A stretch of 39,262 nt of DNA from a virus (lineage: Duplodnaviria; Heunggongvirae; Uroviricota; Caudoviricetes). The translations under genes were made by a program, and so were the position numbers. The notes beneath the pieces were generated by a model that was not told where the DNA came from, did not search any database, and saw nothing but the letters and a program-made list of their open reading frames with translations. Of this stretch, positions 1 through 39,262 are shown piece after piece (position 1 is the stretch's first letter; the number at the start of each line of letters is the position of its first letter). The stretch is taken from IMG/VR virus record IMGVR_UViG_2513237200_000009; one strand, written 5' to 3'.

Positions 1-258
1 ATGCAAACCGTTATTTTTGGTCGTTCGGGTTGCCCTTACTGTGTGCGTGCAAAAGATCTGGCTGAGAAATTGAGCAATGAACGCGATGATTTTCAGTATC
101 AGTATGTAGATATTCGTGCGGAAGGGATCACTAAAGAAGATCTACAACAAAAGGCAGGTAAACCCGTAGAAACCGTGCCGCAGATTTTTGTCGATCAGCA
201 ACATATCGGCGGCTATACCGATTTTGCTGCATGGGTGAAAGAAAATCTGGACGCCTGA
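1..258 (+). CDS. grxA: glutaredoxin 1
   Basis: 85-aa ORF with CPYC active-site motif (GCPYCVRAK); gene order grxA-ybjM-ybjL matches E. coli. Confidence 0.95.
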   Translation: MQTVIFGRSGCPYCVRAKDLAEKLSNERDDFQYQYVDIRAEGITKEDLQQKAGKPVETVPQIFVDQQHIGGYTDFAAWVKENLDA

Positions 259-267
259 TCGTCTGAC

Positions 268-300
268 AAGCCCTCGCGTTGAGGGCTTTACTGATTTTTT
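268..300 (+). terminator. hairpin plus T-run between convergent grxA and ybjM
   Basis: stem aagccctc / gagggctt with loop gcgtt, followed by ttactgatttttt. Confidence 0.45.
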
Positions 301-665
301 CTGTGCTGTGGTTTAAACAAACTACTGATAAATAAGAAACACAGTGCCCCCAGCGCACACCAGAACACCGCGCTTAGTAACCATGCCAGCTCTTGCCAGA
401 ATGAGCGCGTCGGTGAAAAAAACAGCCGCATAATGAGCATTGAACAGGGTGCCGCCAGCATTGCGCCAAATAGAGGTTTCAGGACTTCTCTACGCTGTGA
501 AAAGAAGCTGGCGACTGCTCCAGGAAGAATGAAAAATAGCAAGCCGATTTCAGGATGCCCGGCAGCCCGAAAAGCGCCTTTCATGTGCGTCGCCAGAAAA
601 AGGCACACCACAATGAAGAGGACAAAACAGCAGATTGCCCCCGCCCAACGTTGTTTATGTTTCAC
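288..665 (-). CDS. ybjM: inner membrane protein YbjM
   Basis: 125-aa hydrophobic multi-helix ORF located between grxA and ybjL as in E. coli. Confidence 0.8.
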   Translation of the reverse strand: MKHKQRWAGAICCFVLFIVVCLFLATHMKGAFRAAGHPEIGLLFFILPGAVASFFSQRREVLKPLFGAMLAAPCSMLIMRLFFSPTRSFWQELAWLLSAVFWCALGALCFLFISSLFKPQHRKNQ

Positions 666-934
666 TCGTTCCTCCTGACACTGCGTCTATCGAACACATT
701 TTTCGCCAGTGTGGCGTTCAGTAAGATAAAGCCGCTTCGCATTCCATGCTAATATAGGCCAACGCAATTCATATAGCCGTTGATACCTAATGTGATTACA
801 CTAGTAAAATATATTGTTACTTTACTATCGTTTAGGTGCGCTGAATGAATCTGCGCCCTGAATTCTGGTAAAAAACATTATCGTAAATTACCATTTCTTT
901 CAACAGCTTACTAGTAAACAAGAAGTTAGCCTCC

Positions 935-2620
935 GTGAATATAAACGTCGCCGAATTGTTAAATGGGAATTACATTCTGTTATTATTTGTGGTCCTCGCG
1001 CTTGGGCTATGTCTCGGAAAGTTACGACTTGGTTCGATCCAACTGGGTAATTCCATTGGCGTTTTAGTCGTATCGCTGTTATTAGGCCAACAACATTTCA
1101 GCATTAACACCGATGCGCTTAATCTTGGCTTTATGCTGTTTATTTTCTGCGTCGGGGTCGAAGCCGGACCGAACTTTTTTTCCATTTTTTTTCGCGATGG
1201 GAAAAATTACCTAATGTTAGCACTGGTGATGGTTGGCAGTGCGCTGGTGATCGCCTTAGGGTTAGGTAAGCTGTTTGGCTGGGATATTGGCCTGACGGCC
1301 GGTATGTTAGCAGGCTCTATGACGTCGACACCGGTTCTGGTCGGTGCTGGCGATACACTGCGTCATTCCGGCATGGAAAGCAGGCAGCTCTCACTGGCAC
1401 TGGATAATCTGAGCCTCGGGTATGCCTTAACCTATTTAATCGGTCTGGTGAGTTTGATTGTTGGTGCGCGTTACTTGCCGAAATTGCAGCATCAAGACTT
1501 ACAGACCAGCGCCCAGCAAATCGCCCGCGAACGTGGCCTGGACACTGATGCCAACCGTAAGGTTTATTTACCGGTGATCCGCGCCTATCGCGTCGGCCCG
1601 GAGCTGGTGGCCTGGACAGACGGCAAAAATCTGCGTGAACTGGGTATTTATCGACAAACCGGCTGCTACATTGAACGTATTCGACGTAACGGGATTCTGG
1701 CAAATCCAGACGGTGATGCCGTGCTACAAATGGGCGATGAAATAGCGTTGGTAGGCTATCCCGACGCCCATGCCCGACTCGATCCCAGCTTCCGTAACGG
1801 TAAAGAAGTTTTCGATCGTGACCTTCTCGACATGCGTATCGTCACTGAAGAAGTGGTCGTTAAAAACCATAACGCTGTAGGTAAGCGTCTCGCACAACTG
1901 AAGTTGACCGATCACGGTTGCTTCCTTAACCGCGTCATTCGTAGCCAGATTGAGATGCCGATAGATGACAACGTCGTGCTTAACAAAGGTGACGTTTTAC
2001 AAGTCAGCGGTGATGCCCGTCGCGTAAAAACCATCGCCGATCGCATCGGCTTTATCTCGATTCACAGCCAGGTCACTGACCTGCTGGCATTTTGCGCCTT
2101 CTTTGTTATTGGGCTGATGATCGGGATGATCACCTTCCAGTTCAGCACATTCAGTTTCGGCATGGGGAACGCTGCCGGGTTGTTATTCGCCGGAATTATG
2201 CTGGGCTTTATGCGTGCTAACCACCCGACCTTCGGTTACATTCCGCAAGGTGCATTAAGCATGGTGAAAGAGTTCGGCTTGATGGTGTTTATGGCAGGCG
2301 TTGGTCTGAGCGCCGGTAGCGGTATTAATAACGGCCTGGGCGCGATTGGCGGTCAGATGTTGATTGCCGGATTAATTGTCAGTCTTGTGCCCGTGGTTAT
2401 CTGTTTCTTGTTCGGTGCTTATGTATTGCGAATGAACCGCGCACTGTTGTTCGGCGCAATGATGGGCGCACGCACCTGCGCGCCGGCAATGGAGATCATC
2501 AGTGATACAGCTCGCAGTAACATCCCGGCGCTGGGCTATGCGGGCACCTATGCAATCGCCAACGTCCTGCTGACGCTGGCAGGGACAATCATCGTCATGG
2601 TATGGCCAGGATTAGGATAA
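935..2620 (+). CDS. ybjL: putative transporter YbjL
   Basis: 561-aa ORF with GTG start, N- and C-terminal membrane domains flanking a soluble middle region; length and synteny match E. coli YbjL. Confidence 0.9.
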
Positions 2621-2733
2621 AACTGAAGTTGCCCTGAAAATGAAATTTTTTTGCACAACCGCAGAACTTTTCCGCAGGGCATCAGTCTTAATTAGTGCCA
2701 CTGCTTTTCTTTGATGTCCCCATTTTGTGGAGC

Positions 2734-2776
2734 CCATCAACCCCGCCATTTCGGTTCAAGGTTGATGGGTTTTTTG
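2734..2776 (+). terminator. rho-independent terminator-like hairpin near the host/prophage junction
   Basis: cccatcaacc ... ggttgatggg followed by tttttt. Confidence 0.4.
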
Positions 2777-2855
2777 TTGCCTGAAATTTAAGATGTTTAA
2801 AATCATGATGTTAGAAGCACTGTTTTTTAACGATGGCGACAAAATGGCGGCAGCG

Positions 2856-3074
2856 TCAAAGAGAGAGCGCCACCTGTCCTGATTTCATTGGATGCGGCTG
2901 AACTGGATTCGACTCTTTTGGTGTTGCAATCGAACGAACAAAAGTTTCATGGGTAACAAAAGTATGGCTGCAGTTAATGTTCTGGCACTGGTTATAACGC
3001 TCTTTGGTCAATGAAGATACCTGAAAACTGCTGCGAGTATGGGCGGCACTTCCACACAGTGGGCAAATCATCAT
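2856..3074 (-). CDS. ogr: late-gene transcription activator, Ogr/B zinc-finger family
   Basis: CPLC...C..NC zinc-finger pattern (MICPLCGSAAHTRSS...ERYNQCQNINCSHTF) resembling P2 Ogr; start assigned to an internal Met of the 83-aa ORF. Confidence 0.8.
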   Translation of the reverse strand: MMICPLCGSAAHTRSSFQVSSLTKERYNQCQNINCSHTFVTHETFVRSIATPKESNPVQPHPMKSGQVALSL

Positions 3075-3164
3075 TTTTCGAGTTCTCCCCATTTTTGCTA
3101 AATTCACAACAATGATACCGTATTATTCCATTTTGCAAACTTAAAAGTTCTCCATTGCGAAGAA

Positions 3165-4265
3165 TCATTCCATTTCGAAATCATCAATCCTCACTTCAAG
3201 CTCCAGACTGGTCGTAAAACCGTTATCCGGGTTGACGGTATGTGTCAGGGTGGTAATGGTCCATTCCGCATCATCTATCGGCTGTTTAAAGCCGCTGACC
3301 TTCACAGGCATTTCCGTGTAGAGATCCGCCCGACCTTCCGCCAGTTGTAGCGAGAATGACGCAACACCGCGTTGCAGGCGTTCCCACTGCATTTTCGCTG
3401 CCCGTTCGGCGTTACTCCGATTAGCATAGGTGCGATTAAGTACCAGCACGTTTTCATCCGTCCCCACCAGGTAATCGCCCTGCTTCGCTTCCGGCTCTTT
3501 CTTCTGCTTCTTAGTCCTGCGCTTACGCTTCACCGTGGTGCTTTCTTTCTTCGCGGGTTCGCGGGTATGCAACCAGCTGGCAATTACACCCGTGTAAGCT
3601 CCGCGATCCGCCAGGGTAAAGCGGTGACTGTCGCCGTCCTTACGTGTGATAGTGATCACCGGTAGTGGTTTACCGCTGGCGCTTTTACCCTGTCCCTGCC
3701 GGATGAATAACAGATTGCCATTTTTCACCGACGCAATAGCACCGTACTGTCGCGCCAGCCGCATCAGAAAACTGCCGTCACTCTCATTAGTCTGGTCTAT
3801 ATGCTCCACGGGCTTATCCGACAGGTCTTTACCCAGTGCCATCTTCAGCTTGTGCCGCGCGGCTATTTCCTTCACCACTTCCCCGATGGTGGTGTTATGC
3901 CACGATTTTTCACGGCGGGTATTCAGCGTTTCACGAAAATCAGCACTTCGCGCCCGGATAGTCAGGCGGTCCGGTGCGCCAGTGTGTTCAATCTCGTCCA
4001 CCGTGAATGCCCCTTTCGGGAAAAGCGGCAGCCCCTTCCAGCCCAGCGCCAGCGTAATGACCGCACCACGGCGCGGCAGCACGATTTTTCCGTCGGCGTC
4101 GTCCAGCTCCAGATCAAGCTGGTCCGCTTCAAAGCCCCGATTGTCCGTCAGCGTCAAACTCATCAGGCGGTTATCCAGCACAGTGGTGATATCCCTGCCC
4201 TCAATACTGATGCTGAATGCGGGAGTTTTGTTGCCTTTGTTAAGCACTTCAGAGCTGAAATTCAC
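3165..4265 (-). CDS. D: tail protein gpD
   Basis: 366-aa ORF, position and size as P2 gpD, upstream of ogr. Confidence 0.8.
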   Translation of the reverse strand: MNFSSEVLNKGNKTPAFSISIEGRDITTVLDNRLMSLTLTDNRGFEADQLDLELDDADGKIVLPRRGAVITLALGWKGLPLFPKGAFTVDEIEHTGAPDRLTIRARSADFRETLNTRREKSWHNTTIGEVVKEIAARHKLKMALGKDLSDKPVEHIDQTNESDGSFLMRLARQYGAIASVKNGNLLFIRQGQGKSASGKPLPVITITRKDGDSHRFTLADRGAYTGVIASWLHTREPAKKESTTVKRKRRTKKQKKEPEAKQGDYLVGTDENVLVLNRTYANRSNAERAAKMQWERLQRGVASFSLQLAEGRADLYTEMPVKVSGFKQPIDDAEWTITTLTHTVNPDNGFTTSLELEVRIDDFEME

Positions 4266-4747
4266 GGCAGCAGCCCTCCCACCGTTTTACTGATATCGCT
4301 TAAGGCAGACGTTGCCGTGTCCTGCAGATTATTCAGTTGCGCACTGAGATCACCGAACATATCGGACAGGGATTCATCCACCCGTTTGAGCGACAGGGTG
4401 AACTCAATCCGGCGCGGCATACCGTCGCGGAAAAACTCCGTTTTAGTCTGATTCAGTCCCTCAATCACATACATGCCGTAAATCGTGCCGCTGCCTTCAA
4501 TCAGGGGCCATGCTTTTCCCTGTTCTGCCATCTGCTCCAGAGCCAGCAACGACAGCCTGCCGCCCGTTATCTCCGGCATAAGAACACCAGAAAGCGTCAG
4601 CATGTCGTTGTCCGGTCCCAGAAACTGCGTGGACGGACGACGGTTTACCCGGCTGTTTGCCGCATGTCGCCAGCTGCGTTGATACTGCAGTTCCTGATAC
4701 GGAACGGTGCGCAGCATAAACACGTACAATCCCAGCACCATCATCAT
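4262..4747 (-). CDS. U: tail protein gpU
   Basis: 161 aa, MMMVLGLYVFMLRTVPYQELQYQR resembles P2 gpU; overlaps D start. Confidence 0.85.
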   Translation of the reverse strand: MMMVLGLYVFMLRTVPYQELQYQRSWRHAANSRVNRRPSTQFLGPDNDMLTLSGVLMPEITGGRLSLLALEQMAEQGKAWPLIEGSGTIYGMYVIEGLNQTKTEFFRDGMPRRIEFTLSLKRVDESLSDMFGDLSAQLNNLQDTATSALSDISKTVGGLLP

Positions 4748-7700
4748 GCGTCGTATCCCCCCTGATCGCTGTAGTTACTCCTGGCTTTTGCCTTCAGCCT
4801 GCGTTCACGTTCATCAAGCTGGCGTGCCACCTCCCGCGCAATATCCTGCGCACTTTGTCCTGGCTGCGTCTGAATGATGATCTGCGTCGGTGCCTCAATC
4901 CGGTGAACGGGCGGCACAGTGGCTGCACGACTCACCATCGCTTCGCCGCCTTTCGCGGGAAGTGCCAAAGGATGCAACGGTGGAAGCTCTGCAGGCGCGG
5001 CAGCAACGCCCATCATTCCGGCAACAACGGCAGCCAGTGCAGCTGTATTTCTCCGGCTGGTCACATTTGCCGGGCCGTTAACAATTTCCGGCCCGTTTTC
5101 ACCGACGATGCCAAACTGCCCGCGCGGGATATAGCCGCCGCTGTCATACATCCCCGCAAAGCCATATCCCCATGATGGAAAACCACCCGATGGCATCATC
5201 ACTTTACCGTCTGCATTCACCGTCGCAGGTTGCTGACGCGTCACGCTTTCCGGCAGTTTCGCCTTTGCAGCCTCTTTACTGACAATGCCGAGTTTCTCCA
5301 GCAACCAGGAAACGCCGGATTTCAGGGAGTCCAGCGGATGCATGACCATATTCAGCCCTTCCGCCAGTGCCTCCCCGAATCGTCGCCCCATTGCCGCTGC
5401 GCTCTGCAGTTCGGCAGAGGTCGACTTAACGGGCGTCAGCAGATCAGTAAACCAGCCCCACAACGCCTGCACTTTGTCGCCAATCCACTGAAACACAGGC
5501 TTAAGTGGTTCGAATGCTGCACTGATGGGACCTGCCGCCGCTTTGAATCCTTCCACCACACCAGCGAGAAATGCGGTGATGGGTTGCCAGTATTTCCAGA
5601 CAACCAGCGCCACGCCCGCCAGTGCAGTAACCACAAGACCTATCGGACTGAGCAGAGCACCTAACAGACCAGATACGGCATACAGAGCAACGCGCAGCAT
5701 CGCCAGCGGACCGGATGCCAGTACTCGCAGCACCGCGCCTGCGGCAGCCAGTCCACCGCGTAGTGCTGCCAGTGGATTCATAAACATCACAGCAACAGCA
5801 CGTAAACCGGATAATCCAGACCGCAACAGTGCAACCGGCACACCTGCTACAGTTTTCAGGACATTCCCCGTCAGTGATGCCGTGCGGCGCAAAGACGACA
5901 ACGGCGCAGTAAGTAAACCCGCTGCGTTGCCCGATGAAGCAAGCCCGCGTCGCAGCAGTGCCAGTGGAGCGCCAGCTAACCAGGACAACGCGCTGCTGGT
6001 TCGTGTTACTGCTGCCGTAACGGAAGGTAACGTTTTGATACCCAGCACAGAGAATCCCAGACGGATGACTGCCAGCGGTCCCAGCACTGCAGCCAGCGCC
6101 ACCGCTAAGGTGCCGAGGCCTACGGTAACCGCAGCCACAACAGCCGCTACTTTCATCAGTGTGCCTGTCAGTTCCGGGTTAGCTTCCACCCAGCGGCGCA
6201 ACGCCCCCGTGATGCTTTTCACCGTGTACAGAATATCCATCAGCGGCTGGCGCAGCGTTTCGCCCAGGCTGCTGAAGGTATTCTGCGCTCCGGTTTTAAC
6301 CAGCAACCACTGAGCAGAAAGTGAGTCCTTGTTGATGTCGGATTCTTTCTGCATGGAGCCGAGCGCATCATTGCCCGCTGACAGTTTTAGCTGGCGCTGT
6401 AGTTCCGGCAGGTTGTTTGCCAGTTTCGCCGCGTCATCGCCAAACTCTTTACCAAACAACATGGTCATGGCAGACAGACGCTTGTCCTGCGGCAGTGCGT
6501 TCACCTTCTCCAGCACGCGCTGGATGGTTCCCATCGCATCCTTCGTCATCTGCTTTTCAATCACTTCAGGATTGAGTTTCAGCAGATTCATCCCTTCAAA
6601 GAAACTCTTGCTTTGCATGGTGGCAATGGACAATTCACGCACCATCGCGTTTGCTGCACTGGCTGCAACCTCCGGCGCAGCGCCCAGTGTCAGGAAGGTG
6701 GAACCCAGCGCCGCCGCTTTACGATAATCCAGACGGTCAGCCACACCGCCCAGGCGTTGCATCACATCAATGATGTCCCCCCCTTTCGACATGGCGTTAT
6801 CATCCAGATAGTTCAGCGCATCACCGAGCTGTTCAATATTGCGGGTAGGGATTTTGTAAAGCTGGGCGATTTTCCCCAGACTTTCTGACAGTTCATCCGC
6901 TGGCAGCTCAAAGGCTGTTGCCGCCTTTGCTGCCGTGCTGGCGAAGGCCAGCAGGTCACGTTTCTGGTCTTCCCAGCTGTCGTCAGGGTTTGCGACGTTC
7001 ATGCGCGCACCACCTTCAACCAGTGCGGCGAAGTCCACAGCACCGTTTTCCATCGGCAACTGTTCGCTGGCAGCCTTGATGGCATCCTGCATTTCATAAA
7101 AACGTGCAGTACGGTTTCCATTATCGTCACGCAGACCATTGACCTGCTTTGCCACACCTTTCATGGCATCTTCCATGCTGGTATAGCTTTTTACTGCCGC
7201 CATCACTGGCGTCCCCATTGCCAGCCCTGCAGCCGTGGTAGTGGCTCCAGCTCCTGCAATACGATCGCGCACCTCCAGCGAACGGGCATAACTGGCACGC
7301 GCTGCATTCATCCTGCGCTGAGCTTCCCCCAGTCTCTTCAGCCGCGCCTCCTGTTTCGACAGTTCCTGGTTATAACGTGATGTTTCACGGGCTAAACGGG
7401 CAGTTGCTCCCGCATCATCTTTCGCAGAAATTCCCGCCCGGTACAGTTCTGCACGCACAAGCGCCGTTTGCTTCTGCAAATATTTTTGTTGTTCTTCCAG
7501 GCGTTGGACTGCCAGCGTTTGCCGACCTAAAGCCACAAGATGCCTTTGTGATGGTTGTTCCATCGCCTCCAGCTCAGAGCTAAGCAAATTAGCCTTCTGT
7601 CTGGCATAGTTCAGCCTGTCGCCTAACTTCTTGTTATCGGCCTGCAGCTTGCGAAATTTTTCCAGGCTGTTACCCGCCTGATTGAGTTGCTTTAATGCGT

Positions 7701-7821
7701 CACGGGAGTTTCTGATTGCGCCAGCCAGCTCTTTCGAACTGGCCTGTGCAGCACGGAATGGGCGGGTGAGTTTGTCAACCGCATTAAGAATGACCTGCAG
7801 CCGCAGGTTATTATCACTCAT
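4744..7821 (-). CDS. T: tail tape measure protein gpT
   Basis: 1025-aa ORF with coiled-coil N-terminal part and Ala/Gly-rich hydrophobic segments; lies between E/E' and U. Confidence 0.85.
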   Translation of the reverse strand: MSDNNLRLQVILNAVDKLTRPFRAAQASSKELAGAIRNSRDALKQLNQAGNSLEKFRKLQADNKKLGDRLNYARQKANLLSSELEAMEQPSQRHLVALGRQTLAVQRLEEQQKYLQKQTALVRAELYRAGISAKDDAGATARLARETSRYNQELSKQEARLKRLGEAQRRMNAARASYARSLEVRDRIAGAGATTTAAGLAMGTPVMAAVKSYTSMEDAMKGVAKQVNGLRDDNGNRTARFYEMQDAIKAASEQLPMENGAVDFAALVEGGARMNVANPDDSWEDQKRDLLAFASTAAKAATAFELPADELSESLGKIAQLYKIPTRNIEQLGDALNYLDDNAMSKGGDIIDVMQRLGGVADRLDYRKAAALGSTFLTLGAAPEVAASAANAMVRELSIATMQSKSFFEGMNLLKLNPEVIEKQMTKDAMGTIQRVLEKVNALPQDKRLSAMTMLFGKEFGDDAAKLANNLPELQRQLKLSAGNDALGSMQKESDINKDSLSAQWLLVKTGAQNTFSSLGETLRQPLMDILYTVKSITGALRRWVEANPELTGTLMKVAAVVAAVTVGLGTLAVALAAVLGPLAVIRLGFSVLGIKTLPSVTAAVTRTSSALSWLAGAPLALLRRGLASSGNAAGLLTAPLSSLRRTASLTGNVLKTVAGVPVALLRSGLSGLRAVAVMFMNPLAALRGGLAAAGAVLRVLASGPLAMLRVALYAVSGLLGALLSPIGLVVTALAGVALVVWKYWQPITAFLAGVVEGFKAAAGPISAAFEPLKPVFQWIGDKVQALWGWFTDLLTPVKSTSAELQSAAAMGRRFGEALAEGLNMVMHPLDSLKSGVSWLLEKLGIVSKEAAKAKLPESVTRQQPATVNADGKVMMPSGGFPSWGYGFAGMYDSGGYIPRGQFGIVGENGPEIVNGPANVTSRRNTAALAAVVAGMMGVAAAPAELPPLHPLALPAKGGEAMVSRAATVPPVHRIEAPTQIIIQTQPGQSAQDIAREVARQLDERERRLKAKARSNYSDQGGYDA

Positions 7822-8250
7822 CGTTGGCCCCGCTTCTCTGAATCGCTTTATACCGCCATTCCAGCACTTCGGTCAGCGGCATAACGTCAGTAACGGATGG
7901 CGGCCAGTGAAAAATGGTGGCGATATCTGCCACCAGATCGTCAACCGTCAGGCTGTCGGTAAACCGGCAAGCACCGACTTCTTCAACAAAAAAGTGACAA
8001 CCTCAACCGACATGGCAGTGAGATCTGCCGGGTCCATCTCTGCAATTTCCTGTGCAGTCAGTGCCGGACTGGAGATGCGGGGGATCACGGTCATCATCGC
8101 GTTCACATCCATATCCATAATGGCCTGCAGGCGTGTACCGCGCAGCGCACCGGACTGCGGTTTACGCAGCACAATTTCGGTGATTTCTGTTTTACCGCGC
8201 TTGATGGGGGTATCCAGTTGAATGGTCTTTTCAGTCTGCTTATCACTCAT
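7814..8250 (-). CDS. E': gpE+E' fusion made by programmed -1 ribosomal frameshift
   Basis: after the T TTT TTG heptamer the -1 frame stays open (FFVEEVGACRFTDSL...RSGANDE) to a TGA overlapping the T start codon (ATGAGTGA). Confidence 0.7.
7948..8250 (-). CDS. E: tail assembly chaperone gpE
   Basis: 100-aa ORF ending ...VVTFLLKKSVLAGLPTA with the slippery run near its 3' end. Confidence 0.8.
   Translation of the reverse strand: MSDKQTEKTIQLDTPIKRGKTEITEIVLRKPQSGALRGTRLQAIMDMDVNAMMTVIPRISSPALTAQEIAEMDPADLTAMSVEVVTFLLKKSVLAGLPTA
7987..7993 (-). promoter_or_regulatory. slippery heptamer T TTT TTG (-1 frameshift site)
   Basis: minus-strand TTTTTTG in the E zero frame (act ttt ttg); same motif class as P2 E/E'. 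Confidence 0.7.
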
Positions 8251-8304
8251 TTTGCTGTCCTGTAAATTGGGTTCTGGCGCGGTATCCCGCGCCGTTCAGA
8301 TATA

Positions 8305-8820
8305 TCAGAGGCCGAGGGCGTTGCGGTGCGCTTCCATCAGGTCCATACCGTCCACAATTTCCACCATGTTGATAAGGTCCACTTCATAGAGCACCTCACC
8401 ATTGATGGTCAGCTTCGCGTAGCTGTTGGTACTGGTCACTTTGGTGGTGTTGCTTTCGCCCGTCTTCCACTCGCCGGAATCCACTTCTTTGTGACGTCCA
8501 CGCACCACAAGCTCCACGGCCTGCACTTCTCCGGTATCGTCACGCTGGATAGAGCCGGTAAAGCGCAACTGGATGCCATCCACCGTGGCTTTGCCCATCT
8601 GCTTAAACAGCAGCAGTTCAGTACCACCAATGGAAAATTCTGTGTCCAGCGCACTGTCATCAAGCCCCAGATCCACATCAACTGCACCAGGCATTCCGCC
8701 GCCGCGATACTTCTCATATTTGCGGGTGAATTTCGGCAGCGTCAGCGACTCTACGATCCCCTGCCAGTTGTTCCCGTCGTTAAACAGGTTCAGATGTTTT
8801 AATTTGCGTGGTAAAGCCAT
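8305..8820 (-). CDS. FII: tail tube protein gpFII
   Basis: 171 aa, directly downstream of the sheath gene, P2 FII size. Confidence 0.85.
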   Translation of the reverse strand: MALPRKLKHLNLFNDGNNWQGIVESLTLPKFTRKYEKYRGGGMPGAVDVDLGLDDSALDTEFSIGGTELLLFKQMGKATVDGIQLRFTGSIQRDDTGEVQAVELVVRGRHKEVDSGEWKTGESNTTKVTSTNSYAKLTINGEVLYEVDLINMVEIVDGMDLMEAHRNALGL

Positions 8821-8829
8821 GTTGTCCCC

Positions 8830-10002
8830 TTACGCGCTGACCTGGCTGGCGAAATTCACCAGGTACTGATCGGTGATGCGCTGGCGCAGCATCAGATTTT
8901 CAAGTGGCGGCACTGGCGTGTAGTCATAGTCGATGGTGAGTTTTCCGGCTTTCAGCGTGTCTTTGTCGTTCACCGACTCATCCAGCCAGCAATCACCACC
9001 AATGAGATAGCCCTGACTGACCAGGCTGCGCATTTTGGCGCGGATACCTTCGATAATGTCGCGGGCCAGCGACGGGTTAAGCGGTTTATCCACCGCCCAC
9101 ATGTGTGCTTCTGCCATCGTGTCCATCAGCACCTGCGCCGTGCGGGTGTAGTTTTCGAAGGCAAAGAGCGGGTCATCACTCAGGCAGCGGGAACCCCAGA
9201 AGCGGAACCCGTCTTTACGCACAAGCGTGGTGACGTCGTTCTGGTTCAGCAGACCTGCATCGGTTGCCGGGTCCTGCAGATCCCAGAACACATCTGCAGA
9301 AATTCCGGTGACACCGTTCACGCCCACGTTGGACAGGCTTTTGTGCCATCCGGTCTGCTCGTCAATTTTGGCGCGCAGACCAAGCGCACGGGCGGTGGCA
9401 TATGCCGTTGCTTCGGCATTCAGCACCGTGTCCCAGCCAGTAAAGTCAGGCCAGATCAGCATCCCTTCGCGCTGGCTGAAGTTTTCACGGTAAGTGATCG
9501 CCTCCTGTACCGTCTTGCAGCCATACGCTGACAGGTAAGCAAACCCACGCAGGCTTTGCGCCACGCTCAGCAACTCAGTAGCTACCGCCTTGGTGTCGTG
9601 GCCTGGCACGCCGAGAATGCGCGGTTTAACGCCGAGCTGTGACTGGGCAGATAACAGGGCTTTCATACCTGTTTTTTTACCTTCAGCAGTCACTGCGCCG
9701 ATGATATTGGTCGTGGTTTCGTCTTCCGTTTCACCCTGCGGCACACGCACAACAACGGTCACGGGTTTTGCCTGGTCAGCGATGGCATCCAGCGAACGGG
9801 CCAGCGTGCCGGACTCACCCGCTTTACCGCTGGCAGTCAGCACATCAGTGATCAGCACGGGTTGATTAAGAGGAAACATTTTTGCATCGGCATCATCGCC
9901 CGTGCAGACCATACCCACGATGGCGGTGCTCACCGTGGTAATGGATCGGGTGCCTTCGTTGACTTCAACAACGCGCACCCCGTGGTGGTAATCCTGAGCC
10001 AT
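8830..10002 (-). CDS. FI: contractile tail sheath protein gpFI
   Basis: 390-aa ORF beginning [21 protein letters not shown]; SD GGAGG 9 nt upstream. Confidence 0.9.
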
Positions 10003-10078
10003 AGTGGCGAACCTCCTGATTGGATTAGGCTTCGCCCTATGTTGAAGTGATTGTGCCTGACAAACAGCTAAGCGCAGT

Positions 10079-10096
10079 TGTACCGTTATTCACACA
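10079..10096 (-). promoter_or_regulatory. candidate Ogr/B activator site (TGT-N12-ACA dyad) of the FI late promoter
   Basis: TGTaccgttattcacACA centred about 85 bp upstream of the FI start codon. Confidence 0.45.
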
Positions 10097-10144
10097 AAAT
10101 GACGGTATTTGTCTACTTGCAGGGATAATCAAAATAATGCTGAT

Positions 10145-10711
10145 TCAGGGGGATTCATTACTCTTATTTGCCGGAAATTTTCTATAAATTGTGGAAACAC
10201 CCACATCAAAAATCAGTGCAATACGCTGTCTTGATTCTCCGGCCTCGAGTAAGCGTCCAATCTGTGCCCACTGTTCGGTGGTCAACTTAGGACGGCGTCC
10301 ACCTACTCTGCCTTTGGCGCGAGCTGCAGCAAGCCCCGCCCTGGTACGTTCAACTATCAGTTCGCGTTCCATTTCAGCCAGGGCACCCATGACATGAAAA
10401 AAGAAACGGCCCATTGGGGTACTGGTATCAATACTGTCAGTCAGGCTTCGGAAATTCACACCTCGCTGGCGCAACTCTTCTATCAACGTAACAAGATGCC
10501 GCATACTGCGCCCCAACCTGTCCAGCTTCCAGACAACCAAAGTGTCACCTGCCGATAATGTCCTGAGCAGTTTTTTCAGTCCCGGTCTGTCGGACTTAGT
10601 GCCACTGATTTTGTCCTCAAAAATCCGCTCACATCCCGCGCAGTTCAGCGCATTACGTTGCAAATCGGTGTTCTGGTCATTTGTTGACACGCGTACATAG
10701 CCAATAAGCAT
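10145..10711 (-). CDS. Hin/Gin/Pin-family serine DNA invertase
   Basis: N-terminus MLIGYVRVSTNDQNTDLQ (catalytic Ser), resolvase domain plus C-terminal HTH (GRRPKLT...); about 188 aa. Confidence 0.9.
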   Translation of the reverse strand: MLIGYVRVSTNDQNTDLQRNALNCAGCERIFEDKISGTKSDRPGLKKLLRTLSAGDTLVVWKLDRLGRSMRHLVTLIEELRQRGVNFRSLTDSIDTSTPMGRFFFHVMGALAEMERELIVERTRAGLAAARAKGRVGGRRPKLTTEQWAQIGRLLEAGESRQRIALIFDVGVSTIYRKFPANKSNESP

Positions 10712-10766
10712 GATCAATCCCCTGAATAAAAACCGGGGATGATGCCAGTTAGCCGTTATCTCTGCA

Positions 10767-10792
10767 TTTTCATAAACGTTGGTTTGGGAGAA
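10767..10792. repeat. hix/gix-like 26-bp inversion crossover site (left)
   Basis: TTTTCATAAACG TT GGTTTGGGAGAA; inner half fits the TTnTCnnAAACC half-site; 15 bp TTGGTTTGGGAGAAG recur inverted at 13593-13607. Confidence 0.55.
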
Positions 10793-11245
10793 GGCTCTGC
10801 ATTACCCGTTGGTGTCCCTGTTCCATGGCCTTCCGCCACTCCGCCAACAGGCTGGCTGAAATGCAACGGCGCGGCTTTTTCTGCTGAAGAATACCCGGAA
10901 CTGGCAAAGGCTTATCCGGCAAATAAATTGCCTGATTTACGTGGTGAGTTTATTCGCGGCTGGGATGACGGGCGCGGGGTTGACTCTGGACGAGGTTTGT
11001 TGACGGCGCAGGCGGAAACAAAGATAACTAACCACCACGGCAATGGCGGTAATGCTGATGATATTTCGGCTGGTGTCTCCGGTTCACCTCCCAAAAACTT
11101 TGTCAGAAACGCGGATTCGGCAGTTAATGCTGGTTCTGGTTTTACCGCTTTTGGCTCTGGAAATTTGACAATGAATGGTGTTACTTCTTATTTCGGTGTC
11201 CGTCCACGCAACATCGCATTTAACTACATTGTGAGGGCTGCATAA
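10781..11245 (+). CDS. alternative tail-fibre C-terminal variable cassette, currently not fused to the H constant region
   Basis: reading frame opens at the crossover site (..VGLGEGSALPVG...) and matches the H junction ..LGLGEA; ends TAATG overlapping tfa. Confidence 0.55.
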   Translation, partial: GLGEGSALPVGVPVPWPSATPPTGWLKCNGAAFSAEEYPELAKAYPANKLPDLRGEFIRGWDDGRGVDSGRGLLTAQAETKITNHHGNGGNADDISAGVSGSPPKNFVRNADSAVNAGSGFTAFGSGNLTMNGVTSYFGVRPRNIAFNYIVRAA

Positions 11246-11818
11246 TGGATAGCACTGTATTAAATAGCGAGTTTATTGCCACGAAGGCGGGGAATATTAC
11301 TGTCTATAATTATGATGGTGAAACACGGGAATATATTTCCATATCGACTGAATATCTTGCCGTTGGTGTCGGCATTCCGGCATGTTCCTGTTTAGATGCT
11401 CCAGGCGCATACAAAGCTGGTTATACAATCTGCCGTTCTGCAGATTTTAACTCATGGGAATATGTGCCAGACCATCGCGGTGAAATCGTCTTTAGCACCG
11501 CAACAGGAGAATCAAAAGAAATCACAGCTCCGGGTAATTACCCTGATAATACAACCACTATCGCCCCATTAACGCCATACGATAAATGGGATGGTGAGAA
11601 ATGGGTGACGGATACTGAGGCACAACACGGTGCCGCAGTAGAAGCGGCAGAAGCACAGCGTCAGTCACTGATTGATGCAGCAATGGCTTCCATTAGTCTG
11701 ATTCAGCTGAAATTACAGGCCGGGCGGAAACTGACGCAGGCAGAAACAACCCGGCTTAACGCTGTGCTGGATTACACTGACGCGGTGACGGCAACAGATA
11801 CCAGCACCGCGCCTGATA

Positions 11819-13251
<1,433 letters not shown>

Positions 13252-13262
13252 AAGTAACTGGA

Positions 13263-14654
13263 TTAAACAGGCGCACAATAAACCCTCCAGGAAAAAGCAT
13301 TTGATGATGGTCTGCCGTCGTACATCTGGCAGCGGGCATAAAAGCCGGTATTTGTTACCTGATCATCCACGATCATTGAAACGTGAACATTATTAGGTGT
13401 GCTCTCGTAATCCGTTCTTATTCTTTCCGCGATACTGATAAAACGTGAAAGTTTAGGCAGTGCAATTGGGTAAACAACTTTAGCCAGTCCATTATCATTA
13501 GATCCACCGGTTCCAAATACTTCTATTGCACCATCTGACCAGCGTATCCATGCACCATTGGCATTAGCTCCTCGCTGAATGACATATCTGGCTTCTCCCA
13601 AACCAAGGTATGCGAGAAGACCAGCTACATCCTTTCCACTCAAATTGGTAAGCGTATTGTCCAGCGGTTGTTTACCTGCCAGCGCATTAAGCATTGTCGT
13701 GGCAAAGTTCGGATCATTCCCCAGTGCCGCCGCCAGTTCGTTCAGTGTATCCAGTGCCGCAGGTGCAGAACCCACCATTGCTGCAATCGCTGATTTCACA
13801 AAAGCTGTAGTGGCAATCTGTGTATTGTTGACCGACTGTGCCGCAGTAGGTGCTGTTGGCGTTCCGGTGAGTGCCGGACTCGACAGCGGTGCTTTTAGTG
13901 CCAGCGCATTGTTAATGGTGGTACTGAATTTCGGGTCATTGTTAATGGCTGCGGCAATTTCTTTCAGTGTGTCCAGCGTGGCTGGCGCACCGTTAATCAG
14001 AGCAGTAATAGCGGCCTGAACAAACTCAGTGGTCGCAATCCGCGTGGTGTTATTTCCTGCTGCAGGCGTCGGCGCTTTTGGTTCTCCGGTAAATGTCGGA
14101 TTATGTTTCTGCGCATACTGGGTATGAGGATCTTGTGCGGCAATGTGGTTTCTCATCTGGTCATCCACATACAGCTTTAATTCCAGGACTTCATCATCCA
14201 CGTATTTACGGGTTGCCAGCACTACAGCAGGGTCGATTTTCAGGGTGATATTGTCCGTACTGCTGGTAATCAGCACCATGCGCACGGTCTGGGTGCGCCC
14301 GCTGCCTTCAGCCAGTTGCGGCTTATAGCTTTCCGGGCAGTTGCCCACGGCAATCAATGCCCCGGACTCATCAAACAGGCCCACTTCACGTATCCACCAA
14401 CCGCCCTCGTTTTCAGGGATCACCTGTTCAGCAATAATCTGGCTGCTGTTCTGCGGGTCGATATAAAGCATATTCAGCGCAGCCCGGCGTTTCTCATTTA
14501 CCAGTGCCGTCTGCTTTGCGTCCGGCGTTGGCAATACTCCGCCGCCATCGCCCACCGCCATATGGGTAATTTTTAGCGGCACACCGAGCGCGGCGGCGCT
14601 GGCAAGTTTCGCCGCGCCAATATCCGTCAGCAGGGTATAAAATTTTGTGCTCAT
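13263..14654 (-). CDS. H: tail fibre protein gpH (constant N-terminal part plus currently fused variable C-terminus)
   Basis: 463 aa, N-terminus MSTKFYTLLTDIGAAKLA...MAVGDGGG like P2 H; the hix-like site lies in codons ..YLGLGE. Confidence 0.85.
   Translation of the reverse strand: MSTKFYTLLTDIGAAKLASAAALGVPLKITHMAVGDGGGVLPTPDAKQTALVNEKRRAALNMLYIDPQNSSQIIAEQVIPENEGGWWIREVGLFDESGALIAVGNCPESYKPQLAEGSGRTQTVRMVLITSSTDNITLKIDPAVVLATRKYVDDEVLELKLYVDDQMRNHIAAQDPHTQYAQKHNPTFTGEPKAPTPAAGNNTTRIATTEFVQAAITALINGAPATLDTLKEIAAAINNDPKFSTTINNALALKAPLSSPALTGTPTAPTAAQSVNNTQIATTAFVKSAIAAMVGSAPAALDTLNELAAALGNDPNFATTMLNALAGKQPLDNTLTNLSGKDVAGLLAYLGLGEARYVIQRGANANGAWIRWSDGAIEVFGTGGSNDNGLAKVVYPIALPKLSRFISIAERIRTDYESTPNNVHVSMIVDDQVTNTGFYARCQMYDGRPSSNAFSWRVYCAPV
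13593..13618. repeat. hix/gix-like 26-bp inversion crossover site (right, inside H)
   Basis: plus strand TTCTCCCAAACC AA GGTATGCGAGAA, inverted relative to the left site. Confidence 0.55.
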
Positions 14655-15256
14655 GGATTCACTCTCATTGTGTCAATAACATGGACCGCCCCGCCTTCAT
14701 GCGCGGTGCCACCGGAAATAATCGTTTCGTTGATATACGGATAGATCGTGATTTCTTCGCCAAGATAGCTGGCAACCCCCATCCAATGTGGGCCGCTGGT
14801 CTGCAGATTGATGGACATGCCGATCATGTGACGGCTACATGGTTTGGCATCACTTATCAGCCTCTCAAGTTCCAGATAGGTATCTTCAGTGATGCCCTGG
14901 TCCTGCACGCCGATATCCAGGCGAAACGTTCCCGGTGCTTCTCCGGTCTGCCACCATTCAATAATGCGGATCAGGAAGCCGAACGGCTCCACCACCCGCC
15001 GCACAGCACTGGTGGTTCCTTTATGCTGATGTATATAAAAAGCATCCTTCACCACCTGGCGTTTGACGCTTTCTGTCCAGCTCTCGTCCCAGCGATCCAC
15101 AGAGAACGCCCAGGCGAGATAAGGCAGGAAACTGACTGGACAGGTTGCCGGATTCCACAAGTCACGCAGCGGCACCTGCAAATCAGAAATCCCGCTGCAC
15201 GCTTGCGCCAGTCGGCGCTCCAGTGGCGTTGAACCCGGTGGCAGCAGACTATTCAT
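14651..15256 (-). CDS. I: baseplate protein gpI
   Basis: 201 aa, position between J and H. Confidence 0.8.
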   Translation of the reverse strand: MNSLLPPGSTPLERRLAQACSGISDLQVPLRDLWNPATCPVSFLPYLAWAFSVDRWDESWTESVKRQVVKDAFYIHQHKGTTSAVRRVVEPFGFLIRIIEWWQTGEAPGTFRLDIGVQDQGITEDTYLELERLISDAKPCSRHMIGMSINLQTSGPHWMGVASYLGEEITIYPYINETIISGGTAHEGGAVHVIDTMRVNP

Positions 15257-16157
15257 CAGTTCCCCCGTTGGTTACGCTCCACTGCGTACATGATGCCGCC
15301 TGCGTTTTGTTCAGGACCACATCCGCCAGCGGCGAAGCCAGTTCCACACGCTGCACACCTTCAACATGCAACGCGGCAAAGATGGCGCTACGGCGAATAT
15401 CCCGACCAAGCCGCGTCTGACTGGCGATGTACTTCTGCAGGCTGGCTTTTGCCGCTGCCATTACCGGCTCTGCTTCTGGTCCCGGATAGAGAAAAATGGT
15501 GGCTTCCACGCGGTACGGGATGATTTCTGCACTGCGAACCGTCAGACGGTCAGCCACCGGGCGGACGTTCTCACTGTTCAGTGCTTTCTCCACCACATCC
15601 AACAGGTCTTTTTCTGCTGTTCCGTCTCCTTCGCGGCTAAGGACAGTCAGCACCACCTCTGCAGGTGCCGGGCTGGTTGCACTGGCATCCGCCACCCGAC
15701 CGTCGGCGCTTCGGGCATGAAATTCATAAGCTGCAGTTGGCCCCGCAACTGAAAGCCCTTCAAAGGCTGCAGGCACACGCAGGCGTAACGCTTCATCACT
15801 TTCCATCACAGCCGCAACGGGCGGCACAGCGTCATAATCAGCAGGTGTCACCGTCAGGCGTTTCACGTTGTAGTTGGCAGCGAGCTGGTCCAGATCGCTC
15901 CCTATGGCATAAGCCGCCATCACCGCCTGCGCGGCTTCGTTAATGCGCTGGCGCAGAAGCAACTCACGATAAGCGTTTTCCTGCAACAATTTGGTGACGG
16001 GTTCAGATTCCAGTTCCAGTGTGCGGCTCACTGCTTCCTGCTCATCTTTCGGATGAAGCGCCACAAATTCTGCCTTGCGTTCGGCAAGCAACGTCTCAAA
16101 GTCCGGCACATCCACAATCTGCGGCGCAGGTAACTGCGAAAGGTCAATCACTGCCAT
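15249..16157 (-). CDS. J: baseplate protein gpJ
   Basis: MAVIDLSQLPAPQIVDVPDFETLLAERKA like the P2 J N-terminus; start set at an internal Met. Confidence 0.85.
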   Translation of the reverse strand: MAVIDLSQLPAPQIVDVPDFETLLAERKAEFVALHPKDEQEAVSRTLELESEPVTKLLQENAYRELLLRQRINEAAQAVMAAYAIGSDLDQLAANYNVKRLTVTPADYDAVPPVAAVMESDEALRLRVPAAFEGLSVAGPTAAYEFHARSADGRVADASATSPAPAEVVLTVLSREGDGTAEKDLLDVVEKALNSENVRPVADRLTVRSAEIIPYRVEATIFLYPGPEAEPVMAAAKASLQKYIASQTRLGRDIRRSAIFAALHVEGVQRVELASPLADVVLNKTQAASCTQWSVTNGGTDE

Positions 16158-16503
16158 TCTCTGCTCCTGTTGATACGGAAAGGGAAACAGGCACACCGTT
16201 ATTCCGCCGCCCGGTCAGCTCCACCACCATAGAACCGTCAAAGTTGCTGTTGATGGTGATGGAATCCAGCGTCAGCCGTGGCTCCCAGCGACTCAGCGCC
16301 ACATACACTGCCGACATGACCTGCAGGCGTAATGCCGGATTTTGTGGCTGATCTATTAAAACCGACAGGAGGGAACCATATTCCCGGCGGGCAATGCGGC
16401 TACCCTGCGGTGTCAGCAGAATGTCCCGCACCGACTGGCGCAGATGATCAATATCAGTAATGACTTTGCCGCTGGTATTGTTCATCCCGCTATAAAGCGT
16501 CAT
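16144..16503 (-). CDS. W: baseplate wedge protein gpW
   Basis: 119 aa, overlaps J start and V end. Confidence 0.8.
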   Translation of the reverse strand: MTLYSGMNNTSGKVITDIDHLRQSVRDILLTPQGSRIARREYGSLLSVLIDQPQNPALRLQVMSAVYVALSRWEPRLTLDSITINSNFDGSMVVELTGRRNNGVPVSLSVSTGAENGSD

Positions 16504-17078
16504 ACCGGGCCTCCGGTTGTATCGCCGCCTTTCAGGACGCCAGTATGCTGATGCGCATCAACCACAATCCCGTTAGAACTCATCGCACCGCCGCCCTGGG
16601 TAACGCCACCATTGATCACTACTTCGCTGTTAATTCGCGTGCGGTCAGCCTCCAGCACAAACTCACTGGTTTTCATGGTGATATTGTCAGCGGCCTCAAT
16701 GACCATTGATTTGATGCCCCTTACATACCAGCGCCCGGTGGCGGGTTCGTATTCAAACCAGCTACCGTCAGGATGTTCTGTCACGCAGGCGTCCGCCGAC
16801 GTCGACGGTGGTGCGAACTGATTCGAATAGACAGCGGGCAGCGCAAAGGCAGTCTCCAGATTACCGCCCAGACTCAGCAGCACCACCTGCTCACCTTCCG
16901 ATGGTCGCCACCATGTGCGGGCATTACCGGCACGCAGCGTCAGCCAACTGATCCAGTTAGTTTCAAGGTCGCCCGTTTTCACCCGGCAAAGCCAGTTCTC
17001 CCGGTCCACTTCGGTGACTACACCAGTGCGGATCAGATTGGTGATAAGGCGCATGATTTCAGTCAGTTGTGCGTTCAT
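16500..17078 (-). CDS. V: baseplate spike/hub protein gpV
   Basis: 192 aa, position as P2 V. Confidence 0.8.
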   Translation of the reverse strand: MNAQLTEIMRLITNLIRTGVVTEVDRENWLCRVKTGDLETNWISWLTLRAGNARTWWRPSEGEQVVLLSLGGNLETAFALPAVYSNQFAPPSTSADACVTEHPDGSWFEYEPATGRWYVRGIKSMVIEAADNITMKTSEFVLEADRTRINSEVVINGGVTQGGGAMSSNGIVVDAHQHTGVLKGGDTTGGPV

Positions 17079-17124
17079 AAGTTGATTTTATTTGTACTAT
17101 TTGTATATTTATATCCACTTTCCT

Positions 17125-17142
17125 TGTGACATTAACTACACA
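17125..17142 (-). promoter_or_regulatory. TGT-N12-ACA dyad, possible late promoter element for V
   Basis: TGTgacattaactacACA centred about 55 bp upstream of the V start codon; spacing is shorter than at FI and O. Confidence 0.3.
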
Positions 17143-17146
17143 AAAA

Positions 17147-18070
17147 ATGACAACTAACACCAATACCCCAGAAGCAGCTGAGCAAGATAATATTGTCCCC
17201 ATGGATGCAATGAATGATCCCATCAATCCCCCACCTACAAAGAAGGAGAGGGATGAATACAAAAAAAAACAGCAAGAAAGAATTGGCAAATACGTCGTTG
17301 GTGGAACAGATTTGGGTGGAAACACCATAAGTAAAATTTATTCACGTGGGGATGAATATGTCATTTATGAAGTAGCCAATCTTCCGCCTCATGAGTCTAT
17401 GCTCGTGTTCATAGACTCAATCATTGAGGAGGATGACAGTAAGATTGATAGATATCATGCTTCAAAAGAGCACTTTGATGAGTTTATTTCACATTGCTAC
17501 AAATACAACTGCTCTTCTATTTATAAAAAAAGAGCAGCAACAGTTATGTCAGCAACAATACTTGGAAAAAATGATATAAACAAAAATAACTTCGCCGCAA
17601 TAAATAGAGACATTAAAAACGATTATGAAAACACAATGCTTGGAAGGAATTTATATCAATCAGGAGCCATAACTTTAGCATTGATATTCATCATCCTTGC
17701 ATTGATAACATATTTGGCTAGAGATTCTAATTTCATAAAAGCTAATCACTTTATTCCAGTGGTGTTATACGCCGCTTCCTTTGCTTCCATCGGGGGGTTT
17801 ATTTCTGTATCCCTAAAAATAAAAAGCCTCCATACAGACAGAGAACTAAAAAAGAAAACTTATTTCTTCTATGGTGCGGAGAGAATACTCCTTTCAATGA
17901 TGGCTGGCGTACTTGTATACTTTATGCTCAAGGGGAATATTATCTTCGGGTTTATGAATAATAGTAGTGACATCTCATTCTCCATTTATGTGATTTGTGC
18001 GCTTTCTGGATTCAGTGAAACATTGATACCGAATACATTGAGAAACCTTGAAACCAAATCCGAAATTTAA
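17147..18070 (+). CDS. hypothetical AT-rich membrane protein (cargo gene between V and S)
   Basis: polar N-terminal region then about four hydrophobic helices (AITLALIFIILALITYLA, FIPVVLYAASFASIGGFISVSL, ILLSMMAGVLVYFML, ISFSIYVICALSGFSETLI); opposite strand to the late genes; start uncertain (GTG at 17126 or ATG at 17147). Confidence 0.6.
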   Translation: MTTNTNTPEAAEQDNIVPMDAMNDPINPPPTKKERDEYKKKQQERIGKYVVGGTDLGGNTISKIYSRGDEYVIYEVANLPPHESMLVFIDSIIEEDDSKIDRYHASKEHFDEFISHCYKYNCSSIYKKRAATVMSATILGKNDINKNNFAAINRDIKNDYENTMLGRNLYQSGAITLALIFIILALITYLARDSNFIKANHFIPVVLYAASFASIGGFISVSLKIKSLHTDRELKKKTYFFYGAERILLSMMAGVLVYFMLKGNIIFGFMNNSSDISFSIYVICALSGFSETLIPNTLRNLETKSEI

Positions 18071-18077
18071 ACGCATT

Positions 18078-18110
18078 AATTAGAGTGGCAATTATGTCAC
18101 TCTAATTTTT
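18078..18110 (+). terminator. rho-independent terminator of the cargo gene
   Basis: aattagagtg ... cactctaatt stem followed by ttttt, 8 bp after the stop codon. Confidence 0.55.
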
Positions 18111-18125
18111 ACTAGCTTCGAAGTG

Positions 18126-18572
18126 TTAATTTGTAACGACTCTAAATATCATATCTTGAATGAGCTTAATTACTTCAGCATTTATCCCTAACAGCCGTCT
18201 CTCTGCATAGTGTACTCGCGGACCATTACGACTGACGCGATCACGCAGGCCGTAGTGATGAACACGGGCAATGCGCTGTACCTTACCTTCAAACTGCACG
18301 CTGGCAGAATCGGCGCTGGCGGCAGTTTTCAGGTATTTTGTGGTGCGAAGCTTTGTAAACATCTGACGTTTGATGCGCCCCTTTTTACTGCGTGCTGTTA
18401 CCCTTCGCGGTTCATAGCTGCTGCCATCAGGATTACGCTGCATCCTGATGTTCTGCTGCTGTGTCCGGCGAAGTTCCTGCGCCAGCTGGCGCATCATGCT
18501 GCTTCTCGTGGCTGGTTCCAGATTCGCCAGCAAGGCACTCAGCCAGTCGTCCACCTTCTGCAGTTCAGCCAC
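18126..18572 (-). CDS. S: tail completion protein gpS
   Basis: 148 aa, P2 S position and size. Confidence 0.75.
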   Translation of the reverse strand: MAELQKVDDWLSALLANLEPATRSSMMRQLAQELRRTQQQNIRMQRNPDGSSYEPRRVTARSKKGRIKRQMFTKLRTTKYLKTAASADSASVQFEGKVQRIARVHHYGLRDRVSRNGPRVHYAERRLLGINAEVIKLIQDMIFRVVTN

Positions 18573-19017
18573 GTTTCACCGTCCACATTTCTTCAGGTGC
18601 ATCAGGTTCCGCTATAGCTTCAACGCTCGACACACTGCCGTCAGTGCTGACCAGCACACGCTCCGTCAGTTGCAGGTTCAGGCTGATATCACAGACATCG
18701 TTGCGCAGAATATCCACCTCAAAGGTGAATAGCTTTTCCCGTAACGCCGGGTTATTGATGGCATCGGGCTGGTTATCCCTCAGCCACAGCAAAACCGGGG
18801 CCATCAGCAGATTCTGGTCGCCGCTGAAATCCTCAATCACCGCGTTCAGTGTGTAACGGTACTCCCACGACATGGAGCTGGCCCCCGTGGCAACCAGCGA
18901 ACCGTTATCCACAAACAGATGCAGTTTGTCCGGGTTATTGCGGACATAAGGCACCGCTTTATTGAGGGCGTGGCGCAGGGATTGTGGTTTGTTCACTGTT
19001 TCGCTCCTGACACGCAA
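18565..19017 (-). CDS. R: tail completion protein gpR
   Basis: 150 aa, P2 R position and size. Confidence 0.75.
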   Translation of the reverse strand: MRVRSETVNKPQSLRHALNKAVPYVRNNPDKLHLFVDNGSLVATGASSMSWEYRYTLNAVIEDFSGDQNLLMAPVLLWLRDNQPDAINNPALREKLFTFEVDILRNDVCDISLNLQLTERVLVSTDGSVSSVEAIAEPDAPEEMWTVKRG

Positions 19018-19249
19018 TAATCATGTCCACTTTGTCTGCACAGACCGCCCAGGCGGCCTCCGTTTCATCCAGCAACGCGTTCAGATCACCGTTAGTGCGC
19101 GGCGTTGCCTGATCCAGCCGACACGGCGTCACTCGCGGACAACCACTGACGGTAAGCCATACCTCCGGTGAGTGCCGGACGTTTCCGCAGCCGGATAATG
19201 TCAGCAGGCAAAGGAGTATCAGCCCAGCGGCGTAAATCCTCGTTCTCAC
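18959..19249 (-). CDS. lysC: outer-membrane spanin lipoprotein (Rz1/LysC-like)
   Basis: signal peptide with lipobox LTLSGC, Pro-rich; overlaps lysB in another frame and extends past it. Confidence 0.6.
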   Translation of the reverse strand: MRTRIYAAGLILLCLLTLSGCGNVRHSPEVWLTVSGCPRVTPCRLDQATPRTNGDLNALLDETEAAWAVCADKVDMIIACQERNSEQTTIPAPRPQ

Positions 19250-19520
19250 GTTTCAGTTCCTCGATCCGGTGTTGTCGTTGTCTCAGCAGCGTGCTGGTCT
19301 GTTCTGCTTCGGCATAGAGCCGCACCTGCTCCCGGTTATTGGTTTCAGTCAGAATGGACAGGCTGATAAGCTGGCTGTTGCTCTTTGCCAGTGCCTGGCT
19401 TTTGCTCTGCAGCTCGTCTGCCTGCGTGCTGATGGTCTGGCTGGCATCAGCCAGCCGCCACGTCTGCCAGCCCAGCGCCGCCAGTAATAACGTCAGCACA
19501 ACCAGCAGCAACCGGTTCAT
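19092..19520 (-). CDS. lysB: inner-membrane spanin (Rz/LysB-like)
   Basis: N-terminal transmembrane helix then coiled-coil. Confidence 0.7.
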   Translation of the reverse strand: MNRLLLVVLTLLLAALGWQTWRLADASQTISTQADELQSKSQALAKSNSQLISLSILTETNNREQVRLYAEAEQTSTLLRQRQHRIEELKRENEDLRRWADTPLPADIIRLRKRPALTGGMAYRQWLSASDAVSAGSGNAAH

Positions 19521-19894
19521 GCTGCTACCTGTTGCGCCATCTGATTACGGGTGATCCAGAAGGCAATAACGGTCAGTAGATAAAAGACCAGGGTAATAGC
19601 CCACCCCGTCCAGGCGAGACTTACAACAATCAGCAATCGCATCACCCAACTGGTAAATACGTTTTCTTTTCGGGTAATTGTCTTCAGCAAAGATGCCCTT
19701 AACTCCTGCCAGAGCGGGCCATTCTTAATTAACGCAGCCAGTGCTACCGGAATTACCGCCCATGTCAGCAAACAGGCTACCCAAACGCCGGACGCTGCCA
19801 GTACCGGAAAAATCCCCTGCGGATACACCATTGCTGCGATTAACAGCGCCATCCATAACATCAGAAACAGTCCGCTGATTAATTTCTTTTTCAT
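19517..19894 (-). CDS. lysA: LysA-like membrane protein (putative antiholin)
   Basis: MKKKLISGLFLMLWMALLIAAMV... with multiple transmembrane helices; start Met directly follows the endolysin stop. Confidence 0.6.
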   Translation of the reverse strand: MKKKLISGLFLMLWMALLIAAMVYPQGIFPVLAASGVWVACLLTWAVIPVALAALIKNGPLWQELRASLLKTITRKENVFTSWVMRLLIVVSLAWTGWAITLVFYLLTVIAFWITRNQMAQQVAA

Positions 19895-19895
19895 T

Positions 19896-20408
19896 TCAGT
19901 TTGCTCCCTGTAAACACCAGGCCATCTCCCGCGCACGGCGGTTATCCAGCCCCTGATTAAACACACCTTTTACATAAACCCAGCGCGGCAACTGTCGGCA
20001 CGCATCCGCCCAGCGCCGCTGATTGAGCAATTTCACCAGCGTGGAGCTGCAGGCATTGCCCGTTCCCACGTTGAAGGCAAATGACACCACCGCGTCATAC
20101 ACCTTCTGCGGTGGCTGTTGCTTCACACACCTTTCCAGTGACCGCTCCACACGCAGCACGTTGGAGATCAGTCCTTCCGCTGCCTGTCGTTCCGTAATGG
20201 TTTTGCCTGGAATGACGCCAGATGTATTACCAATGCCGTCGGTCCAGACACCCGCGCTGCACTGATACGGCTGCAGACGACAACCTTCGTAATCGGCAAT
20301 CAGTTTCAGCCCCTCCACGGAGGTGTGAAGCTGCTGAAAACCCGGCAGCGTGGCAGCAATAGCCAGCACGGCCCCGACAAGGCAGCGTTTAACGATTGAT
20401 GGATTCAT
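19896..20408 (-). CDS. K: endolysin (phage lysozyme)
   Basis: 170 aa; ...DGIGNTSGVIPGKTITERQAAEGL... lysozyme-like. Confidence 0.8.
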   Translation of the reverse strand: MNPSIVKRCLVGAVLAIAATLPGFQQLHTSVEGLKLIADYEGCRLQPYQCSAGVWTDGIGNTSGVIPGKTITERQAAEGLISNVLRVERSLERCVKQQPPQKVYDAVVSFAFNVGTGNACSSTLVKLLNQRRWADACRQLPRWVYVKGVFNQGLDNRRAREMAWCLQGAN

Positions 20409-20604
20409 AGTCCTCCCGCGAGATCTGCCCGTCGCGCAGAAGCTGGTAGGCTTTGTGTTTGTAGTACCAGTTGATAGCCAGCATCAGCACACCAATCATC
20501 AGGCCGCCCAGCGTTGAGGCATCCTTGATGGACAAATCGCCCAGCCAGGCCAGCACGACGGCGATGCAATACGTGATAAAGGCGCTGATTCGCTCAAGCG
20601 TCAT
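20389..20604 (-). CDS. Y: holin
   Basis: 71 aa, two transmembrane helices and a charged C-terminus, immediately upstream of the endolysin. Confidence 0.7.
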   Translation of the reverse strand: MTLERISAFITYCIAVVLAWLGDLSIKDASTLGGLMIGVLMLAINWYYKHKAYQLLRDGQISREDYESINR

Positions 20605-20607
20605 AAT

Positions 20608-20811
20608 TCAGTCCCATAGCTGGACGGTCTGCACGGTGGCGGTGGTCGGAATGTCCGGCAGCTCCACCTGCAGCCCGTGAGGTAAAAAGGGGCCGTATTC
20701 GGCAAGCCCCGGATTTGCCTTCAGTACCTGCTCCGTGACACCCTGCGTGCGCCCGTAATGACGCCAGCAAAGCGCGTCCACCGTGTCATACTGATGCGCA
20801 CGCACTTTCAT
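20608..20811 (-). CDS. X: tail protein gpX
   Basis: 67 aa, P2 X size and position. Confidence 0.7.
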   Translation of the reverse strand: MKVRAHQYDTVDALCWRHYGRTQGVTEQVLKANPGLAEYGPFLPHGLQVELPDIPTTATVQTVQLWD

Positions 20812-21275
20812 CAGATAAGCTCCACTGTGCAGTGCGGCGCATCCTGTACCCGGCTGATGGCCCAGCGGGCGTCACGCCACAAATCACCGCTGGCTTCTGC
20901 CAGTTCTTCGCCCCGCTTCACACCGGATGCCGTGGCGTCATAGTCCTGGTATCGTTCGTTGAGCATGGCGCGTGCCCAGCAGTAAACCGCGTTGAAATAG
21001 TGCTGAATGCGCTCACTTTTGCCGTCCAGCTGTTCCGCCGGAACCTCTGCCAGCGAGGCATATCCCAGCATCTGCTGACGTCTGCGAAACTCATACAGCT
21101 CTGCGTTGACCTCCGAAATTGCCGACAGGGCAACCTGCTTTAAACGCGGCTGCGTCACCGTGCCGTCAGTGCGCATCACGCTGCGAAACTCCGACAGGTC
21201 CACATCAGGCCAGAACGGCGTATTTCTGATGATTTCCGCCTGTTCCGGTGCCTGTTCTGGCGCAACAAACTTCAT
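20811..21275 (-). CDS. L: head completion protein gpL
   Basis: start set at MKFVAPEQ with AGGAG SD; position after M. Confidence 0.75.
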   Translation of the reverse strand: MKFVAPEQAPEQAEIIRNTPFWPDVDLSEFRSVMRTDGTVTQPRLKQVALSAISEVNAELYEFRRRQQMLGYASLAEVPAEQLDGKSERIQHYFNAVYCWARAMLNERYQDYDATASGVKRGEELAEASGDLWRDARWAISRVQDAPHCTVELI

Positions 21276-21370
21276 GCTGCTTTCTCCTGAAATAGAGGGC
21301 GGTGGACGGGATTTTGATGTGGCTATGCCTTTCGCCACCCCGTGCCGCCCGTGCGCGGGGGCACGTTCTG

Positions 21371-22021
21371 TCAGCGGCTGTCATTGCGCAGTCTGCGCTC
21401 CAGCTGCTGTTTGTCTTTTTTCACGCCACAGCGGGGATCGAGCTGTAACGCATGGTTGAGATGATTAAGGGCGGAAGCCGGATTGCTTTCACTCAGGACA
21501 GCGCCAATCGCTTTATGCAGACGCGCCCGTGACTGGTCCGGCATATCCAGACCGTCTGTCAGCTCCAGCGTCTGCAGCAACAGATCGGCATCAAAGCCGG
21601 TAGCGGCAAGCATTGCGCTCTGCGCTGCATCTGCCATTTCCTCTGCCAGCACGGTCTGCACGTTGCGGTTACCCAGAGGCATCACCCAGCCATGACGCAG
21701 GGCATGACGCCCGATCTCCAGCGCCCCGGCATAATCTCCGGCATCAATGCGCCACAGCATCACGTACATCAGCACGTCATCCTGTTGAGCGCCTCCGGCA
21801 GCCAGGACGCCCTCCGCCCAGGCGGCATATTTCGGCAGCAGCTCCACCTTTATTTCCGCTTTTTTCACCGTGGACTGAACGCCCTTGAGACGGCGGCGGT
21901 CTTCCGCCAGCTGCAGCAGCATCAGGTCATAGCCCGACGCGTGGCGAACACTGCCGCCCTCACGGGCGGCCTGTTCAGCCTGAACGCGCAGGCGATGCTG
22001 CCGTGCGGGACTCAGGCTCAT
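21371..22021 (-). CDS. M: terminase endonuclease subunit gpM
   Basis: 216 aa, position between N and L. Confidence 0.75.
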   Translation of the reverse strand: MSLSPARQHRLRVQAEQAAREGGSVRHASGYDLMLLQLAEDRRRLKGVQSTVKKAEIKVELLPKYAAWAEGVLAAGGAQQDDVLMYVMLWRIDAGDYAGALEIGRHALRHGWVMPLGNRNVQTVLAEEMADAAQSAMLAATGFDADLLLQTLELTDGLDMPDQSRARLHKAIGAVLSESNPASALNHLNHALQLDPRCGVKKDKQQLERRLRNDSR

Positions 22022-22024
22022 GGT

Positions 22025-23083
22025 TTACGCTCCGGCTTCTGCTGCGGCGGCGCTGAAATCACCAATCTGGATGTTTTCCACCAGTGCGGCGCAGCGGTAG
22101 TCCTCAACCACATAGGCTTCATTAACGGATTCAAAGTTTTCAATCCGGTCACGTTTCGGGTTGTCGATAACTGAACGGCGGCGGGTGTCTTCCTGCCAGT
22201 AGATGGACAAGTTATCCAGACGGGTGATCAGCAGTGCATTCGGCGGGAAGAACGGCGCACGCACGGCCTGCAGGCCACCCATGCGTTTCTGACTGATGAT
22301 CATATCGGCAGCGAGTTTTTCACTGTTTTCCTGCTCTTTGTTGACCAGTGGGAAATACTTGTCAGACAACAGTTCACGACCGCAAATCACCACCAGATCG
22401 TCATCGTCCTGGTAGACCACGTCGATAAGCTCATTGACGGCATCCATCACCACGGCGTCCAGGTTGGCATATTCGCCACCTTTACCGACTTTCACCGCGC
22501 CCGGTGTGGTTTCACCGCCTGTGGTGGTGCTGCCCATGACGTGATCCGGTGCATCCTCACGGATTTTCTGCAGCCAGCCTTTGTTCACATCCTGCAGCAG
22601 CGGGTTTTCACTACGGTTGGAGGTTTTCGCACGCTTCACGCCGTTAAAGCCGATCATGATGCGGTCCAGTGCCTGACGTTTCACGATGGCGTCACGGATA
22701 CGCACCTGGAAATCCTGAAATTTCGCCCACAGGTCCAGCTTCGCGTAGGTCAGCACCGTGTCAAAGTTGGTCTGCTCGCATTTGTATTCCACATCGACCA
22801 TCAGCGTCGGATCGACAGGTTCACGCTCTTTCGCGGTGGTATCAGTGGTTCCGGCAATGGTGCTGCCAACACCCAACCCCAGCAGCTGACCGGACTGCTC
22901 AGTCACTGGCGTGACGTTAATCAGCGTCAGGAAAGCGGCGGACTGCTGGATCTGGTCTTCCAGCGTCTGCTGTACAGACGGCTCCACGGTGAACTTGCTG
23001 GACAGTTCTTCAACTGCCACACCGTTCAGACGCGCCAGCTGCTGCAGGTAAGCGTTAAAAGCAAAGCGGGTATTCTTCTTCAT
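22025..23083 (-). CDS. N: major capsid protein gpN
   Basis: 352 aa, P2 N size. Confidence 0.85.
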   Translation of the reverse strand: MKKNTRFAFNAYLQQLARLNGVAVEELSSKFTVEPSVQQTLEDQIQQSAAFLTLINVTPVTEQSGQLLGLGVGSTIAGTTDTTAKEREPVDPTLMVDVEYKCEQTNFDTVLTYAKLDLWAKFQDFQVRIRDAIVKRQALDRIMIGFNGVKRAKTSNRSENPLLQDVNKGWLQKIREDAPDHVMGSTTTGGETTPGAVKVGKGGEYANLDAVVMDAVNELIDVVYQDDDDLVVICGRELLSDKYFPLVNKEQENSEKLAADMIISQKRMGGLQAVRAPFFPPNALLITRLDNLSIYWQEDTRRRSVIDNPKRDRIENFESVNEAYVVEDYRCAALVENIQIGDFSAAAAEAGA

Positions 23084-23099
23084 CGGGTTTTGTGCTCCA

Positions 23100-23933
23100 T
23101 CAGCAATTGGTCAGAGTGTCAGCGGGGGCGTTACCGCCTGTTGCACGCTGGCGGTAGTCCTGGCGGCTGTCTTCATGACTCAGCTTGTCCACCAGTTCGT
23201 TAAAGGCGGTTTGCTGTGCCTGCAGGGCAGTCTCCAGCTCAGACAGGCGTTCTTCCTGCTCAGACAGGGATTTTTCGGTGCGTGCGCTCAGGTTTTGCTG
23301 CTCAGTGGCGACCAGCTCCACGGCCTTATGCACATCAGAGAACCGGGCGTCATCGGACTGCTCTTTTTTGGTAAACAGCGCCGTGACGCGGGCAAACAGG
23401 GACGGTTTGTCGTCCTGGATTTCTTCCAGTTCGATCACCGTTTCCTCTGCAGCGGTAAAGAGATTGGCAGGATTCTGCTTGCGGTTTGCCAGCGGGTTAT
23501 GGGCTGCACTGGCGCTGAATGTCAGCATTTCCGTACCCAGACTGGCAGGGTCATCAGTGGCAGCCAGGCCGACCAGGTAGGCTTTGCCCGTATCAGCGAA
23601 CTTCGGGCTGACTTCCATAGAGGTGAATAATTTCTGGCCTTTTTTCACCAGTTCCACCAAGGACTCCGTTGGCTCAACGTCGGCATACAGCGCCATCTTG
23701 CCTGCCAGCGGACCTTCCGTGATTTCTTCAGCAAACAGCGCCGTCACCTTGCCGTAGCGGTTAAAGGTGCTGTCCGGCAGATAAGACTTGATGTGCTCAA
23801 GGTTAATCAGCGCGGTATACACCGCCGGGTTGTAGCTGGCTGCCATCTGTTCCAGCCATTCACGCTGGATTTCGCGTCCGTCGGTGGTGGCACCTTCCAC
23901 CCCGATGCGAAAACGCTTTGCTTTCACTGTCAT
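23100..23933 (-). CDS. O: capsid scaffolding protein gpO
   Basis: 277 aa with acidic coiled-coil C-terminal half. Confidence 0.8.
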   Translation of the reverse strand: MTVKAKRFRIGVEGATTDGREIQREWLEQMAASYNPAVYTALINLEHIKSYLPDSTFNRYGKVTALFAEEITEGPLAGKMALYADVEPTESLVELVKKGQKLFTSMEVSPKFADTGKAYLVGLAATDDPASLGTEMLTFSASAAHNPLANRKQNPANLFTAAEETVIELEEIQDDKPSLFARVTALFTKKEQSDDARFSDVHKAVELVATEQQNLSARTEKSLSEQEERLSELETALQAQQTAFNELVDKLSHEDSRQDYRQRATGGNAPADTLTNC

Positions 23934-24011
23934 GAGCCGTGCTCCGTTAGAAAAAACTTACTGGAGCCTTATGGTTGCGGTGATGGGGGCAGTGAAACAA
24001 TGCGCGGTATT

Positions 24012-24029
24012 TGTACCGACAACCACACA
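24012..24029. promoter_or_regulatory. TGT-N12-ACA dyad in the divergent O/P late promoter region
   Basis: TGTaccgacaaccacACA, same TGTACCG...CACACA flavour as the FI site; about 87 bp from the O start and 55 bp from the P start. Confidence 0.4.
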
Positions 24030-24075
24030 AACCGCAGGCGGGGAAAGCCTTCATTCAAGGCTGTAGGTTTGTGCC

Positions 24076-25842
24076 ATGAACACCACACTGACACCCGCAG
24101 ATCTCGATCCCCGTCGGCAGGCCATGCTGCTGTACTTTCAGGGATACCGCGTAGCCCGCATTGCTGAAATGCTGGGCGAGAAAGTTGCAACCGTTCACAG
24201 CTGGAAAAAACGCGACAAGTGGGGTGACTATGGGCCGCTGGATCAGATGCAGCTCACCACCGCCGCACGCTACTGCCAGCTCATTATGAAGGAGCACAAA
24301 GAAGGGAAAGATTTCAAAGAGATTGACCTGCTGGCGCGCCAGTCGGAGCGCCATGCGCGGATCGGCAAGTTTAACAATGGCGGCAACGAAGCCGACTTAA
24401 ACCCTAACGTCGCCAACCGCAACAAAGGCCCGCGCCGTCAGCCGGAAAAGAACGTTTTCACCGATGAACAGATTGAGAAGCTGGAAGAAATCTTCCATTC
24501 CTCCATGTTCAACTACCAGCGCCACTGGTGGGAAGCCGGAAAAACCAACCGCATCCGCAACCTGCTGAAGTCACGCCAGATCGGCGCGACCTTCTATTTT
24601 GCCCGTGAAGCCCTGATTGACGCCCTGCTAACCGGGCGTAACCAGATTTTCCTTTCCGCCAGCAAGGCACAGGCCCACGTCTTTAAGCAGTACATCATCG
24701 ACTTCGCCAAAGAAGTGGAGGTGGAGCTGAAAGGCGATCCGATGGTGCTTCCTAACGGGGCCACGCTGTACTTCCTCGGCACCAATGCCCGCACGGCCCA
24801 GAGTTACCACGGCAACCTGTATCTGGATGAATATTTCTGGATACCGAAATTCCAGGAGCTGCGCAAAGTGGCTTCCGGTATGGCTATTCACAAGAAATGG
24901 CGACAGACCTATTTTTCCACGCCATCCAGTCTGACACACAGTGCTTATCCGTTCTGGTCCGGTGCGCTGTTCAACCGTGGGCGCAACAGAGCCGATAAGG
25001 TGGACATCGACCTGTCCCACAGCAATCTGGCCCCCGGCCTGCTGTGCGCAGACGGGCAATACCGCCAGATAGTCACCGTGGAAGATGCGGTGCGCGGCGG
25101 CTGTAACCTGTTCGACCTTGACCAGTTGCGCATGGAGTACAGCCCTGACGAATACCAGAACTTGCTGATGTGCGAGTTCGTGGACGATCTCGCGTCCGTG
25201 TTCCCGCTCAGCGAATTGCAGGCGTGCATGGTGGACAGCTGGGAAGTCTGGACCGACTTTCATGCACTGGCCCTGCGCCCGTTTGGCTGGCGCGAAGTGT
25301 GGATCGGTTATGACCCGGCAAAAGGTACGCAGAACGGCGACAGCGCCGGATGCGTGGTGGTGGCACCGCCAGCCGTGCCAGGCGGTAAGTTCCGCATTCT
25401 TGAGCGTCACCAGTGGCGCGGAATGGACTTTCGCGCCCAGGCTGACGCCATCAAAAAACTGACCGAACAGTACAACGTGACCTATATCGGCATCGACTCA
25501 ACCGGCGTTGGTCACGGGGTTTACGAGAACGTGAAAGCGTTTTTTCCTGCCGTCCGGGAGTTTGTCTACAACCCCAACGTTAAAAACGCCCTGGTACTCA
25601 AGGCCTACGACATTATCAGCCACCGCCGTCTTGAGTTTGACGCCGGGCACACCGACATTGCGCAGTCATTCATGGCAATCCGTCGCGCCACCACCGCCAG
25701 CGGCAACCGCCCGACCTATGAAGCCAGCCGCAGCGAAGAAGCCAGCCATGCCGATCTGGCCTGGGCAACAATGCACGCACTGTTTAACGAACCACTGCAG
25801 GGCGAGTCCGCCAATACCAGCAATATTGTGGAGATTTTTTGA
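24076..25842 (+). CDS. P: terminase large (ATPase) subunit gpP
   Basis: 588 aa, P2 P size; divergent from O. Confidence 0.9.
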   Translation: MNTTLTPADLDPRRQAMLLYFQGYRVARIAEMLGEKVATVHSWKKRDKWGDYGPLDQMQLTTAARYCQLIMKEHKEGKDFKEIDLLARQSERHARIGKFNNGGNEADLNPNVANRNKGPRRQPEKNVFTDEQIEKLEEIFHSSMFNYQRHWWEAGKTNRIRNLLKSRQIGATFYFAREALIDALLTGRNQIFLSASKAQAHVFKQYIIDFAKEVEVELKGDPMVLPNGATLYFLGTNARTAQSYHGNLYLDEYFWIPKFQELRKVASGMAIHKKWRQTYFSTPSSLTHSAYPFWSGALFNRGRNRADKVDIDLSHSNLAPGLLCADGQYRQIVTVEDAVRGGCNLFDLDQLRMEYSPDEYQNLLMCEFVDDLASVFPLSELQACMVDSWEVWTDFHALALRPFGWREVWIGYDPAKGTQNGDSAGCVVVAPPAVPGGKFRILERHQWRGMDFRAQADAIKKLTEQYNVTYIGIDSTGVGHGVYENVKAFFPAVREFVYNPNVKNALVLKAYDIISHRRLEFDAGHTDIAQSFMAIRRATTASGNRPTYEASRSEEASHADLAWATMHALFNEPLQGESANTSNIVEIF

Positions 25843-26867
25843 TGGGAAAGAGTAAGAAGAACCGCGCTGCGGCGACGAAACAGATCCAGCATAAAAACCA
25901 GACTTCAGCCGAAGCATTCAGCTTCGGTGATCCCGTTCCTGTTCTGGACCGCCGCGAACTGCTGGACTATGTGGAATGCGTACAGATGGACCGTTGGTAT
26001 GAGCCACCAGTGAGTTTCGACGGCCTGGCGCGAACCTTCCGCGCCGCCGTACACCACAGCTCACCGATTGCAGTAAAGTGCAACATTCTGACCAGCACCT
26101 ATATCCCTCACCCGTTGCTCAGCCAGCAGGCTTTTTCACGTTTTGTGCAGGACTATCTGGTATTTGGTAATGCCTACCTGGAGAAACGCACGAACCGCTT
26201 CGGTGAAGTTATCGCCCTTGAACCTGCCCTGGCAAAATATACCCGACGCGGATTAGACCTGGATACCTACTGGTTTGTGCAATACGGTATGGCAACCCAG
26301 CCGTATCAGTTCACGAAAGGCAGCATCTTTCATCTGATGGAACCGGATATTAATCAGGAGATCTACGGCCTGCCTGGCTATCTTTCTGCTATTCCATCCG
26401 CTCTGCTCAACGAGTCCGCCACGCTGTTCCGCCGGAAGTATTACATTAACGGCAGTCATGCAGGCTTCATCATGTACATGACCGATGCCGCGCAAAACCA
26501 GGAGGATGTGAACAACCTCCGCAACGCAATGAAAAGCGCCAAAGGACCGGGTAACTTCCGCAACCTGTTTATGTACTCGCCTAACGGCAAAAAGGATGGG
26601 CTTCAGATCATTCCTCTGTCAGAAGTCGCGGCGAAGGATGAGTTTCTGAATATCAAGAACGTGAGCCGGGACGACATGATGGCGGCGCACCGCGTACCGC
26701 CGCAAATGATGGGGATTATGCCTAGCAATGTCGGGGGGTTTGGGGATGTAGAGAAAGCTAGTAAGGTATTTGTGCGGAATGAGCTTTTACCTTTGCAAAA
26801 ATTGATGCAAGCGCTTAATTGTTGGCTGGATGAAAATATAATTACATTTAATAAATATATTTTGTAG
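25839..26867 (+). CDS. Q: portal protein gpQ
   Basis: 342 aa, overlaps P stop, P2 Q size. Confidence 0.9.
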   Translation: MMGKSKKNRAAATKQIQHKNQTSAEAFSFGDPVPVLDRRELLDYVECVQMDRWYEPPVSFDGLARTFRAAVHHSSPIAVKCNILTSTYIPHPLLSQQAFSRFVQDYLVFGNAYLEKRTNRFGEVIALEPALAKYTRRGLDLDTYWFVQYGMATQPYQFTKGSIFHLMEPDINQEIYGLPGYLSAIPSALLNESATLFRRKYYINGSHAGFIMYMTDAAQNQEDVNNLRNAMKSAKGPGNFRNLFMYSPNGKKDGLQIIPLSEVAAKDEFLNIKNVSRDDMMAAHRVPPQMMGIMPSNVGGFGDVEKASKVFVRNELLPLQKLMQALNCWLDENIITFNKYIL

Positions 26868-26882
26868 TTCCTGTTTATAATT

Positions 26883-26912
26883 AACGCCTGCCTGAGCAGG
26901 CGTTCTTTCATT
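26883..26912. terminator. hairpin terminator between convergent Q and the DUF262 gene
   Basis: aacgcctgc ctga gcaggcgtt followed by ctttcattt. Confidence 0.55.
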
Positions 26913-28689
26913 TAAAACGTGTTGCAATATCTGCTGCTTCGATAACTGTTGCTTTTACGGTATTATCGCCAGCACGATAATAAATATCCCCATCATAACT
27001 AGAATAAGATGCTAGAAGTGGAATTGTAATAACTATAACTCCATAACCATAAAAGTCATTATAGTCAATCAAACTCACCACTTGTGATTTAAGAGGCTCA
27101 CTCAAAGCAGATTTTTTCAACTCATCGCAAAAACGTCTATAATATTCTTCCATTGATATGCCGAGTTTAATAGCTTCTCTTTTAACACCAACAACACTTC
27201 TCTCACCAACTACATGTGCATCTATATCATCAAGCTCTTTTACTCTACTTGTATCACTTGGTTTATCTGTTACACCAAGCAATAACTTACCAACTACACC
27301 GTTCTTGTTACCTTTACCGATGTTAGCAATAGCACAAATTGTGGAGAATATTTTCTCATGAATGCCATCATCAATAGTTCGCTCTCCGCCTAACATCAAC
27401 AAACCCTGTTTCAGTTCATAATTTGCAAGCTCTATTTCAGATCTTCGTAAAATATCCTCAATATCCACCGTATTGTGAGAATTATAGATATGACTGCTAT
27501 CGGCGCTATCAATAAAGTTATCTTTAATCAAGCCTATGATAGAATTAATATTCTTTCTTCTCTCTTCCCCACCAGTAGCAGATCTTTTAGTATCTAGTCG
27601 AGTGACTATATTATTAAGATTGTCTTTTACACCTTTATAATTATTAATCTTCTTATTTTCTTTAATGAGTAATTCATGAAAAGCAATAAATAACACAGCA
27701 AATATGGCTGGGAAAGCATTTGTAGTACGTTTAGTAAAGATTAAATCCCTGAGTTTAATTTCACCGTCACTATTACATACTTTTGTTATTTCCTGGATGC
27801 AGAATTTAAACTCTTCTGCAAATTTTCCTTCACCATAAACATTAATAGCAGAGCTAATACGACTATACTCTTCATCTTCATTATTATAAATCTGATCAAG
27901 CGCATCTTTGGAACGATCTATTAACTTACCTCCAACAATACAAGCTGCTATATCTGCAATGCATTGCTCATCCATACTGTCACGAAGGTCTGTTGAACGT
28001 AAGATCCCATGTTTTACCCAAAATACTTCTTCCGACTGAATTTGGTAACCATGTTTAGTTAGTGGCAAATCAATGCTAATAGACGGCATTTGCTCTAAAA
28101 GCAATATGTCGTCAGATACATCCCCCCTGATAGAACAGGCAATATCCCTAACCATATTTGAAAATTTATTTTGTATACCAGCCTGGCGCCTTTCTTGATC
28201 ACTAAGTCTATGCCCGTATGTATTAATTCTATCAAAAACATCATTTATTTCGTTCTCAGTCGCATTACGCATAATGGACATTGCAAGAGAATAATCCAAT
28301 AACTGAGTAACCTCACGCTGACTTAAAAGATTATCAGCTTTCACTGCAACAAACTTACCTTCATCCGCTCGATTTTTCGCTGTGGGAAAAGCGTCCAGAT
28401 TAAAACGTTTTCCATCAAGTGATTCATATCCTGTTTCGATGAAAGACATTATTGCATGTAATCTTTGTAGGCCATCAATTATTTCATATGTGCCAGGATC
28501 ATTTTCCCTTTCCGCGAGAAGAACTGCAGGAATTGGATATTTTTTTTGAATGGATTCAATTAATTTTTGTTTCTCTATTGCAGTCCAAACTAATTTTCGT
28601 TGATAACGTCTATTAACAAATATCTTACCTTCAGTAAACCATGAATAAATAGTTTGTATAGAAGTTGTTTGCGGTAATAGTTCAGCCAT
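26908..28689 (-). CDS. DUF262 (ParB-like nuclease / GmrSD N-terminal domain) protein, candidate defence gene
   Basis: 593 aa, AT-rich; N-terminal ...FVNRRYQRKLVWT...YEIIDGLQRLHAI... (DGxQR motif); C-terminal region unassigned. Confidence 0.75.
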   Translation of the reverse strand: MAELLPQTTSIQTIYSWFTEGKIFVNRRYQRKLVWTAIEKQKLIESIQKKYPIPAVLLAERENDPGTYEIIDGLQRLHAIMSFIETGYESLDGKRFNLDAFPTAKNRADEGKFVAVKADNLLSQREVTQLLDYSLAMSIMRNATENEINDVFDRINTYGHRLSDQERRQAGIQNKFSNMVRDIACSIRGDVSDDILLLEQMPSISIDLPLTKHGYQIQSEEVFWVKHGILRSTDLRDSMDEQCIADIAACIVGGKLIDRSKDALDQIYNNEDEEYSRISSAINVYGEGKFAEEFKFCIQEITKVCNSDGEIKLRDLIFTKRTTNAFPAIFAVLFIAFHELLIKENKKINNYKGVKDNLNNIVTRLDTKRSATGGEERRKNINSIIGLIKDNFIDSADSSHIYNSHNTVDIEDILRRSEIELANYELKQGLLMLGGERTIDDGIHEKIFSTICAIANIGKGNKNGVVGKLLLGVTDKPSDTSRVKELDDIDAHVVGERSVVGVKREAIKLGISMEEYYRRFCDELKKSALSEPLKSQVVSLIDYNDFYGYGVIVITIPLLASYSSYDGDIYYRAGDNTVKATVIEAADIATRFK

Positions 28690-28823
28690 GAAACAAATTC
28701 CTTCTTCTGGATAGAATTTTATAATATAGAAACTGAAAAGGTTAAGTTACCATCAAAAATGATGATAGCAACAAAAAGATACCATTTTGTAATTTTTTGT
28801 TCAGATTTTCATATCAGAGCGCG

Positions 28824-28842
28824 CTCGTATCCCCGCCACGCC
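28824..28842 (-). promoter_or_regulatory. candidate cos cohesive-end sequence
   Basis: minus strand GGCGTGGCGGGGATACGAG resembles the remembered 186/P2 cos 5' ends (GGCGTGGCGGGGAAAGCAT / GGCGAGGCGGGGAAAGCAC) over the first 13 nt. Confidence 0.3.
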
Positions 28843-29221
28843 TGCCCGCTTTATGCAGTGGTTTTCATGCACATGCATGACATGAGCAAAAGCCCGCCAG
28901 TTCTGGCGGATCTGAGCAAAGACGATCCTCAATCGATCATGCGATTTCATGCAGCATAGTCATGCACTGTCAAGGAAGTGAAAATCCGTATCTGAATGGC
29001 CACTTGAAAAACGGATCATACGGGTTTACAAAGATGAATGTTCGCTGTGAACGGGAAGCGGAAGTTAACTTTCAGATAACATAATCCATATGCACGAGAA
29101 CCTCTAAAATAGAATGGGACACCTAAGTGGGGTACTTACAACGATTCTTTCCATATTCACAGTTAACACTCTGTTTGGCGTATTTTTATTCAAATAGCAA
29201 ACACCAATAAAAGGAGTTTCC

Positions 29222-29557
29222 ATGAACAATATTCCCCCTATACCACAGTTAGGAATTTATGTCTCAAAAATCGATCCCACCCTACGTATCACTGTAACCG
29301 ATGTTGATATTGTTGATGGTGAGGATGATTCTCCTGATGATGAATTGTTTTATTTAGTCCACTGGATCGAGGGGGAAGATGAAAGTGATATGACAGCAAT
29401 GGGATTTGAGCTAGACCCAGTAGAGTGGCAGGCTTTCGTTGAATCTGAGCAATTAGTGTTTGAGCGTGATCCGTACATGGATTCAATCCCCGAAAATTCA
29501 AACTTGGCAAAGATTCGGGATTTTCTCATGAAGACTAAACAGAATGATCATTCGTAA
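29222..29557 (+). CDS. small highly acidic hypothetical protein
   Basis: 111 aa with strong SD AAGGAG; about 26 Asp/Glu against about 7 Lys/Arg. Confidence 0.65.
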   Translation: MNNIPPIPQLGIYVSKIDPTLRITVTDVDIVDGEDDSPDDELFYLVHWIEGEDESDMTAMGFELDPVEWQAFVESEQLVFERDPYMDSIPENSNLAKIRDFLMKTKQNDHS

Positions 29558-29749
29558 GTGTAAGCATCCATCAGGAAAATGGTTTTGTAAGTGAATCATC
29601 AACTTTTAGAGAGTCTCAGACACTCCCACTTCTGCTTCTGACACAAAGCGGACGATCACTTATCAAAATAACCGCCCACCTTACGCCTTATTTCACTCAT
29701 TGCCCAAACTAGCCCCCATCAGAATGAATCCTCCTGGGGGCAACATTTC

Positions 29750-29983
29750 TTAATGCAGCCAGCTGTCGTCCTCCCACACCTTCTGCATAATTTTCATCAC
29801 TTGTTTTCTTTCTTCATCCAGTTGCAGTCCGGTTAGTTCCACACCGTTAGAGCTACCTTTGCGAATGCGAATTACCGTTTTGGGATACAGGGGGCGCAGA
29901 TTGCGGTAAAGCTCGGATTCAAGTGCGTCCAAGGTAGACTGGCTAATCTTCTGCTCTTTATCGATCATTATTTCAATGCGCAT
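29750..29983 (-). CDS. DinI-family protein
   Basis: MRIEIMIDKEQKISQSTLDALESELYRNL...VIRIRKGSSNGVELTGL...VWEDDSWL resembles E. coli DinI; SD GAGGTG. Confidence 0.75.
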   Translation of the reverse strand: MRIEIMIDKEQKISQSTLDALESELYRNLRPLYPKTVIRIRKGSSNGVELTGLQLDEERKQVMKIMQKVWEDDSWLH

Positions 29984-29993
29984 AAAAGTCACC

Positions 29994-30182
29994 TCAGCTG
30001 ATGACATCCATTGAGCGGTTGTATTCGTGGCTTCTGATTTTTGCCATGAGTTCATCAGTCAATTCAGAAACCCACTGCAGAGCCAGCCCCTTCTCTTCAT
30101 CACTACACTCACTAGCCGCTACAAGCTTAAGAAAAAAATCAATGCGCTGGAGCTTCAAAGACTCCAAAAAATAGTCCTGCAT
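29994..30182 (-). CDS. small protein, first gene of the LexA-controlled operon (possible Tum-like antirepressor)
   Basis: 62-aa ORF starting 40 bp downstream of the LexA box; translationally coupled to the DinI-like gene. Confidence 0.5.
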   Translation of the reverse strand: MQDYFLESLKLQRIDFFLKLVAASECSDEEKGLALQWVSELTDELMAKIRSHEYNRSMDVIS

Positions 30183-30222
30183 CTTTCCTCCTATGACACC
30201 AAAACAATACTGTATACATAAC

Positions 30223-30242
30223 CACTGTTTATATTTACAGTA
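30223..30242. promoter_or_regulatory. LexA operator (SOS box)
   Basis: cACTGTttatatttACAGta fits CTGT-N8-ACAG with an AT-rich spacer; directly upstream of the minus-strand operon. Confidence 0.6.
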
Positions 30243-30334
30243 TATAATAATCTTACTGATGTAAAACGTTTTTTTACGTTCATCGGCCTGATATGCCTGG
30301 TATTATTAAGAGCACGAATTGTTAACCCGCGTAA

Positions 30335-32749
30335 TTAATACAGGTTCCGCCACTTATCATCTTCCTTCAGACGCTGGTTCCGATAGAAGATACGCAGGCC
30401 TGCTCCTGACGGAATACTGCCGCCGCGAAGGAGCAAATCGACTTCTTTCTCGCTGCCATCAAATCCCCTGGACTTCAGTTCATAGACGAGCTGCTGTCGC
30501 TGATGGTCTGTAATTCGCTGTTTGTAGTCTTTACGCCGTTTCGGTTTCACCTGGCGTAACCTTGCAGCCAGTTCCCGGCGCTCTTTTTTGCTCATACTGT
30601 GCAGGTAATCGTGCAACTCCTTGTCATTCATACGGGTAATATCCGTTCTGGAGTCCCCATCAGCTGATTTGTCTTTCCCTTGTTGGTTCAAATTTTCAGC
30701 AAGGGGACAGTTATTGCCACGAGTCCAAGGGGCGCAAGCGCCCTGGTCGGCTACCGCCTCCTGAACGTCAACGGCCTTACGAACCATTTTCCACTTCACT
30801 GCATGAGTGCAGATCTTGCCCTCTGAAATGGGTGACCAGATGCCATAAATACGAATACCGTGATCGCCATAGGCAGTCGGCTCTTCGTTAATTTCATAAG
30901 CTGTTCTGATAAGGTGATATTTGCGGGGAACCAGTACGCCGCCCTGCTTCATGATGTAGGTGGCAAAACAACCAGCATCAGCAGCAGCCAGGATGGCATC
31001 AAGACGCGGATCATCCAGTACCGGCGCACCTGCTTTTTTGTCACCCTGTTGCCTTGCCGCCTGACCAGCCAGCAATCGCAGTTCACGGTAAGCCTGGCGC
31101 CCCGGAATACCAAAGAAGCGGAACTGCTGAACACGATGCAGAGACGCCCAGGCATTAACGTATTCGGCGTTATCACGCAGGGATTTACCCGTTTCCTTGC
31201 TGATCTCGCCAGCCAGACCACGCCCGTCAATGTTCTTACTGATGTATTTTGCGATGTAGCTTGTCGGCGTTCCTTTGCGTGGGTTTATCAGCTCAGACTT
31301 AAAGCGTGGGCCCGTGTTATTGCCCAGCTCCTCGCGGTCTTCACGGATGGCAAACTTACGCAACAATGCAGTAATGGCGCGGCGGTCTTTTTTGCGCATG
31401 AAACACATGAGATGCCAGTGCACAGTACCGTCATGGTGCGGCTCAGCCACCCGTACGCCATACCAGCGCAACCCGGTTTTGTGCATCGCCTTACGAAATG
31501 CAGCAAACATGCCGACCAGATAATCGCTGCTTTGTCTTACCGTCGCATTTGTCCAGGTCGGGTTGGGCCTGCCGTTATTGAGCGTGGAATGGAAACGTGA
31601 CGGACATGTGATGGTGTAGAAAACGGCGCAGTCACCGCGCATTTCCGCGATAAGCTCCAGACCTTTAACGCAGGCCATCATCTCATTGCGGCGATGTGCC
31701 GGGTTGCTGCTGCTGGCGTTTACCACATCTTCCATATCCAGCGTGTCTCCGTCTTCGTTCACCAGTTCATGAGAACGGAAAAACTCCAGCGACTTGCGGC
31801 GCTGCTCACGTTTATGCATCACGGCTTCATAGCTGACATAGGGAGATGCTTTTTTGCTGACCAGACAGACAGCACGCAACTGCTCTTCCCGCCATTCGCA
31901 ACGCATCTTCCACAATTTTCGATACCACCAGTCGGCGCAAAGCATACGTGCCAGCGAACCCGGTATGAGTTCATAGGGCACAGGTTTGCGGCGGTTTCTT
32001 TTCCGACGAAGTTTCTCAAACGCAGGCGGGATAACATCCAGACGCAGGGTTTCCGCTGCCACCTTTTCCCATGTCTTGCGGATTTCTTCTGGCTTTACGT
32101 CATCGTTGGTATACAAATCACCACAAGCGGCCTCAAGACACATGCTCATATGCGCAGCTACCAGGGTGGACAGGCGTTTCACCTGATCCTGACTCATTTC
32201 AGGCAGGATCAGCAGGCCCTCCAGCCCTTGATGGCTTGCCATAAAACGGAAAGAAGTAGATAGCTGACTGTCGCGTACACAATCCAGTCGCTCCAGACAT
32301 GGCTTAATCGTCTCACGCAAATAGCGGGAATAAGCCTTTGGCCTGCCCAGGCTGCTGAAGTATTCGATACGTTGCATCAGCGGCTTGCTGATGTGGGTGG
32401 GCTGGGCGCTGACGTCCGCCAGAATGACCATGTCCGGGTTAAAACGCTGCTGCTCATGCGCCAGCTTTGCCCGACTAATGAGCTTATCCTGCTCCATTTC
32501 GCGCTGGACAGGATCACGGGATTCATTAAAGAAATAACGCTCCCAGACCTGTTCACTCAATTCCTCGCGGCGCAGCTGTTCCTGCTCGTTATCGGCAGCA
32601 TACAGAGTGATCAGGTTTGAAAGCGCAGAAACCGGCGCAACTTCCGCCGGGTCCAGATAAGGGTTTATGGCCTTTTTCGGGCCGTTCCATGAAAATGCTG
32701 CAGCGGCCTCGTTAAAGCCGCTAGAGTCGCTCATATCGGCATGACTCAT
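30335..32749 (-). CDS. A: replication initiation protein gpA
   Basis: 804-aa ORF in the early operon, position as P2/186 A. Confidence 0.8.
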
Positions 32750-33603
32750 ACACGCACCTCGTACACAGCAGAACTATCCACGCCACGCGAAGGATCAAAT
32801 CCCACCCAGCAGCGCGCCCCGGAAACAGCAATGATTTCTGTTGCAGATTTACTCTCGCCAGCCGACACGCCGATGCTGCGTTTTGCCTTGATGTAGTGGT
32901 GAGTGAAATTGCGATACAGCGAACGAATCAGGGATGTGTCACTGTTAGAAACAATGACCGGATGACCTTCAGATGATCGATATTCAAGAACGGATGCCAG
33001 GTGATACTGGTCATCTTCAGTGAAACCATCAGTGTGATAGCCGGAAAACGTACCGTCATAAGGCGGATCGCAATACACCACATCCCCCGCCTTCAACATC
33101 GCCAGCGTTTCATCAAAGCTGGCGCAGATAAACGTTGCCCGCGGGGCTTTCTCTGCAAATGCGCGAATTTCTTTTTCAGGGAAATACGGATTTTTATAAT
33201 TACCGTAGGGAATGTTGAAATGCCCGCTCTTGTTATAGCGACATAAACCACGGTAACCGTGACGATTGAGATACAGGAAATATATCGCCTTCATGAAATC
33301 AGTAATTTCAGTTGAGTAATTAAACTCCTGTCTTATGTTGTAATAAGCCAGCTCACTGTTTGCTTCCTCAAATAAAACTCTGGCACGAGATATAAACGCT
33401 TCGCAATCAGCGGCAATCTTTTTATAGAGGTTGATTAAATCAGGATTAATATCCGCAACCAGATAGCTGGGGTAATCCGTCGCCATCATCACAGCACAAG
33501 AACCCGCGAAAGGTTCAACCAGTCGCGGGCCAGCAGGAAGGTATTTTTTCAGTTCGGACATAATGGCGGTTTTATTACCCGCCCATTTCAGGATGGTGCT
33601 CAT
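32746..33603 (-). CDS. dam: DNA adenine methyltransferase (Dam-like N6-MTase)
   Basis: [11 protein letters not shown] ... FAGS ... DPPY motifs; start overlaps the upstream stop (ATGA). Confidence 0.85.
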
Positions 33604-33827
33604 ACAGCACCTCCGTTGTAATGTTTGCCTTTCAGCTCTGCGATTTCCTGGCAGGTAATGCAAAGCTGCACTCCCGGAATGGCGCGGCGTCGTGCTGGCG
33701 GAATTGGCGCTTCACATTCAATGCAAAGTACGCGTGACACGCCCGGTGTTTTGGCACGGGCTGCACGGATATGGCGCTGGCGTTCTTCTTCAACGCGCTG
33801 CTGTACGAGATCCATTGCATCAGCCAT
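33600..33827 (-). CDS. TraR/DksA-family C4 zinc-finger protein
   Basis: CIECEAPIP...CITCQ four-Cys motif, 75 aa. Confidence 0.7.
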   Translation of the reverse strand: MADAMDLVQQRVEEERQRHIRAARAKTPGVSRVLCIECEAPIPPARRRAIPGVQLCITCQEIAELKGKHYNGGAV

Positions 33828-34066
33828 TAGTAGATCTCCCGCGCTTCGTTCTGGATTGCTTCAGCAGTCACACGCAGCAGTTCTGCCGCTTCCACGTGGT
33901 TTAGCTGGCGGGATGAGATATGACACGCCAGGCTATCAAGGCGAGCAGCCATTGCTTCAGCCCTTGCCCGGCGTTCTTCCAGACGAGCCTCTGTCAGTAA
34001 AATATTAAGCCCTGCGTCATCCGGTCCGGTTTTAGTCGTGAGGGTTTCAATATTACGCATAATCAA
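33827..34066 (-). CDS. hypothetical early protein
   Basis: 79-aa ORF in the operon frame series, helical and Ala/Arg-rich. Confidence 0.5.
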   Translation of the reverse strand: MIMRNIETLTTKTGPDDAGLNILLTEARLEERRARAEAMAARLDSLACHISSRQLNHVEAAELLRVTAEAIQNEAREIY

Positions 34067-34127
34067 TTCTCCTGAATTTAGATAAAGGGATGCCCGGCGG
34101 GTTTACGCCATTAATTTCATTAGTTGG

Positions 34128-34469
34128 TTAATTCGGCATGGTTAGCCGTCTGGGAAATAAGCTCACCACTGCACGAAAATGATTCATTGCTTTAATCAAC
34201 TCCCGCTTTTCGTCAGTGGTCAGCTCATTAATGCTGATGCTATGACGTTCAGCTGGAATTTTTGCCATAAAGAATATGGCAGCCAGTGCCCGTTTATTTT
34301 GTTCATTATTGATATCCCGTGGATCACGCATATCTTTAATAAACCGCTCAAGCTCTGACTCAATATTCAGGCCAAACACTTTCGCCCTTAACTCCGCAAT
34401 GTGATTAAGTCCATTCAGGCGTTCACCGGGGCTTAATGGAACAGTCGCCGCAGCGCCTTCAATAGCCAT
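34128..34469 (-). CDS. hypothetical early protein
   Basis: 113-aa ORF. Confidence 0.5.
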   Translation of the reverse strand: MAIEGAAATVPLSPGERLNGLNHIAELRAKVFGLNIESELERFIKDMRDPRDINNEQNKRALAAIFFMAKIPAERHSISINELTTDEKRELIKAMNHFRAVVSLFPRRLTMPN

Positions 34470-34550
34470 TTACGCATCCCACAACACATCTACTAAAAAA
34501 TTTTTGATATGATCCATTACCAACATATTGATAGCTAGAAGGAATCATCA

Positions 34551-34799
34551 ATGTTGAACCCGGTTGAAAGAGAGCGTATAGAGCAACTTGAAAACGAGAT
34601 CTCCAGTCTTCGCGATGAGGTTGCTGTTCAACGAATTCTTGTTTCAGGTCTGATCCACTCCTTATTTCGAACTGACTCAGCAAATCAATCTGCATTTTTT
34701 GAGCTCCTCCGCGAAGAATTAAACAAACTTCCTTTAGGTTCGGTTAAACAACAAGAATTCACTCATCTGATACAGACACTGATAGATCGTTACCGATAA
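34551..34799 (+). CDS. hypothetical protein on the opposite strand within the early operon
   Basis: 82-aa ORF with SD GAAGGA, helical heptad-like sequence; competes with minus ORF 34459-34695. Confidence 0.4.
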   Translation: MLNPVERERIEQLENEISSLRDEVAVQRILVSGLIHSLFRTDSANQSAFFELLREELNKLPLGSVKQQEFTHLIQTLIDRYR

Positions 34800-35014
34800 A
34801 TATTTCGCCGATAACGTTCAAGAGGTGATGTCTTTATACGCATCACTTCTTGTACTTTTTCACCACGTATAAAGGTTCCATCCTTTAGAGTGAAAAAGTA
34901 GCTACCATCGCCCGACAACGACGGATAGCAACAGAGCAAATCATCTTCAGGTACTGAATAATTCTCCCCTCTGTAACGAAAGTGATAAACCACTTCATTT
35001 TCTGCCGCATACAT
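34790..35014 (-). CDS. hypothetical early protein
   Basis: 74 aa, SD GGAG 9 nt upstream. Confidence 0.4.
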   Translation of the reverse strand: MYAAENEVVYHFRYRGENYSVPEDDLLCCYPSLSGDGSYFFTLKDGTFIRGEKVQEVMRIKTSPLERYRRNIYR

Positions 35015-35181
35015 TTGGACTTTCTCCGTTTCCTCGTGGTCAATTCAGACAGCAATTCATCTTGTGAACGGCACGGATGCCAGTGTTTACCATCCTCACC
35101 CATGATCCAGCCGTGACCGTAGTGCATTGCCGGGCTTTGTTTTACCAGCAGCGATGCAAATGATGGCTCTTTCGTCAGCAT
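34885..35181 (-). CDS. hypothetical early protein (extent uncertain; overlaps the next ORF in another frame)
   Basis: Met start just after the cII stop with SD GAGGTG; distal half looks non-protein-like. Confidence 0.3.
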   Translation of the reverse strand: MLTKEPSFASLLVKQSPAMHYGHGWIMGEDGKHWHPCRSQDELLSELTTRKRRKSKCMRQKMKWFITFVTEGRIIQYLKMICSVAIRRCRAMVATFSL

Positions 35182-35188
35182 AAGCACC

Positions 35189-35698
35189 TCACAGCAAACC
35201 GAATGAAGCACCAAGGCCAGTCACGGTATCCACCGCACTTGCCATTGCTGGATTCGCCTGTAGACGTGCCTGCAATGAAACTGCGGTCAGTGCCATCAAA
35301 CGCGTAACTGAATTAATACTGCTGATTACATCGCGGCGGCCTGCGGTAGTTTTCACTTCACCAGAGACAGCACCGGCAGCAACACGCCCGATCTCTGCTG
35401 TAGCATTCAGAACGTAGTACGGCATCTTCTCGCTTGCTACTTCGTTCACAGGGACACACGCCAGACAGTTAATCTGCGCCAGAAAGCCATCAACCAAAGT
35501 TGGGTCCTCGGTGAGATCTGTAAGCAGCCAGATCTCTGGCGCAGTGAGCTGGTGCGACTGCTCTGGGTTCAGCTTATTACGCAGGGTTTGAACGTTCATA
35601 CCTGCGCGTTCTGCCAGCTTCGACATGTTGTGACGCAAAGCGAAGGTCCGGCAGGCTTCATCAAAATGTCTTTGTTTGGAAACTTTATAATCAAACAT
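35189..35698 (-). CDS. cII: CII-like lysogeny-establishment transcription activator (186 CII family)
   Basis: MFDYKVSKQRHFDEACRTFALRHNMSKLAERAGMNVQTLRNKL...; 169 aa from the Met with best SD, matching 186 CII length. Confidence 0.7.
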   Translation of the reverse strand: MFDYKVSKQRHFDEACRTFALRHNMSKLAERAGMNVQTLRNKLNPEQSHQLTAPEIWLLTDLTEDPTLVDGFLAQINCLACVPVNEVASEKMPYYVLNATAEIGRVAAGAVSGEVKTTAGRRDVISSINSVTRLMALTAVSLQARLQANPAMASAVDTVTGLGASFGLL

Positions 35699-35763
35699 AG
35701 TTTTCATCTCCGAACTTATCGCAAAATCGAACCATAAAACAGATTTCGATAAGCAAAGTCTTT

Positions 35764-35967
35764 TCATGCCGAAAGTGCATCTACTGTCAAAGCAGCCATG
35801 TTAATCATGACTTTTTCACGCTTCTTATCTTTACGGAGACGATGCCGCGGAAGTCGGCCATCAGCCAACATGTCATTGATCGTATCAACCGGAAGGCCTG
35901 TGAGTTCGCTATAACGTTCAATTGTGACGTGTGGTGTGTTCAGAGTGATTGAAATGTTTGGGTTCAT
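35764..35967 (-). CDS. apl: Apl/Cox-like excisionase-repressor
   Basis: small HTH ORF divergent from cI; start ambiguous (ATG at 35967 or TTG at 36039). Confidence 0.5.
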   Translation of the reverse strand: MNPNISITLNTPHVTIERYSELTGLPVDTINDMLADGRLPRHRLRKDKKREKVMINMAALTVDALSA

Positions 35968-36113
35968 GGTGCAACATTCCTTCTTTAATTCGGCTTGTGG
36001 CGAGCCGTTGTTTATCGTGATTAGTTGTGAAGGCTCCAAAAGAAGACTTCGAGGTCAACTTTAAGATCGCTTTTGGAATCTGTCAATGCAATTTAGATTG
36101 TTTTGGAGGACTC

Positions 36114-36677
36114 TTGAATTTCAATAGCGGCGGAAAGAAAGTGATTGAACGTTTGGTTGAGGCGTATGGTTTCACCACTCGTCAGGCCCTTTGCGACCAC
36201 TTAGGGGTTTCAAAGAGCACAATGGCAACCCGCTACATGCGTGACATTTTTCCAGCAGATTGGGTACTTCAATGCGTTGTAGAAACTGGTACTTCAATTG
36301 ATTGGCTGGTATCAGGGAAAGGTGAGTTAAAAACCACAGCAGTCAACTCTTTGGTAGACGTTGAAACTCGCGAACTAAAAAATGGAGAGGCTATTGCACT
36401 TGGAACGCACAAGATTGATCCAGTCTTTCTTCTCAATGAAATAAAATCTGCATTAGCGATAAAAATTAACCAACATGTTTACATTTGTGACCGAGAAGAC
36501 ACTACCATTTCTGATGGTCAATGGTTGGTGGATATAGAAGGAAAACTGAGTATTAAAAAAATCAATTTGATACCAGTCAAAAGAGCAATGGTATCTGGGG
36601 ATGGTTTTTCATTTGAATGTGATATTAGTGATATAAAACCTATAGCTAAGGTTCATACCGTAATCAGTGAGGCTTAA
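36114..36677 (+). CDS. cI: immunity repressor CI (186 CI family)
   Basis: ..ERLVEAYGF...QWLVDIEG...FECDISDIK parallels remembered 186 CI; probable TTG start after GGAGGA. Confidence 0.75.
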   Translation: MNFNSGGKKVIERLVEAYGFTTRQALCDHLGVSKSTMATRYMRDIFPADWVLQCVVETGTSIDWLVSGKGELKTTAVNSLVDVETRELKNGEAIALGTHKIDPVFLLNEIKSALAIKINQHVYICDREDTTISDGQWLVDIEGKLSIKKINLIPVKRAMVSGDGFSFECDISDIKPIAKVHTVISEA

Positions 36678-38129
36678 ATGGATATTGAGTGGAATTGGGA
36701 TCAAGATGACGAATTTCTTGGTGAAAAATTACCTGCAGATACATTGGACAGAAAAAAGTACGCAAAATATCTTTATGAAATCTGTGCTGCACGCGGTGCT
36801 AAATCCAATCTCGTAGTTAACATTAATGCGGAATGGGGGGCTGGAAAAACATATTTTACTAAACGCCTAGCCAAGACAATTTCCCACTACCATCCCACAA
36901 TATACATTGATGCTTGGAAAGAAGATTTTACTGAAGACCCATTGCTCACAGTATTTAGTGGAATTAAAGATCAATTATCTGGTCAATCTGATAGCTTTAC
37001 TGCTTTAATCAATTCAACAATTGAGAATGTCGGTCCTTTGCTAAAAACAGCGGCACCAGTTATTATTGATGGATTAATACAAAAGTTCACAGGGGTTGAC
37101 TCCTTTTCTAACCTAACTAAAGACTTATCATCTAAGCTAATAGAAATACACGCAGAAAAATCAACGAGAATAGAGACAGTAAGAAAAGGAATTAGTCGTT
37201 GGGTTGAATTCATTGGGCGAAAAGATGGAATAGATAAAGAGCTTCCATTATTTATAATAATTGATGAACTTGATAGATGTAGGCCCGATTTTTCCATTAG
37301 TCTTTTAGAAATCTCCAAGCATATTTTTAACATCCCTGGCGTAGTATTTATTATTGCCACTGACACCCAACAATTACAGCATTCAATAAAAGTTATATAT
37401 GGCACTAATTTTTCAGCAAGTCATTATCTAAGCAGGTTTTTTGACCGTCGATTCCTTCTCCCAACGCCAGAATACAAAGACTTACTATTAACAAAAACAG
37501 GTGAAAACATAATTTCGGAATTTAATTCTTTACGTGAAAAATTAATTCCATGCCCACAAGACATCACATCATTTGTTAAAAATTGTTCATCCATATTATT
37601 ATCCATAAAAATAAACATCAGAGACGCTGTAAAAATATACGAGAGGCTAATAGACATACTTATCACGTCAAATAAAACATTTGACCCCAATCTAATGTTG
37701 ATATTATCTGCATTTAATTTCAAAGATCATGATGTATATGCAAAAATAAAATCAAAAGAAAAGCTAATTCCTAGTCCTCTCAACACAGAAATAGATTTAT
37801 CATTTGATTTATCTTATGAAACTACACAAGTCAAGTACTTCCAAGCTAATGGTGGTGTTTATAGTAATACGTATAAACAAAAAGAAATTTCAACAAATGT
37901 TCTATTTTACATAGAGACTGCTTGGAACACCTTAACGATAGCAAGAACCGCACCTGTTGGCACGCGACCTTACAATACTCCAGAACTTTGGATGGAAGGA
38001 GAGTTGTCTCAGGAGGAATCATTAGCGAACTTTCTCAAAATGGGATACGCCAAAAGCCGGTACAATGAAAGTGAACTAAAAATTCATCAATATTTCGATT
38101 TAATTGAACTGAGCACAACATTTGATTGA
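36678..38129 (+). CDS. KAP-family P-loop NTPase (PifA-like), candidate anti-phage/exclusion protein
   Basis: 483 aa, AT-rich; Walker A AEWGAGKT with the KAP-typical Trp, Walker B IIIDELDRC; ATG immediately follows the cI stop (TAAATG). Confidence 0.8.
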   Translation: MDIEWNWDQDDEFLGEKLPADTLDRKKYAKYLYEICAARGAKSNLVVNINAEWGAGKTYFTKRLAKTISHYHPTIYIDAWKEDFTEDPLLTVFSGIKDQLSGQSDSFTALINSTIENVGPLLKTAAPVIIDGLIQKFTGVDSFSNLTKDLSSKLIEIHAEKSTRIETVRKGISRWVEFIGRKDGIDKELPLFIIIDELDRCRPDFSISLLEISKHIFNIPGVVFIIATDTQQLQHSIKVIYGTNFSASHYLSRFFDRRFLLPTPEYKDLLLTKTGENIISEFNSLREKLIPCPQDITSFVKNCSSILLSIKINIRDAVKIYERLIDILITSNKTFDPNLMLILSAFNFKDHDVYAKIKSKEKLIPSPLNTEIDLSFDLSYETTQVKYFQANGGVYSNTYKQKEISTNVLFYIETAWNTLTIARTAPVGTRPYNTPELWMEGELSQEESLANFLKMGYAKSRYNESELKIHQYFDLIELSTTFD

Positions 38130-38158
38130 TGTATGAGTTCACCTAAACATACATTGAC

Positions 38159-38178
38159 CACTGTTTAAACATACAGTT
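38159..38178. promoter_or_regulatory. LexA-box-like palindrome upstream of int
   Basis: caCTGTttaaacatACAGtt fits CTGT-N8-ACAG; could be a chance match. Confidence 0.35.
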
Positions 38179-38184
38179 AAATTT

Positions 38185-38209
38185 AGCCCTCAGACATGAG
38201 GGCTTTTTT
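38185..38209 (+). terminator. rho-independent terminator abutting the int start codon
   Basis: agccctc agacat gagggct followed by ttttt, then ATG of int. Confidence 0.5.
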
Positions 38210-39262
38210 ATGGCAGTACGAAAACTCGACACAGGTAAATGGATATGCGAATGCTACCCCGCCGGGCGCAGCGGACGGCGTGTGCGTAAGCAATTCGCCA
38301 CCAAAGGTGAAGCGTTAGCATTTGAACGGCACATAATGGAGGAAACTGAAGCTAAGCCCTGGCTGGGTGAATCGGTAGATCGCCGAACTCTGAAAGACGT
38401 CGTTGAACTCTGGTTCAAACTGCACGGCAAATCTCTGACCGCTGGCGAGCATGTTTACGACAAGCTGATCCTGATGGTCGAAGCTCTCGGAAATCCCCTC
38501 GCCACCGATTTAACATCCAAAATGTTCGCGCACTATCGCGATAAACGCCTGACAGGAGAGATCTACTTCAGCGAGAAATGGAAGAAAGGAGCAAGCCCGG
38601 TCACTATTAATCTGGAGCAAAGCTATCTAAGTAGTGTTTTTAGCGAACTATCCCGCCTGGGCGAATGGTCGTATCCGAACCCACTGGAGAACATGCGAAA
38701 ATTCACCATCGCAGAAAAAGAGATGGCATGGCTTACCCATGAGCAGATTGTTGAATTGCTGGCTGATTGCAAACGTCAGGACCCAATTCTGGCACTGGTA
38801 GTTAAGATATGCTTAAGCACAGGCGCACGCTGGCGTGAAGCCGTAAATCTTACCCGCTCGCAGGTGACCAAATACCGAATTACCTTTGTAAGAACGAAGG
38901 GGAAGAAAAACAGAAGCATCCCTATCAGTAAAGAGCTTTACGAAGAGATCATGGCGCTTGATGGGTTCAATTTCTTCACAGACTGCTATTTTCAATTTTT
39001 ATCCGTGATGGAAAAAACGTCTATCGTGCTGCCTCGCGGTCAACTGACACACGTTCTGCGCCATACGTTTGCGGCGCACTTCATGATGTCGGGTGGAAAC
39101 ATCCTGGCCTTACAAAAAATTCTCGGACACCACGATATAAAAATGACTATGCGTTATGCGCATCTGGCACCGGATCATCTGGAAACGGCGCTCCGTTTCA
39201 ATCCTCTGGCAACATTGCCAAGTGGCGACAAAGTGGCGGCAGCGGTTGGCATTACCCCGTAA
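38210..39262 (+). CDS. int: tyrosine integrase (186/P2-type)
   Basis: 350 aa; MAVRKLDTGKWICECYP... and C-terminal ...LTHVLRHTFAAHFMMSGGNILALQKILGHHDIKMTMRYAHL catalytic region. Confidence 0.9.
   Translation: MAVRKLDTGKWICECYPAGRSGRRVRKQFATKGEALAFERHIMEETEAKPWLGESVDRRTLKDVVELWFKLHGKSLTAGEHVYDKLILMVEALGNPLATDLTSKMFAHYRDKRLTGEIYFSEKWKKGASPVTINLEQSYLSSVFSELSRLGEWSYPNPLENMRKFTIAEKEMAWLTHEQIVELLADCKRQDPILALVVKICLSTGARWREAVNLTRSQVTKYRITFVRTKGKKNRSIPISKELYEEIMALDGFNFFTDCYFQFLSVMEKTSIVLPRGQLTHVLRHTFAAHFMMSGGNILALQKILGHHDIKMTMRYAHLAPDHLETALRFNPLATLPSGDKVAAAVGITP

Follow-up and report, generated by a model that had tools for sequence, protein, structure and literature searches.

Organization of the S/V junction

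The window analyzed here is a stretch of 39,262 nucleotides from a P2/186-like prophage, the host of which is E. coli W. Between the late genes coding for gpV and gpS, a single cargo gene is located on the opposite strand, and together with its flanking signals it makes up an exchangeable cassette (Table 1). The open reading frame (ORF) encodes 307 aa when read from its ATG codon or 314 aa when read from an alternative GTG codon at position 17126 (17126..18070, plus strand), and the ATG start is backed by RefSeq and by the N-termini of homologues. The RefSeq entry of the protein, WP_001350048.1, is annotated as “hypothetical protein,” and no mention of WP_001350048 was found in the literature.

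The cargo gene exhibits a GC content of 36.0%, against values of 56.3% and 51.7% in V and S, respectively, and is foreign by composition. At this composition, the probability of encountering no stop codon across 307 codons is about 2e-10. Comparison with a 92%-identical allele yielded a dN/dS ratio of 0.044 (dS 0.89), which indicates a tighter constraint than the ratios of 0.11 for V and 0.09 for W. ORF length and dN/dS rule out a chance ORF, and the cargo is a real gene under strong purifying selection. A search with Rfam identified no RNA families between positions 16900 and 18300.

Table 1. Positions of genes and regulatory elements at the S/V junction of the window.
Feature	Position	Strand	Details and basis
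gpV, baseplate spike; left conserved flank	16500..17078	-	PHROG matches, RefSeq annotation
Whole exchangeable AT-rich cassette	17079..18125		Base after V start codon to base before S stop codon
Putative cargo promoter, sigma-70-like	17082..17109	+	-35 TTGATT 17082-17087; 16-nt spacer; -10 TATATT 17104-17109; 9/12 matches in scan
Candidate -10 hexamer of PV, TAAAAT	17085..17090	-	Read from sequence; placed from P2 geometry, activator site centered at -55
Dyad TGT-N12-ACA, presumed site of an Ogr/Delta-type late activator at PV, the V-operon promoter	17125..17142	.	Read from sequence
Cargo CDS	17147..18070	+	ATG start 17147, 307 aa plus stop; ORF list, RefSeq WP_001350048.1
Cargo intrinsic terminator	18078..18110	+	13-bp stem (18078-18107), 4-nt loop, U-run to 18110
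gpS, tail completion/virion morphogenesis; right conserved flank	18126..18572	-	phrog_26, RefSeq annotation

Transcription Signals

The putative cargo promoter runs through the late-activator dyad into the ORF. Identical hexamers, equally far from the V ATG, were found in the other three cassettes that carry this family (L007, L010, and L024), and they were kept although the respective proteins are only 58-63% identical. The empty S/V site has no such hexamers. This pattern of conservation suggests that the promoter-like site serves as the cargo gene's own promoter. The center of the dyad and the first base of the V start codon are 55.5 nt apart, which matches P2, whose record annotates an activator-binding site at equal spacing. 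A dyad was located 46-49 nt off the V ATG in 12 of the 12 site variants compared. The alternative GTG start codon of the cargo falls within this dyad, and the candidate -10 hexamer of PV overlaps the -35 element of the cargo promoter on the opposite strand.

The terminator follows 7 nt after the stop codon. Its predicted fold (-16.5 kcal/mol, z = -3.76) was not matched in stability by any of 200 shuffled sequences, and it is missed by a simple terminator scanner because the core stem is called with a loop of more than 8 nt. P2 carries an annotated terminator at the equivalent position between S and orf30, and the homologue cassettes exhibit a hairpin and a T-run of unrelated sequence at the equivalent place. 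Being situated between the convergent cargo gene and gpS, the terminator may also end the late R-S transcript. The original prediction had described an AT-rich ORF on the opposite strand between V and S, followed shortly by a clean terminator and transcribed independently of the late operon. The ORF (36% GC) and the 13-bp hairpin with its U-tract are both present, and the terminator, together with a sigma-70-like promoter conserved in all four cassettes of the family, supports the view that the cargo forms an opposite-strand transcription unit independent of the late operon.

Protein Architecture and Family Distribution

Kyte-Doolittle analysis of the cargo protein revealed four hydrophobic segments at residues ~172-192, 202-222, 247-266, and 277-294 (peaks 1.6-2.5), all of which were modeled as helices by AlphaFold2 (mean pLDDT 82.9; the models are confident, with pLDDT values of 82.9 and 93.6). 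According to the model, a disordered N-terminal tail (residues 1-25) would precede a cytoplasmic alpha/beta N-domain (~28-150), from which a single continuous helix would lead into TM1 and a membrane bundle of four helices, followed by a C-terminal amphipathic helix that carries the family motif GFSETLIPNxLRNLE. Seven lysine or arginine residues are found in the TM2-TM3 loop, and one and none in the other two inter-TM loops; from this distribution, both the N-domain and the C-tail are predicted to be cytoplasmic. Hydropathy, modeled helices, and positive-inside charges therefore agree with the originally proposed polar N-terminal region and about four C-terminal transmembrane helices, and the product is predicted to be an integral inner-membrane protein of the 4-TM, N-in/C-in class.

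Conservation is higher in the TM2-TM4 region than in the N-domain. Within the bundle, conservation peaks at G216 and S220 (TM2), at R246 (start of TM3), and at G288-F-S-E291 and P295 (end of TM4), and these residues are all predicted to lie on the cytoplasmic face. These glycine, serine, arginine, glutamate, and proline positions could, however, simply be helix-packing residues.

The family had not been recognized in the original prediction, and the searches returned no described match either. The query had no match in Pfam at E <= 1, no PHROG family, and 0 families in PADLOC-DB v2.0.0 at E <= 1, while NCBIfam yielded only a sub-threshold match to the membrane model TIGR04086 (E 0.036, 14 bits against a cutoff of 30). 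Comparison of 41 aligned members with Pfam produced scattered noise (32 families at E <= 0.1), and S_4TM, SLATT, and RexB were absent among the 25 of these families that were listed. Against PADLOC, the same 41 members gave scattered single matches to unrelated models (E >= 2e-4). A sequence-profile search of the PDB returned nothing, and Foldseek returned nothing with E < 0.1 in BFVD. In none of the profile, PDB, and BFVD searches was sequence or fold similarity to a known defense, Abi, exclusion, holin, or channel protein detected, and BLASTP revealed no similarity to Cartapus cargo. Two rare fusion proteins (P0065 and P0067) carry N-terminal extensions without a match in Pfam or the PDB.

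The family comprises 2,679 representative clusters at 50% identity in Proteobacteria and Bacteroidota, with members in Gammaproteobacteria, Betaproteobacteria, Campylobacterota, and Bacteroidota. Going by these searches, the cargo protein belongs to a sizeable, unnamed family without a described match. Relatives were detected by tblastn in 0 of 50,697 GenBank phage records and in 0 of 72,556 plasmids (PLSDB). Among 5,426 complete E. coli genomes, the cargo gene itself was found in 10, which include several W-derived ones, and the diverged E. coli allele L007 does not occur in the complete RefSeq E. coli genomes.

The S/V Junction as an Exchange Site

P2-like phages have three classical variable loci, among them that of orf30 (PMC3091744; PMC6823313), and P2 hotspots have been described as reservoirs of defense genes (PMC9122126; PMC9519451; PMC13586616). 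The statement in the original prediction that S is directly followed by the V operon in P2-type genomes is thus partly wrong, as P2 carries the nonessential orf30 exactly at this position. Variation of the cargo at the V-S junction, which it proposed to survey in related prophages, is borne out. In ~30 of 49 sampled E. coli relatives (~60%), the slot is empty and reduced to a 68-bp junction, which was also found in Klebsiella phage KP12. Occupied slots of the E. coli sample contain one AT-rich gene each, coding for example for TIR, SIR2, FRG, DUF2971, DUF6216, or DUF5677 proteins. By position, the cargo therefore belongs to the orf30-region class: it is foreign, lies between gpS and gpV, and is missing or exchanged for other genes in close relatives. 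Four other slot cargos match defense or defense-candidate profiles: SIR2 (LmuA/ThsA), FRG (PDC-S15), DUF2971 (PDC-S31), and TIR (PDC-S66). DUF6216 is mentioned in a bioRxiv preprint from 2026 that deals with the silencing of immunity genes by H-NS. The two other hotspots of the same prophage are occupied as well, by GmrSD in the A-Q locus and by a KAP NTPase next to cI/int.

Sequence identities of cargo and neighboring genes diverge in both directions. For L007, V is 97% identical and the cargo only 58%, whereas for L048, V is 85% and the cargo 92% identical. These values indicate that the history of the cargo is uncoupled from that of the phage backbone. A junction comparison of 11 site variants revealed variation by cargo type that extends even into the 45 nt separating the V ATG from the dyad. 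The limits of the variable segment coincide exactly with the V start codon and the S stop codon, and the promoter spacer lies within it, which suggests homologous exchange via the flanking genes; site-specific insertion of the cargo is rejected on account of this extent. The S/V junction is not resolved as a separate defense hotspot in the surveys found, one of which pools all positions “downstream of GpL” (PMC13586616), and no experimental test of any S/V-slot cargo was found in the literature.

Genomic Context of Relatives

An all-against-all BLAST analysis of neighboring genes identified no conserved partner gene across 22 loci, and the V. cholerae member exists as a one-gene cassette between VCR repeats of the superintegron. 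These two observations suggest that the family acts alone. Other relatives adjoin two restriction-modification (R-M) systems and integrases, ParDE, or MazEF with an OLD-like ATPase, and further ones were found next to HEPN_AbiU2, a KAP NTPase, or a type III R-M system and a YobI NTPase. Locations outside phages include integrative elements and plain chromosome, and several relatives are found amid housekeeping genes (glycine cleavage, SAM synthetase, isocitrate dehydrogenase) or unannotated genes. Defense, toxin-antitoxin (TA), or mobile-element neighbors are thus present in most, though not all, annotated non-P2 contexts, a descriptive observation on a small sample and not a statistic.

Proposed Function and Alternative Explanations

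Judged by these associations, the gene is probably a lysogen-expressed, single-gene anti-phage cargo. According to the fuller reading, the gene was acquired horizontally as a single-gene moron, occupies the orf30 slot of the P2/186-like E. coli W prophage, and codes for a protein that autonomously defends the lysogen against phages; this reading is tentative and is given a probability of about 45%. In this model, cargo transcription in the lysogen would start at the gene's own sigma-70 promoter, end at its own terminator, and be independent of the late operons that require Ogr. As the cargo promoter and PV overlap in back-to-back orientation and transcription from the former passes through the dyad, activation of PV during lytic growth should compete with cargo expression. 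The more variable cytoplasmic domain may sense a cue of infection, whereupon the conserved membrane module would act on the membrane, for example by depolarizing or permeabilizing it in an abortive-infection manner. Against this reading weigh the lack of similarity to known defense proteins in the searches above, the relatives amid housekeeping or unannotated genes, and the rarity of the gene in E. coli, phage, and plasmid collections; in addition, no phenotype is known for the positional analogue P2 orf30. A broader proposal appears doubtful at present: the family might constitute a new, widespread, and autonomous one-gene sensor-effector defense family that combines a cytoplasmic domain of new fold with a four-helix module, and the S/V junction a dedicated single-gene defense slot in which the cargo promoter is interlocked with the late promoter, so that defense would be on in the lysogen and down in the lytic state.

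Among the alternatives, the gene might serve lysogenic conversion or host fitness in a manner unrelated to phages, e.g., in membrane stress, transport, or signaling, or it might be a neutral passenger kept by linkage. This is unlikely, but it is in line with the lack of detectable defense homology and with the relatives found amid housekeeping or unannotated genes. In addition, P2 orf30 is nonessential and has no known role, and the tail-region hotspot of P2 is mixed-purpose (bioRxiv 10.1101/2024.10.15.618418). The strong purifying selection, however, contradicts a neutral passenger, and the patchy, solitary, and mobile-element-borne distribution is typical of defense cargo, as are the recurrent location close to R-M, TA, and Abi genes and the presence of defense-type genes in the same slot and prophage.

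Superinfection exclusion would require that an inner-membrane protein expressed in the lysogen blocks the entry of phage DNA via an inner-membrane entry factor while the cell survives. The cargo product is predicted to be located in the inner membrane and is encoded in a prophage accessory slot, and two other slot cargos, P2 Orf30 and DUF6216, also contain multiple TM-like segments. Small membrane proteins with an exclusion function are known, for example P22 SieA, T4 Imm, and HK97 gp15. A conserved cytoplasmic domain of 140 residues would nevertheless be unexpected in a simple entry blocker, and the wide taxonomic spread in non-phage contexts suits a generic mechanism better than an entry block against a single phage. 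Similarity to known exclusion proteins was also lacking in the Pfam, PHROG, PADLOC, and NCBIfam profiles, and this explanation is considered distinctly unlikely.

It is more improbable still that the gene represents an addiction or toxin-like module, in which a membrane-toxic protein stabilizes the prophage or element and any anti-phage effect is secondary. The architecture does resemble that of a membrane effector, some relatives adjoin TA pairs, and one is part of a superintegron, a type of element in which TA cassettes are common. Yet no antitoxin-like partner is conserved in the 22 loci, and, going by annotations, the gene is intact and apparently unregulated in the 10 E. coli genomes. A function in the lytic program of the phage, as a holin, antiholin, lysis regulator, or tail-assembly factor, is nearly excluded despite the location within the late morphogenesis region and near the lysis genes: the gene has its own promoter and terminator, ~60% of close relatives carry the 68-bp junction and others unrelated genes, no holin, lysis, or structural match was found in Pfam or PHROG, homologues exist outside phages, and the gene is dispensable, replaceable, and encoded on the opposite strand, on which grounds a lysis or structural role is rejected.

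Should the anti-phage reading hold, the gene would represent a compact (0.9 kb), partner-free membrane defense family of ~2,700 50%-identity clusters in at least two phyla, which Pfam, PADLOC, PHROG, and NCBIfam currently do not recognize. The S/V (“orf30”) junction would then be a further, strictly single-gene defense hotspot of P2-like prophages, and one that may be overlooked, for the surveys found do not resolve it although it is also home to TIR, SIR2, FRG, and DUF2971 genes in E. coli. The overlap of cargo and late promoters suggests a simple way in which the prophage might protect itself from its own cargo on induction. If the gene is not anti-phage, it is an ordinary moron in a known variable locus. 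The variable orf30 site is already known, and the cargo represents a candidate for a new family in a known kind of site.

Comparison With Known Systems

The closest positional counterpart is P2 orf30 (NP_046770.1), likewise a single, nonessential, and AT-rich gene (34% GC) in the S/V slot that is encoded opposite to the late genes; a terminator separates it from S, and the late-activator site of PV lies immediately before its start. Both products are predicted multi-TM proteins, but P2 Orf30 comprises 261 aa with three dispersed TM-like segments, whereas the cargo protein of 307 aa combines a soluble N-domain with a C-terminal 4-TM bundle. Similarity between the two proteins was not detected by BLASTP (best E = 7.1 over 43 residues), so that position and orientation alone are shared, and no functional study of P2 orf30 was found in the literature.

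By analogy, the combination of a small helical membrane module with a cytoplasmic part is reminiscent of membrane-effector Abi proteins, i.e., lambda RexB, the CBASS/Pycsar effectors S-4TM, SLATT, and PycTM, and KwaA of Kiwa. RexB, the CBASS/Pycsar TM effectors, and KwaA are encoded on mobile elements. The cargo protein is not assigned to RexB or the CBASS/Pycsar effectors, as it matches no Pfam profile and no partner gene is conserved in 22 loci. P22 SieA, T4 Imm, and HK97 gp15 are also phage-encoded inner-membrane proteins; SieA and HK97 gp15 are expressed in lysogens and T4 Imm during infection, and they protect against incoming phage. In contrast to these, members of the cargo family possess a large conserved domain, predicted to be cytoplasmic, and are widely distributed outside phages. 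Finally, the S/V slot resembles the defense hotspots of P2-like phages (old/tin between gpA and gpQ; Z/fun in the tail region) in being AT-rich, rapidly exchanged, situated between core genes, and uncoupled from the backbone, but it differs from them in holding a single gene in the instances seen.

The Cargo Gene and Its Transcription Signals

The open reading frame (ORF) between gpV and gpS, hereafter the cargo gene, is a real and selected gene of foreign origin, which is single, exchangeable and equipped with its own promoter and terminator signals. As originally predicted, it is AT-rich and lies on the opposite strand to its neighbors (36% GC, compared with 56% for V and 52% for S). The chance of a 307-codon open frame at this composition is about 2e-10. 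While the ORF list gives a GTG start, RefSeq and the N-termini of homologues favor the ATG at position 17147 (307 aa). Comparison with the allele of a different P2-like prophage (92% identical) revealed 100 synonymous and 28 non-synonymous differences (dN/dS 0.044 at dS 0.89), and the neighboring genes V (0.11) and W (0.09) are less tightly constrained. RefSeq labels the product (WP_001350048.1) only as “hypothetical protein,” and no mention of this accession was found in the literature searched.

The clean terminator proposed shortly past the ORF was borne out as a 13-bp hairpin followed by a U-run (-16.5 kcal/mol, z = -3.8; 0 of 200 shuffled sequences equally stable). Located between the convergent cargo and S genes, it may serve both, as in P2. 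Upstream, a promoter-like site is situated in the 45 nt that separate the V ATG from a TGT-N12-ACA dyad, the presumed Ogr/Delta-type activator site. Identical hexamers at equal offset occur in the other three cassettes of the family (E. coli L007, Pantoea L010, Citrobacter L024), which encode proteins merely 58-63% identical, and no comparable site is present in the empty junction. These sequence signals agree with the proposal that the cargo gene is a transcription unit apart from the late operon. The -35 hexamer of the promoter-like site overlaps the presumed -10 element of PV, the late V-operon promoter, and a transcript from this site would run through the activator dyad. In a lysogen, where Ogr is lacking, the cargo gene would be expressed from its own promoter, and in the prophage's own late phase this expression would compete with PV.

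The region matches, at 100% identity, a prophage adjoining ybjL in the chromosome of E. coli W (NC_017664). This prophage is a P2-family myovirus whose genes run ogr-D-U-T-E-FII-FI ... H-I-J-W-V / S-R-lysis-X-L-M-N-O / P-Q; an integrase and a control region of the 186 type (cI/cII/fil) are present as well. The cargo gene forms one of three AT-rich troughs in the window. The second (33-40% GC), in the classical old/tin hotspot between gpA and the portal gene, encodes a type IV restriction-like enzyme; the third harbors a KAP-family NTPase. Accessory genes thus occupy three separate hotspots of the prophage. A DNA invertase of the recombinase family and an IS3-family transposase were found among the tail-fiber and tail-fiber-assembly genes next to gpH; judging by the IS insertion, tail-fiber assembly may be impaired in this prophage.

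Features of the window and of comparison loci (L prefix).
Feature	Position	Strand	Remark
DNA invertase / IS3-family transposase region	about 10144-10710 and about 12066-13243		from annotation of L001, offset 2911
gpH	13263-14654		
gpV	16500-17078	-	left flank
Promoter-like site of cargo gene	17082-17109	+	TTGATT-16 nt-TATATT
Presumed PV -10	17090-17085	-	TAAAAT
Dyad TGT-N12-ACA	17125-17142		centre 55.5 nt from V start
Cargo ORF	17126-18070	+	GTG start, 314 aa
Cargo terminator	18078-18107, U-run to 18110	+	7 nt past stop codon
gpS	18126-18572	-	right flank
GmrSD_N-domain protein	26908-28689	-	592 aa; second islet
ORF without Pfam match	29222-29557	+	111 aa; second islet
cI repressor	36027-36677		left neighbor of KAP NTPase
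KAP-family P-loop NTPase	36678-38129	+	483 aa; third islet
Integrase	38210-39262		right neighbor of KAP NTPase
P2 Orf30	L004:940-1725		
DUF6216 cargo	L022:883-1689		
V. cholerae family member	L014:1100-2282		
Split family member, Methylomicrobium lacus	L041:9187-11473		161-aa and 76-aa pieces, about 1.6 kb apart

The V/S Junction as an Exchangeable Slot

The rule that S is directly followed by the V operon in P2-type genomes, on which the original prediction was based, fails for P2 itself, in which the nonessential orf30 (261 aa), encoded on the opposite strand, separates S from V. A terminator is located between S and orf30, and the V promoter's activator-binding site just beyond the orf30 start. 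The orf30, TO (tin/old) and Z/fun regions are described as the three loci of horizontally acquired genes in P2-like phages (PMC3091744), and phage R18C carries yet another ORF in the orf30 region (PMC6823313). The site is already known as a cargo slot; the particular cargo is undescribed. The papers on defense hotspots cited here deal with the A-Q locus and with the Z/fun (or tail-region) locus and do not single out the S/V junction (PMC13586616; PMC9122126; PMC9519451; bioRxiv 10.1101/2024.10.15.618418). As the landmarks of a 2026 survey are limited to the Q-L operon, gpA and the integrase, the junction is pooled there into “downstream of GpL” (PMC13586616).

A megablast search with V, cargo and S identified the V/S backbone in 1,050 of 5,426 complete E. 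coli genomes and the full cassette in only 10, each at 100% identity; several of these genomes are W derivatives. When the ranked matches were sampled at even intervals, the junction was empty (68 bp) in 30 of 49 matches that covered both flanks, and each of the others carried one gene (coding for TIR, SIR2, FRG, DUF2971, DUF6216, DUF5677 or unnamed proteins). The V-S junction, which the original prediction proposed to survey, is a variable site holding unrelated single genes or none. The GC content of the other E. coli cargos (L018-L023) is 32-37% throughout, and both orientations are represented among them. PADLOC matched four to defense or candidate profiles, namely SIR2 to LmuA/ThsA, FRG to PDC-S15, DUF2971 to PDC-S31 and TIR to PDC-S66. 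DUF6216, the cargo in BL21 and E. coli C, among others, is reportedly mentioned in a bioRxiv preprint of 2026 dealing with the silencing of immunity genes by H-NS. The DUF6216 cargo resembles P2 Orf30 in layout, with three TM-like segments, and the two may be distant relatives (weak collinear BLASTP match, E 0.084). Two RefSeq genomes of about 4.83 Mb labeled “DH5alpha” (NZ_CP026085.1, NZ_CM135829.1) match the cassette at 100% identity, as does E. coli W. Since it would not be expected in derivatives of K-12, both labels may be wrong.

Eleven versions of the junction were compared: that of the window, three with diverged family members, six with other cargos and one empty. The variable segment begins precisely at the base following the V start codon and ends at the one preceding the S stop codon, and its sole constant element is the dyad, found 46-49 nt from the V ATG in every version and also in a twelfth added later. 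Its spacing in the window (centre 55.5 nt from the V start) matches that between the annotated activator site and the V transcription start of P2. Even the 45 nt between V ATG and dyad differ among cargo types, which argues against site-specific insertion; exchange therefore most likely proceeds by homologous recombination within V and S. In locus L007, the V protein is 97% identical to that of the window (V dS 0.18) and the cargo 58% (dS saturated), while in L048 V is 85% and the cargo 92% identical. The history of the cargo is uncoupled from that of the phage backbone.

Protein Architecture and Family

The product is a predicted inner-membrane protein with four transmembrane helices and a cytoplasmic domain. 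In keeping with the proposed N-terminal region followed by about four C-terminal helices, hydropathy reveals four hydrophobic segments (about 172-192, 202-222, 247-266 and 277-294), all modeled as helices by AlphaFold2 (mean pLDDT 82.9, confident). The TM2-TM3 loop contains seven Lys/Arg residues (one and none in the other two), and the N-terminal domain and C-tail are therefore predicted to be cytoplasmic. Modeled alone (pLDDT 93.6), the N-domain comprises a helix, a meander of three strands and a bundle of helices, the last of which runs into TM1; roughly the first 27 residues are disordered and not conserved. Among 117 diverse representatives (17-62% identical), P295 is invariant, and Y74, G216, S220, R246 and G288-F289-S290-E291 are at least 90% conserved. 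These positions map to one N-domain strand (“EYxIYE” motif) and to the cytoplasmic ends of TM2, TM3 and TM4. Conservation is highest in TM2-TM4 and the C-terminal helix, the N-domain being more variable.

As at first reading, the family was not recognized: no Pfam, PHROG, PADLOC or NCBIfam family matched the cargo protein, searches of BFVD with Foldseek and of the PDB by sequence profile were empty, and 41 aligned relatives matched no Pfam or PADLOC family. A word-indexed search returned 42 clusters, all “hypothetical,” from Escherichia, Pantoea, Bowmanella, Burkholderia, Vibrio cholerae, Rugosibacter, Flavobacterium and Hymenobacter. An exhaustive profile search of 1.84 billion representatives yielded 2,679 proteins at E <= 1e-3 (1,048 at E <= 1e-10), nearly all of 245-320 aa and of one and the same architecture, and a genome scan added Citrobacter, Pseudoalteromonas, Aquimarina, Ohtaekwangia, Sulfurimonas, Methylobacter and others. 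Two rare metagenomic variants, P0065 (763 aa) and P0067 (442 aa), carry N-terminal extensions of about 480 and about 160 residues without Pfam or PDB match, which could be alternative sensor or enzymatic domains.

This large, unnamed family travels alone on mobile elements. In Enterobacterales, the diverged relatives are again located between V and S of other P2-like prophages and encoded on the opposite strand. Outside the slot the family is solitary, and an all-against-all neighbor comparison of 22 loci revealed no conserved partner gene. In V. cholerae, the family member by itself forms a superintegron cassette between VCR repeats (five on the contig) and is hence a self-contained mobile unit. 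In Methylomicrobium lacus, a transposase-like ORF separates the two pieces of a split member, likely an insertion-inactivated copy; an IS66-family transposase is among the scanned neighbors.

Possible Functions

Other relatives were found in a Burkholderia integrative island with two restriction-modification (R-M) systems and two integrases, in an integrated conjugative or plasmid-like element, in a prophage accessory region with lambda Ea47, and in a phage-like region with a HEPN_AbiU2 gene immediately downstream. Further contexts include ParDE; MazEF with an OLD-like AAA_15/21 ATPase and other TA-like pairs; a KAP NTPase; type III R-M in two loci; and a YobI-like NTPase. Such defense, TA and mobile-element neighbors are usual for defense genes; in this small sample without background control, the pattern is only suggestive of a defense role. 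We tentatively favor an anti-phage protein of the abortive-infection or membrane-effector type, at a probability of about 0.45, in which the variable cytoplasmic domain would act as sensor and the conserved membrane module as effector.

Some relatives' loci contain housekeeping or unannotated genes only, and a conversion gene unrelated to defense, or a passenger, is a rather unlikely alternative. Entry exclusion, included in the original prediction as superinfection exclusion, is likewise improbable, and an addiction or toxin-like module is highly unlikely. Least credible is a part in the phage's own lytic program: a role in lysis or assembly is close to excluded, because most relatives lack the gene and others have unrelated genes in its place, and because it is located on the strand opposite the late genes and found outside phages too.

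All elements of the original observation are present, and its interpretation is supported in part. The cargo gene represents an uncharacterized family in a known variable locus and is a well-defined, easily testable candidate rather than a surprise. By position it belongs to the cargo class of the orf30 region; by sequence it is no relative of P2 Orf30, and it fits none of the known defense, lysis or membrane-effector families. RexB and the TM effectors of CBASS/Pycsar have a partner gene, whereas the cargo protein is encoded without one, yet it may act in a similar manner.

Follow-up and report, generated by a model that had tools for sequence, protein, structure and literature searches.

A DUF262-Schlafen fusion protein as a likely single-gene anti-phage defence in the portal-cos slot of a P2/186-like prophage

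A complete gene on the minus strand at 26908..28689 of the window, i.e. the whole stretch of 39,262 nucleotides of viral DNA that was analysed, encodes a 593-amino-acid DUF262-helical-Schlafen protein. We consider it likely that this gene is a single-gene anti-phage defence of the pSlfn7 (DUF262-Slfn) family, a moron that occupies the portal-cos slot within the gpA-gpQ hotspot and works in the following manner. In the lysogen, the gene would be expressed from its own promoter. The DUF262 NTPase, together with the ParBDB-type helical domain, would serve as an NTP-dependent sensor or switch, most likely responding to phage DNA or another nucleic-acid cue, and would license tRNA cleavage by the C-terminal Schlafen/AlbA_2 nuclease (E420/E425/K427/D475). 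Such cleavage would curtail both translation and the phage burst and would protect the lysogen and its prophage from competing phages. The gene is already known as a catalogued pSlfn7-family member in a published hotspot; the locus is thus a further example of the cos-proximal defence hotspot of P2-like phages and adds little that is new.

RESULTS

Gene, flanks and cos

The reading frame, which the initial annotation had proposed as a 593-aa ORF, is real: in the ORF list it begins with an ATG on the minus strand and ends with a stop codon at 26908-26910, with an AAGGA ribosome-binding site some 10 nt ahead of the start. The GC content of the gene is 0.347 (portal gene, 0.50; terminase, 0.57; replication gene A, 0.53), and a chance origin of a 1.8-kb open frame in such AT-rich DNA is unlikely. 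The protein has the RefSeq accession WP_000818977.1, and a 100% identical 593-aa protein is encoded on the chromosome of Escherichia coli W, where it is labelled 'GmrSD restriction endonuclease domain-containing protein'. The P2/186-like prophage in the window is likewise 100% identical to E. coli W over the region. PHROG 26759, annotated as 'function unknown', spans the full 593-aa protein.

Portal gene Q (25839..26867, plus strand) is convergent with the DUF262-Schlafen gene, and replication gene A is located at 30335-32749, giving the order Q, 593-aa ORF, cos, A. The cos core was assigned to 28824..28842 on the minus strand (reverse complement GGCGTGGCGGGGATACGAG) by alignment to P2 and 186. 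The 186 cos begins with the 12 nt GGCGTGGCGGGG, which are common to all seven 186-like prophages examined and are present within the window core in reverse complement, as CCCCGCCACGCC at 28831-28842; conservation is limited to these 12 nt. A search with the P2 cos 19-mer, allowing up to 3 mismatches, gave no match, and the core was found by reading the sequence along with the P2/186 alignment; the cut sites are assumed to be those of P2/186. The core lies 134-142 bp upstream of the ATG of the 593-aa gene. The distance from the portal stop to cos is 168 bp in P2 (cosL) and 177 bp in 186. Since this gap is merely 168-177 bp, the window prophage holds about 1.8 kb extra, which bears out the initial view that the portal gene of P2 ends close to cos and that a gene of this size here is cargo.

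A strong GC-rich hairpin with a 9-bp stem was predicted by folding between the convergent stop codons (26883-26904, −15 to −17 kcal/mol; z = −3.6 on the plus strand and −5.1 on the minus strand), with the U-run on the plus-strand, portal side. P2 tQ and 186 tW are found at the corresponding position but differ from it in sequence. Because this is the one hairpin between the stops of the portal and 593-aa genes, and the U-tract lies on the side of the portal gene rather than on that of the DUF262 gene, it could at most serve both genes, as a shared or bidirectional terminator; thus, of the proposal that the gene converges on Q with its own hairpin terminator, the convergence holds and the 'own' is doubtful. 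On the minus strand, another terminator-like hairpin was observed just past cos (28910-28893). A consensus scan also gave a sigma-70-like promoter candidate (TTAACC-18-TAAAAT) at 28716..28745 on the minus strand, between cos and the gene and 27-56 bp 5' of its ATG; since sigma-70-like sites in this region are no commoner than in shuffled sequence, the assignment is only tentative. The 28910-28893 hairpin and this weak promoter-like site fit an independently transcribed unit.

Exchangeable cargo at a defence hotspot

The portal gene ends in ~20 variable, AT-rich codons (26808..26867, plus strand) with a GC content of 0.25. In seven cargo-bearing prophages this portal end has a GC content of 0.22-0.33, versus 0.50-0.53 in P2/186, and it is probably the left junction of an exchangeable cargo cassette. 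Of 5,426 complete E. coli genomes, 1,229 contain the portal segment adjoining the gene, 1,251 the cos flank and 18 the gene itself, so that the gene is missing from more than 98% of the prophages with the same portal type. In five relatives sampled over the range of portal identity, the portal-cos slot was always filled by other cargo of 1.4-2.8 kb oriented towards the portal gene: a retron St85 reverse transcriptase and effector (L009), an HNH endonuclease gene between two hypothetical genes (L010), an AIPR-family protein (L011), a 2-kb gene for an ATP-binding-domain protein with a small gene (L012) and a 463-aa protein of unknown function (L013). A second variable slot was seen on the opposite side of cos. 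Because only 18 of about 1,230 portal-type genomes have the 593-aa gene and five relatives have different cargo in its place, it is a piece of exchangeable cargo rather than part of the phage core. The idea of independent AT-rich cargo is thereby upheld, and the comparison of the cos-Q junction across relatives, suggested along with it, revealed alternative cargo in 5/5 cases and not a core gene conserved in all of them.

Rousset et al. 2022 (PMC9122126) described a defence hotspot in P2-like phages, the gpA-gpQ interval near cos, and the 593-aa gene is situated there, between gene A and portal gene Q and next to cos. The main text of a 2026 NAR survey of P2/P4 hotspots makes no mention of Schlafen, DUF262 or Menshen.

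Three domains in one polypeptide

The N-terminal part (aa ~10-171; 28177..28662, minus strand) is a ParB-like DUF262 (GmrSD_N) NTPase domain, assigned by Pfam and by motifs. The Pfam GmrSD_N/DUF262 model matched aa 16-170 with an E-value of 1.6e-22 and 81 bits (cut-off 33.2). The three motifs that define the ParB-like DUF262 domain, QRxxxW, DGxQR and FxxxN (PMC12065111), are present as Q30-R31...W35 (motif I), D72-G-L-Q-R76 (motif II; nt 28462-28476) and F152...N156 (motif III), and all of them are invariant in an alignment of 44 relatives with about 60% identity. The string IIDGLQRLHAI, on which the initial annotation had based a DUF262/ParB-like signature, is present in the protein, and the signature was confirmed by the Pfam match and the invariant D72-G73-L74-Q75-R76. 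DUF262 was detected by Pfam in 42/42 relatives, fused in one polypeptide. The sole result of the NCBIfam search was a weak ParB signal; structure comparison supported an N-terminal ParB fold, with GmrSD, BrxU and SspE as the structures that best match the N-terminal half.

The middle part (aa 172-404; 27478..28176, minus strand) is a helical domain of the NsnA-C or 'ParBDB' type, as judged from homology and an AF2 model that is mostly helical. The PADLOC NsnA profile matched aa 7-383 with its positions 49-370 of 385 (E = 8e-31). NsnA consists of a ParB-DUF262 domain and a 'ParBDB' DNA-binding helical domain, which also occurs in GmrSD, SspE and DndB (PMC12065111), and aa 172-404, which come after DUF262 in the window protein as well, can be regarded as a putative DNA-binding domain.

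The C-terminal part (aa 405-593; 26911..27477, minus strand) is a Schlafen/AlbA_2 nuclease domain. It bears E420-x4-E425-x-K427 (E420-LANY-E425-L-K427; nt 27409-27432, minus strand), which conforms to the Schlafen catalytic motif, defined as Ex4(E/D)xK (PMC13056530). E420, E425 and K427 are strictly invariant in the 44 aligned sequences, as is D475 in the string GVTD. D475 presumably corresponds to the third of the acidic residues in the active site of mammalian Schlafens. The Pfam SLFN_AlbA_2 score of the window protein is 19.8 bits, under the gathering threshold of 25.3, which homologues of 60-62% identity pass; the domain was matched in 40/42 relatives. A search of the C-domain profile against PDB sequences, which used sequence only, gave nothing significant; the domain was therefore identified as Schlafen from its homologues, by fold comparison and by its motif. 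The matches of the whole protein in a phmmer search of the PDB, ribosomal protein bL9 and an HNH-named chain, were rejected as chance level (per-domain E above 7). A Schlafen/AlbA_2-fold nuclease domain, the Ex4(E/D)xK motif and the fusion to DUF262, i.e. the features expected of pSlfn7, were all found. The initial annotation had taken the C-terminal 300 aa to match nothing recognisable and perhaps to be a new effector; they are instead an NsnA-type helical domain and a Schlafen/AlbA_2 domain, and both this architecture and the exact protein have been published. The DUF1524/HNH domain that was to be sought in the C-terminal half was absent from the window protein (E ≤ 1) and from 42 relatives (E ≤ 1e-3), indicating that the protein is not of the GmrSD type.

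Distribution and conservation of the family

More than 2,000 homologues of about 60% identity were found in Proteobacteria and Cyanobacteria. The family comprises 273 clusters (50% identity, E < 1e-30), mostly of 580-620 aa, in which the full-length architecture is kept, and relatives are present on 625 plasmid records. A tblastn search against 50,697 deposited phage genomes gave no homologue. The homologues in Pluralibacter (89% identity) and in Achromobacter are each inserted alone among housekeeping genes, without a conserved neighbour. In the window, too, no partner gene was found, the neighbours of the 593-aa gene being the portal gene and cos; the DUF262-Schlafen gene is an autonomous single gene.

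The three domains are conserved to different degrees (mean identity to the window protein = 71, 59 and 50%, invariant columns = 36, 21 and 16%, for DUF262, the middle helical domain and the Slfn domain, respectively). The gradient of the DUF262-Slfn family, with DUF262 most and Slfn least conserved, is the opposite of the pattern of pSlfn5, in which the sensor is variable (PMC13056530), so that the sensor/effector logic may differ from that of pSlfn5. Judged from these alignments, the gradient suggests that the sensed cue may be invariant, e.g. DNA, rather than a fast-evolving phage protein.

DISCUSSION

Proposed sensor and effector

From homology with GmrSD, SspE and NsnA, we infer that the DUF262 and helical domains would constitute a nucleic-acid sensor and an NTP-dependent switch. 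Homology with bacterial and human Schlafens in turn predicts that the AlbA_2 domain is an RNase effector, with tRNA as the most likely substrate. Ig-fused RorSlfn5, a pSlfn5 protein, is a phage-triggered tRNase (PMC13056530); tRNA cleavage has been demonstrated for this protein and not for a DUF262 fusion, while an anti-phage phenotype has been demonstrated for the homologue from strain UC4224, by analogy with which the window orthologue is presumably active in defence as well.

How the switch is thrown is a finer point. The DUF262/ParB NTPase and helical domains may directly sense nucleic acid, for example by clamping incoming phage DNA, and thereby switch on the Schlafen tRNase; we put this forward as a tentative and rather doubtful extension. 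If true, the protein would be a bacterial counterpart of human SLFN11, which is activated by ssDNA, and the gradient from 71% to 50% would mean that an invariant feature of infection is sensed, with the RNase diversifying in its substrate or escaping phage inhibitors.

Among the alternatives to a tRNase-based defence, the best surviving one retains a defence nuclease and changes its substrate to rRNA, mRNA or single-stranded DNA, or has it act in abortive infection via general RNA degradation. Mammalian SLFN13 and SLFN14 also cut rRNA, Slfn is the least conserved domain of the family, which is compatible with divergent substrates, and substrate specificity was demonstrated only for the other fusion, pSlfn5. 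On the other hand, bacterial and human Schlafen/SAMD9 enzymes, which have the same catalytic motif, have been shown to act on tRNA (PMC13056530), and we consider a different substrate improbable.

Somewhat less probable still is type IV restriction of the GmrSD/BrxU kind, in which DUF262 would recognise modified DNA of phages, and the cutting of DNA would fall to the C-terminal domain instead of a DUF1524 HNH nuclease. Such a function is in keeping with the RefSeq name of the window protein, which is the same 'GmrSD' label as in E. coli W; against it, DUF1524/HNH was found in 0/42 family members, the C-domain bears the Schlafen RNase motif Ex4ExK, and the homologue EcoSlfn7 is strongest against T7, the DNA of which is not hypermodified. 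Assignment to the GmrSD/BrxU-type enzymes was accordingly rejected, since DUF262 is present and DUF1524/HNH is not, and the RefSeq-style label 'GmrSD restriction endonuclease' is hereby corrected.

It is very unlikely that the roles of the two ends are exchanged, i.e. that the nuclease or effector activity resides in the ParB-like DUF262 and that AlbA_2 merely binds nucleic acid, as in its older Pfam name 'putative DNA-binding domain'. Some ParB-fold proteins do show nuclease activity, DUF262 is the most conserved domain, and JGI annotations label the C-terminus 'Putative DNA-binding domain'. Strict invariance of E420, E425, K427 and D475 is nevertheless what is predicted of a catalytic site, and DUF262 of GmrSD and SspE is an NTPase and sensor, not a nuclease (PMC12065111). 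Finally, a non-defence gene, be it a cos-linked phage function (ParB-like partition or a packaging accessory) or a decaying remnant, would agree with the N-terminal ParB fold and with a location that adjoins cos in P2-like prophages and a P4-like satellite, always oriented away from cos, but is highly improbable given that more than 98% of same-portal-type prophages have unrelated cargo instead, that solitary chromosomal and plasmid copies occur far from any phage, that the ORF is intact with every motif invariant, and that a homologue has a defence phenotype.

Comparison with known systems

One known counterpart of the tRNase-based defence proposed here is system #114 of the P2 hotspot, 'DUF262/AlbA_2', listed with 27 loci in Table S5 of Rousset et al. 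2022 (Cell Host Microbe, PMC9122126); its amino acid sequence is identical to that of the window protein, and it comes from the same gpA-gpQ hotspot. System #54 of the P4 hotspot (PMC9122126, Table S1) is a P4-satellite version with 62% identity to the window protein. Both were catalogued in that study by Pfam domains only, and DUF262 is absent from its table of tested systems. E. coli W, a strain used in laboratories and in industry, and its derivatives carry this orthologue, which could affect their phage sensitivity.

Perez Taboada et al. 2026 (Nat Microbiol, PMC13056530) distinguished 55 architectures among prokaryotic Schlafens, the DUF262-Slfn fusions (pSlfn7) being one of them, and EcoSlfn7, a DUF262-Slfn protein of E. 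coli UC4224, reduced the plating of many coliphages and lowered the EOP of T7 538-fold (PMC13056530). The only UC4224 homologue found by nucleotide BLAST was WP_028985442.1, a DUF262/AlbA_2 protein of 589 aa with 60% identity to the window protein over the full length, the gene of which is flanked by cos and the portal gene in a 186-like prophage, i.e. at the same position as the window gene; no second DUF262 gene was found in the 100 kb scanned of the 112-kb plasmid pUC4224_1. Judging from the strain name, EcoSlfn7 is probably WP_028985442.1. With this identification, EcoSlfn7 and the window protein are alike in their three-domain architecture, length (589 versus 593 aa), Ex4ExK and DGxQR; however, 40% of the residues differ, and the phage range may differ as well. 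Their Slfn domains are 53% identical, with a 4-residue insertion near G458-G467.

Other DUF262 systems share the front half of the protein and part from it at the effector. GmrSD, BrxU and SspE resemble the window protein in having a DUF262 NTPase at the N-terminus and a helical domain behind it, but they carry a DUF1524/HNH nuclease where the window protein has a Schlafen/AlbA_2 RNase-type effector. The profile of Menshen NsnA (Millman 2022) matches the N-terminal 383 aa, a module that is a proposed DNA sensor (PMC12065111); however, Menshen NsnABC has a separate NsnB ATPase and NsnC effector gene, whereas the effector of the window protein is fused in cis. Menshen was rejected as an assignment on the grounds that only the NsnA-like part is present, genes for an NsnB ABC-ATPase and NsnC are not adjacent, and homologues elsewhere are solitary. 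PD-T4-2 was likewise rejected, since PD-T4-2_A matches the DUF262 part only (aa 14-184, E = 2.4e-18) and the B partner gene is absent.

The AlbA_2 domains of human SLFN11, SLFN12, SLFN5 and SAMD9 have a sequence identity of 10-18% to that of the window protein. The latter has a single AlbA_2 lobe, whereas the N-domain of mammalian Schlafens is two-lobed, and its sensor is a ParB-like NTPase, in contrast to the helicase of human SLFN proteins and the multidomain array of SAMD9.

Two cargo slots separated by cos

The published defence hotspot between gpA and gpQ of P2-like prophages (Rousset 2022) is really two independent slots with cos between them, which in the window correspond to a portal-side slot (26868-28823) and an A-side slot (28843-30334). 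Portal-side cargo was present in 5/5 sampled relatives, and three of the five carried additional variable genes on the A side, preceding the conserved block of DinI, a 62-aa gene and A. This A-side cargo consisted of SIR2 with an ATP-binding protein in the first, an RNase A-like protein with an immunity protein in the second, and one hypothetical in the third.

On the portal side, the portal gene ends in ~20 codons (26808-26867 in the window) that are AT-rich and variable in sequence. Their GC content was 0.22-0.33 in all cargo-bearing 186-like prophages (7/7: the window, the further prophage L002 and the five relatives L009-L013), and their sequence differed across the same seven, whereas P2 and 186, in which cargo is absent on the portal side, showed a GC content of 0.50-0.53 at the portal 3' end. 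The exchangeable cassette therefore seems to have one junction within the portal gene, past the conserved VFVRNEL.PLQ string, and its other junction at cos.

The A side of cos in the window holds a 111-aa, very acidic ORF (WP_001059831; 29222-29557, + strand), for which searches of Pfam and PADLOC gave no match and which matched PHROG 17127, a family of unknown function. This ORF recurs beside DinI with several differing partners (RVT_1, AAA_13; Rousset Table S5) and is therefore independent of the DUF262 gene. Immediately on the A side of cos lies a terminator-like GC-rich hairpin on the minus strand (28893-28910), CCGCCAGAACTGGCGG followed by CTTTTGC; its string CCCGCCAGAACTGGCGGG is also present in UC4224, the E. 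coli strain with a 60%-identical homologue at the same prophage position. Such a hairpin would halt minus-strand transcripts coming from the DinI/A side ahead of cos and the DUF262 gene.

Other AT-rich genes in the prophage

A 483-aa KAP-family P-loop NTPase gene (36678-38129, + strand, GC 0.31-0.36) is flanked by the CI repressor (36027-36677) and integrase (38210-39262) genes, and its product matched the PADLOC defence candidate PDC-S20 (E 4e-82), with weaker matches to PifA and QatA; this gene is likely a second defence moron of the prophage. Within an island of GC 0.34-0.39, a 314-aa ORF (17126-18070, + strand) adjoins the gpV baseplate spike gene (16500-17078, - strand), and gave no match in Pfam, PADLOC or PHROGs. 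In its position, this ORF resembles the AT-rich orf30 insertion of P2.

Copies elsewhere and conservation along the protein

E. coli Ec-FL1-1X has a P4-like satellite whose psu-integrase hotspot carries a DUF262-Slfn gene (L003:7749-9767) with a product 62% identical to the window protein. This gene starts ~250 bp from the satellite cos core (GGCGAGGCGGGG) and is oriented away from cos, the same arrangement relative to cos as in P2-like prophages. The 38% divergence of this copy fits the published view that defence-gene exchange between P2 and P4 almost never occurs. Among plasmids, relatives were found in 625 records (near full length in 143), mostly as genes of ~30% identity carried by conjugative plasmids of E. 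coli. Despite carriage of the gene on prophages and satellites, none of the 50,697 deposited phage genomes contained a homologue at E<=1e-10.

In the alignment of the window protein with its relatives (A1, aa 1-593), mean identity fell from 71% in DUF262 to 59% in the middle domain and 50% in Slfn, so that the presumed sensor is better conserved than the presumed effector. This gradient of the DUF262-Slfn protein is the opposite of that reported for pSlfn5, another prokaryotic Schlafen architecture.

Follow-up and report, generated by a model that had tools for sequence, protein, structure and literature searches.

A strongly acidic DUF8087 protein beside cos in a P2-like Escherichia coli prophage: a mobile accessory cassette and candidate inhibitor

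Ocr, the product of T7 gene 0.3, is an all-helical, elongated dimer that mimics bent B-DNA and inhibits both BREX and type I restriction-modification, and anti-restriction genes of the T7 0.3 type are early lytic genes. In P2, the slot between cos and the DinI-like gene, or rather its equivalent, is occupied by old and tin, whose products are larger than the protein described here and have a demonstrated exclusion activity. Rousset et al. (2022, PMC9122126) define the interval between gpA and gpQ in P2-like phages as an anti-phage hotspot, and the locus table of that study already contains WP_001059831, the protein considered here, under the label 'hypothetical'. P2-like prophages are a main reservoir of E. 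coli anti-phage systems and very few counter-defence genes are known from them; a 2026 survey in NAR recovered only two anti-defence types, in 28 of its dereplicated P2-like prophages (1511 from complete bacterial genomes). The closest known system for WP_001059831 is its own family, DUF8087 (phrog_17127), from which it shows no difference.

Here we analyse this gene in its setting on a viral sequence of 39,262 nucleotides (IMG/VR record IMGVR_UViG_2513237200_000009; the whole stretch is called the window throughout), which is a P2-like E. coli prophage (Table 1). The original prediction, made from the sequence alone, had placed the gene next to a cos-like region, and this holds. Read on the reverse strand, 28819-28848 is CGGGCA/GGCGTGGCGGGGATACGAG/CGCGC, to be compared with CGGGCG/GGCGAGGCGGGGAAAGCAC/TGCGCGC at the annotated P2 junction, and neither Fels-2 nor any of the E. 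coli P2-like loci examined departs from the window's 30-mer. The start of the DUF8087 gene lies 374 bp from the cos core. Also borne out is its opposite orientation to the A and tum-like genes, which profile matches identify as gpA and a DinI/Tum-like gene, both on the other strand; the RefSeq version of the latter is shorter, at 234 nt.

Table 1. Features of the DUF8087 locus in the window and settings of the dispersed copies in other genomes
Feature	Position in window	Strand	Remarks
Terminase and portal genes	24076-26867		
GmrSD_N (DUF262) + Schlafen/AlbA_2-like gene	26908-28689	-	593 aa; left-slot cargo, outside the DUF8087 cassette
cos core (cohesive-end region)	28819-28848		matches the annotated P2 cosL/cosR junction
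Non-coding leader	29035-29221	+	travels with the gene; left cassette edge at 29035-29101, depending on the locus
Shine-Dalgarno sequence AAGGAG	29211-29216	+	5 nt 5' of the ATG of the DUF8087 gene
DUF8087 gene	29222-29557	+	ATG start; 111 aa; WP_001059831.1; net charge -19
Right cassette edge	29558-29593	+	last remains of a P2-type integrase gene (its 5' end); cassette homology stops at 29593
Deletion scar	29594-29671		about 1.28 kb at this place in related prophages L066-L068
GC-rich hairpin GCCCCCA...TGGGGGC	29712-29741		between the convergent DUF8087 and DinI-like genes
DinI/Tum-like gene	29750-30055	-	PF06183, E 1.2e-22; conserved right flank of the slot
gpA gene	30335-32749	-	PF05840, E 6e-128
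Morganella DUF8087 copy			helicase-PLD gene on one side, KlcA/DUF932/GTPase island backbone on the other
Raoultella and Serratia DUF8087 copies			adjoin Lamassu-type genes
Lonsdalea and Symbiopectobacterium DUF8087 copies			elements that are probably ICE-like and carry a T4SS, going by ORF sequences only
Proteus DUF8087 copy			island
Xenorhabdus DUF8087 copy			beside a filamentous prophage

The cos site splits the gpQ-gpA interval into a portal-to-cos slot on the left and a cos-to-DinI slot on the right, the latter holding DUF8087, and these are two independent cargo slots. Homology between prophages with different left-hand cargo ends at 28816-28819, directly at cos. In 27 IMG/VR prophage contigs the arrangement of cos, DUF8087, DinI and gpA is constant, but the portal lies anywhere from 180 to 2520 bp away from cos. 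In the window the left slot contains the GmrSD-like gene (PF03235, E 1.6e-22; PADLOC NsnA, E 8e-31, and PD-T4-2_A, E 2e-18), which is divergent from the DUF8087 gene and 532 bp away from it. The right slot of other E. coli prophages holds DarT/DarG or other genes, and that of Fels-2 a 243-aa gene. The slot between CI and int in the window prophage is taken by a KAP NTPase. DUF8087 is absent from P2, Fels-2 and phage 813R9; in the last of these the cos-region and DinI flanks are 579 bp apart, against 1282 bp here.

The protein contains 15 Asp, 11 Glu, 4 Lys and 3 Arg, so that acidic residues make up 26 of its 111 positions (23%). A strong ribosome-binding site and a charge near -19 had been estimated for it, and both estimates are accurate: the net charge is -19, the pI is 4.05 and AAGGAG stands 5 nt before the ATG. 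Per residue the charge is -0.171, compared with -0.08 for the next most acidic protein of the prophage, which puts it at the top by a factor of two. The motif AAGGA is kept ahead of the gene in 10 loci from 8 genera. The surrounding stretch (29100-29700) is 100% identical to E. coli W and related records.

Initially no family could be assigned. The protein matches phrog_17127 over positions 1-111 of 111 (E 2e-70), carries the RefSeq name 'DUF8087 domain-containing protein' and is called 'Ybl33' in UniRef. Among 5.8 billion proteins, homologues form 61 clusters, all from Enterobacterales (Escherichia, Raoultella, Providencia, Morganella, Citrobacter, Edwardsiella, Enterobacter, Serratia, Pectobacterium, Xenorhabdus and Klebsiella) and all with PF26332, a domain precomputed on every homologue and on a 98%-identical representative of the window protein. 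A 2025 copy of Pfam, older than the PF26332 model, returned no family at E<=1, and scans against NCBIfam and PADLOC gave no match to the window protein. By its sequence, then, the protein is to be placed as a full-length member of DUF8087/PF26332/phrog_17127, a family that is itself uncharacterised: a literature search on DUF8087, PF26332, phrog_17127, WP_001059831 and Ybl33 found nothing relevant. A profile search of 1.84 billion representatives yielded 35 proteins in total, among them shorter relatives of 68-132 aa that have the core residues 5-80 alone in common, and a narrower alignment detected only 4 DUF8087 loci in 185,579 species genomes. There was no tblastn match in 50,697 sequenced phage records and one match among plasmids, probably to a prophage-like record.

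Pairwise dN/dS values between 0.07 and 0.3 across 11 loci indicate purifying selection. These values, the phrog_17127 match and the 61 homologue clusters together argue that the ORF is a genuine gene and not a chance reading frame. Acidity is a property of the family as a whole: all 40 aligned members, including those at only about 30% identity, have a net charge of -8 to -22. Positions 27, 32, 34, 35, 40, 41, 50, 53, 56, 63, 65 and 68 are conserved as acidic, and G11 and W69 are invariant in the alignment.

The orientation of the gene had been taken to suggest cargo, and its distribution agrees. The DinI arm is present in about 1,082 of 5,426 complete E. coli genomes, and an allele of at least 99% identity occurs in 131 E. 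coli genomes, hence in about 12% of those with the arm; the gene is also found in non-phage islands. Carriers include BL21, REL606-type B strains, E. coli W and EPEC E2348/69; in BL21, E. coli W and E2348/69, which are in common laboratory use, the copies are identical. The identical protein is accompanied by quite different left-hand cargo, namely retron Ec86 in BL21, a DprA-like gene in E2348/69 and SIR2 with ParA in strain 2014C-3307, as well as by unknown cargos and by a nearly empty left slot. In the defective prophage of BL21 gpA is truncated and DUF8087 is intact. Like other cargo of the gpA-gpQ hotspot, DUF8087 lies between gpA and gpQ, adjoins cos and is variably present among otherwise near-identical prophages; like old/tin of P2, it sits in the cos-to-DinI slot and is transcribed away from cos toward gpA. 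DUF8087 is a self-contained accessory gene, a moron that belongs to the cargo and not to the core of the prophage. We also considered a structural or assembly factor, or a packaging factor tied to cos, and rejected it, since the gene is missing from P2, Fels-2 and phage 813R9, is kept in the defective BL21 prophage and also occurs where cos and virion genes are lacking, namely in islands and ICE-like elements.

The gene moves together with its flanks. A cassette of about 560 bp (roughly 29035-29593) comprises the leader, the gene and a remnant of an integrase start, and acts as a unit; we hold this anatomy, and the mobility of the cassette, with high confidence. The leader is 84-86% identical to that of the island copies in Raoultella, Lonsdalea, Serratia, Symbiopectobacterium, Morganella, Proteus and E. 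coli ECONIH1, and all close copies of DUF8087 have 130-196 bp of upstream non-coding DNA in common. The promoter of the gene presumably lies within it. Eighty E. coli genomes have a 90% allele in a non-phage integrase island beside ychF. This island shares only 29101-29593 with the window; it also has genes for an IS1182 transposase and a 1590-aa DEAD/DEAH helicase, as well as for an AAA ATPase, RadC and DUF2787. In the Morganella island a separate PF03230 gene lies about 4 kb from DUF8087, showing that the two are distinct genes.

The origin of the cassette can be followed in other P2-like phages, where the gene for an Xre-type repressor (127-141 aa) is followed by those for a Flk_N-like protein (209-215 aa), DUF8087 and integrase, in that order. 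The Flk_N-like protein of this operon is a tail-anchored membrane protein, and the end of DUF8087 overlaps the start of the integrase gene by 4-14 nt, an overlap of stop and start codons that implies translational coupling. The order recurs in members at 40-77% identity to the window protein (57-77% where the integrase was identified), and in a more distant lineage DUF8087 follows and overlaps int. A tblastn search with the integrase of a Klebsiella prophage uncovered stubs directly 3' of DUF8087 in 7 other loci (E 1e-8 to 3e-14), decayed to 47-62 codons and in some cases interrupted by stops. In the window the remnant is down to 10 residues in the same position (KHPSGKWFCK, 29562-29591), a match that is not significant alone (E 0.46). 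This lysogeny operon of other P2-like phages appears to be where DUF8087 is native, and the comparison argues that the cassette was copied from there into the cargo slots of several kinds of mobile element. The decayed integrase stub makes this a clear example of a moron of a lysogeny operon that was excised and re-used as a free cassette. The leader gave no tblastn signal as a remnant of a Flk_N or repressor gene, and that candidate was dropped.

In the related prophages L066-L068 the right edge of the cassette is followed by an extra 1.28 kb or so, with an integrase stub, a 127-aa protein with an N-terminal transmembrane segment and a 139-aa GNAT protein (Pfam). Window positions 28700-29593 align with L066 3445-4366 and positions 29672-30400 with L066 5646-6375, which indicates that the window is a deletion derivative of that arrangement in which 29593 was joined to 29672. 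DUF8087 has been kept while its surroundings were lost, and so its function is likely to be independent of the integrase, of the Flk_N-like protein and of any particular neighbour.

Two AlphaFold runs gave the same fold. The best model of the run with 40 sequences had a pLDDT of 81, and with 68 sequences all five models reached pLDDT 80-85 and pTM 0.71. Strands are predicted at 11-15, 22-31, 43-50, 61-64 and 78-82 and helices at 66-76, 84-87 and 94-109, from which we infer a five-stranded SH3/Tudor-like barrel packed by helices. Two acidic loops are modelled at 32-42 (with low confidence) and 51-60, their conserved acidic stretches being residues 32-41 and 50-56, and the conserved residues E63, D65, E68 and W69 would form a patch on one face. 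In the model the carboxylates thus gather in two loops and one patch and do not obviously form an array like a phosphate backbone. Small barrels of the SH3/Tudor-like type (DUF1653 3be3, FeoA, the CarD/CdnL N-domain and the C-terminal Tudor domain of UvrD/PcrA) show 5-13% identity and background-level scores, and the acidic loops and C-terminal helices are specific to DUF8087 in this comparison. Foldseek returned nothing for the model, and a PDB sequence search with two profiles at E<=10 returned no chain. Neither a catalytic nor a transmembrane domain was found in the protein.

How, then, does DUF8087 compare with the described DNA mimics? Like Ocr, ArdA, T4 Arn and T7 gp5.9 it is small and borne by mobile elements, has a pI of about 4, consists to about 23% of Asp and Glu and has no enzymatic domain, and it falls inside the operational bounds used for DNA mimics (below 25 kDa, pI below 5, Asp plus Glu at about 20% or more). 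What defines such mimics is a surface on which carboxylates are spaced in the manner of DNA phosphates, so that a DNA-binding protein is bound and blocked. The more specific suggestion that it is Ocr-like did not survive: there is no similarity to Ocr in sequence or profile, and the model is a beta-barrel with helices, unlike the all-helical Ocr dimer or the ArdA array. Membership of the ArdA or ArdB-KlcA families was likewise rejected, with no match to ArdA PF07275 or to Antirestrict PF03230. No structural match was found to Ocr, ArdA or any other solved mimic or anti-defence protein. A further difference lies in the native position of the gene, which is in a lysogeny operon, unlike the early lytic anti-restriction genes. 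From a place between repressor and integrase, expression in the lysogen is predicted, and not early lytic expression of the T7 0.3 kind.

An acidic inhibitor of a nucleic-acid-binding protein, the broader class that had been proposed, remains a plausible candidate reading. DUF8087 would be a soluble protein of the lysogen's cytoplasm and would act by stoichiometric binding, not enzymatically. Its acidic loops and the E63/D65/E68/W69 patch may bind a partner on a basic surface, probably one that contacts nucleic acid, and block it, the protein serving as a charge or nucleic-acid mimic or as a decoy. We rate this mode of action, as a stoichiometric acidic inhibitor, at slightly better than an even chance. 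The patch (W69, E63, E68) seen in the model points to a specific partner rather than to generic DNA mimicry. The most probable targets would be immune proteins, whether nucleases, helicases or sensors, that belong to the host or to a competing mobile element, and counter-defence of this kind would benefit whichever element carries the cassette. Were DUF8087 to have no immune role at all, extreme acidity together with a hotspot location would be insufficient grounds for calling a protein a DNA mimic.

That the inhibition serves counter-defence, the likeliest of the roles considered, is a more tentative proposal, though we consider it a real possibility. The gene is under selection, acidic across its family, mobile, independent of its neighbours and located in a defence slot, which suggests such a role; against this, the predicted fold resembles no known DNA mimic or anti-defence protein, the leader shows no convincing promoter, none of the 50,697 sequenced phage records has the gene, a site among defence genes is equally expected of a defence gene, and persistence in islands that may be immobile fits a defence role of benefit to the host at least as well. 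A factor of lysogenic conversion directed against phages is accordingly the nearest alternative, although we think it rather unlikely. Here DUF8087 would act in superinfection exclusion, or as a decoy, by trapping or misdirecting an essential basic protein of an incoming phage such as SSB, a polymerase or an anti-defence protein. The logic is that of P2 Tin, which acts on T4 gp32, and lambda rexAB provides a precedent for expression in lysogens, which the native position between repressor and integrase predicts for DUF8087 too. The slots in which DUF8087 occurs otherwise hold old/tin, DarTG and a KAP NTPase, its island copies adjoin Lamassu or helicase-PLD genes, and it is maintained in defective prophages and islands. 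It is also paired with the membrane-anchored Flk_N-like protein and elsewhere with the 127-aa transmembrane protein, but in the window it stands alone, with neither membrane partner. Unlike old/tin, moreover, DUF8087 has only 111 residues and no match to a PADLOC model, and we know of no defence effector that is a 111-aa acidic soluble protein devoid of an enzymatic or membrane domain. Present evidence does not separate counter-defence from exclusion, since either would fit the location in the hotspot and expression in the lysogen. Either way, DUF8087 is a plausible missing piece of the P2-like repertoire, as a counter-defence factor or as a minimal exclusion factor.

The remaining explanations look for the target or partner elsewhere. 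Modulation of a global host factor is improbable in our judgement; it would be directed at H-NS, with unsilencing of AT-rich cargo, at the RecA/LexA circuitry, or at RNA polymerase, for which the Tudor-like barrel offers a route as in CarD or the UvrD C-terminal domain. We regard as equally improbable that DUF8087 is an accessory of its native lysogeny module that works with another product of the operon (integrase, Xre-type repressor or Flk_N-like protein), with the window copy as a hitch-hiking relic. The conserved order of repressor, Flk_N, DUF8087 and int in members at 40-77% identity speaks for it, as do the lineage in which the gene follows and overlaps int and the motif NRxAGRDFNE, common to the C-terminus of the repressor and the N-terminus of the Flk_N-like protein of the native operon, which could be a common docking site. 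However, dispersed copies of DUF8087 stay intact under purifying selection while the adjacent integrase stub decays; the repressor encoded in the window belongs to another type and lacks the motif, and the CI-int slot there holds the KAP NTPase. That DUF8087 docks on NRxAGRDFNE of both proteins and so forms a partner-switch is a more speculative idea. Finally, acidic antitoxins commonly neutralise basic toxins, and DUF8087 might accordingly serve the divergent GmrSD-like gene close by as a dedicated antitoxin, regulator or self-immunity factor. This we consider extremely improbable. The cos site lies between the two genes, and co-occurrence is not obligate, which contradicts a pairing, at least four other named partners, several unknown cargos and near-empty slots being on record for the identical DUF8087 (retron Ec86, the DprA-like gene, SIR2 with ParA and the near-empty slot among them). 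In the other direction, the table of Rousset et al. (PMC9122126) has two arrangements of the GmrSD-like protein WP_000818977 without WP_001059831.

Returning to the acidic inhibitor, we consider it possible, though doubtful, that DUF8087 represents a new family of broad-acting acidic inhibitors, built on a fold that no known mimic uses and employed in counter-defence or as a decoy. Produced from the lysogeny operon or from its own cassette, and borne next to defence systems by phages, ICEs and islands, it would either disarm a widespread immune system based on a nuclease or helicase or neutralise anti-defence or DNA-binding proteins of rival phages. If so, no factor of this kind would have been described before in P2-like phages. 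As a well-delimited mobile cassette with an unusually clear evolutionary trail, DUF8087 is in any case a tractable candidate for a new family of inhibitors or decoys.

Some minor observations concern the signals that flank the gene. A sigma-70 consensus scan of 29035-29221 detected no site, and by eye the leader offers poor promoter candidates only (TTCACA-19-TATTTT; TAGAAT at 29110), none of which we claim. No LexA box was seen in the leader by eye, and Rfam gave no match to it. A structured RNA leader was considered and dropped, RNAalifold giving -8.7 kcal/mol with a positive covariation term and no covarying structure. On the 3' side, a terminator scan did not call the GC-rich hairpin at 29712-29741; folding of 29555-29760 as RNA gives a z-score of -2.4, and the hairpin is possibly a bidirectional terminator.

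The lysogeny operon of the window prophage carries a KAP-family NTPase between CI and integrase, and therefore the CI-int interval is a third cargo slot of this prophage. Moreover, in Klebsiella-type P2-like phages the same slot is occupied by Flk_N and DUF8087 genes. The cos-to-DinI slot, where DUF8087 is found in the window, also accepts known defence systems, because a DarT/DarG pair occupies it in E. coli RM10809-3. The cargo of the portal-cos slot contains a GmrSD_N/DUF262 domain at its N-terminus (E 1.6e-22) and a weak Schlafen/AlbA_2 match in its C-domain (E 1e-3), whilst a domain search found no DUF1524/HNH half. Its top PADLOC matches were NsnA (8e-31) and PD-T4-2_A (2e-18). This cargo gene probably represents a candidate defence system made up of a single gene. 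The small ORF beside the DinI-like gene has no Pfam match and is always present with that gene.

Coordinates of the features discussed (L-numbers are loci from other genomes or prophages used for comparison)
Feature	Locus and position	Strand	Remarks
593-aa GmrSD_N/Schlafen-like gene	window 26908-28689	-	cargo, portal-cos slot
62-aa ORF, WP_001154431.1	window 29994-30182	-	between DinI-like gene and gpA
Lysogeny operon of window prophage	window 36027-39262	+	CI, KAP NTPase, integrase, in this order
483-aa KAP-family P-loop NTPase	window 36678-38129	+	PF07693, E 8e-36
DUF8087 and 127-aa protein pairing	L066 4323-5610; L008 5038-5421; L028 and L029 8538-8921; L072 538-918
DarT/DarG (macro domain) pair	L030 2976-4533		E. 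coli RM10809-3; cos-to-DinI slot of otherwise similar prophage
Defective P2-like prophage, BL21 TaKaRa	L002 7236-8351
Xre-type repressor and Flk_N-like gene pair with common motif	L041 3934-4971		equivalents in L039, L033, L011/L012

A 127-aa protein with an N-terminal transmembrane helix and no Pfam match recurs alongside DUF8087, with an integrase stub in between. P2-like prophages have this pairing, and so do one island each of E. coli and Proteus and an element of Lonsdalea. In three related prophages (L066-68) the 127-aa protein is followed by a 139-aa GNAT. Both the transmembrane and GNAT genes have been lost from the window.

In P2-like phages with the native DUF8087 operon, the Xre-type repressor has …GQGNRVAGRDFNETKK at its C-terminus, and the product of the next gene, a Flk_N-like tail-anchored membrane protein, has …NRAAGRDFHEGNIQ… at its N-terminus. 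The two proteins have in common a motif of 16-20 residues (56-78% identity), which could either serve both as a docking site or be left over from a duplication. The motif was not found in the window's own CI.

The P2-like prophage of BL21 is defective, with gpA truncated and fused beside a cII fragment. It retains retron Ec86, cos, DUF8087 and DinI, and its cos-to-DinI region is 99.7% identical to that of the window. In a second IMG/VR record (IMGVR_UViG_2506520037_000005, 39,263 bp), the DUF8087, portal, GmrSD-like, DinI and gpA products match their counterparts in the window at 100% identity. Lastly, the window's prophage is present at 100% identity in two 4.83 Mb records that bear the name 'DH5alpha'. 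This is not expected in a K-12 derivative, and these labels may be wrong.

What the first reader, a model, noticed from the sequence alone, without database searches (positions are those of the whole stretch)
29750..30242. LexA box driving a small-ORF plus DinI-like operon (186 tum-like SOS induction module)
A near-consensus LexA operator (cACTGTttatatttACAGta) sits directly upstream of a minus-strand pair: a 62-aa ORF coupled to a 77-aa DinI-family ORF. In coliphage 186, prophage induction runs through the LexA-repressed promoter p95 and the Tum antirepressor near the right end of the genome, which is where this operon lies relative to A. The split into a short N-terminal ORF and a separate DinI-like ORF may be a natural two-gene arrangement or a frameshifted tum.
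Basis: partly seen in the sequence, partly recalled or inferred. Interest (0 to 1): 0.5.

Follow-up and report, generated by a model that had tools for sequence, protein, structure and literature searches.

The report
SOS-triggered prophage induction operon (split tum)
This is the DNA-damage trigger of a common Fels-2/186-type prophage: a LexA-repressed promoter driving a small antirepressor gene and a separate DinI-like gene. The two-gene arrangement is already described for phages Fels-2 and PSP3, so the finding is correct but ordinary.

Summary

- **Context.** The window is a P2/186-like (Fels-2-like) prophage. Directly downstream of replication gene A lie, on the minus strand, a promoter, a LexA operator, a 62-aa ORF and a 77-aa DinI-family ORF.
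- **Identity to known loci.** The locus is about 97% identical to Fels-2 (STM2728 and STM2726.1). It occurs in 1124 of 5426 complete E. coli genomes.
- **The 77-aa ORF** is 78% identical to PSP3 TumB and 41% identical to residues 71-145 of 186 Tum.
- **The 62-aa ORF** shows no pairwise BLASTP similarity to Tum. A profile of its family hits 186 Tum residues 6-48 (E about 1e-9), and PHROG cross-hits agree.
- **The split is natural, not a frameshift.** Both ORFs are intact in seven phages assigned to at least four genera. dN/dS is 0.05-0.11. The spacer varies from 10 to 13 nt.

Additions beyond the finding:
- The operator is really two overlapping LexA boxes, 29/35 identical to the ColE1 colicin operator.
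- TumA-like sequences do not co-vary with the CI repressor.
- A third strong LexA box sits in a promoter-like site just upstream of int.

The parts
30260..30265 (-). Putative -35 hexamer TTTACA of the p95-like promoter
   Evidence: Read directly from the sequence. The hexamer is invariant in 7 aligned phages although the flanking sequence diverges. It corresponds in position to the annotated 186 p95 -35, TTCACA. The strict consensus scan did not call this promoter, so the assignment rests on homology.
30237..30242 (-). Putative -10 hexamer TACTGT, 17 nt after the -35; it is the first six bases of LexA box 1
   Evidence: The 186 record annotates the same arrangement: the p95 -10 and the LexA site both start at the same base. 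The motif TATACTGTA is invariant in 7 phages. An alternative -10 is TATACT with a 15-nt spacer. The transcription start site was not determined.
30223..30242 (-). LexA box 1: TACTGTAAATATAAACAGTG (minus strand)
   Evidence: 24.4 bits, the top PWM hit in the window. It is the only match to the consensus with 3 or fewer mismatches, against 0 expected. It is conserved in 32 of 33 related loci.
30208..30227 (-). LexA box 2: CAGTGGTTATGTATACAGTA, overlapping box 1 by 5 bp (15-bp offset)
   Evidence: 16.2 bits, against 15.6 for box 2 of ColE1. The 35-bp double operator is 29/35 identical to the ColE1 cea operator read from NC_001371. The dual arrangement is conserved in about 24 of 33 loci. The single 186 box aligns with this box.
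30187..30192 (-). Shine-Dalgarno AGGAGG, 4 nt before the ATG of the 62-aa ORF
   Evidence: Read directly from the sequence. Invariant in 7 phages.
29994..30182 (-). tumA-like gene (62 aa), the inferred antirepressor of the 186-type CI
   Evidence: 97% identical to Fels-2 STM2728. A family profile hits 186 Tum residues 6-48 at 34.9 bits, E about 1e-9. PHROG cross-hits link phrog_698, phrog_8554 and phrog_1993. dN/dS is 0.06-0.11. The AlphaFold2 model is a two-helix hairpin with pLDDT 85.
29750..29983 (-). tumB-like gene (77 aa), DinI family, with its own SD (GAGGTGA) overlapping the tumA stop codon
   Evidence: Pfam DinI at 81.3 bits. 78% identical to PSP3 TumB. 41% identical to 186 Tum residues 71-145. 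Aligns end to end with E. coli DinI, PDB 1GHH. dN/dS is 0.05-0.08.
29712..29741 (-). Hairpin after tumB (GCCCCCA ... TGGGGGC) without a T-run; a possible weak or partial terminator
   Evidence: Minimum free energy -18.9 kcal/mol, but z-score only -1.6. It occupies the position of the partial terminator t95a of 186. Relatives carry a different hairpin at the same place. The support is weak.
36027..36677 (+). cI, the 186-type immunity repressor and inferred target of TumA (start codon uncertain within 36027-36141)
   Evidence: Pfam Phage_CI_repr at 102 bits plus Phage_CI_C at 85 bits, with no other Pfam family reported at E <= 0.01. 42% identical to Fels-2 CI and 32% to 186 CI.

Best explanation
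This is the SOS-induction operon of a Fels-2/186-type P2-like prophage, in its split tumA-tumB form.

**Repressed state.** In an undamaged lysogen, LexA occupies a double operator made of two 20-bp boxes offset by 15 bp. The operator covers the -10 hexamer and the predicted transcription start of a sigma-70 promoter that lies just downstream of replication gene A.

**Induction.** After DNA damage, RecA-stimulated LexA self-cleavage derepresses the promoter. Two products follow.
- The 62-aa TumA-like protein is predicted to be a two-helix hairpin. It is inferred to bind the non-cleavable 186-type CI repressor and stop it binding its operators, which switches on the lytic promoter.
- The 77-aa DinI-like protein is inferred to bind RecA filaments and modulate the SOS signal. 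It appears dispensable for the trigger itself, because many relatives lack it.

**Shown here.**
- The operator and its conservation.
- The homology of both ORFs to the two halves of 186 Tum.
- Purifying selection on both ORFs.
- The presence of a 186-type CI in the window.

**Inferred from 186, PSP3 and Fels-2.**
- LexA binding.
- SOS-dependent transcription.
- TumA-CI binding.
- The RecA-related role of TumB.
For: - **Locus identity.** About 97% DNA identity to Fels-2, where the same two genes follow gene A.
- **Literature.** Lemire et al. 2011 state that Fels-2 and PSP3 have tum split in two by a stop codon. In PSP3 the upstream gene is reported to encode the antirepressor and the downstream gene the DinI homologue (PMC3121763).
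- **186 annotation.** A 76-aa GTG-started DinI-like product 'modulates SOS induction'.
- **Operator strength.** 24.4 and 16.2 bits, ranks 1 and 3 in the window. It is 29/35 identical to the ColE1 double SOS box.
- **Operator conservation.** Present in 32 of 33 loci.
- **TumA homology.** Profile hit to Tum residues 6-48 and reciprocal PHROG hits.
- **TumB homology.**
- **Selection.** dN/dS 0.05-0.11 with dS up to 1-1.8.
- **Target.** A CI of the 186 type is encoded in the window.
Against: - There is no experiment on this element. LexA binding, transcription and TumA-CI interaction are all inferred.
- Pairwise BLASTP finds no similarity of the 62-aa ORF to 186 Tum or PSP3 TumA. The profile hit to PSP3 TumA is not significant (3.5 bits).
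- TumA does not co-vary with CI across 27 loci (Spearman rho -0.09). Identical TumA proteins sit next to CI proteins only 37-48% identical. A strictly specific repressor/antirepressor pair would not be expected to behave this way.
- The simple promoter scan does not call the promoter.
- The PSP3 functional assignment is a personal communication cited second-hand.
Confidence: 0.82

Rival explanations
1. The operon is LexA-controlled, but the 62-aa protein is not a direct CI antirepressor in this lineage. It acts on another, conserved target such as RecA, LexA, the DinI-like partner or a host factor. Induction would then be indirect, or would depend on something else.
For: TumA identity tracks the gpA backbone (rho 0.69) and not CI (rho -0.09). 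Identical TumA proteins pair with CI proteins only 37-48% identical. The family carries no functional annotation in Pfam, PHROGs, PADLOC or the sequence sources.
Against: The protein is homologous to the N-terminal part of 186 Tum, the part not shared with DinI and present only in the CI-inhibiting full-length product. The CI N-terminal domain keeps a strongly conserved core across all 29 CI proteins compared, which could be a common docking surface. Broad-specificity, trans-acting antirepressors are documented for the Gifsy and Fels-1 prophages (PMC3121763).
Confidence: 0.11
2. The two ORFs are the remains of a single 186-like tum gene broken by a recent frameshift or nonsense mutation, leaving a pseudogene. 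Alternatively, they are rejoined into one protein by programmed frameshifting.
For: 186 Tum is a single 146-aa protein covering both halves. The two ORFs here are only 10 nt apart and in different reading frames.
Against: Both ORFs are intact at 62 and 77 aa in seven phages assigned to at least four genera, with dS up to 1-1.8 and dN/dS of 0.05-0.11. The spacer is 10, 11, 12 or 13 nt in different relatives, so no fixed frame relation exists. The second ORF has its own SD and ATG. PSP3 annotates tumA and tumB separately. Many stand-alone 63-78-aa proteins also exist in the 186-type subfamily, and about 13 loci have tumA without any DinI gene.
Confidence: 0.02
3. The module mainly serves the host as a lysogenic-conversion SOS modulator through its DinI-like gene, rather than serving prophage induction.
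For: DinI homologues modulate RecA filaments, and the 77-aa ORF aligns end to end with E. coli DinI. Prophage dinI homologues are part of the Salmonella SOS regulon (PMC8072944).
Against: The DinI-like gene is the dispensable part: it is absent after tumA in about 13 of 33 loci, while tumA and its LexA box persist. Deleting the dinI homologues of Gifsy prophages had no significant effect on induction (PMC3121763).
Confidence: 0.05

Closest known systems
Coliphage 186 SOS operon (p95-tum)
   Same: It lies immediately after gene A. The LexA box overlaps the -10 hexamer TACTGT. The product carries an N-terminal antirepressor region and a DinI-like C-terminal region. The phage has a non-cleavable 186-type CI.
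   Different: 186 has one 146-aa fused protein with internal starts, a single LexA box, and orf97 downstream. The window has two separate genes and a double overlapping operator. The orf97 position is occupied by other cargo. TumA is only about 21% identical to the Tum N-terminus.
Salmonella prophage Fels-2 (STM2728 / STM2726.1)
   Same: About 97% DNA identity across the promoter, operator and both genes. TumA is 97% identical and TumB has no amino-acid differences. Fels-2 has the same double operator.
   Different: CI is only 42% identical. Fels-2 has a 732-nt gene of the same length as 186 orf97 downstream (homology not tested), and cI abuts int. The window instead has a GmrSD_N-domain gene downstream and a KAP NTPase gene between cI and int.
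Phage PSP3 tumA/tumB
   Same: The same split two-gene arrangement after the A-like gene. TumB is 78% identical.
   Different: TumA shows no pairwise similarity and belongs to another PHROG (phrog_1993 against phrog_698), linked only by weak cross-hits. PSP3 has a single LexA box and a longer 286-aa CI.
Gifsy-1/2/3 LexA-controlled dinI-antirepressor operons (gfoA, gftA)
   Same: A LexA box drives a small antirepressor plus a dinI homologue. The repressors are not cleaved. The antirepressors act in trans across prophages (PMC3121763).
   Different: The gene order is reversed, with dinI first. The phages are lambdoid. Neither the antirepressor nor the repressor families were compared here.
Colicin double SOS boxes (ColE1 cea operator)
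   Same: Two 20-bp LexA boxes overlap with the same 15-bp offset, and the 35-bp operators are 29/35 identical. In colicin genes this design binds two LexA dimers and gives very tight repression with no detectable basal expression (PMC2994835).
   Different: Here the operator controls a prophage induction trigger rather than a toxin gene. Cooperative LexA binding at this site is untested.
E. coli DinI (PDB 1GHH)
   Same: The 77-aa ORF aligns over residues 1-75 with DinI residues 1-77, including the C-terminal W-E-x-x-D-W region.
   Different: It is phage-borne, 4 residues shorter, and co-transcribed with an antirepressor. Its effect on RecA is untested.

Membership tests
186-type Tum SOS induction module | LexA operator overlapping the promoter of the operon | tested here: met
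   Box 1 scores 24.4 bits and contains the putative -10. Box 2 scores 16.2 bits and covers the predicted start region. The operator is conserved in 32 of 33 loci. This is sequence-level evidence only.
186-type Tum SOS induction module | SOS-dependent, LexA-repressed transcription | not testable with these tools
   Needs a reporter fusion or RNA measurement with and without mitomycin C, in lexA+ and lexA(Ind-) hosts.
186-type Tum SOS induction module | Location directly downstream of replication gene A | tested here: met
   Gene A stops at 30335 and tumA starts at 30182. The same order holds in 186, PSP3, Fels-2 and 33 genome loci.
186-type Tum SOS induction module | Protein homologous to the N-terminal (non-DinI) part of Tum | tested here: met
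   BLASTP is negative. A profile of 28 family members hits Tum residues 6-48 at 34.9 bits, E about 1e-9, with 2000 shuffled decoys scoring 3.5 bits or less. 186 Tum hits phrog_698 at 2.4e-5, and the ORF hits phrog_1993 at 0.002.
186-type Tum SOS induction module | DinI-like moiety | tested here: met
   Present as a separate 77-aa ORF. Pfam DinI at 81.3 bits. 41% identity to Tum residues 71-145.
186-type Tum SOS induction module | Cognate non-cleavable 186-type CI repressor in the same phage | tested here: met
   Phage_CI_repr plus Phage_CI_C domains, with no other Pfam family reported at E <= 0.01.
186-type Tum SOS induction module | Antirepressor binds CI and blocks operator binding | not testable with these tools
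   This needs biochemistry. The only indirect test available, co-variation of TumA with CI, was negative (rho -0.09). That result does not support a strictly specific pairing.
Split tumA/tumB arrangement (PSP3, Fels-2) | Two separate, individually translated genes instead of one fused tum | tested here: met
   The second ORF has its own SD and ATG. Both ORFs are intact with dN/dS of 0.05-0.11 in 7 phages, and the spacer is 10-13 nt.
DinI family (PF06183) | Score above the Pfam gathering threshold over the full domain | tested here: met
   81.3 bits against a 24.2 cut-off, covering profile positions 1-63 of 63. Full-length alignment to PDB 1GHH.
Colicin-type double overlapping SOS box | Two LexA boxes overlapping with a 15-bp offset | tested here: met
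   The operator TACTGTAAATATAAACAGTGGTTATGTATACAGTA compares with the ColE1 operator TGCTGTATATAAAACCAGTGGTTATATGTACAGTA at 29/35 identical positions. Box 2 scores are comparable, 16.2 against 15.6 bits.
Colicin-type double overlapping SOS box | Simultaneous or cooperative binding of two LexA dimers | not testable with these tools
   Needs footprinting or gel shifts with box 1 and box 2 mutants.

The most novel reading that the evidence does not exclude
The prophage may carry a small, coordinated LexA regulon rather than a single SOS switch, with three parts.

1. A colicin-style double LexA operator on tumA, giving very tight repression of the trigger.
2. A TumA that is decoupled from immunity specificity. 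It would act as a broad-spectrum antirepressor of many heteroimmune 186-type CI proteins, so that one SOS event could co-induce different P2-like prophages.
3. A separate LexA-controlled int promoter whose predicted start lies inside the 5' arm of a terminator hairpin. Only the SOS-made transcript would escape termination and expose the int ribosome-binding site.
Probability: 0.3. Interest if true: 0.45.

Novelty: already known. Interest (0 to 1): 0.22.

Why it matters
It identifies the element as SOS-inducible through an antirepressor, not through repressor cleavage. That bears on predicting which antibiotics or stresses will mobilise this very common prophage, which is present in about a fifth of complete E. 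coli genomes. The practical gain is in annotation: the 62-aa gene is labelled 'hypothetical' or 'unknown function' in RefSeq, PHROGs and the phage records, yet it is demonstrably the homologue of the antirepressor half of 186 Tum. The side observations are testable leads about how tightly and how broadly P2-like prophage induction is wired to the SOS response. They are the double operator, the lack of co-variation with CI, and the LexA box at int.

Tried and rejected
- **Pairwise BLASTP** of the 62-aa ORF against 186 Tum and PSP3 TumA gave no alignment. Profile methods superseded this.
- **Strict sigma-70 scan** of 29000-30500 called no promoter. The promoter is assigned by homology to 186 p95 instead. 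The one terminator-like hit (30005-29988) straddles the tumA stop codon and the tumB SD. It is not conserved in relatives and I do not treat it as functional.
- **Reading Bunny et al. 2002** (PMC151935), the primary Fels-2 paper, was not possible because it is not held.
The single protein was used on genome contigs instead.
- **Search for a solved structure or structural analogue of TumA.** The PDB sequence search found nothing. Foldseek returned only generic helical hairpins, all with E > 0.9.
- **PADLOC** gave no hit for TumA or TumB.
- **Co-variation of TumA with CI**, tried as independent support for the antirepressor mechanism, was negative.
- **Programmed frameshift or read-through fusion** of the two ORFs is rejected, because the spacer length varies from 10 to 13 nt among relatives.
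- **The 101-aa extended reading of the DinI ORF** (start at 30055) is rejected in favour of the 77-aa form. Homologues start at MRIE/MRVE, and an SD precedes that ATG.
- **Heterology index.** The PWM and the heterology-like index rest on LexA sites recalled from memory, not on the published Lewis et al. table. The absolute values are therefore approximate.

Full report
**1. What is there**

The window is a P2/186-like prophage (Peduoviridae). On the minus strand the replication gene A (804 aa) ends at 30335. After a 152-nt intergenic region come two ORFs:
- a 62-aa ORF (30182..29994), preceded by AGGAGG;
- ten nucleotides later, a 77-aa ORF (29983..29750), whose SD (GAGGTGA) overlaps the first ORF's stop codon.

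- It is the only site in the window within 3 mismatches of TACTGTATATATATACAGTA, against 0 expected in 100 shuffles.
- It is the top hit of a LexA weight matrix at 24.4 bits. The training-site median is 19.8 bits, and the shuffle maxima average 12.1 +/- 2.8.
- That matrix was built from E. coli sites I recalled from memory, so its absolute values are approximate.

The 77-aa ORF is a clear DinI-family protein: Pfam PF06183 at 81.3 bits against a cut-off of 24.2. It aligns end to end with E. coli DinI, PDB 1GHH.

**2. Identity of the locus**

- The 800 bp around the finding are 96-97% identical to Salmonella prophage Fels-2 and to many Klebsiella, Escherichia and Salmonella P2-like phages.
- In Fels-2 the same genes are STM2728 ('hypothetical') and STM2726.1 ('DinI family; similar to TumB of PSP3'), directly after the gpA-like gene.
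- The module is present in 1124 of 5426 complete E. coli genomes. Several copies are 100% identical, for example in E. coli W. PGAP annotates them as 'DinI-like family protein | hypothetical protein'.

**3. Relation to 186 Tum**

The 186 record annotates, just after gene A, the following features:
- promoter p95, with -35 TTCACA and -10 TACTGT;
- a LexA site that begins at the same base as the -10;
- tum, a 146-aa protein that 'inhibits CI DNA binding';
- internal starts in tum, of which the shortest, a 76-aa GTG-started product, is a truncated DinI-like Tum that 'modulates SOS induction'.

The window's 77-aa ORF aligns with Tum residues 71-145 at 41% identity. It is 78% identical to PSP3 TumB.

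The 62-aa ORF gives no BLASTP alignment with Tum or PSP3 TumA. A four-sequence alignment nevertheless shows a shared C-x6-[IL]AL-x-[LW][IV] motif. I therefore collected the family:
- 484 word-index hits, all unannotated;
- 67 representatives at 50% clustering, reaching down to about 36% identity in the search listing (33% to the query in alignment A5).

A profile of 28 diverse members hits 186 Tum residues 6-48 at 34.9 bits, E about 1e-9. The search set contained 2000 shuffled decoys, none of which scored above 3.5 bits.

PHROGs give independent support:
- the ORF is phrog_698 (5.9e-38) and also hits phrog_8554 and phrog_1993 (0.002);
- 186 Tum hits phrog_1993 (1e-22), phrog_8554 and phrog_698 (2.4e-5, residues 7-44);
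- PSP3 TumA is phrog_1993.

All three PHROGs are labelled 'unknown function'.

**4. Natural split or frameshift?**

It is a natural split.
- In seven phages assigned to at least four genera, both ORFs are intact at 62 and 77 aa.
- Synonymous divergence reaches 1-1.8 and dN/dS is 0.05-0.11.
- The spacer is 10, 11, 12 or 13 nt in different phages, so no constant frame relation exists that a programmed frameshift could use.
- PSP3 annotates tumA and tumB separately.
- Lemire et al. [quoted passage not shown] - Stand-alone 63-78-aa proteins are also common in the 186-type subfamily.
- In about 13 of 33 genome loci tumA has no DinI gene after it. In one locus a umuD-like ORF follows instead.

TumA with its LexA box is the constant core. 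The DinI gene is an accessory.

**5. The operator is double**

Read on the minus strand, the sequence is TACTGTAAATATAAACAGTGGTTATGTATACAGTA. It contains box 1 (30242-30223, 24.4 bits) and box 2 (30227-30208, 16.2 bits). Box 2 is the third-best site in the window.

This is the architecture of colicin operators.
- The ColE1 cea operator, read from NC_001371, is TGCTGTATATAAAACCAGTGGTTATATGTACAGTA. It is 29/35 identical with the same 15-bp offset, and its second box scores 15.6 bits.
- In colicin genes the overlapping boxes bind two LexA dimers and give very tight repression without detectable basal expression (PMC2994835).

In the alignment with 186, the single 186 box lines up with box 2, and box 1 is extra. 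The double arrangement is present in about 24 of 33 loci. Relatives from Pantoea, Erwinia and Tatumella have one box, 20-21 or 76-77 nt from the ATG.

By homology with p95, the promoter is TTTACA (30265-30260), a 17-nt spacer, and TACTGT (30242-30237). These bases are invariant in seven phages while the flanks diverge. The generic promoter scan does not call it, and the transcription start is not known.

A plausible reading is that expression of the trigger commits the cell to lysis, so it is held as tightly as a colicin gene. This is consistent with lexA null mutations being lethal in LT2 because of Fels-2 induction (PMC8072944).

**6. The target, and a negative result**

The window encodes a 186-type CI with Phage_CI_repr and Phage_CI_C domains and no other Pfam family at E <= 0.01. 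It also encodes Apl-like and CII-like genes.

The window's CI is only 42% identical to Fels-2 CI, although TumA is 97% identical. Across 27 loci:
- pairwise TumA identity correlates with gpA identity (Spearman 0.69) but not with CI identity (-0.09);
- identical TumA proteins sit beside CI proteins that are 37-48% identical overall and about 25-50% identical in the C-terminal domain;
- one locus (L035, Pantoea stewartii) pairs a window-type TumA with a 186-like CI N-terminal domain.

TumA thus belongs to the conserved replication backbone, while the immunity region is exchanged freely. Either TumA recognises a conserved CI surface, or the direct-antirepressor assumption is wrong for this lineage.
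- For the first option, the CI N-terminal domain keeps a strongly conserved core, AYgF..rq.Lc.HL.vS.STmAnR..R..FPa.W...C.leTG.sl.WL..G.G, over 29 proteins.
- I favour the first option because of the homology to Tum. Trans-acting antirepressors that work across prophages are also documented (PMC3121763).
- I keep the second option as the main rival.

The AlphaFold2 model of TumA is a two-helix hairpin (helices 5-23 and 28-61, pLDDT 85). It has no informative structural neighbour.

**7. Surroundings**

- Downstream of tumB there is a hairpin without a T-run (29712-29741, z-score only -1.6). It lies where 186 has the partial terminator t95a.
- The 186 orf97 position is occupied in Fels-2 by a gene of the same length, though I did not test its homology. 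In the window it holds a convergent 111-aa ORF of unknown function (phrog_17127) and a 593-aa GmrSD_N/DUF262-domain protein that hits the PADLOC NsnA and PD-T4-2_A models.
- This is the known gpA-gpQ defence hotspot of P2-like phages (PMC9122126; PMC13586616).
- Between cI and int sits a KAP-family NTPase that matches PADLOC PDC-S20 at 4e-82.

**8. A second LexA-controlled site**

The second-best LexA site of the window (38159-38178, 22.9 bits) lies in the spacer of a promoter-like site, TTGACC-18-TAAATT (38154-38183). It is followed at once by a strong hairpin with a T-run (38185-38209; -14.3 kcal/mol, z-score -3.9). The 3' arm of that hairpin contains the int Shine-Dalgarno sequence, and the int ATG is at 38210.

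- The box, promoter and hairpin are conserved, with compensatory changes in the stem, in phages KP12 and 4LV2017.
- They are also conserved in loci L014, L020 and L046, all of which share this int allele (92% identity or more) and have int separated from cI.
- They are absent where a different int allele (about 53% identity) abuts cI.
- The predicted start falls inside the 5' arm of the hairpin. This suggests that only the SOS transcript avoids termination. That is an inference, not a result.

**9. Verdict**

The finding is real and correctly interpreted. It is a member of an already described module: the 186 p95-tum operon in the split tumA/tumB form of Fels-2 and PSP3. It is nearly identical to published phages and extremely common in E. 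coli.

The modest added value is fourfold:
- the demonstration that the 'hypothetical' 62-aa gene is the homologue of the N-terminal half of Tum;
- the colicin-like double operator;
- the lack of co-variation with CI;
- the LexA box at int.

Novelty: already known. Interest: low (0.22).

Noticed in passing
window 38154-38212 (+): A third strong LexA box (CACTGTTTAAACATACAGTT, 22.9 bits) lies in the spacer of a promoter-like site, TTGACC-18-TAAATT. It is followed directly by a stable hairpin with a T-run whose 3' arm holds the int SD, and then by the int ATG at 38210. The arrangement is conserved, with compensatory stem changes, in phages KP12 and 4LV2017 and in loci L014, L020 and L046 that share this int allele. 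It is absent where another int allele abuts cI. This may be an SOS-inducible int promoter whose start lies inside the terminator hairpin.
   Followed up: partly
window 36678-38129 (+): A 483-aa KAP-family P-loop NTPase is inserted between cI and int. It matches Pfam KAP_NTPase at 124 bits and the PADLOC candidate defence family PDC-S20 at 4e-82. Fels-2 has no gene at this position.
   Followed up: partly
window 26908-28689 (-): A 593-aa protein lies in the gpA-gpQ defence hotspot. It has a GmrSD_N (DUF262) N-terminal domain and a weak Schlafen/AlbA_2 hit at the C-terminus. It matches the PADLOC models NsnA (8e-31) and PD-T4-2_A. It replaces the orf97-length gene found at this position in Fels-2.
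   Followed up: partly
window 29222-29557 (+): A 111-aa acidic ORF runs convergent to the tum operon. It matches phrog_17127 (unknown function) over its full length at 2e-70 and has no Pfam or PADLOC hit. It might be a partner of the neighbouring defence gene or an anti-defence gene.
   Followed up: no
TumA-family proteins P0267, P0273, P0276, P0293, P0298, P0301 (alignment A5): Several distant TumA-family members end in a similar glycine-rich tail...NPQxGG..(S)GG..LQ. The window's protein lacks it. The meaning is unknown.
   Followed up: no
locus L029 (Pseudescherichia MAG), about 10285 onwards: In this relative the LexA-box-tumA unit is followed by a umuD-like ORF (MGFPSPAQDYVE...) instead of a DinI-like gene. 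This suggests that different SOS-related cargo can ride on the same LexA-controlled transcript.
   Followed up: no
loci L014-L046 against window 36027-36677: The immunity repressor CI is highly mosaic. Median pairwise identity is 43% overall and 33% in the C-terminal domain. TumA (median 84%) and gpA stay conserved. Identical TumA proteins occur with CI proteins 37-48% identical.
   Followed up: yes
proteins P0001, P0004 and other 87-101-aa entries: Many database entries for this gene are N-terminally over-extended to 87-101 aa. They read through the LexA operator and the promoter, which is a gene-calling artefact. In the window the upstream frame is closed, which gives the separate 30-aa ORF at 30283..30191.
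   Followed up: partly

What the first reader, a model, noticed from the sequence alone, without database searches (positions are those of the whole stretch)
36678..38129. PifA-type KAP NTPase inserted in the lysogeny operon between cI and int
The 483-aa ORF is AT-rich against GC-rich flanks. It carries the KAP signatures: Walker A AEWGAGKT with the typical Trp, and Walker B IIIDELDRC. The KAP family is named for Kidins220/ARMS and PifA, the F-plasmid protein that excludes phage T7. The gene starts at the cI stop codon (TAAATG) and is followed by a terminator, so it should be transcribed with the repressor in lysogens, which is the usual arrangement for prophage exclusion genes. No partner gene or obvious transmembrane segment is visible, suggesting a soluble single-gene system. 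186/P2 normally have cI/C next to int, so this is an insertion.
Basis: partly seen in the sequence, partly recalled or inferred. Interest (0 to 1): 0.85.

Follow-up and report, generated by a model that had tools for sequence, protein, structure and literature searches.

The report
Prophage KAP ATPase, candidate anti-phage gene
A 186-like prophage of E. coli W carries, between its repressor and integrase genes, a soluble KAP-type ATPase from an untested candidate anti-phage family (PADLOC PDC-S20), in a slot where sister prophages carry the proven defence nuclease SNIPE; it is a good candidate for testing but not a new kind of system.

Summary
ORF 36678-38129 (+) encodes a 483-aa KAP P-loop NTPase (Pfam 8e-36) with intact Walker A and B motifs. 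It has no membrane segment and 34% GC. It starts directly after the cI stop codon (TAA-ATG) and lies upstream of int.

The window is the 186-like prophage of E. coli W, integrated at rybB/rcdA.

The cI-int junction is a cargo hotspot:
- Phage 186 and others have cI abutting int.
- About 1,100 E. coli genomes carry this int type.
- Matches to the alternative cargos: a 63-aa ORF alone (~590 genomes), SNIPE/PD-lambda-1 (163), a second PDC-S20 subtype (34), this KAP (11, plus 1 diverged).
- Homologues down to 36% identity keep the cI-KAP-int order in Klebsiella, Serratia and Citrobacter.

The NTPase half is conserved. The C-terminal half diverges 3-5 times faster and has no known fold or catalytic motif.

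The "terminator" belongs to the conserved int leader, not to the cargo.

Most likely this is a lysogen-expressed single-gene anti-phage ATPase. The function is untested and the effector step is unknown. I class it as a new member of a known kind.

The parts
36027..36677 (+). cI immunity repressor of the 186 type. The true start is probably internal, near 36138.
   Evidence: Pfam Phage_CI_repr 8e-30 and Phage_CI_C 7e-24. RefSeq annotates it as WP_000646893.1, 'phage repressor protein CI'.
36669..36680 (+). cI/KAP junction: GAGG Shine-Dalgarno, cI stop TAA (36675-36677), then the KAP ATG (36678-36680).
   Evidence: Read directly from the sequence. There is no room for a promoter or terminator, so co-transcription with cI is inferred.
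36678..38129 (+). KAP-family P-loop NTPase, 483 aa, of the PADLOC candidate family PDC-S20. 100% identical at the nucleotide level to the E. coli W gene annotated WP_000350737.1.
   Evidence: ORF. Pfam KAP_NTPase 8e-36. PADLOC PDLC04959 4.2e-82. 100% nucleotide identity in E. coli W. AlphaFold model with pLDDT 83.
36828..36851 (+). Walker A motif AEWGAGKT (residues 51-58).
   Evidence: W53, G54, G56 and K57 are invariant in 38 homologues.
37251..37286 (+). Walker B and KAP signature FIIIDELDRCRP (residues 192-203).
   Evidence: D196-P203 is invariant in 38 homologues.
37473..38126 (+). Fast-evolving C-terminal half (residues 266-483). It has an AAA+ lid-like helical bundle (266-360) and an alpha/beta domain with no known fold (about 370-483), and ends in the conserved tail YFDLIELSTTFD.
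38130..38209 (+). Conserved int leader. It holds a promoter-like TTGACC-N18-TAAATT (38154-38183) and the hairpin AGCCCTCA-GACA-TGAGGGCT (38185-38204), followed by T6. The 3' arm of the hairpin contains the int Shine-Dalgarno sequence.
   Evidence: z = -3.45 for the fold of 38125-38230, which contains this hairpin. It is conserved in 7 prophages or phages, including the cargo-less ESSI2_ev040, with compensatory stem changes. The T-run is absent in two of them.
38210..39262 (+). P2/186-type tyrosine integrase. It marks the right edge of the hotspot and the prophage end next to rcdA.
   Evidence: Pfam Int_N 2e-32 and Phage_integrase 7e-22. About 1,121 of 5,426 E. coli genomes carry this int type.
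35189..35967 (-). Divergent lytic-side genes: the cII (CP76) regulator (35189-35698) and an apl/cox-like small gene (35764-35967).
   Evidence: Pfam Phage_CP76 3.6e-43. RefSeq annotation. The layout matches the annotated 186 switch region.

Best explanation
The gene is defence cargo (a moron) carried in the repressor-integrase hotspot of a 186-like prophage.

**Expression (inferred).** It is transcribed with cI from the lysogenic promoter and translated from its own Shine-Dalgarno sequence directly after the cI stop. Lysogens would therefore make it constitutively.

**The protein (shown by sequence and model).** It is a soluble KAP/AAA+-like NTPase of the PDC-S20 family. The hydrolysis site looks complete: Walker A K57, Walker B D196/E197, sensor-1 region T228-T230, and conserved arginines R253/R257/R258 and R315. 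It is fused to a rapidly diversifying C-terminal domain with no catalytic signature.

**Proposed mechanism (inferred, not shown).** The variable C-terminal domain recognises a component of an infecting phage or other mobile element. Recognition switches the NTPase into an oligomeric, RdrA-like ring state. That state blocks the infection, either by acting directly on or sequestering the phage target, or by an abortive, PifA-like cell-level effect.

Because no enzymatic effector domain or partner gene is present, the output step is the least certain part.
For: **Family assignment**
- Pfam KAP_NTPase 8e-36.
- PADLOC PDC-S20 4.2e-82 over residues 20-411.
- PDC families are untested candidates predicted by embedding in BREX, DISARM and type I RM systems.

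**Fold**

**Hotspot logic**
- Flanks are conserved (int 80-90% nucleotide identity) while the contents vary.
- Contents seen: nothing in 186, PHB48 and ESSI2; SNIPE/PD-lambda-1, PADLOC 3e-120, which is experimentally validated (PMC13190303); and a second PDC-S20 subtype, 7e-171.
- SNIPE and a KAP lie in tandem in one viral contig (L161).
- An AbiC-like gene lies next to the KAP in Aeromonas.

**Conservation of position**
- Homologues at 85%, 67%, 37% and 36% identity in Citrobacter, Serratia and Klebsiella all lie cI-KAP-int.
- 28 of the 28 closest IMG/VR loci do the same.

**Selection**
- All homologous ORFs examined are intact.
- Omega is about 0.05 in the N half and 0.14 in the last domain for the closest pair. 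dN in the C half is 3-5 times that of the N half.

**Retention**
- The gene is kept in decayed Enterobacter prophage remnants where most phage genes are gone.

**Precedents**
- Single-gene KAP defences are known: PifA, tmn, Reve and EF_KAP.
Against: - No member of PDC-S20 was found to have been tested. The literature search for 'PDC-S20' and for the accession found nothing.
- There is no nuclease, TIR, SIR2, deaminase or membrane-effector domain and no partner gene, so the way infection would be stopped is unexplained.
- Immediate neighbours of distant relatives outside prophages are mostly housekeeping genes. Only a few are RM or MADS genes.
- The gene is rare in E. coli (12 of 5,426 genomes, several of them derivatives of strain W) and absent from isolated phages in INPHARED.
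- At 34% GC the gene could be silenced by H-NS.
- Transcription from pL was not measured.
Confidence: 0.68

Rival explanations
1. It is a true PifA-type exclusion protein. It would be a functional equivalent of F-plasmid PifA, aborting T7-like infections at the membrane when triggered by T7 gp1.2 or the capsid protein.
For: Both are single-gene KAP NTPases on mobile elements. The PADLOC PifA model matches at 3.8e-12. PifA also lacks classic inserted membrane helices (from my own knowledge).
Against: - The match covers only the NTPase domain (profile positions 22-261 of 720).
- The protein is 483 aa and has an unrelated C-terminal half.
- PDC-S20 models fit about 70 orders of magnitude better.
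- Trigger specificity cannot be read from sequence.
Confidence: 0.08
2. It serves the prophage's own life cycle rather than immunity. As an ATPase co-expressed with cI and int, it could modulate lysogeny maintenance, integration or excision, or control of the P4-type satellites that exploit P2/186 helpers.
For: The gene lies inside the lysogenic operon between cI and int. That position is conserved across genera. AAA+, ORC-like and MuB/TnsC-like folds appear among the structural neighbours.
Against: - Phage 186 and about half of the E. coli prophages with this int manage without it.
- The slot alternatively holds an unrelated validated defence nuclease.
- The gene outlives the phage in Enterobacter remnants that lack cI, and in one case int.
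- Relatives occur outside prophages, some embedded in type I RM loci.
Confidence: 0.1
3. It is selfish or neutral AT-rich cargo with no benefit to host or phage, or an addiction-like toxic ATPase. It would persist only because the hotspot tolerates insertions.
For: It is rare in E. coli. The base composition looks foreign. No function has been shown.
Against: - Purifying selection is strong on the NTPase half (omega about 0.05), with synonymous sites saturated.
- ORFs are intact from 100% down to 33% identity.
- The catalytic motifs are invariant.
- The family is large: 5,290 clusters at E <= 1e-30.
Confidence: 0.1

Closest known systems
PADLOC PDC-S20 (single-gene phage defence candidate; Payne et al., guilt-by-embedding set)
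   Same: The match is essentially full-length (PDLC04959, 4.2e-82, residues 20-411 against profile positions 18-413 of 464). Both are single-gene, about 450-500 aa, soluble KAP NTPases. A second subtype (PDLC04956, 7e-171) occupies the same cI-int slot in other E. coli prophages.
   Different: PDC-S20 is only a computational candidate with no reported phenotype. The last ~70 residues lie outside the matched part of the model. The candidates were defined by embedding in BREX, DISARM and RM loci, not by prophage context.
RdrA, the KAP/AAA+ ATPase of the RADAR defence system (PDB 8fnt, 8fnu, 8hr8)
   Different: RdrA is about 800-900 aa and works with the adjacent RdrB adenosine deaminase. Here no partner gene exists. 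There is no sequence-level match to any RdrA model at E <= 1. TM-scores are only 0.37-0.44.
PifA of the F plasmid (T7 exclusion)
   Same: Both have a KAP NTPase domain, are single genes on a mobile element, and PifA has an abortive-infection precedent.
   Different: Only the NTPase domain aligns (3.8e-12). PifA is about 720 aa with a different C-terminal region. The trigger and phenotype here are unknown.
tmn, QatA, EF_KAP and Reve (other KAP NTPases with shown or proposed anti-phage roles)
   Same: All are KAP P-loop domains in defence contexts. Several are single-gene, with a C-terminal region of unknown function that is needed for defence.
   Different: - tmn and EF_KAP have membrane helices in or beside the NTPase domain. 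This protein has none, and only 3 of 83 relatives do.
- QatA matches only around Walker B (36 bits against a cutoff of 600), and the QatBCD partners are absent.
- Reve is reported as not detected by PADLOC, whereas this protein is.
Prophage defence hotspots of P2-like phages and relatives (Rousset 2022; Vassallo 2022; NAR 2026 gkag898)
   Same: Conserved flanks hold interchangeable AT-rich cargo. Rousset et al. describe a cI-integrase hotspot in Vibrio K139-like phages. The 2026 study lists an integrase-to-primase region holding 8% of P2 defence systems.
   Different: In the papers I could search, the E. coli 186-type cI-int slot at rybB/rcdA, with its SNIPE, PDC-S20 and small-ORF alleles, is not itemised. 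Here the cargo lies inside the lysogenic operon itself.

Membership tests
KAP family P-loop NTPase (Pfam PF07693) | Profile match above the curated threshold | tested here: met
   124.2 bits against a cutoff of 20, E 8e-36, residues 25-267.
KAP family P-loop NTPase (Pfam PF07693) | Walker A with conserved Trp (xWGxGKT/S) and Walker B hhhhDELDR | tested here: met
   AEWGAGKT at 51-58 and FIIIDELDRCRP at 192-203. Both are invariant in 38 homologues.
KAP family P-loop NTPase (Pfam PF07693) | Membrane helices inserted between Walker A and Walker B. This is typical of many prokaryotic KAPs but not universal. | tested here: not met
   The maximum 19-residue Kyte-Doolittle average is 1.53, and it lies outside the insert. 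The insert is helical and soluble. Only 3 of 83 relatives reach 1.6 in the insert. This is a crude hydropathy test only.
PADLOC PDC-S20 candidate defence family | Near-full-length match to a PDC-S20 profile, as a stand-alone gene | tested here: met
   PDLC04959 at 4.2e-82 (275 bits), with three further PDC-S20 models at 1e-30 to 1e-48. No conserved neighbour.
PADLOC PDC-S20 candidate defence family | Demonstrated anti-phage activity | not testable with these tools
   PDC systems are described as untested candidates. No paper mentions PDC-S20 or WP_000350737.
PifA (F-plasmid T7 exclusion) | Full-length homology to PifA (about 720 aa), including the C-terminal region | tested here: not met
   The PifA profile is matched only at positions 22-261 of 720, E 3.8e-12. 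The protein is 483 aa.
PifA (F-plasmid T7 exclusion) | Abortive exclusion of T7 triggered by gp1.2 or gp10 | not testable with these tools
   This needs infection assays.
RADAR (RdrA-RdrB) | RdrA-like ATPase fold | tested here: met
RADAR (RdrA-RdrB) | Adjacent RdrB adenosine deaminase, and sequence membership in RdrA | tested here: not met
   The neighbours are cI and int. No PADLOC RdrA hit at E <= 1.
Qat system (QatA) | QatA equivalog score and the QatBCD partner genes | tested here: not met
   NCBIfam QatA scores 36 bits against a cutoff of 600. The PADLOC QatA match (3e-8) covers only residues 138-249. No partner genes are present.
Prophage defence hotspot (variable cargo between conserved phage genes) | The same flanks hold different or no cargo in related elements, including at least one validated defence system | tested here: met
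   - Empty: 186, PHB48, ESSI2.
- SNIPE/PD-lambda-1.
- Second PDC-S20 subtype.
- Small ORF only.
- Genome counts.

The most novel reading that the evidence does not exclude
A soluble KAP ATPase with no effector domain and no partner gene may be a complete immune system in itself. Its fast-evolving, fold-novel C-terminal alpha/beta domain would sense a phage component. An RdrA-like ring would then stop infection by a mechanism not yet described for KAP proteins, such as ATP-driven remodelling or sequestration of a phage protein, nucleotide exhaustion, or recruitment of a host factor. If so, the cI-int slot of 186-like prophages would offer natural allelic series (two PDC-S20 subtypes, SNIPE, tandem arrays) for mapping specificity.
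Probability: 0.2. Interest if true: 0.6.

Novelty: new member of a known kind. Interest (0 to 1): 0.35.

Why it matters
If the gene protects lysogens, it would give the first phenotype for the large PDC-S20 family. That family has about 5,300 clusters at 50% identity with E <= 1e-30.

It would also add a soluble, partner-less KAP ATPase to the set of single-gene defences. The conserved motor and hyper-variable C-terminal domain invite trigger-mapping and domain-swap experiments.

The work also documents the repressor-integrase junction of a very common E. coli prophage type (about 20% of complete genomes) as a defence-cargo slot expressed from the lysogenic operon. This helps in predicting the phage resistance of lysogens. 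E. coli W, an industrial strain, is one of them.

None of this would overturn current ideas. KAP defences and prophage hotspots are both established.

Tried and rejected
- **GIY-YIG partner.** In Enterobacter remnants a GIY_YIG_2 gene precedes the KAP. tblastn found it in no other locus, so it is not a general partner.
- **Membrane-inserted KAP like tmn.** Rejected by hydropathy for this protein and for 80 of 83 relatives.
- **Positive selection on the C-terminal domain.** Nei-Gojobori estimates are unusable because dS is saturated in every available pair. Only the higher dN and an omega still below 1 can be stated.
- **Identity with the validated P4-hotspot KAP 'Reve'.** The paper says Reve escapes PADLOC, so it is probably a different family.
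- **Solved-structure relatives by sequence.** None at E <= 0.1.
- **Defence-island enrichment around distant relatives.** It is weak. A few neighbours are type I RM, ResIII or MADS genes and the rest are housekeeping genes.
- **Rfam.** No RNA family matched in 35.7-38.4 kb.
- **Isolated phages carrying the gene.** None above 33% identity in INPHARED.
- **Literature.** No hits for 'PDC-S20' or the RefSeq accession.
- **The pL promoter.** It was not located by the consensus scan. Only a leftward pR-like site at 36086-36058 was found.

Full report
**1. The observation**

The ORF at 36678-38129 (+) is real and encodes 483 aa. Walker A (AEWGAGKT, residues 51-58) and Walker B (FIIIDELDRCRP, residues 192-203) are present. 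Pfam KAP_NTPase matches at 8e-36, 124 bits against a cutoff of 20.

The upstream ORF is a 186-type CI repressor (Phage_CI_repr and Phage_CI_C). The downstream ORF is a P2/186-type integrase. A cII (CP76) gene and an apl-like gene lie divergently upstream. The cI stop codon TAA (36675-36677) is followed directly by the ATG, and a GAGG lies 5 nt upstream.

GC content is 34.2% for the ORF, 49.5% for int and 50.2% for the whole window. The cI gene is also AT-rich at 39.8%. No 19-residue window reaches a Kyte-Doolittle average (KD19) of 1.6.

**2. Where the window comes from**

The gene is 100% identical in E. coli W and ten other complete E. coli genomes, and 70.7% identical in one further genome. 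That is 12 of 5,426 genomes in total. RefSeq calls it "KAP family P-loop NTPase fold protein", WP_000350737.1.

The window is the reverse complement of NC_017635.1, roughly 959.5-998.7 kb. It covers a 186-like prophage lying between ybjL/rybB and rcdA, and corresponds to an IMG/VR prophage contig.

**3. Family and fold**

- PADLOC's best hit is the candidate family PDC-S20 (PDLC04959, 4.2e-82, residues 20-411).
- PifA (3.8e-12) and QatA (3e-8) match only within the NTPase domain.
- NCBIfam QatA scores 36 bits against a cutoff of 600.
- PHROGs places the protein in phrog_8614, "unknown function".
- PDC families are 145 untested candidates derived by "guilt-by-embedding" in BREX, DISARM and type I RM loci. 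I found no paper naming PDC-S20 or the accession.
- An AlphaFold2 model built from 38 homologues has pLDDT 83.
- No PDB chain matches by sequence.

**4. Conservation pattern**

The word-indexed search gave 1,427 hits at E <= 1e-5 (among the 8,000 candidates scored), with a continuous identity gradient from 100% to 33% in Enterobacterales. The exhaustive profile search found 5,290 clusters (at 50% identity) with E <= 1e-30.

The invariant columns cover the nucleotide site:
- W53, G54, G56, K57
- D196 through P203
- T228, D229, T230, Q232, L233, Q234, H235
- R253, R258 and R315

The N half keeps 43-92% identity. The C half drops to 18-81%. dN is 3-5 times higher in the C half. dS is saturated in all pairs. 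In the closest pair omega is about 0.05 in the N half and 0.14 in the last domain. The C-terminal domain has no conserved catalytic-looking constellation, only a conserved tail (Y472, E477).

This is the pattern of a conserved motor joined to a diversifying recognition module.

**5. The cI-int junction is a cargo hotspot**

Phages with no cargo:
- In phage 186 the cI stop overlaps the int start.
- In Salmonella phage PHB48 cI and int are annotated end-to-start at one shared coordinate.
- In ESSI2_ev040 they are 78 bp apart.

Phages with other cargo:
- Escherichia phage 813R9 and Klebsiella phage KP12 have an int more than 92% identical at the nucleotide level to the one in the window. They carry instead a 558-aa DUF4041/T5orf172 protein.
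- That protein matches PD-lambda-1 at 3e-120. PD-lambda-1 is SNIPE, the experimentally validated membrane nuclease (PMC13190303).

Counts among 5,426 complete E. coli genomes, all from megablast matches. Slot position was confirmed only for the six sampled loci:

| Feature | Genomes |
|---|---|
| This int type | 1,121 |
| Spacer with only a 63-aa ORF | about 590 |
| SNIPE-like gene | 163 |
| 60-aa ORF plus a 443-aa second PDC-S20 subtype | 34 |
| This KAP | 11, plus 1 diverged |

The second PDC-S20 subtype matches PDLC04956 at 7e-171 and is 31% identical to the window protein.

Other arrangements seen:
- One viral contig has cI-SNIPE-KAP-int in tandem (L161).
- Others insert a BRCT-domain or DUF2207-like gene between cI and the KAP.
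- An Aeromonas prophage has an S24-type repressor, then the KAP, then an AbiC-like gene, then int.

All cargo alleles are AT-rich (31-37% GC). The int flank stays 80-90% identical, while cI (57-77%) and the KAP (49-84%) vary.

**6. Persistence of the arrangement**

- KAP homologues at 85% and 67% identity (Citrobacter), 37% (Serratia) and 36% (Klebsiella) all lie cI-KAP-int in 186-like prophages.
- So do all 28 of the closest IMG/VR loci.
- In Enterobacter the KAP survives in remnants at the same chromosomal site. Those remnants retain only a GIY-YIG gene, the KAP, and a truncated int or an ars operon.
- More distant relatives sit beside P2 gpD/gpU tail genes, which is another P2 edge.
- Others are isolated chromosomal genes with heterogeneous neighbours. 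A few of these are embedded next to type I RM specificity, ResIII or MADS genes.
- No conserved partner gene exists.

**7. The "terminator"**

The hairpin at 38185-38204 plus T6 is a plausible intrinsic terminator. It lies in a ~75-nt int leader that begins right after the cargo stop codon. That leader is conserved in prophages with KAP, with SNIPE and with no cargo.

The stem shows compensatory changes (GCCCTC/GAGGGC against CCCCT/AGGGG). The T-run is missing in two members. The 3' arm holds the int Shine-Dalgarno sequence. The hairpin is therefore an int-control element. Cargo is inserted between the cI stop and this leader, so it remains inside the pL/pE transcription unit annotated for 186.

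Co-transcription with cI is a sound inference but was not measured.

**8. Interpretation**

The best-supported reading is a lysogen-expressed, single-gene anti-phage (or anti-mobile-element) KAP ATPase.

- Shown: family membership, an intact catalytic site, solubility, the hotspot context with a validated defence allele, purifying selection, the fast-evolving C-terminus, and retention in remnants.
- Inferred: expression from pL, sensing by the C-terminal domain, ring assembly like RdrA, and the way infection is stopped.

The lack of any effector domain makes the output step open.

Rivals are given lower weight for the reasons listed under each:
- a true PifA orthologue
- a role in the prophage's own lysogeny or satellite control
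- neutral or selfish cargo

**9. Novelty and score**

KAP NTPases in defence are known: PifA, tmn, QatA, RdrA, EF_KAP and Reve. Prophage hotspots are also known, including a cI-integrase hotspot in Vibrio K139-like phages and an integrase-primase region in P2-like phages. The family itself is already catalogued as a candidate.

This is therefore a new, untested member of a known kind. It is a sensible experimental target with a convenient natural allelic series, but not a surprise. Interest is 0.35.

Noticed in passing
window 38130-38209 (also L002, L003, L004, L094, L097, L098): A ~75-nt leader upstream of int is conserved whatever the cargo. It has an invariant ACATTGA..CAGT.AA block that resembles a sigma-70 promoter (TTGACC-N18-TAAATT). 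It also has a hairpin with compensatory stem changes whose 3' arm contains the int Shine-Dalgarno sequence. This may be a translational or termination control of Int. Phage 186 itself lacks it, because there cI overlaps int.
   Followed up: partly
window 26908-28689 (-): A second AT-rich cargo gene lies in the classic P2 gpA-portal hotspot. It is a 593-aa GmrSD_N-domain protein (Pfam 1.6e-22), with PADLOC hits to NsnA (8e-31) and PD-T4-2_A (2e-18). The prophage therefore carries at least two defence-like cargos.
   Followed up: partly
window 17147-18070 (+): A 307-aa ORF in a 36.5% GC island lies between the virion-morphogenesis and baseplate V genes. It has no Pfam or PADLOC hit. It is possibly a third cargo gene of unknown function.
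   Followed up: partly
window 12066-13243 (+); 35026-35181 (-): An IS3-family element sits in the tail-fibre / invertible-segment region; the Rfam isrC hit at 12063-12185 lies at its edge. The fil gene is annotated as a pseudogene. The E. coli W prophage may therefore be defective.
   Followed up: no
window 2700-2778 (+) and L001 10660-10673: The RybB sRNA gene (Rfam, 105 bits) abuts the ogr end of the prophage. Its last 14 nt (ATGGGTTTTTTGTT, window 2765-2778) are repeated about 75 bp beyond the int stop. The prophage therefore appears to integrate into the 3' end / terminator of rybB and to regenerate it.
   Followed up: partly
L086-L093 (Enterobacter kobei, E. bugandensis and related): At the same ybjL-rcdA site only a two-gene remnant persists: a GIY_YIG_2 protein (199-206 aa) plus the KAP. 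It is followed by a truncated int or an arsRBC operon. The GIY-YIG gene occurs in no other KAP locus examined.
   Followed up: yes
L161 3210-6434; L124-L126 and L145 (IMG/VR contigs): Multi-gene fillings of the cI-int slot occur. One is a SNIPE-like gene followed by a KAP. Others are small BRCT-domain proteins (161-294 aa) or a DUF2207-like membrane protein immediately upstream of the KAP.
   Followed up: partly
L164-L193 (IMG/VR contigs): A distant KAP subfamily (about 35% identity in the NTPase domain only) sits next to P2 gpD, gpU and the tape-measure gene on the opposite strand. That is a different edge of P2-like prophages, which suggests repeated capture of KAP genes by this phage group.
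   Followed up: partly
NZ_CP026085.1 and NZ_CM135829.1: Two assemblies labelled E. coli 'DH5alpha' carry this gene at 100% identity to strain W, and one of them also the adjacent int. This suggests the strains or records are mislabelled W derivatives.
   Followed up: no
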